DNA of 62,948 bases, counting the filler, from Ministeria vibrans ATCC 50519 (Eukaryota; Protista; Filasterea), in assembly GCA_943704425.1 (NCBI GenBank). It is 11 parts of 11 records of this genome, joined end to end, with 100 filler letters (N's around TTAATTAATTAA, not from the genome) between each part and the next. Parts side by side here need not be neighbours in the genome. Positions count along the whole stretch, not along the records: positions 34,918 to 36,558 come from CALSCP010001237.1; 10 more parts are not named here. One strand, written 5' to 3'. How positions within the stretch are numbered: position 1 is the first letter of the stretch; each line of letters begins with the position of its first letter. Below are positions 1 to 62,948 of the stretch, one piece after another. The notes under the pieces were generated by a model. It was given only the letters and a program-made list of their open reading frames with translations, had not been told where the DNA came from and made no database searches. The position numbers and the translations under genes are program-made.

Positions 1-62
<62 letters not shown>

Positions 63-86
63 CGAGAACCCAAACACTCTACTTAG

Positions 87-825
87 GTTGGCAGCGAGCG
101 GTACATTGAGGCAGGGTTTCTGGCGAATAAGAACACGCCTGTGCTGCACACACACGACCGCTACGGCAATCGCATCGATCGCGTTGACTTCCATCCTGCC
201 TACCACGACTTGATGGCGCTGGGTATTCGCCACGGAGTGCACAACCTCGCGTGGCGGCACGAGACGTTGGCGGGAAATCATGTGGCACGCGCTGCAACGC
301 TGTACTTGCTCAGCCAGAGTGAGAGTGGTGTTGGCTGCCCCATGTCCATGACATACGCTGGATTACCTGTCTTACGCGAGCAACCGACAATTGCAGCCGA
401 GTGGGAGCCGCGTCTGCTCTCGACCGAGTATGACAAGCGCTACCTTCCGGCATCGGAGAAGAAGGGAGCCATCATCGGCATGGTACGTGACTCCTCTGAA
501 GCGTATTGGAAAGGGGGGGGGAGGGGAGAGGGCAGTGACACTTCCCTATTTCAGGCCATGACCGAGAAACAAGGTGGTTCTGACGTGCGCGCAAACACGA
601 CGCAAGCATCGGCGACAAACGAAGACGGCACGTACACGCTGCGGGGTCACAAGTGGTTCTGCTCTGCGCCCATGTCCGATGCGTTTCTCACCCTGGCACA
701 CACTCCACGCGGCCTCTCGTGCTTCTTTGTCCCACGCTTCCGCCCTGACGACTCACTCAACACAATGCGCATCATGCGTCTCAAAGGTGCCTCCCCCCCC
801 TTTTTTTCTTCTTCTTTTCTTTCTT

Positions 826-863
<38 letters not shown>

Positions 864-1969
864 TTTCTCTTTTCCTCTGACTGAATGGGATGTTTTGGTG
901 TCGTCTTTCTTTTTGCTCCCTTTAGACAAGCTGGGCAACCGGAGTAACGCAAGCAGTGAGATTGAATATGAGGATGCGTGGGCACAGCTGGTGGGGCCGG
1001 AGGGCAAGGGCGTGCGCACTATCATCCAGATGGTTCACCACACACGCCTGGACTGTCTCGTTGGCTGTGCGGCTCTTATGCGCTTCTCCACTGCACACGT
1101 GCGCGCGAGAGAGGGGAAGAATGACTGGTCTAATTTATTGTGTGTTTACACATAGGCGATCCATCATGGACAGGGGCGGCGTGCGTTTGGAGCGCGATTG
1201 AGCGAGCACAGTCTGATGCAAAATGTGCTCGCAGATCTGGCGGTGGAGAGCGAGGCGGCGGTGTGGCTCATGGGGCGCGTTGCAAGGTCCTTTGGACGCG
1301 CTGCCAGCGAGCACGAGCGCGCCTTCAGTCGCATTGCGACGCCCGTTGCCAAGTACTGGATTTGCAAGCGCACTCCGGGGGTTGTTGGTGAGGCGCTCGA
1401 GTGCCATGGCGGCGCAGGCTATGTCGAGGACTTCCCTCTCGCGTACGTGTGTGCTCTCGCCCTCTCTGTTTCTCATGCTCGCTCTCTTCTCTTAGGCGGG
1501 CGTATCGTGAGGCGCCTCTCAATGGCATTTGGGAGGGCAGTGGCAATGTCATGTGCCTTGATGTGTTGCGTGCTCTCAAGACGGACAGCGCGTGTGCTCC
1601 GGCACTCATCGCCGAACTTAATGTACGACAGTAATATTCATAGTTGATTCCCTCGTTTCAACCCGTGTGTTGTAGAAAGCCAGGGGAGCAGACAGCCGAC
1701 TGGACAACGTCATTGACAGTGTAGCGAGCACACTGAGTGGCGCGGAGCCGACGCGCGATTTACAGTACACTGCACGTTCGCTCGTCGAGCACATTGCCAT
1801 TGCGCTGCAGGGTGCCGAGCTGTGCGCCAATGCACCCGAAGAAGTCTCCCGCACCTGGCTGGCCACGCGCCTTGCTCCTCGTCTCGTCTCCACCGGTGTC
1901 TACGGCACCCAGCCCGGCGCTGTTGGCGATGATGTTGCCGTGATTGCTCGCGCTGCGGTGCACCAATGA
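87..1969 (+). CDS. aidB: AidB-like acyl-CoA dehydrogenase, 5' part missing, at least 6 exons
   Basis: Spliced product contains LHTHDRYGNRIDRVDFHPAYHDLM, GCPMSMT, MTEKQGGSDV, GHKWFCSAPMSDAF, KLGNRSNASSEIEY, KYWICKR, EALECHGGAGYVE and REAPLNGIWEGSGNVMCLD. GT-AG introns at ~483-555, 788-924, 1099-1156, 1442-1495 and 1623-1675. Confidence 0.9.
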
Positions 1970-2080
1970 ACAATAAATGAACCAACTTGAACTTAATACC
2001 ACACACAAACGTGAAACAGTCAAAACTGAAAACTTAAAGTTAAAAGTTAAAACAGTTTTTTATTCAACGCAACATTAGCA

Positions 2081-3300
<1,220 letters not shown>

Positions 3301-3372
3301 ACAAACTAGCCACCACAAACACCCACCACCACTAGTCTTTCTTTAAATACACATAACTACTACATATCTCCT

Positions 3373-3919
3373 TCATTTTTGATTCGGATCCTCTTTGGGC
3401 GGAAACAAAGAGGCACCAAGTTTGCCTGGTCCCAAGTCGCTCATGTAGAGTCCCCCCATCATGGCGACGACAGTGAGAAACTGAGAGGCAATGCGCGCCC
3501 TCATCCAAAACTGCTGTGCCCACATATCGCGCTTGCCCATCGATCGAATTCCCATCGCCAAAATGCCCGTAGTCGTAATTAGCCCTACACAGCGGTTAAA
3601 AGAGAGTAAGCTCCGTAGAAAAGAATCGAGCAGGACGAATGACAAATGTTGCTCAAATCACACTTTCTCCTTCCTCTCCTCTGTCACTTTGTTTCTCTCT
3701 GCCTGCGTCCCTCTGGAGTGTACCTAGTGGAACCAGAGGATTCTCCTTGACAAGGCGCGTGAGCTTGCCGGGCACCGTGTCGCGAATGGGCGGGTACCAG
3801 TCGTCGTCCTCCTCCTCCATGAACAGCTCTTCTTTGTCACGAGCGTCCGCCTCCTCTTCACGTCTCTGTCGCGCGTCTCCCCCTCCAATTAGCTGCCGCA
3901 CCTTGTCGTCATTGGACAT
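3373..3919 (-). CDS. HIG1-domain mitochondrial protein (HIGD2A/Rcf1-like)
   Basis: KLTRLVKENPLVPLG|LITTTGILAMG...QQFWMRARIASQFLTVVAM; intron 3723-3585. Confidence 0.9.
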
Positions 3920-4109
3920 ATTGGTGCTAATGCTTGACAGACAAACAATACTATTGTCTATTTTAAAAGTGCCAAGTGGTGAAAGTTGACTACTCAGTTA
4001 ACAGTTTAATAAGTTTCTTTGCTGAACTGAGCGATCAGTTGACAAACGAACGATCAGCCGTCAGCTCCCAGCGTCCAGCGACCACTCTTTTCGCGCAAAT
4101 CAATTCAAG

Positions 4110-6748
4110 ATGACTGCAGAGACCGACTGGTCTTTCCTTCAGGCGTTTGGCGACAAAACGAGCGTCGAAGAAGTTTCTGATGGTAAAATCGAAGTTTCCC
4201 GCTTGTTCGCACTCGCCCGCTTGCTCGCGGCCCCGCCGTCCCACTCATCATGCTCGACACGTGTTTCTTGACGTGAAATCGTACACTGGGCCACGCGTGG
4301 TGCGCTGGAAAGCAGACGTTAAGCGACAGAATGAAAAAACCCCCTAACTCGCCGTACACGTCCGTACGCTACACGTTTGCGCTCTGAATTGCGCACACCC
4401 CCCTCGAATACCCGTCGTGCGCCTCGCTTCCGTCCCTGAATCAACGTGAAGCAAGTTCCGACATGCCCAAAATCTCGTTTTTTTCTGTTTTCCGCCTTCG
4501 CCTTGCCGCCCTCCACCCGCCTCAGGCGCCTCCTCGGGTGTTTCGCCTTTGCGCAACCCGCCCAAACGCATGTGCGTCGCTGCCCCGTCCCCCCCGCAGC
4601 CCGCGGCATCGCCCCCCGCTGCGCACAGTCTCCTGACGTGTTTCAAAAAAAAATTAAAAAAGTGGAGAGAGCACACACTAACCAACTGCCTTGTCTTGTT
4701 TCCTTGGCCCGCGTGCGTCCGCCGTGTCCAGCCGACGTCATTTCCACTGTAGAGTTTTCCCCCGACGGCGAGTTTCTCGCCAGTGGCGACAAAGGCGGTC
4801 GGATTGTGCTCTTCCAGCGCGACGAGGCCGTACGCCGCTCCCTTTCCCCTCACCCCGCCCCACCACCCACCCTCCCTTTCTTTCCTTGTCGATCTGCCTC
4901 CTACCTTTCTGACTTCTCTTTGTATTTTGCTTGTTTCCGTTTTTTTTTTTTTTTCTTCCAACAGACCAACGAATTTCACTTTTACACCGAATTCCAAAGC
5001 CACGAGTCTGAATTCGACTACCTCAAGTCGTTGGAGATTGAAGAGAAGATCAACAAAATCAAGTGGGTACCGCAGCACAACATGACGCGCTCCCTGCTCT
5101 CCACAAACGGTATGTCTTGTTGTTTCATTTTCTCTCTCTCTCTCTTTTCTCACTCGGTTTGTTTTGTTTTTTTTTTTTGTTTTTTTTTGGTGCTTTGCAC
5201 TACAGACAAAACGATCAAGTTGTGGAAGGTGTACGAAAAGGACATTCGACAGGTGACGGACACGAACCTAGAGCGAACGCGCGACCCGTCGTCCGTCACT
5301 TCCATCCGGATCCCCAAACTGCGTGTCATGGAGACGGCCGTGGCTGCCGTGCAGAAGCATGTGTATGCCAACGCACACGCTTATCACATCAACTCCGTGT
5401 CCATCAATTCCGATGGCGAGACGTTCATCTCTGGTACTTAAAAAAAAGGAAGGGACGAAAAAAGAAAGAAGACTCTAACCCTGATCTTTTTTTTTTTTTT
5501 TTGTTGACTCTTTTTAGCTGATGATTTGCGAATCAATCTGTGGAATCTGAATATTACGGACCAGAGTTTCAACATTGTAGACATCAAGCCGTCGAACATG
5601 GAGGAACTGACGGAAGTCATCACGGCCGCCGAGTTTCACCCACGAAGTTGCAATATTCTCATGTACAGTAGCAGCAAGGGCACCATTAAACTGTGCGATC
5701 AGCGCCAGGCTGCGCTCTGTGATCAGCACGCAAAAGGTGCGGAGAAACAGGAAGAAAAGCGCAGTGTTTATCACAAACAAATTAATTATTATTCCTACTA
5801 TTATTACATTTCTATCCGCTCGTATTTTCTTGATTTGCATTGTTACACTTGTCTATTTCTATTTTATTTTCTCACCTTATGTTCTGTCTTGCTCTTTAGC
5901 GTTTGAAGAGGAAGAGGACACGGCGAACAAGTCGTTCTTCTCGGAAATCATCTCTTCCATCTCGGACGTGCGCTTCAGCAATAGTGGGCGCTACATCATG
6001 TCGCGCGACTACCTCACCATCAAGATTTGGGACATCAACATGGAGAACAAGCCGGTGCAGACCTTCCAGATCCATGAACATCTCCGCAACAAACTCTGTG
6101 ATCTCTACGAAAACGACTGCATCTTTGACAAGTTTGAGTGCTGTTGGAGCGGCAATGATGAGTAAGAGATACCCAACCCTATCTTACTCTCCAGTATCTA
6201 ATAACATTATTTTCCTTCTCGTGTTGTTCTTTCTTCCCCCTCTATCACTTGACTTTGTCTCTTCCAATCACTTTGTTTCTTCCTCCCTCTATTACTTTTT
6301 TCTCCCTCCTTCTCTTTCTCCTCAAGGCAACTCGTCACCGGCTCCTACCACAACTTCTTCCACATTTTTGATCGCAACGGGACTGACAATTGTGCCCTGG
6401 AGGCGACCAAAACAGCCAAGAAACAGTCCTCGCGTGGAATGCTTTCGCCCAAGAAGCTCATTGGTCGAAAGAACAAAAAGGTACGCCCGTAATCATTTTT
6501 CAAACACTTTTCTTATCCTCTCTTGCTTTCATTTCTTATTTTTCTCTCTCTCTCTTTTTCTTTCTATCTACCCCTTTTATATCTCTCTGTCTCTCTCTGT
6601 GTGTTAGGCGGAGGAAATCAATGTTGACAACATCGACTTTGCGCGCAAGTGTCTGCATCTCACGTGGCACCCACAGCAGAAGCTCGTGGCTGTCGCCGCC
6701 ACCAACAACCTCTTCATCTACCACAAGCCCGGATTTCCCGTCAAGTAG
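4110..6748 (+). CDS. PPP2R2: PP2A regulatory subunit B55 (WD40; Cdc55/twins)
   Basis: DVISTVEF...[115 protein letters not shown]; about 8 exons. Confidence 0.98.
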
Positions 6749-6977
6749 TCGTCCGTCCCTCGTCTCATTCTCCTCGGTCGCTCTTTAATTGTTTCACTCA
6801 CTATTTTCCTCGTCCTTCTTACTTCTCCCCATTGTCCCCCCCTCCCCCCATTTCTTACTCCCCGTCCTCCCCAGAAAATCACAAAAAAAAGAAACTAAAA
6901 ATGAAGTCTGTACTATACCACAATGGAACGAGAACAAGCCAACAAAGAGAAATCTGTGTGTGCGTATGTGCATCACA

Positions 6978-8161
6978 TCAAGCGTCATTGTTGTCGTCGT
7001 CGTCGTTGTCGTCGTCGTCGTTGTCGTTGCCGTTGCTTGCATCTCCTCCCTTCTTCTTGCGGTTCTTCTTGCGCTTCTTCTTCTTGCGGTTGGTCACGCC
7101 TTCTCCGGTACATGGCCCGCCCTCAACAGACTCCTCTTCTGCCTTTGTTTCGGCTGCCATCAATTCGCCCAACACTTCTTCTTTGCTGAGTGGTCGCTTG
7201 CCCACACCGAGACACTGAGCAACTACAGAAAAAAAAAAGAAAAAAAAAATTAAGAGTGAGAGAGAGAGGGAAGCAGGAAGACAAGTAGAGTAGTTTTGAG
7301 TACAATGAGAATGGACGCCGACGGGATCGTCGACGTCGGTCTCGTCGGTAACCACAATGGGCAAAACTGCGTCTCCAGGCCCCACATGAACTGTCGCTGG
7401 CTTGGCGTCGAGTGTCCCGCGCAATTTGCTTCGGTCATATGCCATGGTGCGCATTGTCTCGTCCCGCAAACGCGGCTCAAAGTCGCTCCAGCCCTGGGTG
7501 CGCTCCAGTACGCCCCGTACGTACCCGTCCGCCGGCTCCTGCTCGGCACTCAGTCGCAGAACGTTGCACATGAGCAAGATGAATCCGCGCCCGCCTATTG
7601 AAGTGAGGCAAAAAAAAAATTACATGCGTCGTTGTGCTTGCGTTCCTTTACTTGAGGGTTCTGCGTCAGTGTAAGCGGAAATCATGCGGGAGACAAGCTT
7701 GGACTTGCTGAGGAGTGGGCGCAGTGTGGGTAGATGGCCTGCGCGCAAAGCAAAGCGGAATATCCGGTAGAACTGTGCTTGGTAAAGGTTGTTGTGGCTA
7801 AATGCGAAACAAACAAACGGACAAACAAAAAAGGGGAACAGAGATGAGCGTGTAAATACATGATGTGAGCATGAATGAGCGGACCGATAGTCAATGAAAA
7901 GCGATGAAAGCATCTTCCAGATGCTCTGAGGCAAGGCATCAAGCAACTGTGTGGCCTGTGCGCTCGTGAGGGCACGCTCGATGAAGCGTGTCAAAGAACT
8001 CACCAGACACACCAAAGCCATGCGCAAAGTGGAGAACGACGGCACAGAGTAAGCACTCAGTTTGATCCTACGAGATGACAGAGAAAAAACACCAAGTGAG
8101 AGAGTGAGTGTGTCGGTATGCAAGTTTTTGTAGTGTGTGCTTGGTTGTCTAATGGTGGGGG

Positions 8162-8197
<36 letters not shown>

Positions 8198-9788
8198 TGA
8201 GTCGCGTTTCAGCGCGAGTGATACCCACGTACGTTTCCATTCGTGAAGGGGCAAATGTATTGAGTCGGCGACACAGTTCGGGCATTTCCTGCAAAAGCAC
8301 ATCAAAGAGACGAGCGTGTCCAAGTGCAGAGATGGGCGGAAGTTCAGGACGAGGTGGGGGGAGCCGGTTGGTGCCTGCGGGGGCAGTCTGAACGCCACTT
8401 GGAGCAGGACCACAGCTACGAAAGAAAGGATGAGAAAACAATGCCAACAATAAGACGGACGTGATACCTTGCGTCCAGGACCAAGGCAATGGCCTCGAGA
8501 GCCGTCACCTGCTGCTCGTGTGCGCCGGCGGGCGTGTCCGTTGCCACGGCGTGCATTAGCTCACCCAGCCAGCGCAGTGCCTCATCTCCCTCTGCAACTC
8601 CCTCCAAAATTCCATCTGTGCCTTCCACCTCAAGATGAAATATGCTCCACAGGTCGTAACTTTCCACGATGCGCTGCAGAGCGTCAAACAGGGCACGACT
8701 CACATTCTCATCTACAAAAAAAAAAAACGCTTTCAGTGAGGTGAACAACATCAAAGCACTTTGTACATTCCGGCTTGAGAATAGCATAGGCAATGCGACG
8801 GATGACATTTTGGTCGGCAAAGGTGAAACACTCGACGAGCCAACGCTGTCGCTTGCGACCACACGCACAGCCAAGGACGTCTACGAGCGCCTGCATGACG
8901 GGCGCCTCGTGTAGGAAGTGTGTCATGCGCGACAGTGTTCGTCGTTTCTGCGCCAAAAGCGCCTTGGCCGTCTCCTCGCCAAAGTGTTTCAAGAGATGGC
9001 TCAAAAGTGCCTGGAAATGCGCAAAGGATCCGTGGGCGTCCGAGTCGAAGACGGAAAAGAGTTCGCCCACAATAGCGCCGATGTGTACGTCAATGAGCTC
9101 ACCCGAAGTCGCAGCATTCTGCGTCAACACCCGAATCACCTGGTAGGATCTTCTCATGGCGGCGCTCGGCACGGAGCCGTGATCGCGCACGACGCTCGTC
9201 GCGAGTGTTTTGTCATGCTCGTCAGGACCAGTCGCTGTGCCACAACTTCGACTCACATACCGTATCAGGGCACGACACTCGCCCTCCTTCTTTATAAGCG
9301 TCTCCAGCAACGTTCGACGCAGTACAGGGTGTGGTGAGTCCAAGAGTGCATTGAGTTGGCTGAAAAGAGGAAACGTTATAATATTATTCATAAAACGCGC
9401 GTTTGTGTTTCTGCGTACCTTCGCGTCCGCTCCGCATCCTCCAAGGGGATTCCAGTAAAGACAGCTTGTTCGTTGTCCACAGCGTCGGCCGCCACAACAT
9501 CCGCACTGAGCGGAGAGGTCCGAAAAAGAAGACAAAACGAACCGATCATCAGTGAGCCACGAATGCGGCGCCGCGTTCGCTGCGGTGCGCCAGTGGGTGC
9601 TAGAGCATGCGTCAACCACTCCGATTACCTTGTGGCTCCGGCCGCTGCGTCGCTGGCATCGTCAGTAAGGCTCCAGGTCTTATACTACAAGCAGACTTGT
9701 CAGTTGCGTTGAGAGTCTCAAAGCAAATTCGTACATGCGACGATCCAGCATCACCAGCCAGCCACGGGGCTTCTTCTTCGTCACTCAT
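6978..9788 (-). CDS. Helical-repeat protein, probably a divergent SAPS/PP6 regulatory subunit-like protein, multi-exon
   Basis: Amphipathic helical exons (ALIRYVSR, RRSYQVIRVL, SFAHFQALLSHLL, NNLYQAQFYRIF, SKLVSRMISAY, GFILLMCNVLRL, GWSDF) recall the SAPS domain; basic/acidic tail; GT-AG introns. Confidence 0.55.
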
Positions 9789-9908
9789 GATCTCAACTCA
9801 AAGCGGCTGCAGAGGAAAGCAATAAATTTGTTTTGTAAATTGTAACTTTTGATTTTTCTTCTTATTCAATATTAAAAATAATATTATTTTTATTAGGGTC
9901 TAAGGAAA

Positions 9909-9942
<34 letters not shown>

Positions 9943-10072
9943 TTGATAATAAAAAATAAAAATTATTTTATTATTATTATTAAAAGTTTGAAGCAGAACG
10001 TCATTAATTTCATCGTTCATTTTTCGTTTTCTCTCTCCCTCCTCTCTCTCTCTCTCTCAGACACAACAATTC

Positions 10073-11103
10073 TCACGTAGCTGCGTTGACACCGGCAACA
10101 CAGACACGTGCCATGACAACTTGGAGCGCCTGGCGGGCCGTTAAAGCGTCGCGCGCCTCGGCAAGCCAATCTTGTGCAATGCGTCGCGGATATCCCGTGA
10201 GCTGGTTGAGCTGGCGCGTGGCTCCATCGAGATCATCCTGCGCAAGACAGTAACGAGTGCGTGCAAGCACAGCATCAACCGAATCGCCCTCAGTCCAACC
10301 CTGTGGCGCAAAGGTCATGGCGGCGGCAAAGACGGAGACAGCGTGGGCCCACACACCGCCCTCGTCGGGCACAAAGGCGGCACGGCGTGCCTGGTGCGCA
10401 ACCGTCTCGAAACGACGCGTCAGTGCCGCCATGGTTGACACACCACGGTGCATGGCACGGTCGGGAACGGAGCGCAAACACACATCGAGCAAGGGATCGC
10501 CTCCAGCAGCCACAAGTGCCGCATCGACAGCCGGCTGCATGGGGCGTCCCTCGGCGAGAGCTGACTCCATCTCGAGCGATGCCAACCACAGGCGCTGGGC
10601 AAACACTTGCTGCTCATGAGCCTGTCGGTGGTCAAATAGAACCGTCTCAACGGCCTTGACGCGCGCAAAAAGACTCTCGAGCACATGCATACGGTTAACC
10701 CGCTCGCCGTGCAGTCGGCGCAGCAGCTCGACCTGGTAGTGCTGGCGCGACAGCTCTGACGCTGCCTCCACCTCGCGCGCACTTTGCTCGCGCCACGACC
10801 GCTCCTGGTGCTCCAACTGCGTCTGCAGCTGTTCCGCATTGCGCTGTCTCTCCACCTCGGCGTGCTCGTCGGCATCGTGCTCCACCGTGCGACGGATTCG
10901 CGCGGCCGTCACGCGGATCTGCTCCTGCATCTCTCGTCGGACCACATCCAACGCACTCTGCACCAGCTCCTCATCGTACTCGCGCGCACTCCGCAGCTCA
11001 TCCTCAATCTTCACGAGATGCCGCTGCGTCTTCACCAACAAAGATCGGTCCTCCACACTGCTCTCGTTCTCCTCGCACATCTAAAAAAAAAAAAAAAAAA
11101 AAA

Positions 11104-11141
<38 letters not shown>

Positions 11142-12651
11142 AACCAACCAACAAGAATTAGAAAGAATAGATTACAAGAGCAACACGAGTTGATTTTGAA
11201 CAGACTGAGAGGGAATTGATGAATCCTGTACCTCAGTGGCAATCTCTTGAAGAACAATAATCTGCTCACGAAGTTCGTCGGCAAGGGCGCGCATTTGCTC
11301 GGCGTTGGCCGTGCGCATCTGCTCTGCATCTCGCTTGAGCATGCGCAGTCGGTCCCGCACGAGTATGTACGCAGCGCGCTCCACCGCATCGGCGCTCACG
11401 GGTGCCTCGGATGCCTCATCCACAACAGCATTCTCTTGTACGGGCTCGACAGGTGCTTGCTCCGGATCGATAGGAGCCGTTGCAGGCTCGCTGGGTGCGG
11501 GGACAGGCTCGATGTCGTGTGTCACGGTGGGCTCGGGGGTCGTGGCGGGAGCAACTTCGACGGGATATGCAAGGTTCGCTTGCTCCTCGCGTTGCACCGA
11601 CGCAACTTCGTCGACAATTTCAGTTGCACTCGCGGCCACACTTGGTGACGGTATCTCTGTGGCGACTGCAGAAAGTTCCGGTACTTGTGCGCTCTCAGTC
11701 GGCGAGACATCGGCTGTCACATCGGCTGTCACATCGGCTGTCACATCGGCTCCATGCGATGCTCCTGCAACCACCGCTGATGCTGTGGCTGCAATATCTG
11801 TCGACACTTCAGCAACAGCCGCCAATGACTCGGACGGGGTCTGAGTCACGGCAACAGCAGCAGCAGCAACACCAACAGCAGAGTCAGCGTCCTCAATGTC
11901 CGTCTTCTTCTTCTTCTTTCGTCTTCGCTTCTTTCCAGTCGTCTCCGTCGTCGCGCCCGTCTCCTGCTCCGCCTTGATAGTCTGCGACTCGGTGACGGCG
12001 GCACTCTCGCCCGAAGCAACATTCGACTCGGACGCAGGTACCTCTGGCGTGGTCTCGTCCACAGACTGGGTATCGAGTTGGTTCGGGTCGGTTGTTGATT
12101 CTGTAGCTGTAGTTGATGTCGTCGAGGGCGTCTCAGCGACAGCCTCTGGCGTAGCTGATGCTTCTTCTTCTCGCCCTGCTACTACCGCTCCTACTTCTTC
12201 TTCTCCTGCCAAGGCTACCGCCTGATTGTCTTTTGAGGGAGGTGCAGCGGTGACAGATTCGCTGGCGGCCACGGGCGCTTCGGCAACGGGCGCGGTAGAG
12301 AGGGACTCATCCAGCGGGGCCATGGGCGACTCGATGGGCTTGGGTCTCTCGTAGACGATCGGCGCCAGTACAGGGGGAGCAGGCGGAGCGTGCATGGCAA
12401 CCTCTCGGGGGAAGACGGTGTCGAGGAGGGGCTTGGCCAGGGGAAGGTACTCTTCGGAGACTTCACGGATGGCCTCGTTCTGAGACGAGCCTGCAATTGC
12501 ACCGGCGTAGAGCAGCGACGAGACGGCGACTGCGCGAAACAGCACCTTGCCAGCGCCTCCACCAGACGATCCTCCTCCCGATTTGCCCGCCTCGGGTGCC
12601 TTGGGTGTCACCATTTCGCGGAATTTGCTGAAACAAAAGATGTCAAATGTC

Positions 12652-12685
<34 letters not shown>

Positions 12686-12927
12686 TCCGATCACATCTCA
12701 GGGTTTGCAGGCGCACTCCCCGAGCCACTCGACGAGGATCCTTCAGCCTTCACAGGCTTCGACGCCTCTGACGGGGCTCTGGCGTCCGTGACGTTCTTGT
12801 TGCGCGCCTGTGAGAGCTGCGCGCGCACCGACACCGGCTCACGCCCTCCCCCGCCGCTTCCGCGCTGGCCGTGCACGCTTTCAACGGTAGAGTACGCTCG
12901 ACGCGTAAGTCTCGCCGTGCGATGCAT
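10073..12927 (-). CDS. IMMT: MICOS subunit Mic60/mitofilin
   Basis: Arg-rich presequence MHRTARLTRRAYS, a TM segment, long low-complexity and coiled-coil region, and C-terminal mitofilin domain (VDAVLARTRYCLAQDDLDGATRQLNQLTGYPRRIAQDWLAEAR). Confidence 0.93.
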
Positions 12928-13102
12928 TTCAATAATTTGTATGAATAGAATATAGATTAATTCATTTCTATTCAGAAATAAATCAGAAGTGAGAACTTGT
13001 CTTAGTTTTTTTTCTGTTTTTGAAATTCTTATTCAAAGTTTTCAAACCTTTTTTAAAACGTCCGTCTGAATCGCTGAGCATTGCGTCCCTGCACGCGTAC
13101 GG

Positions 13103-14736
13103 ATGAGTGCAAAAAAAAAGTTCCACTATGACGAGGCATCGTTCAAACGCGAGTCGGGCACGCTAGTGAGCATTCCGGTTGAGCCTGACCGACAGCCTAT
13201 GGCTCGCAATTTGTCTGCCGATGCCGATTTGCGCTTTGCCGAGGTTGCCGCGGTCGCTGAGTTCATGACACCCGAGACAGCCGATTGGAATGATGTCGTG
13301 TTTGGTGCGGCTGCGCTCGCCGACCTGCCGACGTCGCCAGCAACGCCCTCCAAAGTGGCTGTGCCCGAACGGCGTATCAGCTACGGCTCCCGCTCGCTGC
13401 CGGACACGCCTGAGCCCGACAAACACAAGAACAGGTCGCTGCGCGTGCGTATGGTGAAGCAGCAGCGCAAGCAGCTGCGCCGTAGCTCGTCCCACGAACT
13501 CATTACGGTCCCGTCGCCGTCGTCGTCGCCCCTCGACGACAGCACCCACTCGCTGGCACCCGAGGCGCCTCTCCGCGATCTTTCGCTTGCCACCACCACC
13601 ACCACCACCAAGACGACCAAGACGCCCGACAGTCCCGCTGCGCCCCCCGTGCCCCTTCGCACTGAGAGCAGCAAGACAGGTCGCTTTGCCACCATGGGCC
13701 CCAAAATGCTCGTCAAGGGCAAACAGCGCGCCTCCATTGACCAGAGTGTCACATCTCCAAAGCGTTCGGTACACCATGTTATTCACCCCTCCTTTGTTTC
13801 TTTCTCTTCTCTTGATCACTTTGTTTGTTTCTCTCGAATTCGCCACGTCTCTCTGTGTTTCTTCTCATTTTGTTGGTTTCTCTAATTCTGTTTGTCATTT
13901 GTTTGTTTCTCTCTCCTTTGTCCATCTCTTTGTTTCTTTCTTCCCATTCTGTATCTCTTTGTTTCTTTCTCTCTTTTTCTGTTTGTCACTTTCTTTGTAT
14001 CTCTCTTCTTTGTCCATCTCTTTGTTTGTTTTTCTCTAACGCTGTTTGTCACTTTCTTTGTTTCTCTCTCCTTTCTGAATCACGTTTTGTTTCTCCATCT
14101 TTGTTTTTTTGTTGTTTTTTTTTTACTCTTGTAGCATGCACCCCTTCGCGCTCAAAAATCGGAACCCCTCTCACCAGACACACATCGTCGATCTCTCATG
14201 TCGCGACTGCTGGGGCGAACCCCCAAGGAGGAAGGACCCTCTGCCAAGGCCAAGGCTCCGCCGGCGTTGACGCCGACATCGCCGTCACGCACGCGCCCCC
14301 CATTGCCTCCGACACCGATCACGCCAACGACGCCGCAGCCGGACACACCCGACTACACGCCGAAACAACACAAGGCCGTCGGCGAAGCGCGTCGTCAGCC
14401 CAGTCGTAGACGCAGTGCCTCACTGGGAAGTATCACACAAGACCTCGATCGCACCGCCGAATATGCTCACCTGGTGTTTCCTCTTCCAAAGGAGTACGTT
14501 GATTTCAAAAATATGTCAATTGTTTTGCGTTTAGCATTGTTTGTCTGACCCTTGGGCTGTTTGTTTTGTTTGTCTTATGTAGTAGCCCTCCTCTGCACCA
14601 AAAGGGGCGCCCCCTTCCGCCTGTTCCCGCCGGAGGGTCACACGGCGCGTCGTACACAGCCAAGGAGGCAGAACATCGCGTTTGTCGAAACCCCGAGCTC
14701 TATCAGGAGCCCGTTGTATATGCTAGTATGAAATAA
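13103..14736 (+). CDS. Disordered Pro/Ser/Thr-rich protein with SH3-ligand and Tyr motifs, 3 exons
   Basis: Exons ~13103-13768, 14135-14493 and 14583-14736; motifs PPVPLR, RPPLPPTP, RPLPPVP, EYAHL and VVYASM. Confidence 0.65.
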
Positions 14737-15225
14737 ACCACAAAATAAGTGATATATGTACAAGTGAATGAGAGCAGCGGTGGGACCGTAGGAGCAGTGT
14801 TCACACGATCAATTCAACCAATCTATAAAATTGGGAAAACGTATGTTTTCCTTGTCTCTCTCTGAACTTATTCACCTTCAGTTTTATACACACTTTCACT
14901 TTGTTCCCGTTGTTCGTTCCTCTCTACTTCGTTTGTGACTTTGTGTTGTCGACCAACCCCGATCGTTGCGGATGAAGGACGGCTCGCGCCAGCCACGCAC
15001 GCTCGCAGACGGGTACACTTGGGATGTCCTTGGTTGCGCCAACCCCTTGCGATTGCCGCTGCTGCACTCTCTCCGCGTCTCATTTGCCCATGCACCTACG
15101 CACCCATCCACTCGCTGCCCCGCCGGCATCTGACCTCCCCCTGCCATATTAATTTAATTGCTTCTCCTGTCGATTCGTGTCGAAAACGCGCGCTCAACTC
15201 TATCTTTTTATTTTTCGCTCTACAG

Positions 15226-15430
15226 CAAAACCTCGTCTGTGCGCAGGGAGCGACGCATCTCGAGTGGTGATGACAGCAGCAGACACAGCGGCAGTGAGAA
15301 CGACGAGGGCGGCGTCGAGGGTGGCGGCGGTGGGATACTGAGAACGTCCAGTTACTCCTTTGGAGGGGCGCTCGACGAGACACAGCTCGCCAAGTCTCTC
15401 ATCACTTCCAAAGGTGCAGCATCGACGACC

Positions 15431-15464
<34 letters not shown>

Positions 15465-16236
15465 TGCCACGTACGAGACGACAGTCTACTGGCGCAGACA
15501 GCGACACCGCCCTGGTGGTGGACGATGGAGATATGCCGCCCGAGTCACCTCCGCCGCGACGCAAAACGCGAGCCAAGAGTCAGAACCTGCAAGCGGAGGA
15601 GAGTGAGGAAGACGACGAGGATGCAGAAGGCGACAGCGACAGCGACAAAATGTCAAGTGACTCGGCGAATGTACCGACGAAGAGGCTCGCAAAAAAGGGC
15701 AGTGCTTTCAGACCAAAGATGGTAGCACGGAAGGCAGACCAACAACCCAAACCAAAGGGTAGTGCGCCAGTACGACGCAAGGCACCGCACGCAACGACAG
15801 CAGTTGCCCTCGAACCCGGTCAGCGCACACTTCACCATGCATTTTCCGTCGCCGCCGCAAGTATGGCTATCACGTTGCAAGAGGTGACGGCGACACAGTC
15901 GGGAGACGACAGTGACAGCAGCCGATGCCATGGACAGGGGAGTTTGATGGGCCGTGCCGTCACCACAATGGGAAAGAACTCGGTGTCTGTGAACGCGTCG
16001 AGGTCCCTGTCGACAACCGCAACGACTGTGCCTGCCCTTGTGTCGTCGAGTGAACACTGGTCCGCGATGGTGCTCGCACAGCGCGGCAGTACCGCTCCCC
16101 TGCCGCTACCCTGTCCCATTGGCAGACCCTGGTCGGCACGCGACGCTCAATCGGCACTTGACACACAACAACTCAACTCACTGGTGTGTCTCTGCGAAGC
16201 TCTCGGCTCAGCAGTACACGAAGCGGCCCACACCAA

Positions 16237-16274
<38 letters not shown>

Positions 16275-17242
16275 TGCTCCACGAACGCATTATCGACGTT
16301 CTTGTGCACCTCTCTGCCTTGCCCGTTCCCAGCAGCCGAGCATGTGGCGATGACAGCGATACGTGCACTCCGGTCAAGACGACACACTTTGATCACACGG
16401 GCATCAATGAAGTCAAAACGGCCGTCAAGCGCAAGGCACAGTCGGCGTTTGTCGAGTCACTCTTTGAGACAGCCGCACCACGCACGAGCCGTCGCAATGC
16501 AGCTGCCGCCTCTACCGCCATTCCACTTGTCATTGACGATTCTGACTCGGACTTTGAGCCCGTGTCTAAGAAGGGTTCGCGCCAAGCCCCAAAGCGCAAC
16601 ACAGGCACAAGTGGAGACGCCACCACCAACGTGACCGTCGAGAGTGGTGGCAAAGTGAGTCAGGGATATGGTTACAACGAGGATGTCAACGACGATGGTG
16701 TCTTGGAGATTCCAGACGAAACGAACGCGCTGCCGGCAAAGAAACGTGCTCGCAAAGGAAATCCCTCTCGTTCTACCACCTCAGTTTTGAGCGCAACTCG
16801 CAAACGTTCACGACTCGACAGTGTCAATGACGAACTTGACGACGACAACAGCACCAGCAACGTTGACAGCGACAACTTTCCCGGCTCTCGACGTGCAGCG
16901 AAGAAGGCTAGACGGCGTGTTCACTTGGCGTTGGAGAGCAGCGACGTGGACGAGGAGGACATGGCCTATGAGAGCGACGTGGCCCTCCAGGCGGCGTTGA
17001 AAGAGTCCCAGCTCATGTCGCACCATGTTGACTCGAGCATGAGTCAGGATCTCTTTCCACACATTGTCGATCCACCCAAGCGTTGCGAGACGCGCTTTAT
17101 CAGCGATGAAGACGACGACAACGACCCTTTGGCTTCCTCGCCTGCTCCCCGCCCCCATCCGTCTGCCGCCGCAAAAGCAGCAATCGCTCGTGCTGCCGCT
17201 GCATCTACACCATCATCTACTACAACCACCAGGTCGGCAATG

Positions 17243-17301
<59 letters not shown>

Positions 17302-17863
17302 TGCCAGCGAGCCGGTGTCTCGTTCATCTCCTGCTGCCGCAGCCACCAGTGGCTCTAGCTCCAATACCCCATCACCCACGGACTTTCCCGATCCCCTTGT
17401 GCCATGTCCCCTTTGTACGAAACGTTTTCCTGAGAGCATTATCCAGCGACATGCCAACAGCTGTGCCGATAACCAAGCGCCGTTGTCTTCTCCGTCTCCG
17501 CCGCCTTTGCCTCACACTCTCACTCACGACAGCCTCGTCGAGCAAATGGACGAAGTGGAGGAGGTGAACACGCAGCAGTCGTGGTCGACTGACATGCCCT
17601 CGAGTTCTCCTGTTATCCCCACCACTCCCCTGACAGACCAGCTCAAGGAGCAGTTTGGCAAGCAGTTTGAAAAGGCAGTCAAGCCAGTTGCGCGTCGTCG
17701 CAAGCGGGTGCTCAACAGTGGACGTGTAAAGGCACACCTCGCGGCAAGCCACAATCCGTATGCTTCTGTAGGCGACGGGGATGATGACGGCATCGCCGAC
17801 GGACTCAATCTCATCAGCGGCACCGAGTCGTACTCCGCCATTGGTGGCCGTCAGAATCTCTGA
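15226..17863 (+). CDS. Large disordered nuclear protein with SIM-like, UIM and UBZ4 (Rad18-type) zinc finger; 5' end uncertain
   Basis: Long open exon containing PLVIDDSDSD, ESDVALQAALKESQ, VPCPLCTKRFPESIIQRHANSC and NLS-like PAKKRARK. Confidence 0.75.
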
Positions 17864-18083
17864 CGCATCCCAAGTTTATAATGTAAATTGTGAAATACTA
17901 ACATAATTTTTTCTAAAAAAAAAAAGGTTCATTTTGGTGTATATGGTGCTTATAATTAATTGCCTCACTTCATTTAGTTCATGTAGTTTTGAAAGATGGT
18001 CTTTTCTGTCAAAACAAAACTGTATTATTAAATTAAATAATTAATTATGTTTTACACAATATCACGATTGATCACGTGAAGAG

Positions 18084-21000
18084 CTATTGTTGTGCTCTCT
18101 CTCGCTCTGGCTTTTGCAGTGGCGGCAACGTCGACGTCGCGGCGACAGCATTGCTAATGCGCAGCGGTGCCTTGCGAGAGGCAATGGGCGGGTCTCGCTT
18201 GGCCACAGGCTTGATGGTGCTCACAGTGGGACGTATGGAGAGCACGGCGCCTGCAGACCCCGAATGTTGCGCCATGAGTTCGCCCTTGAGACGTTCGACT
18301 GTGCACGAGAGAGCCTCGACGGTTTCATCGCGCGCCGTAAGTGCCTCCTCAAGCTCGGTCACTCGGACAAGGTCTCGTTCGCGCGCCGATCGACAAGCAA
18401 TGCGCGACTCAAGTGACGCCACAACGTCGTCACGTGCGCGCAATGCCTCTTGCAAATCGGTCTCGCGACGCGTATACATCTCGTGCAACGCCTGCTCGCA
18501 CTTTTCCTTGTCCCTGGCCGCTCGCACTTCCGCTTCGCGCAGCTGTTCACGCCACTTGGACGCCTGTGCTTTCAGACGTTCGTCGGCTTGTTGCATCGCC
18601 TCTTCAACCGCGTTGGCGCCACTGCCCACCGCCGTCCCAAGTGCATGTTCGAGGCGCTGCTCGAGCACCCGCTGCTCTTGCTCCAAATGTACAACGCGCT
18701 TGCGTAACACTTGCGCCGCCTCCTTTTCCTCCTCCAGGGTCTCCTCCAGTCGATCACGTGACCGTTTTGCATCGTCGAGCTGCGCGACAAGCTCGAGTTT
18801 GCGTTCTTGCATTAACGACGCAGTCGGACCGGGCGATGTGGCCAATTGCAAGTTGGCTTCGACGGCGCCGTCGCTCTCAGGAGGGTATGATGCCAACGCT
18901 TCGCGCAAGTCTTCCATTTGACCGTTGAGGCGACGCACCTCAATAGTGTGTGCCTCCTCGAGGGTACGCAAGGCACTTGCAAGTTCGCGTGCACACTGTG
19001 CGCGCAGTTCCGTCATGGCACTCTCGTGTTCGGTGCGACGCTGGTGAGCGGCTGCCTCGAGCTCAAGGCGCACACTGCTCACAAGGGTTTCGGTGGCCGT
19101 GTCGCGAGCACTCAGGGCCGCCGCCATGTCGCTAAGGAGCGCGCGACGCAACTCTTCCATCTCGACTGCGTGTTGCTCGGTCGCCGTGCGCATCTTCGCT
19201 TCGTGCGAACTTTGCTCGCGGCTCAATTGCTCGCGCAACTGCTGACACTCCTTGCGATGTGACACCACCTCTTGACGACGCTGCTCGTGAGCCTCGCGCG
19301 ACACCTGTTCAGCCGCAACTGTTGCGTTGCTCGCGCGACGTTTCGCCTTACTCCCCTCTAATTCGGCCATGAGGTGCTGTTCGCGCGCGGTCCACTCGGC
19401 CTTCTCCTGCGCTCGCAAGGTCGTGTGGCTCTGGCGGAGCGTCGCGAGTTCACGCGCGTGTTGCTCGGAGAGTTTCTTGCGCTCTCGATCACCCACCAGT
19501 CCCAGTGTTTTGCGCAGTTTGCTTGCCTCCTGACTGAGGCGTTTGCTCCATGCCTCGTCCACACGTTGTGTTGCCATTTTGACTTTGGCGTCGAGGTCCA
19601 ATTGAAAGGCGCGTTCTGTGGACGCGGCGTGGTTGCGCAGTTCGGCGAGCTGATCGTCGAGTGTGCGCGTGCAGGCGTGTGCGTGCTTGAGTGTCGCATT
19701 GGCGTCCTGCAGCGCATGCTTGAGAGCTTGCACCTGACTTTGCAAGCCGTGCTTTTGGCGTCGATATTCCTCCATCTTGCGCTCCATGTGCTCCCAGCGT
19801 GCCTCACGTGCCGCCTCCTCGCGCTCTACCTCGCGCATCTTGGCCTCGAGGGTTTCTATCTGCTCGCGTTGCGCACAGCGGCACTCGTCCAGCGCAAGTG
19901 TCATTTTTCGTTGGTGTTCGGCCGCTTGGCGTGCAAGCGCAATGCGCACCTGTTCGGCCGTATTGTTTAACGCCGACGAATTGCTCGCGCTAGTGGCAAC
20001 TAGACTGTTTGCGGAGGTCGGCCCTGCAGCTGGACTGCTCTTTCGCAATTGTTCACACTCAGAGTGCGTTTTGCTCAAGGTCTGTTTCAGCTCACGCGTT
20101 TGTACTTCCGCCTCACCGAGTCTGCGGTGAAGCGCGTCGATGCTGGAGTCCCGTTCGCGCACCGCCTTTTGAAGTGCTTTCACCAGCTCTTCACTTGGAG
20201 TTATGGAAGCCTGTGCCATCTCGTTCAGCTGCTCTTGTAGGACGCGCGTAGCGGCTTGCGCTTCTCCGAGTGCCGCTTCGTGCAAGCGAGCGTTGCGTTC
20301 AAGCCGTTCGTTGAGCGATTGGCGCTCGAGTGTCCACTGTTTTGCAGCGTTATCGGCTCGCGCCAATCGCCCCTCGAGCACACGTCGTTCTGTGTCCCAC
20401 CTGGCGCTCGTACGTTCCCCGACCAATTGCAATTGAACCAACGCCGCCACGGCATCTTCTTCTTGTTGATCACACTGATCTGACAACGTTGATGTGTTTG
20501 TCTTGTCGACGGTGACTTGTTTCAGCGACGTTGTTGCACTAGTAACGACGTGCGCAGCAGCGACAGCCTGATTGGCAGCAGCAAGCTCTTGTAACTCCGA
20601 AAGCCTTTTGGTGAGCTCTCTCTCGTGGTGACTGCGCTCATCGTCGAGACGCGACTCCATTTCAGCTGTAAGACGACGGCGTTGCTCGTCGAGTGCTTCC
20701 GAAAGCGACTGCTGAGCGCACAGTTGTGCTGCACGAGCTTCCTGTTGGACACGCTCAAGTTGAGCGTTCGCTTCGTCGCAGCGCTCCTCCAGGCGTCTTT
20801 TTGTCTCTTTCGCCTGCTCACAGCTGTCGACTAGCCGTTGTTCCAACGACGCGAGTTGGTGGCGAAGCGCGCAAGCCCTTTGTGCTTCGATGGCGACTCG
20901 ATCGTCTGCGGTCGACTCGTATGCCTCAAGAGTCACTTGGTGCTCTTTTTGTAGCGTACTCAACTCGGAAGCGTGTTCGTCGGCACGTACATTGAGAGTA

Positions 21001-21185
21001 TATATCACTTTGGTGAGTTGAGCCACCTATGAGATAATTTTTTCTCTCCAAGTTGGTTTCCATAGCGACGGCGATCAAAAAAAAAAAGAAACACACACAC
21101 GTACTTTTCTTTGCATTCGATAGTGTAGTTCCTTATTATACAATCCTGCTGAGTCAACCTCCTCCTGTTCTTCAGGAGTGCTCAT
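18084..21185 (-). CDS. FAM184: FAM184-family coiled-coil protein
   Basis: N-terminus ELHYRMQRK|VAQLTKVIYTLNVRADEH matches the FAM184 signature (LHLKMSKKIAQLTKVIYALN); ~1000 aa of coiled coil; one intron ~21104-21027. Confidence 0.85.
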
Positions 21186-21276
21186 AGTATAAACTGTGTA
21201 AAACAAAACAAATTCGACTGATAAGTTTTTGTTATTTATTTCGCTTCTATACATATAACTGCATTGGACATTGGCC

Positions 21277-22719
21277 ATGTCCGATCGCAATATTGATGAT
21301 AGCGCAGGCCTAGGGTTGTCTCGATCGTTGGATTTGACGGATGATGACGACAGTGAAAAAATGTTGAGGCGACAATCCCATTCGAATTCGAAGGGAGGTC
21401 GCGATATCGATCGACGACGCACGACTGGCGGGACAGCAACGGCGCCACATGGACAAGGTGCAGCTGTGAGGATGAAAACAACACGACCCGCTTGGGTTGG
21501 TCCACTAGACTGGAGAGAACCCGTCGACTCGCCGAGTGTCATAGCAACGGCATCCAAGTCTTCGCGACGACATCAACAATGCGTGTCTGGCGAAGCACAG
21601 GAACGCTACTGCACAGCAGGGGCAGTTGATGCGGTCGAGAAAAGCAAAGACCGGTTGCGAACAATGCATGACGTTGGCGCACCCTACCGCCCAAGAGGAG
21701 GACAGCACACCTCAACAATAGCGACAACCACAACGTCGAGAGGTGCATCTAGTGCAGCTAGTGGTCCACGCCATACGGTGCCATCACGGGTGCAGCGGGC
21801 AGCCGCGGCAGCAGCTCTGGCTACAGCAACCGCCCTGAGTCGTCAAGGTGTATTCTTGAAAAAAAAGACAAAGAAAAAGCAGTCGAAGCAGGGTCGCTCC
21901 GAGTCGCAACGTCAGCAGTCTACACGCGAAGCAGCGCGCACAGTGTTGAAACTAGCCGAGGATCACTTCGTGGACTACTCGCGTCATCGACGGCGAACTC
22001 GCGCTTACGTGGAGAGCGATCAAGGTGAATATAGCGATCGCGAGCAGAAGATTGACGCTGAGCTACGTGCCAGTGTGCGGTATGCGTCGCAAACTTTGCG
22101 CACGCCGACGTTTGTTGGTCGGCAGCAGACGTCGACGCGACCGATTGCGTTGATGTCAACTTCGGTACGGCATGCCACGATACCAGCAGCGCGTGGTGAT
22201 GGTGGAGTGCCGACCGAAAGCCAGAGCACGCGTACCCGCGCGCGCGGCAGTGTCAGGACCACGAGTGCCCACGTACGCGTCGTGCAAGCTCGGGGGCTCT
22301 CAACGTGTAGAAAGCCTAGGGACGAGCTGGAGGGCACTGACTTACTCACGAGCAGTCTCAAGGCCCTTCAGTTGGCAGAGGAGCAGCTTAAAACGCCGGT
22401 GGGATCACGAAGGAAGAAGAGGGCGAAGAAGGTGGTCGAGACAACGTTAAAGGGGCGTCGGGAGCACACGAGCCATGAGAATGATCATGTGATGGACCAG
22501 CCAGGTGTAAACGTAAACGCAATTGGTCGACCGAAGACGTCGCGGGTGGTTTTGGCGACGTCGACAGGAGCACTGAGTGACAGCGAACAAGTTGAAGAAG
22601 ACGACCAAGAAGAAGCGACAGTGCGTGAATTAAGGGCCTCATTAAGCTCGAGCGGTAGCGACGACGTTGACGATGACAATGACGATGAAGATGATGAAAT
22701 TGATGATGAGCATGACTGA
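21277..22719 (+). CDS. Hypothetical basic, disordered protein with acidic tail
   Basis: Intronless ~480-codon ORF, divergent from FAM184; no domain recognised. Confidence 0.6.
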   Translation: MSDRNIDDSAGLGLSRSLDLTDDDDSEKMLRRQSHSNSKGGRDIDRRRTTGGTATAPHGQGAAVRMKTTRPAWVGPLDWREPVDSPSVIATASKSSRRHQQCVSGEAQERYCTAGAVDAVEKSKDRLRTMHDVGAPYRPRGGQHTSTIATTTTSRGASSAASGPRHTVPSRVQRAAAAAALATATALSRQGVFLKKKTKKKQSKQGRSESQRQQSTREAARTVLKLAEDHFVDYSRHRRRTRAYVESDQGEYSDREQKIDAELRASVRYASQTLRTPTFVGRQQTSTRPIALMSTSVRHATIPAARGDGGVPTESQSTRTRARGSVRTTSAHVRVVQARGLSTCRKPRDELEGTDLLTSSLKALQLAEEQLKTPVGSRRKKRAKKVVETTLKGRREHTSHENDHVMDQPGVNVNAIGRPKTSRVVLATSTGALSDSEQVEEDDQEEATVRELRASLSSSGSDDVDDDNDDEDDEIDDEHD

Positions 22720-22844
22720 CGAAGACTGTGTAATGTGAATGGAATAAGTTATTATTGAATATTGATCGAATCGACGTAAGAAATAATTATCCATGCTTAC
22801 ATTATCATTAATTATCATAATTTTTCATTCCTCTTTCTAGTTCC

Positions 22845-24730
22845 ATGAAGGTAAGGCATTTGGCGATCCGTTTGTTGTTGTTGTTAGTGGTGGTGGTGTT
22901 GGTGTACTGGTGTTTGGCAGTGCACGGTGCTCACCTGCGCTGGGGGCTTTGGGTGTGCAGAAGGCGGGCAAGGCGGCGAAGAAGGACGTCCATCCGCAGT
23001 TCTACGACTGGGTCATGCGCATGCCCAATGTTGAATTCATCGGAGAGTGCATGCTTCGCTTGATTGGCGACGACTACGAGAACGAATGTGCACCCGGTAG
23101 GCATTGCCGCAAACAACGAAACAAGAATCCTTTTTTTTTCATCTCACTTGTTGTGGTTGTGTGTGCGACGCAGACACGGACGAGGTGGACGCCCATCTGC
23201 CGCCTGTGCCGAAAACCCAGTACACCGACGTGGGTGCGGCCGCCGAGCAGGCTGACGAAGTCTATGAGAAGCTCAAAATGTCGCGAGAGGAAGACAGCAT
23301 CGACAAGTAAGAGAAAAACACGCTGTGACGCTGAAGGGCCGTCGGCCCGCTCAACCCCTCTTGTGTGTTGCAGGCGGTCGTCGACCATTCGCAAGATGGA
23401 AAAGAACAGCACGGACGAGCAGAAGACGGTCCAGTCGAGCTTTGTGCCTGAAGAGTTTGTGATGCCGCTCGAGGCCAAACCGATTCCTTTGCCGCCGGCG
23501 ACGCCCGCTGCGGCCTCTAAAGGAGCCCCCAAGGCGTTTGCACGAGTGTGCCATGGCGCGTTATCGCGAGAGGACATCGACGTGTTGCTGCAGCCGGAGT
23601 GTATTGGTACATATTTGGTGCGTGAAAGCACCAGTCGCAAAGGAGACTACGCACTTTCCTTGCGCATGGTCGCCAAGGTCAACCACTACAAGCTGGTGAT
23701 TGATGGGGAGAGCTTCAAAATTGGTAAGAATTGAAACGGGATAATAGTTGTGGACTAACAGGATGTGTGCATAGCGGGGCGCACATCGCAGTCTCGAGCG
23801 TGGACATCGCTGGATGACATGGTTCTGGATGGACTCAACAGTATGGACCCCGGATGGCAGCCCAAGCAACTTGAAATGGTACGGAGTACGAGTGTGGGCG
23901 AAAGAACAAAGTGACGGAGAAAGAGCGAGGGAGAGAGTGAGTGTGTGTGTATGTGTATGTATGTGTGTGTATGTGTGTGTGTGTGTAAAAAAAAATTATA
24001 TAATTATATTATATATATATATATGTGTGTGTGGCGTGTATGTCTTTGTGGTGTGTGTGTGTGGCGTGTATGTCTTTGTGGCGTGTGTGTGTGTGTTTGT
24101 GCGTTGAGTTTCCATGTAGATCAAAGCGAATCATGAGCGGAGGCAAAAGGAGCTGCTCAGTGCCCAGCGAGTCACTCAGATTGAGAATGATGAAGATCTC
24201 TACGAATCAACGGTACGTATAGTTTTCTCGTGTGTGTGTGCGTGTGTGTGTGTGTGTGGGGGGGGGTTGCGTGTTTTTTCGTTTTTTGTTTTGTTTTTTT
24301 GGGGCGTTAGATTTGTTGCTTTATTTATTTTTATCGACGCTGTGTGTGTGATGCTAAACCTTTATCATGACGACAGCCGCACCAAATCAAGTCGGTGAGT
24401 GAGGTGGCCAAGTCAAGCAACAAGAAGTCTAGTGCACCGACGACGCCGCCCGTGCCCCCGCCGACGTCCACGCCACCCGGCAAGAAGGGCGTCGATCGCC
24501 CGCCGTCGCTGCCCCCTGCGCGGGGCGCCGCTCGCGCCCCGTCTGTCCGTGGCACTCGTATGCACGCCTTCAAGCCCCGCAAGGAGATGAGCCCCGTCCC
24601 CTGCTCTGCCTGCAAGAAGCCTATCCTTTCTCTTGGCTTTGGGCGCACCATGTCCCTGCAGTGCAGCCAGTGCGGCGACTGTCAGCACGTCCTTTGTGCA
24701 AACCGCAAAAATTGCCGTGGTCCTAAATAA
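22845..24730 (+). CDS. SH2 + C1 domain protein (chimaerin-like SH2, no RhoGAP), about 7 exons
   Basis: SH2: CHGALSREDIDVLL...GTYLVRESTSRKGDYALSLRMVAKVNHYKLVIDG...SLDDMVLDGL. C1: HAFKPRKEMSPVPCSACKKPI...CSQCGDCQHVLC...C, then stop. Confidence 0.85.
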
Positions 24731-24843
24731 ACTGAAACAACCATAATATCCGTTTTCACCTTTCAAGCTTCTCATACCAATGTTTTTCAATTATTTTATT
24801 GTGTAAAATAATGAGTTTAAGACGGTATCCGCCCTCACGCAGA

Positions 24844-25132
24844 TTAGTCAAAGAAGCGAGCGCGAAGAACGGCCCAGAAGCCAATGTCAGCCTCCTTACA
24901 GCCGATGTCACTGCCCCGCAAACCTTGCAGCGCAAGCCCGTTACGTCCGCCCTGTGCTTTGTAGGTCTGAAGCTCATCTGGTGTCTGCGGCATGTACGTG
25001 CCCATCAACTGATCCAGCAGCTATAGTACCAATCCATTTAAACACCTCCTTTTATCGATTAAGAGACGTACCTTGAAGTTGAAGCCGTAGCAGCCGCGCA
25101 TGAATTTGTGGTGCGAGTCTACCAGAGAGAGA

Positions 25133-25212
<80 letters not shown>

Positions 25213-25639
25213 AAGTGAGAGAGAGAGAGAGAGAGTCAAAGAGAGAGAGAGTCAAAGTGAGAGAGAGAGAGAAGAGGGGGAGAAAGAAACAAAGTGATAG
25301 AGAGAGAGACAGAGAGAGAGAGAGGGAAAGGGAAAGAAAGAAGAGAGAAAGAAGCACAGTAATAGAGAGAGAAAAGTATGAGGGAAGAAAATGAGAGGTA
25401 AAAAATGAGTCAGTGGAGAGGGCAAAAAAAAAGATTCAAGCAACTGAAGAGGGTCGCACCGTGCATGCGTGGCCCGCCAATACCCAGGTAGCGCCGAGGG
25501 TCAAACACAAAGTCGTAGCCAGAATGGTCATAGTACGAATTGATAGTGATGTACGCAAGCCTGCAATTGCGAAGTCAGCATAGGAGAAAAAAATGAGACG
25601 GGAAGTGAGTGTGGAAGAGAACGTGTGTGAACGTGTGTA

Positions 25640-25723
<84 letters not shown>

Positions 25724-26946
25724 AAAGGAGGGAGAAAAACAAAGTGATAGAGAAAGAGAGAGAGGAGAAAAAACAAATAATAGAGAAAAAGAAACAATTA
25801 TTAATAATAGAGAAGAAACAAAGTAATAGAAAAAACTTGGTGATAGAGAGAGGAGAAGAGAAAAACAAAGTGATAAAGAGAAAAAGAAACAAAATGATAG
25901 AGAGAGAGGAGAAAAAAAAACAAATAATCACATGTAAAAAACAGTGATAGAAGAAACAAAGATAGAGAAAGTGACAGAGAGAGAGAAAAAGAAAGGAACA
26001 AAGCAAAATACGAGCGTACAACCTACCAAGTCCAATGTGTGAAAAGATGAACACGCGAGCCACCTAGAATAAGAGGGCCAATGACACGGGGCAGGCCCAT
26101 GATCAAGACCTCGCCAGGATGCATGTAGAGGTCGGCTAGAGCCCACGGCACCGTCAGACGGTGATGCACTCCATGGACGTGCTTGAAGAGCCACGGCGTG
26201 TGCATCAGCCGATGGACAACGTAGCCTGGAAGATCCTCACAGAGCACTGCACAGAAGGAATGAGGCGAGTTGGATACCTTTCGAGCACGTACTGAAGAAG
26301 GGGATGAAAAGGAACGCCTCGGCGAGACTCGGTAGCGGACTCATGTGCGTGAATCCTCGCCATTTAAAGAAAAGACCGCCCATACACACCATGGGGATGA
26401 TGGTGGTGACAAGGAGAAAGAGCGACTGCTTCGCACACATCCAACATTCGGCGGCCGTCGGATACTTGCGCGAGCGGTCGTGATGCCAGTGAACGCGTTG
26501 CGACTCCAGCACGGAGAACTGCCCAAGGTCAAAGATGGTAAAGACAATCGGAGGCAACGTGTTGCACACGATCATCAGGAGCGACGTACCTACGCAACGG
26601 CGAAAGACAGTCAACAGACTCACAACAACAGCAACACCAACTTCGTACCAACCGCAAAGACGTACTCAAACGAGTGCGGCTCCACGTAGCGAACCCAAAG
26701 AACAGCAAGTTTCGCGTCGATGGCGTCGATGATCCCCGTTCGCAGTGGCGCGGGAGGGAATGCAATGCAAAACAGCGCCGTCATCGCCACCGTCAGCTTC
26801 AGCACAATCGCAACGGACATCGCGACCCCGCTTCCGTCCCAATTAGTCGGCAGCACTGCAGTCTTGTCCAATGCTGTCGTCGTGGCGGTCGCGCAGGAGT
26901 TGGGCTCCGCCCCTGAGAGCGCCTTGCTTCGTCGAGTGCTCACCAT
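24844..26946 (-). CDS. Fatty acid hydroxylase/sterol desaturase superfamily, ERG25/methylsterol monooxygenase-like
   Basis: His boxes YVVHRLMH, HVHGVHH, YMHPGE, DHSGYDF and HD|LHHK, plus LLDQLMGT; about 6 exons. Confidence 0.88.
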
Positions 26947-27494
26947 CAACAAATCCTGGGGAAAAAAAAAAACTAAGAAATGGGAGTTAGAAAGGAGTTA
27001 TCACAGAACCAAAAATCATCGCTGAGTAGATCCTCTTCGATCGCCTGTTTCACGCAAGACTCCATATCCATTATCCACTGTATGAGTGGCACCCCACACC
27101 AATAGCAAACCATCATGTAGTCTTTCGAGACCCCTGGCCTTCAGCAACAGTACACCTTCCAATGTTCGAAGCAATAGTTCCAATTTGAAAGGAAAGAAGC
27201 CACTAATCAATAAATTAATCATCACTTGCTCGTGTGCGGCGCTGCTGTAGCAGAGCACCTCGGGGAAGTGGGAGCAGATCGGCCGTGCCGACGTGACGCT
27301 AGTCTGCCCAGATTTGCGCTTAAGCGAGAGGAAGACGTCGTGTACGCGGCCAAGCTGATTGCTTGAGTGACTGATCTGATGCTCATGAGTCATGACTGAT
27401 TGTGTTCTGATTGTGTACTGATTGTGTTCTGATCAAGTGTCGAAAAAAAAAAGTCGTAAAATTTCTTCTTAAAAATAATAATAAAAAGTCCGCC

Positions 27495-28248
27495 TTATTC
27501 TGTCGCCGCAGTCTCGCTGTCGACGTCACGGAAAGGCCATCCGTTGCTGCGCAAGTACACCAAGGCGCGTAGCGTTCGGTCGGACAGGCGACCAGCGCGG
27601 AAGGGTGTCGCGACGCGCCCTCCGCTACTGAACAAGCGCTCGCCCATCAAACTGCTGGCTGGCATACAGAGGTACGCATAGGCGAGCTGGCAAAGGTGGG
27701 GATACACGGTGCGGTTCTGCCACCACCACTCCAGGGCCACATCAGCAGCAGCAACGTTGTAGCCGGCGCGTACAATGTCTGGGGCGCTTGTCTTTGAAGT
27801 ACTTGTCCACCTCGTCGTCAAGCGCCTCCTTCGCCTTGCCCAGCCACTCCGCCTGCTCGAGTCCTGAAAAGTCGTTGAAGGGTGTAGAGTTGGCAGTCCT
27901 CGAGCGCTTTGGGCATGCGTCGCCATCGGTGTCATCGTCAGCAGCTGTTGTTGTTGTGCAGTCGATTGTCTCGTGTTGTCGTTTCTTGGCGCGCTGCTTG
28001 AAATGATCGGCAATGTCACCGCTGACAACACATCGTCGAGAATGCTCGTCGCTGTTGCGTGGTACTCCTTCGTTTCGGGGTCCTCGATCATGGGTGCGCG
28101 GACGAGATGTTCGGTAGTGGCGGCGTTGAGCCTCTCGATCTCGGCAAGGTGGGTTTCATACATGGTGGCAGCGAGCTTCTGAGAGAACGCTTCCTTCAGC
28201 TTCTTCTTCGTGGAAGAGACAGCCATGTGCTGCAGCCTGACAAACGGC
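27495..28248 (-). mobile_element. Degenerate hAT-superfamily transposase, C-terminal dimerization domain; truncated by contig end
   Basis: LEWWWQNRTVYPHLCQLAYAYLCMPASSLMGERLFSSGG...RLSDRTLRALVYLRSN; the EVDKYF segment lies in another frame. Confidence 0.88.
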
Positions 28249-28348
28249 NNNNNNNNNNNNNNNNNNNNNNNNNNNNNNNNNNNNNNNNNNNNTTAATTAA
28301 TTAANNNNNNNNNNNNNNNNNNNNNNNNNNNNNNNNNNNNNNNNNNNN
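28249..28348. other. Artificial contig linker N44-TTAATTAATTAA-N44 (also 34818-34917, 36559-36658, 46492-46591, 48815-48914, 52078-52177, 54295-54394, 56231-56330, 59282-59381, 60785-60884)
   Basis: Identical 100-bp spacer with stop codons in all six frames. Confidence 0.98.
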
Positions 28349-28354
28349 ATAATA

Positions 28355-28445
<91 letters not shown>

Positions 28446-28471
28446 TTATAATCTTATTATTATTCTTATTC

Positions 28472-28523
<52 letters not shown>

Positions 28524-28525
28524 AA

Positions 28526-28560
<35 letters not shown>

Positions 28561-28590
28561 TTATTATTATTATTATTATTATTATCAGTT
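28349..28590. repeat. (TTA)n microsatellite
   Basis: Seen directly; similar tracts at ~30070-30150 and ~32345-32420. Confidence 0.95.
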
Positions 28591-28649
28591 CTATTGATCT
28601 CAATTTTTCTTAATATTATTTTATTTGATTATATTTTTCACTATTGAAC

Positions 28650-29445
28650 ATGAGTATCCCCCACAGTCAGTCACTGAATAGTGATCCACTTGAGCAAATT
28701 CTTGACGCTGAAGGACTCTTGCCGGTCTGGTTTATTTTTTTATCAGTGTAAAGATTGCATACTATATTAATGATCATTGCTTGACGCTTAGCTGCGCCAA
28801 GAGGACGATGAAGACGAAGCCTACAGACAAACTGTCCGTTCCATCTCACGACTACGGCGCTCTATTGAACAACTGCAACTGGAGATTCGTCGACGGGAGA
28901 TTGTCCAGTCGGCACCGGACCTGTTTGATGCGCGAGTGCAACGTACGCTGAGTTCAACGTCTTGATCACTTCGCTCGCTCACTGCCGCCAACCCCGTGCA
29001 GAGCGACGTCTGGCATTAGTCCAGGAACAGGTATCACTTGCTCAACAACTTGTTGAGCACAAAGCAGTCGTGATTGCGAAGCTGCAGGAGGCACAAGCGC
29101 AGCGCAATCACCAGACGGATTCGCTTCAAGTGCACTGCAAGGACCACGCGTAAGAACACATTAGACAAGTCCATTCTCACCCTTCGGACTTGCCAGAGCT
29201 GTTGTGTCCGCATTTGATGCCATGTCGCAGACGAGAGACATTCCTATTGCTCCAACGGCGAAGATGGACCAGTTCATTCCCGTATGTCTCTTGAAAGGAA
29301 GACCTAACTGACCGTTCCTCTGCGTGTGGGATTTTAGGATTCTCAGCAGACTGCCTTGGCACAATCTCTTGAGTTATTCTCTGCTGCGTCGAAGAACATT
29401 CGCACTTTGAGGTCAATACTCGCTGAGCTGAGAGCGACAAAGTGA
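28650..29445 (+). CDS. Probable augmin subunit HAUS2/AUG2-like, about 5 exons, 5' end uncertain
   Basis: Spliced SISRLRRSIEQLQLEIRRREIVQSAPDLFDARVQQRRLALVQEQVSLAQQLVEHKAVVIAKLQ...DSLQVHCKDH parallels my recollection of AUG2 (IADLQVELQGR...KDRIIARLQQP..DCIPVEAEY); TGA at 29443-29445. Confidence 0.55.
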
Positions 29446-29467
29446 TTGTATCAATAGGTTTGTACAT

Positions 29468-29568
29468 TTATATGATTGTCTTGTATGGATTGAGAATGCC
29501 CTTTGGATCGAAGAGATGTTTGATTTGCTTCATGGCGTCAATAGCAACATTGCCCTAAGCAAACATAG

Positions 29569-29607
<39 letters not shown>

Positions 29608-30068
29608 TAGTGACAAAGACATCGAAGGAAAGAAATTGTGATACCTTTGAGTATGAGATGTAGTGTGGTTTCATGAGGCCCAGTCCGTGTTCGGCACTGA
29701 CTGAGCCACGATGGGAGGAGACAAGCTCGTAGATGAATGGTTCGATGCGATGGGCAATGCAGGGGAGGTGAGCGGGGGAGTTGATGTTGATGTGAATGTT
29801 GCCATCGCCCACATGGCCAAAGCCGACGACGGTCGCGGGAACGACGGGACACGCCGCCGAGGCATCGCCGGTCGAGAGGGGCCCTTGCGTGCTCTGTGTA
29901 GTCTGTGGAGTGGTCGTGGTGGGTGTAGAGTTGAGCCGCGCACGGAGGGCCGGGACGGGATCGTAGTAGACGGAGAGGGGCAGCGACACGTCGTACTTGT
30001 ACAAGCGCTGCGACGGATGTACCTGACGGACAAAACAATATTCAGTTGAAGAGTTTGTGCAGAATAAA

Positions 30069-30153
<85 letters not shown>

Positions 30154-31296
30154 TTCTCTATCTGTACCATTGCTTCGGACACACGCTCACGCAACTCCCA
30201 GAGTGCACTAGCTTGTTTTGAGTCCTGTGCAACGACACCGTTGTCGACACAGCCCGTCTCCATGGCAACGTCAAGGAAGCCATTAAGCTTGGCACTGTCG
30301 TGCGCGCCGTCGGAGCCACTAGTCTCAACGAGCACGTAGAACGGGTGGTTGCTCTCAATGGGGCACTCTAGTTTGAATCTTTCCTGTACTACACGCAGAG
30401 ATGCCTCGTCTTGCACCTCGAACGCAGAAAGAATCTCGCCCAGGTGTGAGCGAGCATGCGTCAGCAGCTCCTGCACTTTCACAAACGACGTGAGGCCAAA
30501 AAAGGCCACATTGACAGAACGCGGACGGGGCGCAGCCAGAATGGACACGCGTGTGACCACCCCTAGAGTGCCTTCAGCACCAATAAAGAGATCCTTGAGC
30601 GAATAGCCGGTGTTGTCCTTGCGCACAGTCGTCATCAGGTCCATGATACGACCGTCGGCCAGAACCACTTCCAGCCCGAGTACCGAGCCATGAAGCGAGC
30701 CGTAGCGCAACAGGCGCAGGCCACCGGCGTTCGTCGACACGTTTCCCCCAATGCAACACGAACCCTTGGCGCCCAAGTCGAGTGGCATCATGAACCGTTC
30801 TGTGGCCAGATACCCATCGAGTTTCGCCAGGACGGCGCCCGCCTGCGCCACCAGAATGCCCGAGACGGGGTCAAACGACTCGACTTGATCCATCAGCTCC
30901 GTGGTCAGCACCACCTCGTCGTGGACCGGCACCGAGCCGCCCACCAGGCCCGTATTGCCGCCCTGCGGGGTCACCGCCAGACTGGCCTCGTTGCAGACGC
31001 GCAGCAGCCTGGACACCTCTTGTGTGGTGCGCGGCCGCAACACCAGCGAGCCAACACCCTCGTACTTTCCCATCCAGTCGCGGCAGTAGCGCCTGACGTC
31101 CTCTTCGCGCGTTAGAATCTTCAAACAAAGTTGTAGTTGGTTCACAAGAGCATCGTCACCATTTCAATCAAACCTGCGAATCGGGACTTGCAACGCAGCT
31201 TTTCAATGCCTGCGTGTGCGCATCGGTAATCGTTCCAAATTGGCTACTCCTCGACGGAGCATACGTCGCCAAAGTTCGCTGGACAAATCGGCGCAT
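29468..31296 (-). CDS. D2HGDH: D-2-hydroxyglutarate dehydrogenase (FAD-linked oxidase; Dld2-like)
   Basis: PQGGNTGLVGGSVP, MPLDLGAKGSCCIGGNVSTNAGG, RKDNTGY, FGHVGDGNIH, GSVSAEHGLG, FDPKGILNPYK; 4 exons. Confidence 0.96.
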
Positions 31297-31402
31297 GAAT
31301 AATAGTAACAATAATAACAAAAATATTCGAAGTTCAAATCTATCAACTCGAACGGTTCGGAAACTAACAGTAGAATTAAGAATATTCATATTAATTGTTG
31401 AT

Positions 31403-34388
31403 ATGAGTGACTCATTAGAGGAACGAGACACGGTTGGGGAGTACAGTAGCGCAAGTATTGCGTTGAAGAGCAATCGTAAACAACCGTTGCCTGAAATCAC
31501 AGTCACTCCCAACCTACACTCCGCCATTCCTGCCGAACGGATCCTCGCACGTCGGCAACGCCGTCAAAAACACCAACGAATTGTCGAGAGTGGGGAAACG
31601 CCAGAGGAGCGCGCAGCAAAGGACAAAGCAGCGGTAAACGAAACAAACAGATCTTTATCTCCATCCCCACATTGTATTCGTGTGTGTGTGCGTGTGTGGG
31701 TATGTGTGTGTGTGTCGTTGGGTAAATTTTACAACTATTGTTGTCATCAATGTGTGCGTGTGTGTGTGATTCACTTGATGGCGTTATGTTTTGATTTTTG
31801 CTCATGGCAACGGTTGCCATGACTTTCTTTGTCTCTGCGAAGGAGGACGAGTTTGATCCTGTCAGATCACAAGCACAACTCAAAGAGGCGACCCTGCGAT
31901 TGGAGGAGCTCTTTGTGCAAACAGAAGAGCTTGTGTCTAATGTACGAGTGGCAGGAGACGCCCGCGAATCCGAACGACGTTTCGAGGCGGAAAACGCTCT
32001 CGCCGAACGCACTCGTCGCATTGACGCGGACCTTCTTGAGTCGGAGAAGAAATATACCAACAGTACGAATCATAATTGATAATACTGTACATATGTATAT
32101 ATGGGCTGCCTGCGGAGCTTCAGCACTAAAGGGTGATCTTGTGTCATGTTCCTTACCGTATTCCTTAGTTCAAGAGGCATTCACTTTCAAAATGAAACAG
32201 TCTCCGGCTGCGCTCCAAGAGATTTTCTTGTTGCAGCAGAAGCGCTGCAACGAAGTGATCATTTCGAAGCAGCAGGTAATTAATGATTCACGATCGAGAG
32301 AGATATCGATCAGCTATAACAAGGAGATAAGTCCCAGAATTACAACATTAATAATAATAATAATAAATTAATATTATTAATATTATAATAATAATAATAA
32401 AATAATTATTATAATAATAATAATTTAGTTTACTGACATTGTTATTATTATTTAGCTCATCAACGAACTGCACATGCAACTGAAAGGCAAAGACGACGAA
32501 TATGTCAAGGATTTGCGACGACAGAGCGAGGACGTCAGTCTGTTGATCACACGCATGAGCGCACAAGTGAAAGAACTTCAAAGTGCGCAGCGAAGTGAGC
32601 TGGCGGCGCTCGAGCACACGCTTTTGCAAGAGCGACGGGAGTTGCTGGAGAGACAGAAGGGACAGAGTGCACAGCAAATGGCGAGTCGACGCACCGAAGA
32701 GACGCGCAATTTGCAGGAGAGAGAGCAGTCGTGGCGAGCACAGCAGCAGCACATGGATGCAATGAACACACAAGGGGACGAAGAATTGCACGCGCTTAAA
32801 ATGAAAATGGAACAAGAGGTACGTCGTATACTTGCAACACTTGTACAACAAGCATTATTATGTATGGTTTGGCCACGCGGACGATATTGTCAACACTGGA
32901 TCGTCTTACGAAACAACATATTGATCATGCCATGACACGTCCCTAGATTGAGGAACTCGAGCGACAGATTGAAACGATGCGAGCAAGCTATCAGCTGAAT
33001 AGTGAGAAACTGGAGTACAACCTGCAGGTGCTGCGAACGCGCGACGAAGAAAACACGGTGATTGCGGCGCAGCAGAAGCGACGGGTGACGCGACTGACGG
33101 ACCATCTGACAGCACTAAGAGTGAAGTTGAGTGGCGTTGAGAGTGCGCTGCGCGACCGGTGTGATGCGTTGGAGGGCGATTGTGTGCGACTGGGGCGACA
33201 GTTGGAGGCTGAGCGGAAGCGCTGTGGGCATTTTGTGGGGATTGAGCGGGATCGGTATCGCAAAGTGTTTGCGATGCGAAAAGAGGAGATGGATGAAGGC
33301 GCAGTGCGACTGTTGGGAGCGGACAAAGCACTGGCGGAGCAGCAGTTGGGGCTGGAGTGGACACCTCCGGACGGGAGAGTGTTGCGAGTGGATGTGCTGG
33401 AAGAGGAGATCGATCGCGAGAAGGAGGGAGGGATGGGGGGGCGCGTAGGACGAGGAACACAAATAGTTGCGGCCGAGACGGAGGATATGCGGGAGAGGCG
33501 GAGGAAAGGAGAGATGCTGATGCTGATGACAGGGAATGTTCACCATGCAGAAGAGCAGAACGTGGGGGACGGAGCGGCGGTGGGTGAGACCATGCACAAG
33601 GTGATGGAGTTGCTCGGAGGCGAGACGGGGTTTTTGCTGGAGGGCACATTGCAGAGACTGCTCGAGCCACTGGAGCGCACGGAGAGGGAGCTTATGCGAC
33701 TCGATGCGGTCTGTAAGGCACTCGGGTTGCGTCGTCCCGAAGACCTAGTGTTGCTTGCTGGGTACTTTGTTGAGGAGAGGGAGACCGATGGTCCGGGCGG
33801 GAGCGAGGGAGGAATTGCAATTGGTGAACATGTCGATCCGGCCGCTGACGGCTTGACGACACTGGTCAGCCGTGAGCAGGTGTTGCGCGTGATCGAGCGA
33901 TTTGTCAAGGATTATCATCAACGCGCCGGAAAGGTAATAATAGTGCAATAAAAATAAATAATAAATTATTATTATTATTATTAATTAATACTAATTCTTC
34001 ACTAATTCCATCGTGTAGGGTGGAAGTGCAAGTGAGACGGCACTGGCAGCGTCGAATGAACGATGGGACGCAGCAGACGAGTATTGGACGCGCGCAGTGG
34101 AGGTGGTGTCGCGGGTGGGCGAGCAGGTGTGGGATGCACTTGAAGAGGGCATGGAGAAGTACCACGGGGTGTTGGAAGAGCGCAGACGCATTGCCGAGGA
34201 GTCGGAGGGTCTCAAGAGGCAAAATGCTGAGCTGCGGGTAAGCAAGCGAAACAAGCAAGGACAACACACAAACGCAATGGGCTGACTGCTTCAATTAGGC
34301 TCTTTTGACTCAGTACACGACTTCCTCTGTGAACGACCCCTTCCAGGTTCCTCCCACTGCCGGGATGACAAACAAACAAATACAATGA
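31403..34388 (+). CDS. DRC1: Dynein regulatory complex subunit 1 (CCDC164)
   Basis: ERILARRQR, LVSNVRVAGDARESERR, LINELHMQLKGKDDEYVKDLRRQSEDV, MRASYQLNSEKLEYNLQVL, WDALEEGMEKYHGVL...QNAELR|LLLTQY...FQVPPT. Confidence 0.92.
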
Positions 34389-34570
34389 GTGAAAATGAAT
34401 AATGATTAATGAGTGAATATAATTTTTGTTTTTTGGACATTGAATTTGATCTGTTTGCAATGTACCAGGCCGTGCCTCCTCCTGCGAATGAATCGGCGGC
34501 GCCCGTGCCGTGGAATGAAGTTGTCCAGCGTGCGCGTGAGGTACGCCTGCAGTCCCTGTCCCTGTCTCTC

Positions 34571-34601
<31 letters not shown>

Positions 34602-34612
34602 GTCTCTGTCTC

Positions 34613-34644
<32 letters not shown>

Positions 34645-34917
34645 GCTCTCTCTCTCTTTCTGCACTAACGCCCTCTCTTCCATGCACTCCAGGCTGCCGC
34701 CCGTTTGAAAGGTATTTTCCCCGTGCCGGCGTGTCCCTGTGCGTGCTGTGCGTCGTCTTGCGTCGTCTGCACGTTTTTGTGTCCTTTTTGTGTGTGTGTC
34801 TCTCGCTCTTTTTTTTTNNNNNNNNNNNNNNNNNNNNNNNNNNNNNNNNNNNNNNNNNNNNTTAATTAATTAANNNNNNNNNNNNNNNNNNNNNNNNNNN
34901 NNNNNNNNNNNNNNNNN

Positions 34918-35026
34918 TGCTCGAGTCCTGAAAAGTCGTTGAAGGGTGTAGAGTTGGCAGTCCTCGAGCGCTTTGGGCATGCGTCGCCATCGGTGTCATC
35001 GTGAGCAGCTGTTGTTGTTGTGCAGT
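34918..35026 (-). mobile_element. hAT transposase fragment, near-identical to 27854-27962
   Basis: 109-bp direct match with one visible mismatch. Confidence 0.9.
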
Positions 35027-35255
35027 ATCAGTACAAACCAGTACATTTGTTCTGGTCTGATTGGCTCGATGACTGATCTGGTCTGGTGACTCAGACACTC
35101 TGGTCAATATCTGGTCTGGTTTTGTACTAGTCTGATTGTGTACTGATCTGTTCTGGTCTGATCGTTCAAACCCTAAAAGAAACTTCAGAAAGTCAGCATT
35201 TTAATTTTTCATTTTACCTTTAGCTTTTAGCTGACCCATTAGTTTCAACAACTCC

Positions 35256-36557
35256 ATGAGTACCATACATGAACGTATAGAAGAGGCGCGCTCGTCCAAT
35301 TGCTTGAATTTGCGGACTATGCAACTCTCTTCTCTCCCCACACAAATCCTTGAACTCTCTCGCACTCTCAAGGAGCTGTATCTATCAGACAACCCACTTA
35401 GAGAGCTGCCCGATTGGATAAACCGATTTGAGAAGCTGGCAGTATGCTTTTCGGAAGTTTCTCGTTTCTGAACGAATTTCAACGATTTTTCCGTAGCTTC
35501 TTGACGTGACTAATTGCAATCTGACATCGTTTCCTGTTACGATCCTAAGCATGAGGACACATCTGGAATTCATAACGTTTCACGGAAACAAGGGCTTCAA
35601 ACCTTGTCCCGACGACAACCTTTGCAGCAGTACGAAAACCAACACTCTCTCACTGTCTAAGTCTCTCTGTTTCTGAATCCGTGTCTTTCTGCCAATATCT
35701 CCGTCGTCTCTCTCTCTCTCTCTTTATCTCTGTCTCTTCCTGTCTCCCTGCGTGTCTGTGTCTCTTTCATCATTTTGGTTGATTTTCACCGCCCTTCGTT
35801 CTCTCTGTCTCACTCTATCTGAATCTCGGTGTCTCTCAGTGTGTACCTCTATCACCACTCGTTCATTTGTTTTTTTGTTTCTATCACTGTGCTCCTTTTC
35901 ACCCTTGTGTTTCGATTTGTTTTGCGGTGTCTCTCTCACACACTCTTCTATTAATTATTTATACTGGGTCGCTCTTATTACCGAACGTGCAATCTTTTGT
36001 TTGTAGAAGGTACATTATAATTAATGTTTGACTTCGAGAAAAGTTGAGAAACATCTCACTGACTTTTGTGTTTTCCTAAATGTCCTCGAATAAAATCTAA
36101 ACAGTCTGTAAGATACCCAAATATGATTGAGATCTTCTCACTTTATTTTCGTATAGTTTGTAAGTGGAAAGAAGCGAATAATAAGAATATTGTGATGGAT
36201 TGTTTTGTGCTTGTGCTTTTGGATTGTTCTATTTATTTTATAAATGGGTTGTATTCTTCTTCTATTTATTTTAGGGTGTAAGTTAGAAGAACGAGAAAAA
36301 AAGGGTTTTAGTTCTGATATTGTTTTTCTTTGTGCTTTTGGATTGGTCTGTGTATTTCAGATCGTAAGTTGAAAGAACGAGAGAAAAAGGGTTTTGGTTC
36401 TGATATTGTTTTTCTTTGTGCTTTTGGATTGGTCTGTGTATTTCAGATCGTAAGTTGAAAGAACGAGAGAAAAAGGGTTTTGGTTCTGATATTGTTTTGT
36501 GTTTGTGCTTTTGGACCGTTCTGTTTATTTTAGTTGGTAAGTTGAAAGAACGAGAGA
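35256..36557 (+). CDS. LRR protein, 3' part missing; two normal exons followed by seven putative 3-nt microexons
   Basis: Exon 35256-35441 (LNLRTMQLSSLPTQIL...LKELYLSDNPLRELPDWINRFEKLA) and exon ~35498-35629 (LLDVTNCNLTSFPVTIL...PCPDDNLCS); then AG|NNN|GT units at 36007, 36105, 36157, 36275, 36361, 36447 and 36534. Confidence 0.8.
36278..36557 (+). repeat. ~86-bp tandem repeat, 3+ copies, with a degenerate copy from 36160
   Basis: GTAAGTTGAAAGAACGAGAGAAAAAGGGTTTTGGTTCTGATATTG...TATTTCAG-NNN units start at 36278, 36364, 36450 and 36537. Confidence 0.92.
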
Positions 36558-37036
36558 ANNNNNNNNNNNNNNNNNNNNNNNNNNNNNNNNNNNNNNNNNN
36601 NNTTAATTAATTAANNNNNNNNNNNNNNNNNNNNNNNNNNNNNNNNNNNNNNNNNNNNAATGACCAAAATAAATGGTATTGAAAGAAAGATAAAGAGAGA
36701 GAGAGAGGAGAAAGAAACAAAGTGATAGAGAGAGAGAGGAGAAAGAAACAAAGTGATAGAGAGAGAGAGGAGAAAGAAACAAAGTGATAGAGAGAGAGGA
36801 GAAAGAAACAAAGTGATAGAGAGAGAGAGGAGAAAGAAACAAAGTGATAGAGAGAGAAACAAAGTGATAGAGAGGAAGGAGGGAGAAAGAAACAAAGTGA
36901 TAGAGAGAGAGAGAGAAAGAAGGGAGAAAGAAACGAAGTGATAGAGAGAGAGAGAGAAAGGAGGGAGAAAGAAACAAAGTGATAGAGAGAGAAAGGAACA
37001 AAGTGATAAACAATAATACAGTGTTCCGCCGTTACC

Positions 37037-37620
37037 TTAGGGCGACGACGAAAAGATAAGGAAAGGCGGGTGTGTCGAAGCGAGAGCCGGGGGGGACAAA
37101 GAACAAGGGCAGGAGGGCGCATGAGGCCAGGGTGGTGAGGACGACGACGACAAGGTCGGCCTTGGGCGGAGGGATCGGCGCACCGGCGTCCCACACGAGA
37201 AAGTGGACAAGGTGCAAAACACTCTGGGCGACGGCCAAGCAGGGAAAGAAGACCAGATCAAAGGTGGTGCGCTCAGTGACACCCAGAATGAGACCCAGCT
37301 GCGCCGCTTCCAGCAGTACAGCGCCCAGCGCCTCCCAGCGCCAGCCGCGCGCAGTGCCCAGCAGTTTCACAAGCGACGCCGCAAACACCCACGCCAGGAA
37401 ATACTTCTCAAAATGGCCCGACAAGGTCGGACTCAGACGATTGACAGCAAGCAAGAACTCGGCCAAGTTTGACGCAAAGACGAGGACCCTGCAGGCGGCA
37501 GGGGTGAAACAACACACACTGATGAGGCGTTGTTTGTTTTTTCACTGTCTGTGCACCTTATCGCGGTCACCCACCACGGCGTTCGCTTGAGCTCGTCCAC
37601 ACGCATTCTCACAGGGTTGC
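37037..37620 (-). CDS. Multi-pass membrane protein, partial, family unknown
   Basis: Hydrophobic exon ~37490-37037 with several TM-like segments, bounded by AG/GT; small upstream exon. Confidence 0.55.
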
Positions 37621-37923
37621 CAGCAAAGTGAGTGGACAAGAGATAAATAAATAAAAGTAAGCGAGGAACTAACTCTGTGCGTAAGTATAAGCGAAAAAAG
37701 AAGGCCAAACAAAAGAAACAAAGAGTAGCACAACACACTACTTCCGCCGTACACTTCTAGACGTCCCGAACGAAGCACAAAACACCCTCTAAAATAGTAA
37801 AGGGAATGGGAGGAAGAAGATATCGCACAACCAGATCAAAATGGCTTTAAGCTGCAGGTAATAGGAACAGCGAAGGAACGAGAAGCGGGCTGGAAACTGA
37901 AGTGATTTTTATGAAGAGAAACC

Positions 37924-39947
37924 TCAGTGCATATCCGTCCAGTTGCGAGGGCGTCGGGTATGCCGACTGGGCATGACAACATTGTTGGCGTGGGTCACAA
38001 CATAGTCGCCGTCGTCATCCGTCTCACTGTCACTGTCTGTCGACGACAAATCGCGCACGCGCATCGACCCAGCCTCACGATCGCCATGTGGAGAAGAGCG
38101 CTCAAAGAGGACGGGTCGTCGCTCAAGGCGTCCTTCCATCTCGGCGAGTCCATTGTGGTACAGTTCTTCATTGCGTTGGATTTGAGCGGCGAGGTGGTGT
38201 GCCCGCGTGTGCTGCTCCTTCTGCTGTGAGCGCAGACGATCATCGCGTTGACGCAGCTTGGCCGTGACGTGAGCGCGCACATCCTTGGAGCGTCGCTTGC
38301 CGTCCAAATGAAGCTCATGCTCCATGCGTTCTGTGAGGCGCTGCGTCTCTTGCTTAGCGCGGAGTCGTTGTTCGCGCAAAATGACGGTGCGATTCAGCTC
38401 AACGTGCGCATTGGATGGGGATGCGGCGGGAGAGGACGACAAAGGGGCACGACGTGGTGAAGCATACGGCCAGCGGGTCTCAAGCAAGCGTTGCTCATCA
38501 CGCTCCAGTTCCTCGCAAATGCGATCCTTGCGCGATGGGATAGCGTCGCCACGCAGACGAAATGGCTTGGGTTGCGTGGTGGCGGCGTCACGGGCGTGCT
38601 GGCGGGCGGAGTCGACACGGGCGTCGAGACGCGCATGCATTCGTGCAAAGTCCGGCAATTCGTGCACGTCGGGCGTGTACCCAATGTCGGGCTGAAACGA
38701 ATGCTCGGGCGTTAGGTGGGCGCGCTGTTGGCGTTGGGCAAGCACCTGCCTGCGCAGCGCACCAACACTCATGACGTCGTCTTGCATGTTGCGAGGTAAG
38801 GCGCTCTCGCGCAGCAGACGCGCCGCACGGTCGGGCTCAGACTCGCTTGATATCGGCGGCGGCGGGTGCTCGGCAACGTAGGTGGAGGCCGGCACAGGGT
38901 GCGCAATGAAGGTGCGATTGGGCTCCCGTGGGGGTGGACAGTGAGGAGGACGGTTTTGCGTATGAGTGAGGCGAAAGGGAGCTTCGTTGGCGCGGGTGAG
39001 GCGTTCGCTGGACTCCCGTACTTCCTGGGAGCGATCGAGAGAGCGTTGGCAGCGCCACTCAAACAGCGGGTAGTGTGTGTGATGTGGCACTTTTCGCGCT
39101 CGGAATCTGTAACGCAAGTGAGCGTCTTCGTCACGTTGGCGTTGGTCGCGCTCGTCAAGATACTCAATAAGTGAACGCGAAGGGGGAGCGCGTGGTCGCT
39201 TGCTCAGGCGGAAAGGAATCGATTCGGTGGTGCGCGGTGCCAGTGAATCCATCGAAGTATCCGAGACGCTCACAACTGCTTCAGGACGACGCCGTGGTGG
39301 TGGTGCGGCGTACGTGTCCACTTCAAAGTCTTGCCACAGCGAGGAGGTGGAGGAGGCAGAAGAGGCTTCGGCAACAGTGGCATTTGAAATTGCTGATGCT
39401 TTAGCTGTAGTAGAAGAGGCCTCGGCAACAGTGGAATTTGAAGTTGATGCTTGAGCTGTGGTAGTGTGGTGGTGGCGGTGGTGGTGGCGTAAGGACGACG
39501 CGTGAGGACTACAGGTGCGGAGGAGCGAGGCAAATTCGCGGTCGTCTGAACGATCCGTGTCGTGGGATTCGACGCGCGTCAAATGCAGCAGAGCAAGACG
39601 ATAGTCAAAGCGGCTGTCCGCGTCCTTGTGTTGTCGAGTACGCAAGCTGTCAACGAGGGCTCTCAGTGCACGAATACGTTCCGTGTGCGTCTTTTTTTTT
39701 GGAGAGGACAGAGGTGAGAGACATATTCGCAAAGTTCAATACTTACGAGGGAGGAGAGAAAGCGCGCAGTGAAGGATTGCGGAGTGTCGCCACATGCAGC
39801 AGCATAGAGATGCCGTTGACGAGCGCGTGCGGCCTCCTGGTATGACTCTTGATGGCAACGGTTGTCAACGAGACGTCGCGCAAGCTCAATGGCGGGTGGC
39901 AGCGCACCCTGGCCCAATGGGTACGACTGGTATGTAACTGTGTCCAT
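37924..39947 (-). CDS. FAM161: FAM161 (UPF0564) centriolar/ciliary microtubule-binding protein
   Basis: RFRARKVPHHTHYPLFE, EAPFRL, FIAHPVP, PDFARMH, TTQPKPFRL, ETRWPYASPR, RLERRPVLFER. Confidence 0.85.
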
Positions 39948-40249
39948 GCAAATCACTCTGGCGCAAAGGGTTAAGTGCTAAATAAAAGAAAACGAAAAGA
40001 TTTGAGACTTCTGACTTTGAGTTGTTATTTGTTTGTAAGTGCATAAATATTCATTGTGATGGATAGGGATCCGGTAAGTGGCAACTACTGACTTATTCTG
40101 ACTACGGAGTACGGATCAGTGCCTAGTAATGACTAATGACGGTAGACGGTGATCAGTACGGCAGCTTCACTCTACGGTTCCTTCACCCTTATAAAATCAA
40201 TCAATTATATTTCACTTTTATTCAGATTCCACCATCCACACAATTCCAA

Positions 40250-41510
40250 ATGGAAAAGAAATCCCAAAAGTATGATCGTCAGCTGCGCCTATGGGGCGAT
40301 CACGGCCAATCGTCCTTGGAAAATGCAAAGGTAGGAGTCCAAAATGGTCGATGAAGTGTGCTGATTGTTGCGCTCCTCCCGACGCAGGTCTGCCTTGTCA
40401 ACGCCTGCGCGGCCGGCACCGAGACGCTGAAGAACCTCATTCTCCCAGGTAGGAAAGACATCTCGTGTTTGTGCAATGTCTCGTCAGAGGAAACAGAGCG
40501 AATCAAAAACAGATGAATATAAAACACAAAACACCTTCTGCCACTGTTAGGGGTCGGCTCGTTCACCATTGTCGATCCTGCGATCGTACGAGGACAAGAC
40601 ACGAATGTGCATACTGGTGTTGACCATTGCGCTGTACTCCCCCGCCTTTCTCTCTCTCTCTCTGTCTGTCTCTCTCTCTCTTGCAGGTGAGTGCGCCCGA
40701 CCTGGGCAACAACTTCTTTCTGACAGCCGACTCGTTAGGCAAGTCGCGCGCTGAATGCACGCATGCCTATCTCAGCGCACTGAATCCAAGCGTCTCTGGA
40801 AGCTATCTACAATCGGTATTGTTTGCAGAACGAGGGGAATACTCTTCCCTGACCCTTTTTTGTTATAGTCGCTCGAGACAGTCATGGAGAGTGGTGCGAC
40901 CTTCTTTGCGCAGTTCACCCTGGTGATTGCCGTGGACCTGCGCGAGTCACAGTTGCTCACACTTGCTGATCTTTTGTGGGACATTGACGTTGCGCTCACC
41001 TCCATCCGTTGCTACGGCCTTGTCGCCACCATTCGCCATCAGGTAAAACCTACGCATCATTATATTTGTTGACGTATTTTTTTTGTGTGTAAGATTCGAG
41101 AGATGTTTATCGTCGAGACACACCCCGAGCATCCTGTTGACGACTTGCGTCTTGATTGCCCCTTTCCCACTCTACAGTACGAAAGAGTGTGATAAAAAAA
41201 AGCGAGAAAAAAGAAAGCGAGAAAAGAGTGTGTGTGTGTGTGTGGCGTCTCATTTTTGTATTTTTCTCTCTCTATCACTTTGTTTCTTTCTCCTCTCTCT
41301 TTTTATCACTTTGTTTCTTTCTCTACTCTCTCTATCACTTTGTTTCTTTCTCTTCTCTCTCTATCACTTTGTTTCTTTCTCCTCTCTCTTTTTATCACTT
41401 TGTTTCTTTGTCCTCTCCCTCTCTATCACTTTGTTTCTTTCTCCTCTCTCTTTTTATCACTTTGTTTCTTTGTCCTCTCTCTCTCTCTCTATCACTTTGT
41501 TTCTTTCTCC

Positions 41511-41605
<95 letters not shown>

Positions 41606-43372
41606 GATCCTTAGGGCCTATGTGGAATCGGTAGACATGTCGACGGTTGACGAAAAGACCCACTCGCACACGCCCTACGTGGTTGTGCTACTTAAGGCTC
41701 TTTCAAAGTGGAAGAGCGAGCATGATGGACAGGTGCCACAGACGCGCGATGACAAAAATGCCTTCAAGCAGGTCAGTGTGACATTGTGGTGTATGTACAT
41801 GTGTAACTGTGTGAGCATGTAAGTGCGTACGTGTGAGATTAGTCCGCTTAGTGTGATTACTGTGCTGTGGAGTGTCTTTGTATGTATGTGGCTGCTTGTG
41901 TTGAACATGGTGTGTTTGAGTAGCTGTTGCACGACAGCCAGCTTGTGACAGAGAATGGCGTGACAGTCATGGAGACAAATTTTGAAGAGGCCATCGGAGC
42001 AGCCTACAAGGTACGATATGTGACGTGTACATGTAACGTGACGCTCACACCGATATGTGTATGCGTTTGTCATAATAGGCATGGAGTCCAACACGAATTC
42101 CCAGTGACGTCCAGCGCATTCTTGACGACGACCAGTGCGATGCGCTCTCTCCTTCCTCCGCCAACTACTGGTTTCTTGCTCGTGCTCTCCGTGACTTTGT
42201 TCGCAACGAAGGCCAAGGGTAGGAAAACGAATGGTTCTGATGAAATATTTAATAGTAATAATTAATTGATATGATTCTTGGTATGTGTTTTGGTTTGGTT
42301 TGGTTTGGTTTTGGTCGGTTCTCGTTTATGCGCAGGCGGCTTCCTCTCCGTGGTACCATCCCCGACATGACATCAGACAGTGCCAGCTACATCACTCTTC
42401 AGCGAATCTACTTTGAGCAGGCAGCGCGCGACACAGACGCAGTGGCGACCCGCGTTCGTCAACTCATTGCTTCGGTCGATAAGGTAACAATATATATATN
42501 NNNNNNAATATATATTTTGCGTTGATGATTCAACCACGCGCATTGTGTAGCCTGAGGACTCTGTGAGCGATTTGGAAATCAAAATGTTATGCAAGAATGC
42601 GTCATTCCTGCGACTGGTTCGGATGCGCTCAGTGCGCGACGAAATGGACTTTATGACGGCTAAAGGACCCGACATTGGAGCCCAGCTGGAAGATGTGGGC
42701 GCCAGTAACATGGTTTACTATGTGCTCCTGCGCGCTATCGACAGTTTTTATGAGGAACACCGTCGCTTCCCAGGTGATCACTTGATTTGCTGCTAGTTTT
42801 TGGGGTTTCTTTGTCTCTCATTTCCAATTCTTTTGCGGATTATTATTATTATTATTGTTTTGTCTTTCTCTCCTGCTGTGCAGCTTTCCTTGAGTTTCTT
42901 GTTCTGTTATTTTGTTTTTGTTGTGTGTGTCTTGGTGTCTTTCTTTCTTTGTGCACTTCCTTACTTTGATCTTTCGCTCTGCGTGTTCGGCTGCGATATT
43001 TTTCGTATCCCTTCGTACCTTTTTGTCTTTTTTTACTTTGTGGTGTGTCTCACTCACTCTCTCTTGTTTTACTCTTGCAATTTTTTATCTTAAGGTGACT
43101 CGGACGATTGCGTGGAGACGGATGTGGCACTGCTGCGCACGTGCACGCAGCAGCTGCTGGGTAGGTTGGGGCTAAGTGCGGGGGGTGTTATGGAAGACCA
43201 CATGCACGAGATGTGTCGCTTTGGTGCTGCCGAGCTGCACACCGTCGCCAGCGTCATTGGCGGCATTGCCTCCCAGGAGGCATGCAAAATCATTACTCGC
43301 CAGTGGGTACCCGTCAACAACACCTTCATTTACAATGGCATCAACTCGACGACAACCGCCATAGAGTTGTAG
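40250..43372 (+). CDS. NAE1: NEDD8-activating enzyme E1 regulatory subunit (APP-BP1/Ula1)
   Basis: [107 protein letters not shown]; about 12 exons. Confidence 0.97.
41265..41600 (+). repeat. Intronic CTCTATCACTTTGTTTCT(T/C)n satellite; family also at ~13810-14060, 25280-25980, 36680-37010, 56040-56230, 59390-59860 and 60950
   Basis: Recurrent ATCACTTTGTTTCT core separated by (CT)n. Confidence 0.92.
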
Positions 43373-43627
43373 TGGAAAAATTGAAAATGGATGCAAATGC
43401 AATGAATAATTAGTAATAAGTGCTTCCGCCATCGACGAGTTCCGTAGCAGCGGGCGTAGCTAGCAATAATAGCATTGGTTTATTTGGTTACTGACTAGTG
43501 AGACGTGATTTATCTAAGTACTTTTCAAACCATGATTAAACCACTCGGTCGGGAGTGAGTCGGATCTTTCTCAGAAATCGGATTATTATTATTGTTTTTT
43601 GTATCCGTCCTGACACTCAAAGCAATC

Positions 43628-44586
43628 ATGCGAAATTTATGGGATTTTATTGAACAAGACTGTCTTGGCCCAGATGGAACGTCCTTGGCGCTTCAAGAGG
43701 AGTTGGATCAGGTATAAACAACACCCAATCGAACAGGGGTGAACCAAGGACTCTGTTGCAGACTCGCTTGAGGCTCGACGAACAGAAGCAGTACACGCTG
43801 CGACGACTTGTCGTCTGGCAGCGTCTTCAAAAGTTGGCAAACACACGCTCTGTACGATGTGAGTAGAGGTGTGAGTCACTCAACAAGCAACATTGACAAG
43901 CGTAGGATCTGCAAACGTTGTTGACGGCTGCCGAGTCGGCCGTCGTCGCTGAGGAGCAAGAGCTACCGGGAATCGATGTCGACGACGTGCGCGATATGGG
44001 CGAGCCTCTTGAGGCGGACGCGATGCGAACAGCGGTGCGGAAAGCGCTGCGAGAGACGACTGCAGCGGACGTCCGTTTGCTCCGCGAGGCTGCAGCCGGC
44101 AATGCGACCACTCTCGCTTGCGAGCGAGTCGAGCGCAAGTCGCTACATTTGCGCGTGCGCCAATTACGGCACTCTGTGCGAGCTGAGCAACGAGCGTTGC
44201 GCGAAACTCTTGAAAAGTGCGTTGAGAGAGGCGCACAATTACTTGCAATGGATGAGGGCACGAAAGCGGCCGTGGCACACGCGCGCTGGGCGGTCGCCAA
44301 GAGCGACGCCATGCGACGCAAAGTGGCGCTTCTACGACATCAGGTACTTGTGGACACGTACACGACGAGCGAGCTGGCTCGATTGGCGGCACTGCGCGTG
44401 ACAGTGGAGCAACAGATTGCGGCGTGTCGCGATGAGATCGAGACGGGCGAAGAGTCGCTTGCGGCCTATCGGGCAGGTGGAGAGGTAATTAAGAGAATTG
44501 TCGTCGAGTATCAGCGAGTCTTGGATGAGATTGAGAGTCGCGAGTGGGCACTGGCTGAGCTGGACAGGGCAGAAAGGCGCTATTGA
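43628..44586 (+). CDS. HAUS4: Augmin subunit HAUS4
   Basis: C-terminus KVALLRHQVLVDTYT...LAAYRAGGEVIKRIVVEYQRVLDEIESREWALAEL fits the HAUS4 DTYT...EY...W.L.E pattern. Confidence 0.8.
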
Positions 44587-44644
44587 GTAGTAGTGCGTAT
44601 ATACTGCATTCATTTGATTCTTGTACAATTTTTCATTGTGACAT

Positions 44645-46261
44645 TTACTGTACTACGGGCACAAAGGAAGATGGAATACGGGCAAAGGCGGGACCGTTGC
44701 GATGGGGTTGGGGGTGCGTGTGGGTCACAGTGAGAGGAGGAGCACCCGATTGGAGCCAGTCGGAGAGATCGGAGGGACTGACAAGGGCTGTAGAATGACC
44801 CGTGGACGGGTCGGAATATGAAAGGGAGAGTGTGGCATGGGGTGTAGTGGTGGGGATAGTACTAAGAATGGCGTGGCGCAGAACTGGAAGGCGTATGGGC
44901 ATGGGGACGTCGACGCGGGCGAGCAGGGCGTTGTGGACGATACGGATGCGCTGGACAAGCGGGCCGCACGACGCACTCAGACGCAGCGCACTGCTCACTC
45001 CAATGTGCCGCGCAAGAAACCGGTCTAATGAGCGCTGGTCTCGAATTTCATGATGTTGCTCAAGGGGCGCCTGGACCGGAGCATTCTCGTCGTTGTCGTC
45101 GCTCTTGCGCTTCAGAGGGGCGGACGGGGCAAGGGTGGCGACTGCTGTGGCGTACGAGAGAACGAGAGGTGCATCGGAGGCAATGGAGAGGGCCTTGGCA
45201 AGAGAGGCACAAAAGGAGGCAAAGGGGATGGAGGGACGCTGAGAGCCAGAGGCGAAGAAGCGCATTGGACCAGCGGAGTGAACGGGCACAGGGATAGACA
45301 CCGCGGCAATGGTGGAGGTGTCAACGGACGCAACGTGGATTACGTAGGTGGGCGCAGATGACGCGGTAGACGACGCGGACCAGCCGCCAAAGGGCCCCTG
45401 GTAGGTGTTACCGTTGCGCCATTTGCGCGTGCCGGGACCCGAAGGCCGTCCGTCGCGGAAGGCGCCCGTGTGCTCCCATTGCGCGCGCGTCCCGTTGGCC
45501 TTCTCGAGGGCGTTCTCGTCGTTGGCACGACCATTCTGGTAGGACCCCAAGTATACTCGAGCACCCGAGGCAAATGCTCGCTTGCCAAGTCCGTGAGGCA
45601 CTCCGTCAAGGCAGGCGCCATGCCATTGGTCGCCCGCGCGCCACTTGATACCAGTGTGCGAGTGCGCCGTTCCCATGGCTGTGGTCAGTTGCGACGTTGC
45701 GTTTGACAAAAAGGCGGTAGCGGTGGTTGAAGTTGAGGCTGAAGTGGCGCCGTGGGTGACGCGCGTGCCGTGGTGGAAGGCACCCTCGTAAAGCGAGCCG
45801 TCGGCATAGCGACGTCTCACAGACTCGCCGTGCGGTCGACCCCGCTCGTCAAAGGTCCCATGGACAAATTCGCCAGAGGGCCACTCGACACGCCCTTCGT
45901 AGGGTCGTCCAAATCTAAAGGTGCCCGTGAAGACGGACTGATCGCGCGCATACGTGTAGCGACCCACAGTGAGTTGATCTTGCTGAAATTCGCCCTCATA
46001 CTCATCACCGGATGCGGCAAAAATTGCAACGCCCTGGCCGTGCCTCTGACCGGAAACAAACATCCCGGTGTAAGTGGAGCCATCGGGTTCGGTCCAGACG
46101 CCCCGGCCGTGCGGCTTGTCTCGACGCCACTCGCCCAAATATTTTGAACCGCTCGATTTGAATAGTTGCTCGCCGCGACCGTGTCGTTCCTTCCGGCTGC
46201 CATCTTGGGTTCTAACTGTTTCACCAGTGTACTCTCCGTCTGAATAGTGTAGCGCGGCCAT
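44645..46261 (-). CDS. MORN-repeat protein with two degenerate PB1-like C-terminal segments, intronless
   Basis: Multiple YxGxW/F..G..HGxG repeats; C-terminal LSLSYSDPSTGHSTALVSPSDL resembles an OPCA motif. Confidence 0.85.
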   Translation of the reverse strand: MAALHYSDGEYTGETVRTQDGSRKERHGRGEQLFKSSGSKYLGEWRRDKPHGRGVWTEPDGSTYTGMFVSGQRHGQGVAIFAASGDEYEGEFQQDQLTVGRYTYARDQSVFTGTFRFGRPYEGRVEWPSGEFVHGTFDERGRPHGESVRRRYADGSLYEGAFHHGTRVTHGATSASTSTTATAFLSNATSQLTTAMGTAHSHTGIKWRAGDQWHGACLDGVPHGLGKRAFASGARVYLGSYQNGRANDENALEKANGTRAQWEHTGAFRDGRPSGPGTRKWRNGNTYQGPFGGWSASSTASSAPTYVIHVASVDTSTIAAVSIPVPVHSAGPMRFFASGSQRPSIPFASFCASLAKALSIASDAPLVLSYATAVATLAPSAPLKRKSDDNDENAPVQAPLEQHHEIRDQRSLDRFLARHIGVSSALRLSASCGPLVQRIRIVHNALLARVDVPMPIRLPVLRHAILSTIPTTTPHATLSLSYSDPSTGHSTALVSPSDLSDWLQSGAPPLTVTHTHPQPHRNGPAFARIPSSFVPVVQ

Positions 46262-46591
46262 GATCAAAGGCTGTTGTAGTCTAAACAAGGAGGTTTGTGA
46301 GTTTGAATATTTTTTTTTGAATTTGTTTGCACGCCTGACCGAAAAAAATAACACAAAATGTCTATGTATAAAGTGATGCTGGCGCAAGAGGAAACCGCCG
46401 ACTAAATTGATCGAGAGACCTCTAGCAAAATGTTCAAGATGGAACAGCGCACTACTGAGAAAAAAAATTAATCAGTATTGTAATGAATAATNNNNNNNNN
46501 NNNNNNNNNNNNNNNNNNNNNNNNNNNNNNNNNNNTTAATTAATTAANNNNNNNNNNNNNNNNNNNNNNNNNNNNNNNNNNNNNNNNNNNN

Positions 46592-46932
46592 AAGACCAAG
46601 AAGTTGTGTGGGAGATCGCCGCCGAAGGCAGCGAGCTCTTTGTTGGAGTCGATAAATTGCTGACTGGTAATGCCTACACAAAAGTGTGGCTAGAAGAGGA
46701 CAACACAAAAGGCAACGACTCGGAGTGGCATGTGATTCAGAAAGCGAAAGTATGGAGCGACGGCAAACCAGACGAGGAGAGTGGCGTTGAGCGACACGCC
46801 TGCTTCACAATCCCTGGAAAGTACTGCATGTCAGACGAGGAGAGCGTGGCCATGGACAAGGGGATCGTCCGTTTCTCTTCTTCCAAGCGGCAGCGCAAAC
46901 GCCCCAACTCCTCGGCCGACAGCCTGAATTGA
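46592..46932 (+). CDS. C-terminal fragment of an unknown protein at a contig start
   Basis: Open frame with coding-like composition ending at TGA; no motif recognised. Confidence 0.35.
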
Positions 46933-46960
46933 GCCTGAAATACAAAAAAAATTAATATTA

Positions 46961-47004
<44 letters not shown>

Positions 47005-47198
47005 ATGATTATCATGATTTCTATTATTACTATTATTATGAGCGAGAAACATCTGTGCACATAAATATTTGTGAAGCGCCTCGGGCCGGGCCTTTGTGCT
47101 GCTGGCTTGACTGCTTCCCCAGATATATTCTATCTTAGTACATAAGCTGTATTGAAAACTATAATACAACAGCTCGGACAGACACTGGGTACGCATAG

Positions 47199-48620
47199 CT
47201 AGGGAAAGCCAGACATGCGGTGGTACTTGAAGTGGTTGAGGGCGCCCGAGTCGTAGGCCATGCCTGTCGCCTTGGCGTGGAATCGCTCTGTGCTGCAGTA
47301 CGTGTTGTTGGCGTCGGGGTAAATGTCAAGGCAGAGGGTGCGGTTGCGTGCAATGAGCGAGGATACGGTGGGCGCAGGGGTTGTGAAGGGCTGCGTGGGG
47401 TCGCGAAGGTGCTGAAGGAGTCGGTCCATGAGGGTCGTGAGTACGTTGATAAACGCGAGCGCTGCATCGCCATGCAGATGAAGGTCTTGCTTGTACGCAA
47501 GTTTGAGGGAGCCGTAACTGAACTCTTGTAAATAGGGACTCCGCCAGTTGGTTGTCGGGTTCTTCGTGGAAAAGGCATATATAAAACGCGGGAGGTTGAT
47601 CATTTCCAGCTCGGGGTGACTGCCGTCCCCCCGCGCATCCGCTACAAACATGGTTACGGGATAGTTGTGTTGGCGCTTCCACTCCATCAGCGCTGGGATA
47701 AACACATCGCGTTGGCGAAAGCCACAGTATCGCGTGAGATACGGGGTGAGGCACGACGCATTTCCGGGAACACATTCAGCTGCATCCGCCACAGTCTCGG
47801 GAGGAAAATTGCCCTCGGCCTTGTAAAGGCTGACCATACATTGTTCTTGGGTGCACTTGTCGCTCTCGGCCTTCTTCAGGCTTGACCAATAGAACTCGAC
47901 GGAGATGTTCCGCTCAGCAATTTCAATACTACAACATGTGTTCACAATGGGAGAAAAAGGGAAGGAGGGGGTGAAGAGTCAGGGGTTGGCTGGTTGTAGG
48001 GTCCCCTAAAAAAATCCTCTCTCACCGGTTATCGAAGTGTGCATTTGCGTTCTGATTGTTGCACGCAACAGCGAGACTACCAGGAAAGGGGCCGTTGCGC
48101 CGATCTTCTGGCCAGCGTGCGTCTACATGAGCACTTCCACCGTTTGTCAGAAGATCGCAGAAGCAGCGATACATGTTGCGGGTGTAGGACACGCCAATAA
48201 ACACGATGTGCTGGTCTAAATCAAAGCGAGTTGCAAATTGCAAAACATTCATATCGTCATAGCTCGTCTCCTTACTGGCGAACACGTCTTGCATCTGCTC
48301 AGGCGAGTACACGTGATAGTCACAAGATGGATCAGACAGCAGGGCACCAATTTGAACGCCTCCTGGGTTGGTACACCACGCTGGAAGCTTTGTGAGCGCA
48401 CGTTCCTCAACGCTCGGCTCAGGCGCTCCTGGCGCCAGGCCTACGACGTTTTCTCGAGAGGTCAATGTAACAGAAACTAGTCCCAGCCATCCTGGGATCG
48501 AGAAATCGGTGTTTCAAAAAGGACAATCAGACACTCTTTCGCGCGCCTCTCCTCACCAATGATCGCACAAAGCGACAATACGATCACGGTAGCACCGAAT
48601 CTACCACTAAGCTTCATCAT
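47199..48620 (-). CDS. Signal-anchored SGNH/PC-esterase-like protein, 3 exons
   Basis: N-terminal hydrophobic segment; IVFIGVSYTRNMY (GDS-block-like); late DLHLHG; Cys-rich. Confidence 0.55.
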
Positions 48621-48971
48621 ATATCAACAAGGTGCAAGAGAAAGATTGCAAAAAGTGTCTATTCCCAAAAAAAAAATCAATATAAAAATGATGCTTCATC
48701 AATGAATTTCTTCAAATTTTCATGTTGATAATGACTTTCTGAGTGAAAGTCAGAACCCACCCATTTCAAAATTGAAAAGTCAGAACCCACCCATTTTCAA
48801 ATCCTTGCTCAGAANNNNNNNNNNNNNNNNNNNNNNNNNNNNNNNNNNNNNNNNNNNNTTAATTAATTAANNNNNNNNNNNNNNNNNNNNNNNNNNNNNN
48901 NNNNNNNNNNNNNNAGCCAAGGAGTGTGTGAGTGAAGTGACTGGTGATTGTGTGTGTGTGTGTGTGTGAAG

Positions 48972-50408
48972 GTGGGTAAGATTGTATTGGAGAAGATTGA
49001 AAAGCACGCGCGAGTGCGCTGTGGGTTTGCGGGCATTGCCGATCTGTCGACGTTCAAGTTGGAAGACCGAATGGACTCGTTTGTGCTTGCCGAGACCTTC
49101 AAGTACCTTTTTCTGCTCTTTGACGACGGAAACACGTAAGAAGATGGGGTTTGTGCATGAATCAAAATGAAAAATTATTAACTTACACGTTCCTTTTATT
49201 TGTTTGTCGTCTCTCTCACTCTCGCATACACTCTTTCTTGTGCTGTGTAATTCAGGACTCCGTTTGACGTGGACGAGTACGTCTTTACCACTGAGGCGCA
49301 CCTGCTTCCCCTGTCGCTGTCACAGCAGTCGCCCACCCAGAAGAGTCACCACAGTTCGCCCGGTGGTAAACATCGTTCGTCTGCAGTCCACGATCATTGG
49401 TACGAAATTTCTTTTTTATAATAATGATTATCTTTAATTTTTTTTTTTGATTTTGATTTTGTAGTTGTCCCAACTTTCTTTCGATATTCGCGCTGAAGCG
49501 GTTTCACGATGCGGTGTTTGGCGATTGGATTGTGGTTGCGGCGACGGACGGGACGGGGGACCGTGTGCTGGTCCCCGTACTCGATACGTCGATTGGGGTG
49601 CGCTACGGTAGTGCGTATCGCTCGACGACGACGCGTGCCAATGCCGATGGGGGGTCGTTGTCTGAGGATGGTGTGTTGGATACGGCGCGACGGTTTGAGT
49701 CGCGTGCGAATCCGTCGGCGAAGGCAAAGCAGACGGGCACGCGAGGGGGTGAGGCACGACTGACGCCCTTGAATGAGCTTAGAAGTGGGTTTGGGCCGCA
49801 GTGTGGGCTTAACGAGGAAGATTACCTTGACGACAGCGAACTGGACGACGCCGAGGACGCCGAGTTGGACCTGTTGCTGGATACCGAGTCTATTGACATC
49901 CATGTCAAGTCTCATCGTGCCTATTTGCGACGAAGAGGCATTGAGGTGACGGTGCTTGGCGACGGCACACGCGCCCAGCTGACCCACCGTGTGGATGTGG
50001 CACTGTCACAGACCATGTTTGAGCAAGGGGCACAGATAGTGCGTCAGCTGGTGGCACTTCACGCGGGGAATGGGGCCGCAGCAAAGAAGACGGCGGGTGG
50101 CGCACACGAGAAGGCCTACGAGACCATAGAAGTACACATTGTGGCTCCAGAACAGTACACGTCGTACCTCTTCAAGGGTGGGCCGGCGCTCTTCTCGACG
50201 ATGGACCTTAAGCAAGTCACAGGTGGTGTTCAGGGTGGTCTTGCTGTGGCTGAGCCCGAATCCGCCTGTGTACCCCTGACCAACGCCCCTGCACTCCACG
50301 GCCGTGTCGCCCTTGTCATGCGCGGCGCCTGTATGTTTGTCGAGAAGCTGCGTCACTTGCAGAGCGCGGGAGCCATTGCAGCAATCGTAGTCGGTACATA
50401 CTTCATTT

Positions 50409-50487
<79 letters not shown>

Positions 50488-50807
50488 AATGTACAAGTAA
50501 TACTCACACATACTCACAAATGCACAAGTAATACTCACACATACTCACAGCTGCACAAGTAATACTCACACATGCACAAGTAATACTCACACATTTTACT
50601 CCAACAGACCACATGACGATTCCCGAAGTATTTGCAATGAGCGGCGACGGACAAGATGACGTTGCCATTCCCGCAGTGCTCTTGAGCAACGCAATGGGCA
50701 CTGAGCTGCGTTCACTTCTCAGTGCCTCAAAAGCCAATAGGGGGTCATCTGACGCTCCACTTACTGTCACCTTGCGCTCCGAAAAGGAGCGCATTCGTAA
50801 CTCTTAA
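48972..50807 (+). CDS. EDEM3: EDEM3-like GH47 alpha-1,2-mannosidase with PA domain, 5' part missing
   Basis: [32 protein letters not shown]; PA domain [16 protein letters not shown]...GAIAAIVV...[14 protein letters not shown]. Confidence 0.92.
50492..50594 (+). repeat. Intronic minisatellite (CAAGTAATACTCACACA)x4 following a (CA)n tract
   Basis: Seen directly. Confidence 0.85.
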
Positions 50808-50967
50808 ACTCTATCTGTTTGTGTGTGTAAAGTAAAACACGTTGTACAAATTAAAAGCAGAAGAAAAAAAACTTTTGTTTGCCAAAAACACTCTTTTCTT
50901 CACTTTGTGAACAGAAAGTACAGTCAGGAGTGGTTCTCTCTTCTCTCTCTCTATCTCTCATCGCTCT

Positions 50968-51885
50968 CTAATCAGTCTTTTTCGTTGCGGGTTTCTTGTA
51001 AGTGTCTTTGAAGAAGACCATAAAGAGGAAAAGGAAACTGCCAATAACATAGATTCCAAAGAAGTAGCTACAAGAGCAAAAAGAGTTAGAGGAGAGTGCG
51101 TGGGATAGAAACCAGTGAGAGAACAGTGAAAGTCAATGAGTGGACACAAAACAGCGAGACGACACAAAAAAGAGTGCCATGCGAGTGGCGACAGAAAAGC
51201 GAAAGCACGAGTGCGCTACCTGAACCATGAGCCGCTGCACTGGTAGCCGGCCAAGGGCCAGTATGCCCACGACAGATTCACTGCTTCGTCAAAGATAAAC
51301 TGCAGAATTTGCAGTGTCGTAAGATACTTCTTCCACCCTAAAACACACACACACACACACAAACAAAGGATAAGGAATGAGAGGATGAAAAAGTAAAGTA
51401 TATAAAACGTACAGAGGTCGTAGCCAGTGGCCTGGATCATATAGTAAAAGTACATAAAGACATGGATAAGCGCATTGGCCGAGATGCATGCCCACTGTAC
51501 ACTACAAACACACACACACAATGTCAGATACGGTCGACTGTCTACCTCGTTATGACGTACGAGAGGTAATCATCCATGGTCTCCCAGACGAGCACAAGCG
51601 TGATAATGTGGTGGTAAACGTGAAGGAAAATAATGCGCTTCTTCTTCAGCACCAGAATGATCGTGTCGAGAAACTCATACACCTACCAACATAGCCATAT
51701 CAGTACACTCACTCGCATACCATGTACACTCGTTGCACTCTGACCTTTGAGAGGTAAAAGACGTGGTACCAAAAGTACACCTGGCTCTCCGTAAAGTGTG
51801 TGTTGCCTTGGTCGCAGTGCATGACGTACCAGCCGCCCTTGAGGGCCATAGGTAACAGGCTCTGGATAATCTTGAGCAGCATCAC
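50968..51885 (-). CDS. ELOVL: Fatty acid elongase (GNS1/SUR4/ELOVL), 5' part missing
   Basis: FYLSK|VYEFLDTIILVLKKK, FLHVYHH, NALIHVFMYFYY, WKKYLTTLQILQF; C-terminal KKTD* ER-retrieval signal. Confidence 0.95.
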
Positions 51886-51978
51886 CTACAAACAGAGAGA
51901 TAGGAGATAGAAGAGAGGAGGGAGGGAGAAACAAAGAAACAAAGAATAAAGAGAGAGAAACAAAAGCAAAACAAAGTA

Positions 51979-52077
<99 letters not shown>

Positions 52078-53511
52078 NNNNNNNNNNNNNNNNNNNNNNN
52101 NNNNNNNNNNNNNNNNNNNNNTTAATTAATTAANNNNNNNNNNNNNNNNNNNNNNNNNNNNNNNNNNNNNNNNNNNNTTTTTTTTATCTCTCTCTTTTGA
52201 GTCTCAACTGATTAAGAGAACGAGTGCGAGAGGGCGAATGTGCCAAAGAGGGGGCGCGAGTGGATTGCATGCATGCAACGGTGCACGGCACAGCAGGCAG
52301 GGGGGTCTCTCTGACGTGTGTCGAGGAGTAGTCGTCAGGGCATTAGATGAACGTAAGATGAAGTGCACACACAACTTTTGGCAGTGCCAGAACGGGGCGG
52401 GGATTCGCTTCACTTACCGGCTGGTCATGTTGAATGAAATGCTCCTAGCCTGTCCAACGTCGAATAGAAGGCGTCGCTTGTTGAGGCGTTCGGTTCAGTC
52501 AAAATTAATTGCCCCTCTGGGCGATGATTGTTAGAGTAGACTCGGTGACCTGAGAATGCAATGTGCAGGCGTGCACTTGATAGTAGAAGTGTAGTCACGG
52601 GGTCCGCAAAGATGAGATGATAAAAATGAAGAGAAAGTGAGAAACTGAGAAAGAGACAAGTCCAAGAGAAGAACGTACAAGAGTCAAGAGTCAACAATAA
52701 TAAAACATTAAACAGCACACACACAGTTGTTTTATTCTTATGAATTACAAACACTCATCAAGAATTCAAGCAGCTCACCGCCACAATCAAGCTACCGGCT
52801 ACTAGCTTGTGTCTTATAACGAGAATACGAATGAACCGACTGTTTCGTTTTCCATTGATTTGCTTTGTCGGAGACGCACGTCGCACGACGCATGAACACC
52901 GCAAGTTGATTGTCATCATTTATTTAGTATTTACTCAACAATCATCAGTGATCGCCCCTAAGGGCAAAGACAGAGTTTACGAATTGCGCATAACTCGTTT
53001 TTGTCTAGCGCTGTATTGTAGACTATTTCACACACACAATTTAGTCGTATGAAATAGGCGTTGCCATCACAGACTTGCCAAATAAATGCCAAACTCACGT
53101 CTCACGTGGCGTTGGCGCTGAGCGTTTCATTTGGACTGGAGGTGAAATTTCCAAAACTTCCTAATCGGGAGAGACACAGATCGCATGTGTAGATTCGCTT
53201 ATCTTCCAAAAGGTGTTCTCTCTCGATTGATTTGAATCAGAAAGCTCGCTGGATGCGGCGTCCACGTACACGTAATACAGTCACTAGACATTAGTCACTG
53301 CGCACATCACACATTCGTGTCGGTGTCGCCATCAGAGAAAAAAGAATTCTTTGTTGACTTTTTTTTCTTTTTTTTTTTTTTGCGCGCGCTTCAAAAATAT
53401 CTTATCGCAAAGTTCACTTGACAATTGACATTCACTCTCTTGACAAAAAAAAACAATTTTATTTTGCTCAATAGCCCTCACACCCTGCCATTGTCACACT
53501 CTGCCTCCCAA

Positions 53512-54206
53512 ATGAACATTACTGAAGACCCTGAAGCGGCGGCGGCCTTGCCTCGCTACTTTTTGTATCGCGTCGCGCAAAGTGACACTCGCAAGCACAG
53601 CTCGTCGCCGTCGCTGCTGCTCTCCGCCAAGAAACACCCAACTCCCCCACCCAATGTGCGTGACCAAGTCATGCTGCGCGGCGCGTCGCTGGGCCAGCTG
53701 GGAAAGCGAGCATCCACGGCTTCTACGTCATCGACGTCGTCATCGCTCGCGCCAATTCACATGCTGGCCAAGATTGAAACAGAGCTTCCGGCACAGCGCC
53801 GCGAACGGTACCTTCATGCGGACGACGTCTACGTGGGCACCCAGTCGGCATCAGGCAAGACGGAGTGGGATCGCCGCGAGATTGCCTGTACGCGCGAAGG
53901 CAACGTCGCCTTGTTTCACGCCCGAAACGACAGCGCGGGAAAACACGGCAAATTTCGCGAACGAGTCTCGCGCCTGCTACGCCGCTCCAAGTCCAGCAGT
54001 GTCGACGCGCGATCATCACAGCAGGGTACGTCGACCTCTCGGCATGTGCCCCTGGGTCGTCGTCCCAGCTCGTCCACCACGGGTGCCTCAAGTCACGCAT
54101 GCATTCTCGCTCTGCACATCACCGACGTTGACATCAACGTCATTGCCGCCACTCGGATGCCCGGTATCATCGGGAGCCTCTCGGTCCTTCTCCAGTCGGT
54201 CTTTCG
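53512..54206 (+). CDS. First exon of an unknown protein (partial)
   Basis: ATG at 53512, ~230 open codons, ending at a GTGAGT donor. Confidence 0.55.
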
Positions 54207-54810
54207 GTGAGTTAAATCATTCTTGTCATTTTATTATTATAATTATTTTAACTATTATTAGTGTTAAGACGTTTTTGATTTGATATTAATTAATNNNNNN
54301 NNNNNNNNNNNNNNNNNNNNNNNNNNNNNNNNNNNNNNTTAATTAATTAANNNNNNNNNNNNNNNNNNNNNNNNNNNNNNNNNNNNNNNNNNNNTCACAA
54401 GCTCATCCCGTGTCGGGATGGTCCCACCGTCGGCTCCCATAGCAAAAAAGAAAGTTATTCAGGAAACGAGACTGAAATTAGAAATATATAATTATTATTA
54501 TTAGTATTAATTAATATAACTTGTAGAGAGTCTCTCTCTCCTTATATCCTCTTAGTAGGAGTCGGGCTGAAGTCGGGAGTCGCCAGATAGCTTAGAAAGT
54601 GGTTCTGAGCTGTTTGTGTTGTCGCTTTTCGTTTGTGATTGATAATAAATTGGGAATTCTTCTTCTTCTTATTCATATTTCATTGGTCATTTTAAAATTT
54701 AATCTGAAGTTATCTACCAGGTATGTAAAGGGACATCTGTGGCTTTGAATCTGTTTGATTGACTCGCGCCCCTTTTGACTTGTTTCTATAGTTCAGTTTA
54801 GACGAGAATA

Positions 54811-55515
54811 ATGGTAACGTGGCGAACCGTCGTGTCCGCGCTCACGCCTTCATTTTAGAGTTACCTTGTGTTTGGTTCGACGGGCTATGTGGGGACCCAC
54901 TTGATGGAGATGCTTGAGGAGGCAAACAAGCCGGCGATTCGCGCCACATCGCGACTGGAAAATGTTGCTGACGTCGCAAGGTTCGCTCTCCTCACACGCT
55001 CTGCGCCCCTGAATGGCGCTCCTACCACACCCTACCCTGTGGTTGCATGTCATGTGTGTCTGTGTGGGTGGGTGGGTGTGCCTGTGTGTTTCTATTTTTC
55101 AAAAACGAAACGATTCGCTGACTTTTCATTGTTTCGTCTGTCTTCACAGTGAGCTCGATAGAGTTAAGCCTCGATATGTTTTGAATGCGGCGGGCCTGAC
55201 GGGACGTCCCAATATCGATTGGTGTGAAGACCACAAGCTGGAGACGGTGCGTGTGAACGTGTTGGGCACGCTTCACTTGGTTGATGCGTGCAACGCAAGA
55301 GGAATCCATGTGACCAACTTCGCGACGGGATGCATTTACAACTACGACGAGAAAACAGACCACCGTATGGGAGGCAAACCGTTTTCCGAAGACGATGCTC
55401 CCAACTGGACACAGTCGTACTACTCGGTGACCAAGACCATGTCTGAGCAAGTGAGCACAAGAAGCAAAAATTTCCTTCTATTCTCTCCTCACACACACAC
55501 TCAGTACACTAAGCA

Positions 55516-55601
<86 letters not shown>

Positions 55602-55981
55602 CTTCAAACAAAAATTAACTCACTCGTTTTGCTAGTTGATCGCTCCGTACCCGAACGTGCTCACTCTGCGTCTCCGCATGCCCATCTCCGAGACTCTCCA
55701 CCCTCGCAGCTTCGTCACTAAAATTGCCAGCTACCCTCGTCTCGTCAATTTTCCCAATTCCGTCACAATTCTCAAAGGTACAGCTTCGTCATGACAATCA
55801 TAGTAATAGTGTTATGAATATGATATGGTGGGAGTATCGATTGATTTTTTTCTTCTTTTTTGGCCTTTTAGATATGCTCCCTCTGTCGCTGGAAATGACG
55901 GAACGGGAGATCAAAGGAGTGTTCAACTTTACCAACCCCGGCGCAATCACACACAACGAAGTCATGGAGCTGTACAAGGAG
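54811..55981 (+). CDS. UER1: NDP-4-keto-6-deoxyglucose 3,5-epimerase/4-reductase (NRS/ER, RmlD-like; rhamnose synthesis), 3' part missing
   Basis: M|SYLVFGSTGYVG, VLNAAGLTGRPNIDWCEDHK, VNVLGTL, FATGCIY, SYYSVTK, LRLRMPIS, FVTKI, GVFNFTNPGAITHNE. Confidence 0.93.
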
Positions 55982-56121
55982 GTAACCGGTTGTGTGGATG
56001 TTATGAGTTTCTTTCTCTCTATCACGCACACAATCTCTCCATTACTTTGTTTCTTTCTCCCCTCCTCCTCCTCTCTCTCTCTCTTTCTATCACTTTGTTT
56101 CTCTCTCTCTCTCTGTCTCTC

Positions 56122-56198
<77 letters not shown>

Positions 56199-56436
56199 CT
56201 TTGTTTCTCTTTCTCTCTATCACTTTGTTTNNNNNNNNNNNNNNNNNNNNNNNNNNNNNNNNNNNNNNNNNNNNTTAATTAATTAANNNNNNNNNNNNNN
56301 NNNNNNNNNNNNNNNNNNNNNNNNNNNNNNCATTGAGTAAGAAACGCGGAGGAGGAGGAGGAGCAAGAGACGCACTAACAGACAATGCACTAACTAACCT
56401 CCACAAACGAAACACGAGAGACGCGATGGGATGTAC

Positions 56437-56513
56437 CTTCCATCGGAGCTAAAGGCAATGTCTGTGATGCCTGCGGGATGTGCCCGTCGCGCAGGTTTGC
56501 TGCGAGACGCCAT
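56437..56513 (-). CDS. WDHD1: First exon of a WD40 protein, probably CTF4/AND-1 (WDHD1)
   Basis: MASRSKPARRAHPAGITDIAFSSDG|gt resembles the AND-1 N-terminus (RKPMRYGHTEGHTEVCF); only 25 codons visible. Confidence 0.55.
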
Positions 56514-57298
56514 TTCGTAGGAAAGAGAAATAAGATTGGATGATGAATTGAATATGACTTGATCTGAAGAAGATTGTAAGAAACACAGTAGGCGTACACA
56601 TAGGAAAGTGATAGGTTGCACACAACATCCTTTTGAGTTTTGCCGGTGTCACGCACTTGCCAGCATTTCCATGGAGGTGGTCGTGAGTGGCGGACTCATC
56701 TCATTCTGACCATGGGAAAAGCAATAATTATATTGAGTGCTCCGTAAGGACGAAGGAGACAAGGGAGACGGGAGTTATTGGGTGTACTCCATAGTGACTT
56801 GCGAATCGGCGGGTAAGACGCTCAAATATTTATTCTTATTTTTCGAAAAATATTCAGCTCTCTCTGATCTATTCTGAACATTGTGGTCGACCAAACTTTT
56901 CTTTTTTAAAACAAAACACCCAGATCTCATACGCCCACTTATCGCTTGCTTTGGAATCGCTGTGTATTGGTGATTTACATTGGCTGCAGTCAAAACAGGC
57001 GTGTTTTGAAATCGATTGTGCGAATGTGTCGTGTCGGCCAAAGTTCGCACCAAATGAATTTTTGAATGATTTGATCGTTCAGTCTAATTTGTCTTCTTCT
57101 CGTCGATTTCGCTCTACCACACGGACCCTCTGTCGCATATAGTCTGGTTTTTTGAAGCCAATCTACTCGCGTCCTGCATTGCAACTCGTTCTCGACCTTT
57201 GTCTGTCTTTCAATCACTCTGCACTCGACCTTCCCTCGCGATCACACACAGTTGTCGTCGCTCCTTGCTCCTTGCCCCCGCTCTTTCTCGCCCACCCG

Positions 57299-57346
<48 letters not shown>

Positions 57347-57408
57347 CCACCACGTCGGCCAGGACACGCCACTCGCCCTCGACGCTGTCGTCGCATCCGC
57401 CCCCTCAA

Positions 57409-58492
57409 ATGCTCAACGTCTTCACTCCCCGCACCCGCGCTTTCGTTGCCAGTGCCCTCGACGGTCTCGATAACGACATGGAACCCTACCATCAGGTATT
57501 GCTCCTTCTCTGTTCAACTTTGTATTCCTTTTTTCTCTTTCCAAGTTTGCTCATTTTTTTCGTCGACCCTCCAGATGCACAGCCCATCGCTAAATGCGCA
57601 ATCGGCGCAGGCCGAACAGCTGCAACAGCTTCAGCAACAACACCACCACCTCACACAGCAGCACGACCAGCAGTACGCACTGCCGTTCAGCCCGCGGCTT
57701 GCCTCTGCGACGGCCGCTCTGTCTTCAAGCACATCTCGCGTCTCCACTGCCAACAATGGTGTCTTTATGAGTCCGCTCACACCCTCGGGATACTTCAAAG
57801 CATGTCCTCCCGCGTTTCCCTCCTCCACAACAGCAGTGGCCGCAGTCGCTGTGGCAGCCCCCTCTATCAGCAGCACCAACAGCAGCTCACCCAACGTCAA
57901 CACCAACCTGCCGGCCACGCCCATCACACTGCAGCCCATCACCGACACCAAAGTCGACATGCTCCTTGCCGTGCCCTCCGCTACGACAACAACCACCACC
58001 ACCACCAAAGCCGACGACGAGGACGCCTCTGAGGACACCGAAGAGGAACAGGCACAACGCCAGACTTCCCTCATGCCCACACTCTTCAGCGACAACCTCG
58101 AGGAGGCTCTGGTGCGCGCCTTTTTGTCGCGCCAGCCTAATCTTGGCTCGATCATCAAGGAGTCGGTGGGGCAGCACAGCAAGCGTCGTGCCACACGCAA
58201 AAAGCGTCGGCGTCGCTGTGTCGATTGCGGCACCAGCCAGACTCCCCAGTGGCGTCGAGGACCCAACGGTCCCGATGCACTCCTCTGTAACGCCTGCGGT
58301 CTCAGCTGGCAAAAAAAAGAAAAGCTTGAGCGTCTGGCGGCCGCTACAGCCTACCAACAGACAGCGACAGACAACGCTGCTGCAAGCGCTGCTGCAAGCC
58401 AGACCATGGCGACTCCCGCCAACCCATCACCATCTACGGTCGTCGACGACGACGACATGGACATTCTGTTTGAGCCAAACTCCCTCTCTTAA
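57409..58492 (+). CDS. Single-finger GATA transcription factor
   Basis: [29 protein letters not shown]; intron 57496-57574; Q/S/T-rich N-terminus. Confidence 0.9.
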
Positions 58493-58668
58493 CGATGTTC
58501 AAATGAATTGTATACTACTGTAATTTGTATTACACTGTATAATTATATTTCCAACTTCCAAGAGACTGTCATCAACTCTTTGCATATTGTGACTACAATC
58601 ATCACAATGATCACATTTTAGTTGCTCTCTCCCCCTCCCTTTCTCTCTCTTGTGTGTGTGTGTGTGGC

Positions 58669-59239
58669 ATGCTGCGAGTCCTGAGCACCCCAATTGCGCG
58701 TAAGTGGGCACAAATTCACGTGAAACGGTCTTTGAATGTGCTTTTGCTGAAACGGTCTCTGAATGCGCTGTTGCTTTGTTTGCTTGCGTCTCCGTAGACG
58801 CGTCCCAGGCGCAGGGCATCCGTGTGCTGGCCGTGGCGGTACGCTTCTTTCCCGCTCTGTCTCAGTCTCTTATTTGATCTTGTGATTCTTTCGTCTTCTT
58901 CCTCCTCTGCATCCATTGTAGGCACGCGCGTATGCGGCTCAGAAACACAACCATACGGACCAGATGGATCCCGTGATGGAGCGATCGTCTCTGCGAACCG
59001 ATAAGTTTCAGGTACAATTCTTTCTTTTTTTTTCTGTCTCTCTCTCTCTCTCTTTTGTTTCCCCTTTCTTCTCTCACCGCCTACCTTAGGCGTCTCTGCC
59101 GCTGTTGCCCGTTCCCAAACTTGAAGAGTCCGCCAAGCGATACCTGGCGGCCCTCCAGCCGATCCTGAGCGCCGATGAGTATGCGCACACCGAAAAGCTC
59201 GTTGGGGAGTTCCAGTCGGGCGTTGGTCCCCAGTTGCAG
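58669..59239 (+). CDS. CPT2: Carnitine acyltransferase, CPT2-like, 3' part missing
   Basis: Presequence MLRVLSTPIA, then MERSSLRTDKFQ|ASLPLLPVPKLEESAKRYLAALQPIL...VGPQLQ. Confidence 0.82.
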
Positions 59240-59381
59240 GTGCACTATATTTTCACTCGATCACGCTCGATCACGCTCTCTNNNNNNNNNNNNNNNNNNN
59301 NNNNNNNNNNNNNNNNNNNNNNNNNTTAATTAATTAANNNNNNNNNNNNNNNNNNNNNNNNNNNNNNNNNNNNNNNNNNNN

Positions 59382-59413
<32 letters not shown>

Positions 59414-60105
59414 AGTGATAGAGAGAGAGAGAAACAAAGTGATAGAGAGAGAGAGAAACAAAGTGATTGAGAGAGAGAGAAACAAAGTGATAGAGAGAGA
59501 GAGAAACAAAGTGATAGAGAGAGAGGGAGAGAAGAGTGTTTATGGTGCGTTTTCTTTTCTACAGACACGAACTGTTTCTGGAGGATTCTGAAGGATACGG
59601 AGTGAAAATTACAATGGCGATTATCGGAAACATTGACACACAAGGAGCAAAGGACATCACTAAGGTATATAATAATGTAGAAAGAAGAAAGAAGAGAGAG
59701 AAGGGAGAGAGATAGGGAAAGAAACAAAGTGATAGGGAGAAAACAAAGCGACAGAGAGAGAGAAGCAAAAGTGAAAACAAAGGGATGGAGAGATAGAAAC
59801 AAAAGTGAAAACAAAGGGATAGAGTGAGAAACAAAGTGAAAATAAAGTGATAGAGAGAAGCAAAAAAGATTGACTCGAAACGTATTGATAGGGCTATCTG
59901 TCGCATTTGGCGCGTCATCCGGCGGACGAATGTGCTCGTGCAATTGTGGCGTGTGCAGATCGCAGTGCGCACGAGTGCTACTATCCCTACTGGGAGACCC
60001 GTCCTGTTCTGCTTCTCCAAAAAGTTGTGCCATCCGTCATTGATTTTGCCATTCGTGCCACAGTGAAAAGTTAAACTTGTGTATGGATAGGAGTTGGATA
60101 TTTCG

Positions 60106-60647
60106 TTACTGTACATCAGGTTCAGTGGGTTCTTGCGCACCGGCGACGACCGGTTCTTCGTCTTGGTCTTCCTCTGCTTCCTCGTTCCCTCTGCCGCTCG
60201 TCTCAAACGGATGCCATTGTTGAGCGTAGTCTGCGCCGACAGGAACACGCAGCTCCGCCCACGGGTCTTCGACAAACGTCCACTTGTAGAAGTGATCCAC
60301 ACCCAAGGTGGATTCGTCAACGCGCGGTCGCTACAGAGCAATTGTGAACCAATGCACATTAATGCACCAAGCTTTGCCTTCACCTTTTGAAAATTTCCGC
60401 CCCCTCCTCTGCCGCGGCCTCCTCCTCCTCCTCCTCCTCTGCCGCCGCCACCGCGAGAGTAGCCTCTGCCATACCCGCCGCGCCCTCGGCCGCCGCGCCC
60501 GCCCCGTCCGCCTGGCGAGGCTCCCGCGTACGCTCCCCCGCGGAATCCTCCTCGTCCACGACCACCGCCGCCTCCGCCGCCGCCTCTTCCTGGATTCCCG
60601 CCCCACGGCTGCCCTGGGTGAAACGGAGGAGAGGGAAATCCGCTCAT
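60106..60647 (-). CDS. MPLKIP/TTDN1-like protein with RGG-rich N-terminus
   Basis: Intron 60384-60332; C-terminal FYKWTFVEDPWAEL resembles the MPLKIP motif YFKPSMLEDPWAGL. Confidence 0.65.
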
Positions 60648-60886
60648 GAGTTGAATAAAATTGAATTGAAATGTGTGATTACTTTTTTCAATTGTTCATG
60701 ACTCAACGATCCCCTCAAGTGATCGCTGCTGGCGTTGCCGGTACTGTAGCACAGGTGTATGAGTGTGTACTGAACGTGCCCCGCNNNNNNNNNNNNNNNN
60801 NNNNNNNNNNNNNNNNNNNNNNNNNNNNTTAATTAATTAANNNNNNNNNNNNNNNNNNNNNNNNNNNNNNNNNNNNNNNNNNNNAT

Positions 60887-60944
<58 letters not shown>

Positions 60945-60991
60945 AAGAAAGACAAAGTGATAGAGAGAGAGAGAGAAGATGGTCAAAACAC

Positions 60992-61022
<31 letters not shown>

Positions 61023-62120
61023 CACGCAAGGAAACCCGACCCGTTAGATTTAATACAAAAACGCGTCCGACAGCCCGTCGAGAAAGACACAGGGCCCGCA
61101 AGCATCCACAAAACACGCCGGGCCAACTATACCCAGGGAAGCGGGCGAGACAACGGTACCTTTGACGGCGAGCCAGAGCGTTTCGTACAGGTCGAAGGTG
61201 TTCTCAAAATACGCTCGCACTTCCCTACATGGCGAACAAACACGCCTCGTCAGTGGCCATGTGCATGCAACGGTCCCCTGTAGATCCATTCCGCACAGCC
61301 GACAGGCGTTGCGCGAGGGCAAACCGCCTGAAAAGTCGCATCTGGTGCGAGTGTCAACAGTGCTGGATCATGCCACCCTATCGGCTGTCATCGACGCAGC
61401 CGGAAGGGCCGCGCGCCAACGGAACGCATTCCCAATCGTTAGATGCGTGCCACGGCGTCCTTCGATATCGCCGAGAGCGTCGAGAAGCGGCGCATTTCGC
61501 TTTGCTGATTAAGATATGGCGCCAGCTTTTTTTTTTTTTTTTTTTTTTTTTGTCCCGATGTGTTTGTGAGTTGTTTGTCAGTGCCTTACTCTTTGGTGGT
61601 TTTGTTCAATGAGGGAGGGAGCATTGACGTGCTCACAAGCTTTCCATTGGGTTGGCGCATGATTGAAGAATGAAATGATGTATTATTTATTTATAACTGA
61701 CGAGTGACTGACCACAAAAAGATCCGAATGAAATCCGTATGACACAATGACTAATTATTATTGAGGAATAAGCGGTTCTGAGTTGTTTGGCGTTTGTGAC
61801 TCTCACTTGACACTTTGCGTTGTCGCTTGCTCGCTTTTCGTTTGTGATTGTCGATTGATAGTAAATTGGAAATGTCCTCTTCTTTTAAGACTTTTACTTT
61901 CATCTTTATGAGGTTAGTCTAATAAGTCTGCATTGCAATACTGCATGCTTTTACTTTGATTCTATTTTAGCCAACTGAGCCGAATTAGAGGTTTGATCAA
62001 ATATTTTCTAAAACACCCCTCCTCCACTGACCACTGACCATTCGCGCGCGCGCAGCATTGTTTTTAGCATCTATTCACCATGTAGCAGGGACACACCATG
62101 GTCTTCATGTTGTTTCATTT

Positions 62121-62948
62121 TTAGTCTTTGAGGGAAAGAATATTGGCAACAAAGGCGCGTTTCTCGGCGGCATCGCGACCATCGCTGCCGATGACCTCAC
62201 AGACAAGGCGAGCGCGACGCTCCACCTCAGCAGTGGTCCACTGCTGTGCCTGCAAAGGTGAGTGGCCTTCAACAGTCAGAATGTGCGAGAACAAACGCGA
62301 CAGTGCGTCGTTCAGACGCGTCACATTGTCTTCCGCACCCGCTAGAAAAAAGGCACCATTAGCATGAGAAGTTGACATTAAAAAAAGGAAGCTGGCTAAC
62401 CCCTTCGCGATGAAAAGCGCTTCAGATCTTCCCGCAACGACTCACGCACAGCAAACAGTTCGTCGCGCACTTCTTTGAGCCGACCCGCTTCCTGCTCCAT
62501 CTTCTGGTTCGTTGCTCTATAGAGTCATAGGCACATGCACTCTCGGTCAGCAGACGCACACATCTAAGCATGCTATGTACGCGCACACGCACGAATACAT
62601 ATAGTCACACGCAAATACACAGACACACACAATACACACACACGATGGGCCTTTGCTTGTACAGCAACACAATGAGAGTGCAAACCTGAGGGATTCAGTG
62701 GTTTCGCCATCGGGTGGGAGATGCGTGGTGAGCATTTTGGCCATTCGACTGCGCTCGTCGGTGAGAAAACGGTCAATGGGACGATCGTCAAGGGGAGGGA
62801 AAGGAGGAAGGGCAGTGGAGGAGGAGGAAGGACCGTTGGTGGGAGGGGAGGAGGAGACGACCGTGGTGGTGACACGGGGCACAGAGGAGGAGTAGGAGGA
62901 GCGGGAGGAGGAGGAGGGATGTGGAGGAGGTGGTGGTGGGGGTGGGGG
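62121..62948 (-). CDS. 3' part of an unknown coiled-coil protein
   Basis: Phase-compatible exons ...GETTESLR|ATNQKMEQEAGRLKEVRDEL...|GAEDNVTRLND...ILSLKD*. Confidence 0.55.

Follow-up and report, generated by a model that had tools for sequence, protein, structure and literature searches.

The 3′ part of a small leucine-rich-repeat (LRR) gene in the window (the whole stretch of DNA analysed here, 62,948 nucleotides) raises the question of whether a pattern that recurs there, YAG-NNN-GTA, marks a series of exons that are each three nucleotides long, and whether such a series serves to diversify the encoded protein. The features concerned lie on the + strand of one source piece (34918−36558), which carries the two-exon start of the gene and then the array of candidate microexons.

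Layout of the gene and the triplet array

Four public runs (X1, X7, X8 and X11), selected from a search that returned DNA-like runs and several RNA candidates under two organism labels and in different studies, were compared with this piece as assembled contigs rather than raw reads. X11 bears organism label A and comes from study P4, and X7 and X8 bear organism label B and come from study P3. As the run records are silent on this point, X11, X7 and X8 were treated as RNA on the basis of the intron 1 joint and of a depth confined to the exons. The coding part of exon 1 (35256−35441), supported by both the open reading frame and the RNA-type contigs, begins with the ATG at 35256 and encodes 62 amino acids with LRR motifs; the RNA-type contigs covering this exon (X7 record 15 and X8 record 19) start at 35244 and 35246. 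Intron 1 (35442−35496; 55 nt, GTATGC...TAG, phase 0) was removed by one contig per run in X11, X7 and X8 through a GT..AG joint linking 35441 to 35497. The joint was absent in X1, a DNA-like run represented by a single unspliced contig (35145−36269) with zero joints. Exon 2 (35497−35629, 133 nt) ends with ...TGC AGC A in phase 1, and the match between contig and genome stopped at 35629 in X11, X7 and X8, confirming the end given for this exon by an earlier sequence-only reading, which had set its start at 35498 instead of 35497. Intron 2 (35630−36006; GTACGA...TAG, C/T-rich) is 377 nt long, because the mRNA joins 35629 directly to 36007, the first base of the triplet AAG. The base composition 3′ of exon 2 passes from a C/T-rich to an AT-rich stretch.

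Seven triplets with the flanks YAG-NNN-GTA, each having an AG acceptor on one side and a GT donor on the other, were found at exactly the places where they had been predicted. Microexon 1, AAG (36007−36009, tag-AAG-gtacat), is followed by intron 3 (36010−36104; 95 nt, with a CTGAC 42 nt upstream of the acceptor) and by microexon 2, TCT (36105−36107, cag-TCT-gtaaga). Intron 4 (36108−36156; 49 nt, GTAAGA...TAG) leads to microexon 3, TTT (36157−36159, tag-TTT-gtaagt), and intron 5 (36160−36274; 115 nt) leads to microexon 4, GGT (36275−36277, tag-GGT-gtaagt). Introns 6 (36278−36360; 83 nt), 7 (36364−36446; 83 nt) and 8 (36450−36533; 84 nt) precede, respectively, microexon 5, ATC (36361−36363, cag-ATC-gtaagt), microexon 6, also ATC (36447−36449, cag-ATC-gtaagt), and microexon 7, TTG (36534−36536, tag-TTG-gtaagt). 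These measured introns match the spacing of 95, 49, 115, 83, 83 and 84 nt that had been claimed between the triplets. Only the start of intron 9 (36537−36558; 22 bases) lies within the piece, being cut by the contig end. The seven units therefore stood as described, and the count of seven pattern matches did not, since an eighth match, the decoy cag-TGT-gtacct at 35837−35845, lies inside intron 2, where it is spliced out and unused in the mRNA.

Both the pattern and its 3-nt spacing are far above chance. Over the whole source piece, YAG-NNN-GTA was observed 8 times on the + strand compared to 1.05 expected, and all eight matches are on that strand. Between 35630 and 36199, ahead of the clear repeat described below, there were 4 matches compared to 0.09 expected, a number attained by none of 2000 dinucleotide-preserving shuffles. 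Scanning the spacer between acceptor and donor from 0 to 12 nt gave 8 matches at a spacer of 3 and 0 to 2 at each other length.

The triplets in spliced RNA and in the predicted protein

Past 35629, the contigs of X11, X7 and X8 all run on with AAGTCTTTTGGTATCATCTTGTTGGGGGGC. The first 21 letters of this continuation are AAG, TCT, TTT, GGT, ATC, ATC and TTG, that is, the seven triplets in genomic order, with letters 1−3, 4−6, 7−9, 10−12, 13−15, 16−18 and 19−21 corresponding to microexons 1 to 7, respectively. Random agreement of 21 ordered bases has a probability of ~4^-21. The contigs extend beyond exon 2 by 92 (X11), 247 (X7) and 92 (X8) letters, the first 30 of which were read. The triplets had been predicted as exons from their flanks, and the bases following exon 2 had been proposed as the check; in the assembled contigs of three runs, which belong to two studies, exon 2 was joined to the seven triplets in the exact predicted order, the introns in between having been spliced out and no direct skip from 35629 being seen. 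Unspliced contigs over intron 2 were also present in X7 and X8, at about one tenth of the depth of the spliced contigs. The seven triplets are real spliced exons, forming a run of at least seven. We consider it probable that the 3′ part of this small LRR-protein gene from a marine eukaryote carries a true series of seven or more consecutive 3-nt exons that are included constitutively.

After the seven triplets the mRNA goes on with TTGGGGGGC, derived from one or more exons past the contig end. Low-depth unspliced contigs of X7 and X8 showed an intron resembling intron 8 followed by tag-TTGGGG-gtaagt or by tag-TTGGGGGGC-gtaagt, variants at the contig end beyond 36536 read tag-TTGG plus GG or GGGG(C) plus gtaagt, and further loose ends read tag-CTG-g... 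and tag-GGCCTG-gtaagt. These low-depth contigs and loose ends indicated that the array extends into additional small exons, 3 to 9 nt long. An extension past the contig end had been suspected, in agreement with both the mRNA continuation and the repeat copy that begins at 36537−36558.

Reading through in phase 1, the RNA-type contigs give ...PCPDDNLCS-KVFWYHLVGG, in which the triplets supply K-V-F-W-Y-H-L, as had been claimed, followed by V-G-G. A stop may come soon past the 30 continuation letters read, in which case the array would partly lie in the 3′ UTR. Exon 1 and exon 2 were searched separately. Exon 1 scored 18.8 bits against Pfam LRR_1 (E 0.0014), just below the cutoff of 20.6, and had 5023 matches among representative proteins at E up to 0.001, headed by multi-LRR proteins; P0007 and P0008, among the top matches, were confirmed as LRR-Roc-COR proteins. 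The designation as an LRR gene thus held in the sense that the product is LRR-like, as judged from this near-cutoff profile score and from the best matches. The N-terminus has no obvious signal peptide. None of the C-terminal domains suggested earlier as examples (ROC-COR, kinase, TIR or death) was seen in the sequence available, which breaks off at the contig end.

One true relative was recovered, P0137, which is encoded on a 685-nt ENA metagenome contig (L001), shares 56% identity with exon 1 and 53% with exon 2, and passes the Pfam LRR_1 cutoff; repeats of the LxxLxLxxN type are supported by these profile scores, by the exon 1 matches and by P0137 itself. Its introns occupy the same two positions, and its exon 2 likewise ends in phase 1, after ...NLCA. 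The third exon of P0137 also starts with tag-AAG, with no GT donor next and a stop after K-G-L. Comparison with this one short contig suggests that a short tail may be ancestral and that the microexon array may represent a lineage-specific extension. Searching the exon 1 frame against a collection of 5.8 billion proteins gave no match, P0137 found only itself and one distant match (31% identity) in the same collection, and exact look-ups of three frames from the window returned no record. A second candidate ortholog, L002, came from a protein-pattern scan of metagenome contigs (33% identity) and was rejected as a prokaryote-like LRR protein because the match sits inside a 647-aa uninterrupted frame. 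YAG-NNN-GTAAG was absent from both L001 and L002, and L001, at 685 nt, is too short to show an array. Small shares of the window were also seen in a seawater metagenome and in an algae metagenome.

The 86-bp unit and the growth of the array

The 3′ part of the array (36160−36558) is a tandem repeat of an 86-bp unit, present in ~4.5 copies of which the first is diverged, as delineated by Tandem Repeats Finder, by repeat families D1−D3 and by alignment. Tandem Repeats Finder reported a period of 86, 3.3 copies and 93% matches over 36278−36558. Each unit combines an 83-nt intron with three exon bases: it begins with GTAAGT, continues through CTGAT and a T-rich tract to a YAG, and ends with ...TTTCAG plus the triplet, so that the units stand head to tail with complete splice signals. 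Introns 6, 7 and 8 are copies of this unit, and the 22 bases of intron 9 belong to a further copy. Intron 5 is a diverged copy carrying a 34-nt insert (36239−36272), as established by alignment and by its membership in repeat family D3. The ancestral acceptor site of intron 5 now reads TTTTAT (36235−36240), and the acceptor in use comes from the insert, which matches very high-depth sequence in the runs. As the introns downstream of units 3 to 7 are all copies of one 86-bp unit, most of the growth of the array is attributed to tandem duplication. There are 4 differences in 83 positions between introns 6 and 7, and 7 in 84 between introns 7 and 8. Intron 6 is identical to intron 7 over its 3′ part, and intron 7 to intron 8 over its 5′ part, a mosaic that fits unequal exchange within the array.

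Only the 95-nt and 49-nt introns (36010−36104 and 36108−36156) contain no recognisable copy of the repeat, leaving part of the array unexplained by duplication. The first three introns between triplets had all been regarded as non-copies; this held for those of 95 and 49 nt and failed for that of 115 nt. The argument that selection maintains the exact 3-nt spacing in introns unrelated to the repeat is accordingly weaker than it had been stated to be, since just two introns are non-copies. Comparing the divergence of the triplets with that of the introns yielded numbers too low to support selection acting on the triplets.

We propose that a self-sufficient short intron together with three exon bases was amplified into the array, through either tandem duplication or unequal exchange, each extra unit adding three bases to the mRNA, keeping the frame and presumably lengthening the C-terminal tail (K-V-F-W-Y-H-L-V-G-G...). 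The gain of a unit would be tolerated because three added bases preserve the frame. Most likely, the array is a side effect of repeat expansion, either tolerated or of slight use, rather than a regulated diversifier.

A bolder proposal, which we regard as speculative though conceivable, is that the 86-bp unit is a copy-number-variable repeat that remodels coding sequence three bases at a time, such that strains or cells would differ in the number, identity or inclusion of units and would carry a hypervariable aromatic tail on the LRR protein, and that the expanding mini-intron may occur in other genes as well. If true, such an intron-bearing minisatellite would be a previously undescribed source of coding sequence and of protein diversity.

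Alternative readings of the locus differ in whether the triplets are exons at all and in what their inclusion means. The open frame of exon 2 does reach a stop at 35674−35676, most units are repeat copies, and the RNA-type runs include low-depth unspliced contigs, all of which would be expected if the protein ended at that stop and the triplets arose by chance or within a non-coding minisatellite of the 3′ UTR or intergenic DNA, with no splicing. However, spliced contigs hold the exact seven triplets at ~10-fold the unspliced depth, making this reading extremely improbable. That the triplets are cassette exons used in varying combinations, as in the splicing-based receptor diversifier proposed by the sequence-only reading, which would vary an aromatic-rich patch after the LRR, is consistent with microexons that are real, symmetric and in phase 1. 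It also agrees with the confirmed claim that no ordered subset of the triplets creates a stop (0 of 128, giving 72 distinct peptides). Nevertheless, the absence of stops is unremarkable, being set by the T-ending triplets and the dinucleotides that come after them: only AAG starts with a stop-completing dinucleotide (AA), and no T-ending unit precedes it. The full-inclusion sequence was identical in all three assemblies, which stem from two studies and bear two organism labels, with no contig skipping a triplet, and donors as strong as GTAAGT are in keeping with constitutive use. The majority of units are young repeat copies, two of them identical in the exon and near-identical in the intron, and would thus add little diversity. 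A single invariant isoform had been named in advance as an outcome that would count against diversification only, leaving the microexons in place, and this is provisionally what the three assemblies showed. Two contigs break off together, 92 letters past exon 2. This shared endpoint might stem from branching of the assembly graph and could mark a downstream branch caused by an alternative form or by a repeat. Combinatorial diversification was left unsupported by these data, a grade chosen over outright refutation because contigs drop rare variants, and we regard it as unlikely.

A further alternative concerns the origin of the repeated intron, which might be a mobile introner-type element inserted at this and other places with no local tandem duplication. 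Summed depth over parts of the unit reached up to 2987 in X1, compared to 132 over the single-copy part, and at a loose end at 36374 one contig carried different upstream sequence. However, summed depth does not equal copy number, and extra units of the same array explain the X1 depth equally well. Terminal inverted repeats and target-site duplications were not evident at the unit ends, the flanking triplets differ among units (GGT, ATC, TTG), and an exact scan of metagenome contigs gave zero matches to the unit core. No second locus with the unit was recovered by the metagenome contig scans or the exact frame look-ups. The regular head-to-tail period of 86 bp and the mosaic identity fit tandem duplication instead, and insertion of a mobile element appears quite improbable. 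Local amplification of the 86-bp unit is our preferred reading of the array.

Splicing of the array and related systems

Donors following the microexons are GTAAGT in five of the seven units, GTAAGA in one and gtacat in one, and those of the ordinary introns, GTATGC (intron 1) and GTACGA (intron 2), are weaker than GTAAGT or GTAAGA. The microexon introns are short (49−115 nt) and AT-rich, become rich in U near their 3′ end, and contain branch candidates resembling CTGAC, CTCAC or CTGAT. Under intron definition, an intron is recognised as a unit and the length of the exon matters little. The short introns of the array would be recognised in this way, with the result that a 3-nt exon length should hardly matter. 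An acceptor and the next donor, lying 3 nt apart, exclude joint occupancy, so introns are probably removed stepwise. The simplest order would be 5′ to 3′ during transcription, each triplet becoming part of the lengthening upstream exon before the following donor comes into use. Folding of six introns against shuffled controls revealed no excess structure (z-scores from +0.7 to −1.9); a structural bridging mechanism was considered and is unsupported, the intron folds being no stronger than those of the controls. Rfam gave no credible RNA family in the region, making the repeated introns unlike hosts of snoRNA or other known RNAs.

With seven or more successive 3-nt exons, each accompanied by a short intron, the locus takes exon recognition to the limit: the gap between acceptor and donor is 3 nt seven times running, yet the product seems to be cleanly made. 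The locus thus lends itself naturally to tests of intron definition, of the steric constraints on adjacent spliceosomes and of the sequence in which introns are removed. Its young and still recognisable copies show how a tandem repeat can create introns and add one residue to the protein per copy. Such genes escape annotation pipelines and read aligners altogether; here the aligner reported the 21 triplet bases merely as an unplaced "loose end".

A literature search covering arrays of 3-nt exons, tandem introns and introner-derived microexons retrieved only single microexons or a few together. Both isolated 3-nt exons and micro-exon genes have precedents, and no description of a run of seven was found. 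Single 3-nt microexons occur in Drosophila hth (micro-Ex8; PMC7392893), in human MAP4K5 (PMC8632122) and in the dinoflagellate Amphidinium carterae (PMC12584245), and RPS24 has microexons of 3, 18 and 22 bp (PMC12207440). Like these, the triplets described here have canonical splice sites, are present in mRNA and escape the usual gene predictors and aligners. The known 3-nt microexons, in contrast, stand alone or with a few others of differing size; long flanking introns are frequent among them, as is alternative use. Here, at least seven occur in a row, 49−115 nt apart and apparently constitutive.

Micro-exon genes (MEGs) of schistosomes have exons of 3−81 bp interrupted by long introns, which can reach 5 kb (PMC10526429), and generate variation by alternative splicing (PMC10399815). 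They share with this gene a series of symmetric exons with lengths divisible by three, any subset of which stays in frame. Schistosome MEGs, however, have long introns, mostly 6−36-nt exons, secreted products and documented isoform variation. The present array has short introns (49−115 nt) that are mostly tandem copies, exons that are all 3 nt long and one isoform in three assemblies. Upstream of its seven symmetric exons, which total 21 nt, ordinary exons make up 319 nt. Nor does the array resemble a mutually exclusive cluster of the Dscam type, as all units occur together in the mRNA.

Plant microexon clusters comprise exons of 1−15 bp, and two adjacent ones were verified by RNA-seq (PMC8831610, PMC11096116). 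They resemble the array in having adjacent tiny constitutive exons, which are recognised together with short introns and escape annotation. The plant clusters are ancient and conserved, lie inside conserved domains, contain two or three microexons each and arose by gradual intron gain, in contrast to the tandem-repeat origin proposed here.

Ratchet points of recursive splicing in the long introns of Drosophila are zero-length exons of which nothing is kept in the mRNA. As at the triplets, a 3′ splice site lies beside a 5′ splice site, implying stepwise removal of the intron. The present sites differ by their 3-nt spacing, with no matches at a spacer of zero and eight at a spacer of 3, and by the three bases retained in the mRNA.

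The proposed origin of the array resembles intron gain by tandem genomic duplication, as described for a potato RdRp gene (PMC4974935). In both cases tandem duplication adds spliceable introns within a coding region and leaves the frame intact. In the classical duplication model, a duplicated exon segment containing AGGT gives rise to one new intron, whereas the unit at this locus is a whole intron plus three exon bases that has been amplified repeatedly, with a new 3-nt exon in each round.

Upstream sequence and the transcript 5′ end

The left end of the piece, positions 34918-35026 of the window, was covered at high depth (~185) in the runs taken as RNA-type, and its depth in the DNA-like run was several times the single-copy level. 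Contigs of all four runs diverged from the window at 35026, going on as CGATTGTCTCG..., and no GT/AG was present at this divergence point. The 34918-35026 segment seems to be either a duplicated piece of an expressed gene sited elsewhere or an assembly junction. Degenerate direct repeats of the CTGGTCTGAT-type motif, with a period of ~16 and belonging to the repeat families D6 and D7, occupy 35040-35175 upstream of the gene, a region that had no depth in the RNA-type runs.

At the 5′ end of the gene, a transcript contig of the RNA-type run X8 carried 29 additional letters (CTCACTTGCCCCTCAAAACTGCCTTTGCG) 5′ of 35244, while the contig of a second RNA-type run, X7, started at 35246 without such letters. 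The X8 junction at 35244 has no clean AG acceptor, the nearby AG at 35241-35242 lying one base earlier. The 29 letters could stem from a 5′ UTR exon lying upstream, from a leader or from an artefact of the assembly.

Unused and apparently captured sequences in the introns

Intron 2 contains an eighth perfect match to the YAG-NNN-GTA pattern, cag-TGT-gtacct at 35837-35845, which is unused in the mRNA. This match has a weak donor and lacks the repeat context, and it provides a natural negative control for what renders the other seven functional. The same intron also holds a (TC)n tract with more C/T-rich low-complexity sequence (35698-35745), whose (TC)n repeat was passed over in the read comparison.

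Within intron 5, a 34-nt stretch at 36239-36272 is the source of the acceptor in use. This stretch matched very-high-depth sequence in all runs, the match depth reaching 12574 in the DNA-like run X1 compared to 132 for the locus, and 754 in X8. The matching high-depth contigs ran on into AT-rich sequence dissimilar to the locus, and a TTC indel is present at 36253. The stretch looks like a small fragment of abundant sequence captured by intron 5, the abundant sequence itself being perhaps organellar or a high-copy repeat.

Units past the contig end and the homolog

From 36534-36558 onward, X7 and X8 have unspliced contigs of low depth that read tag-TTGGGG-gtaagt as well as tag-TTGGGGGGC-gtaagt. 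Should TTGGGG and GGC be the units that follow, the TTGGGGGGC form could represent an intermediate of splicing that has lost the inner intron and kept the outer ones, which, if true, would inform the splicing order.

In the homolog carried by the metagenome contig L001 (540-640 of that contig), the intron following exon 2 contains an (ATA)n microsatellite. The homolog's next exon starts with AAG, as in microexon 1 of the window, but goes on to a stop after three codons.
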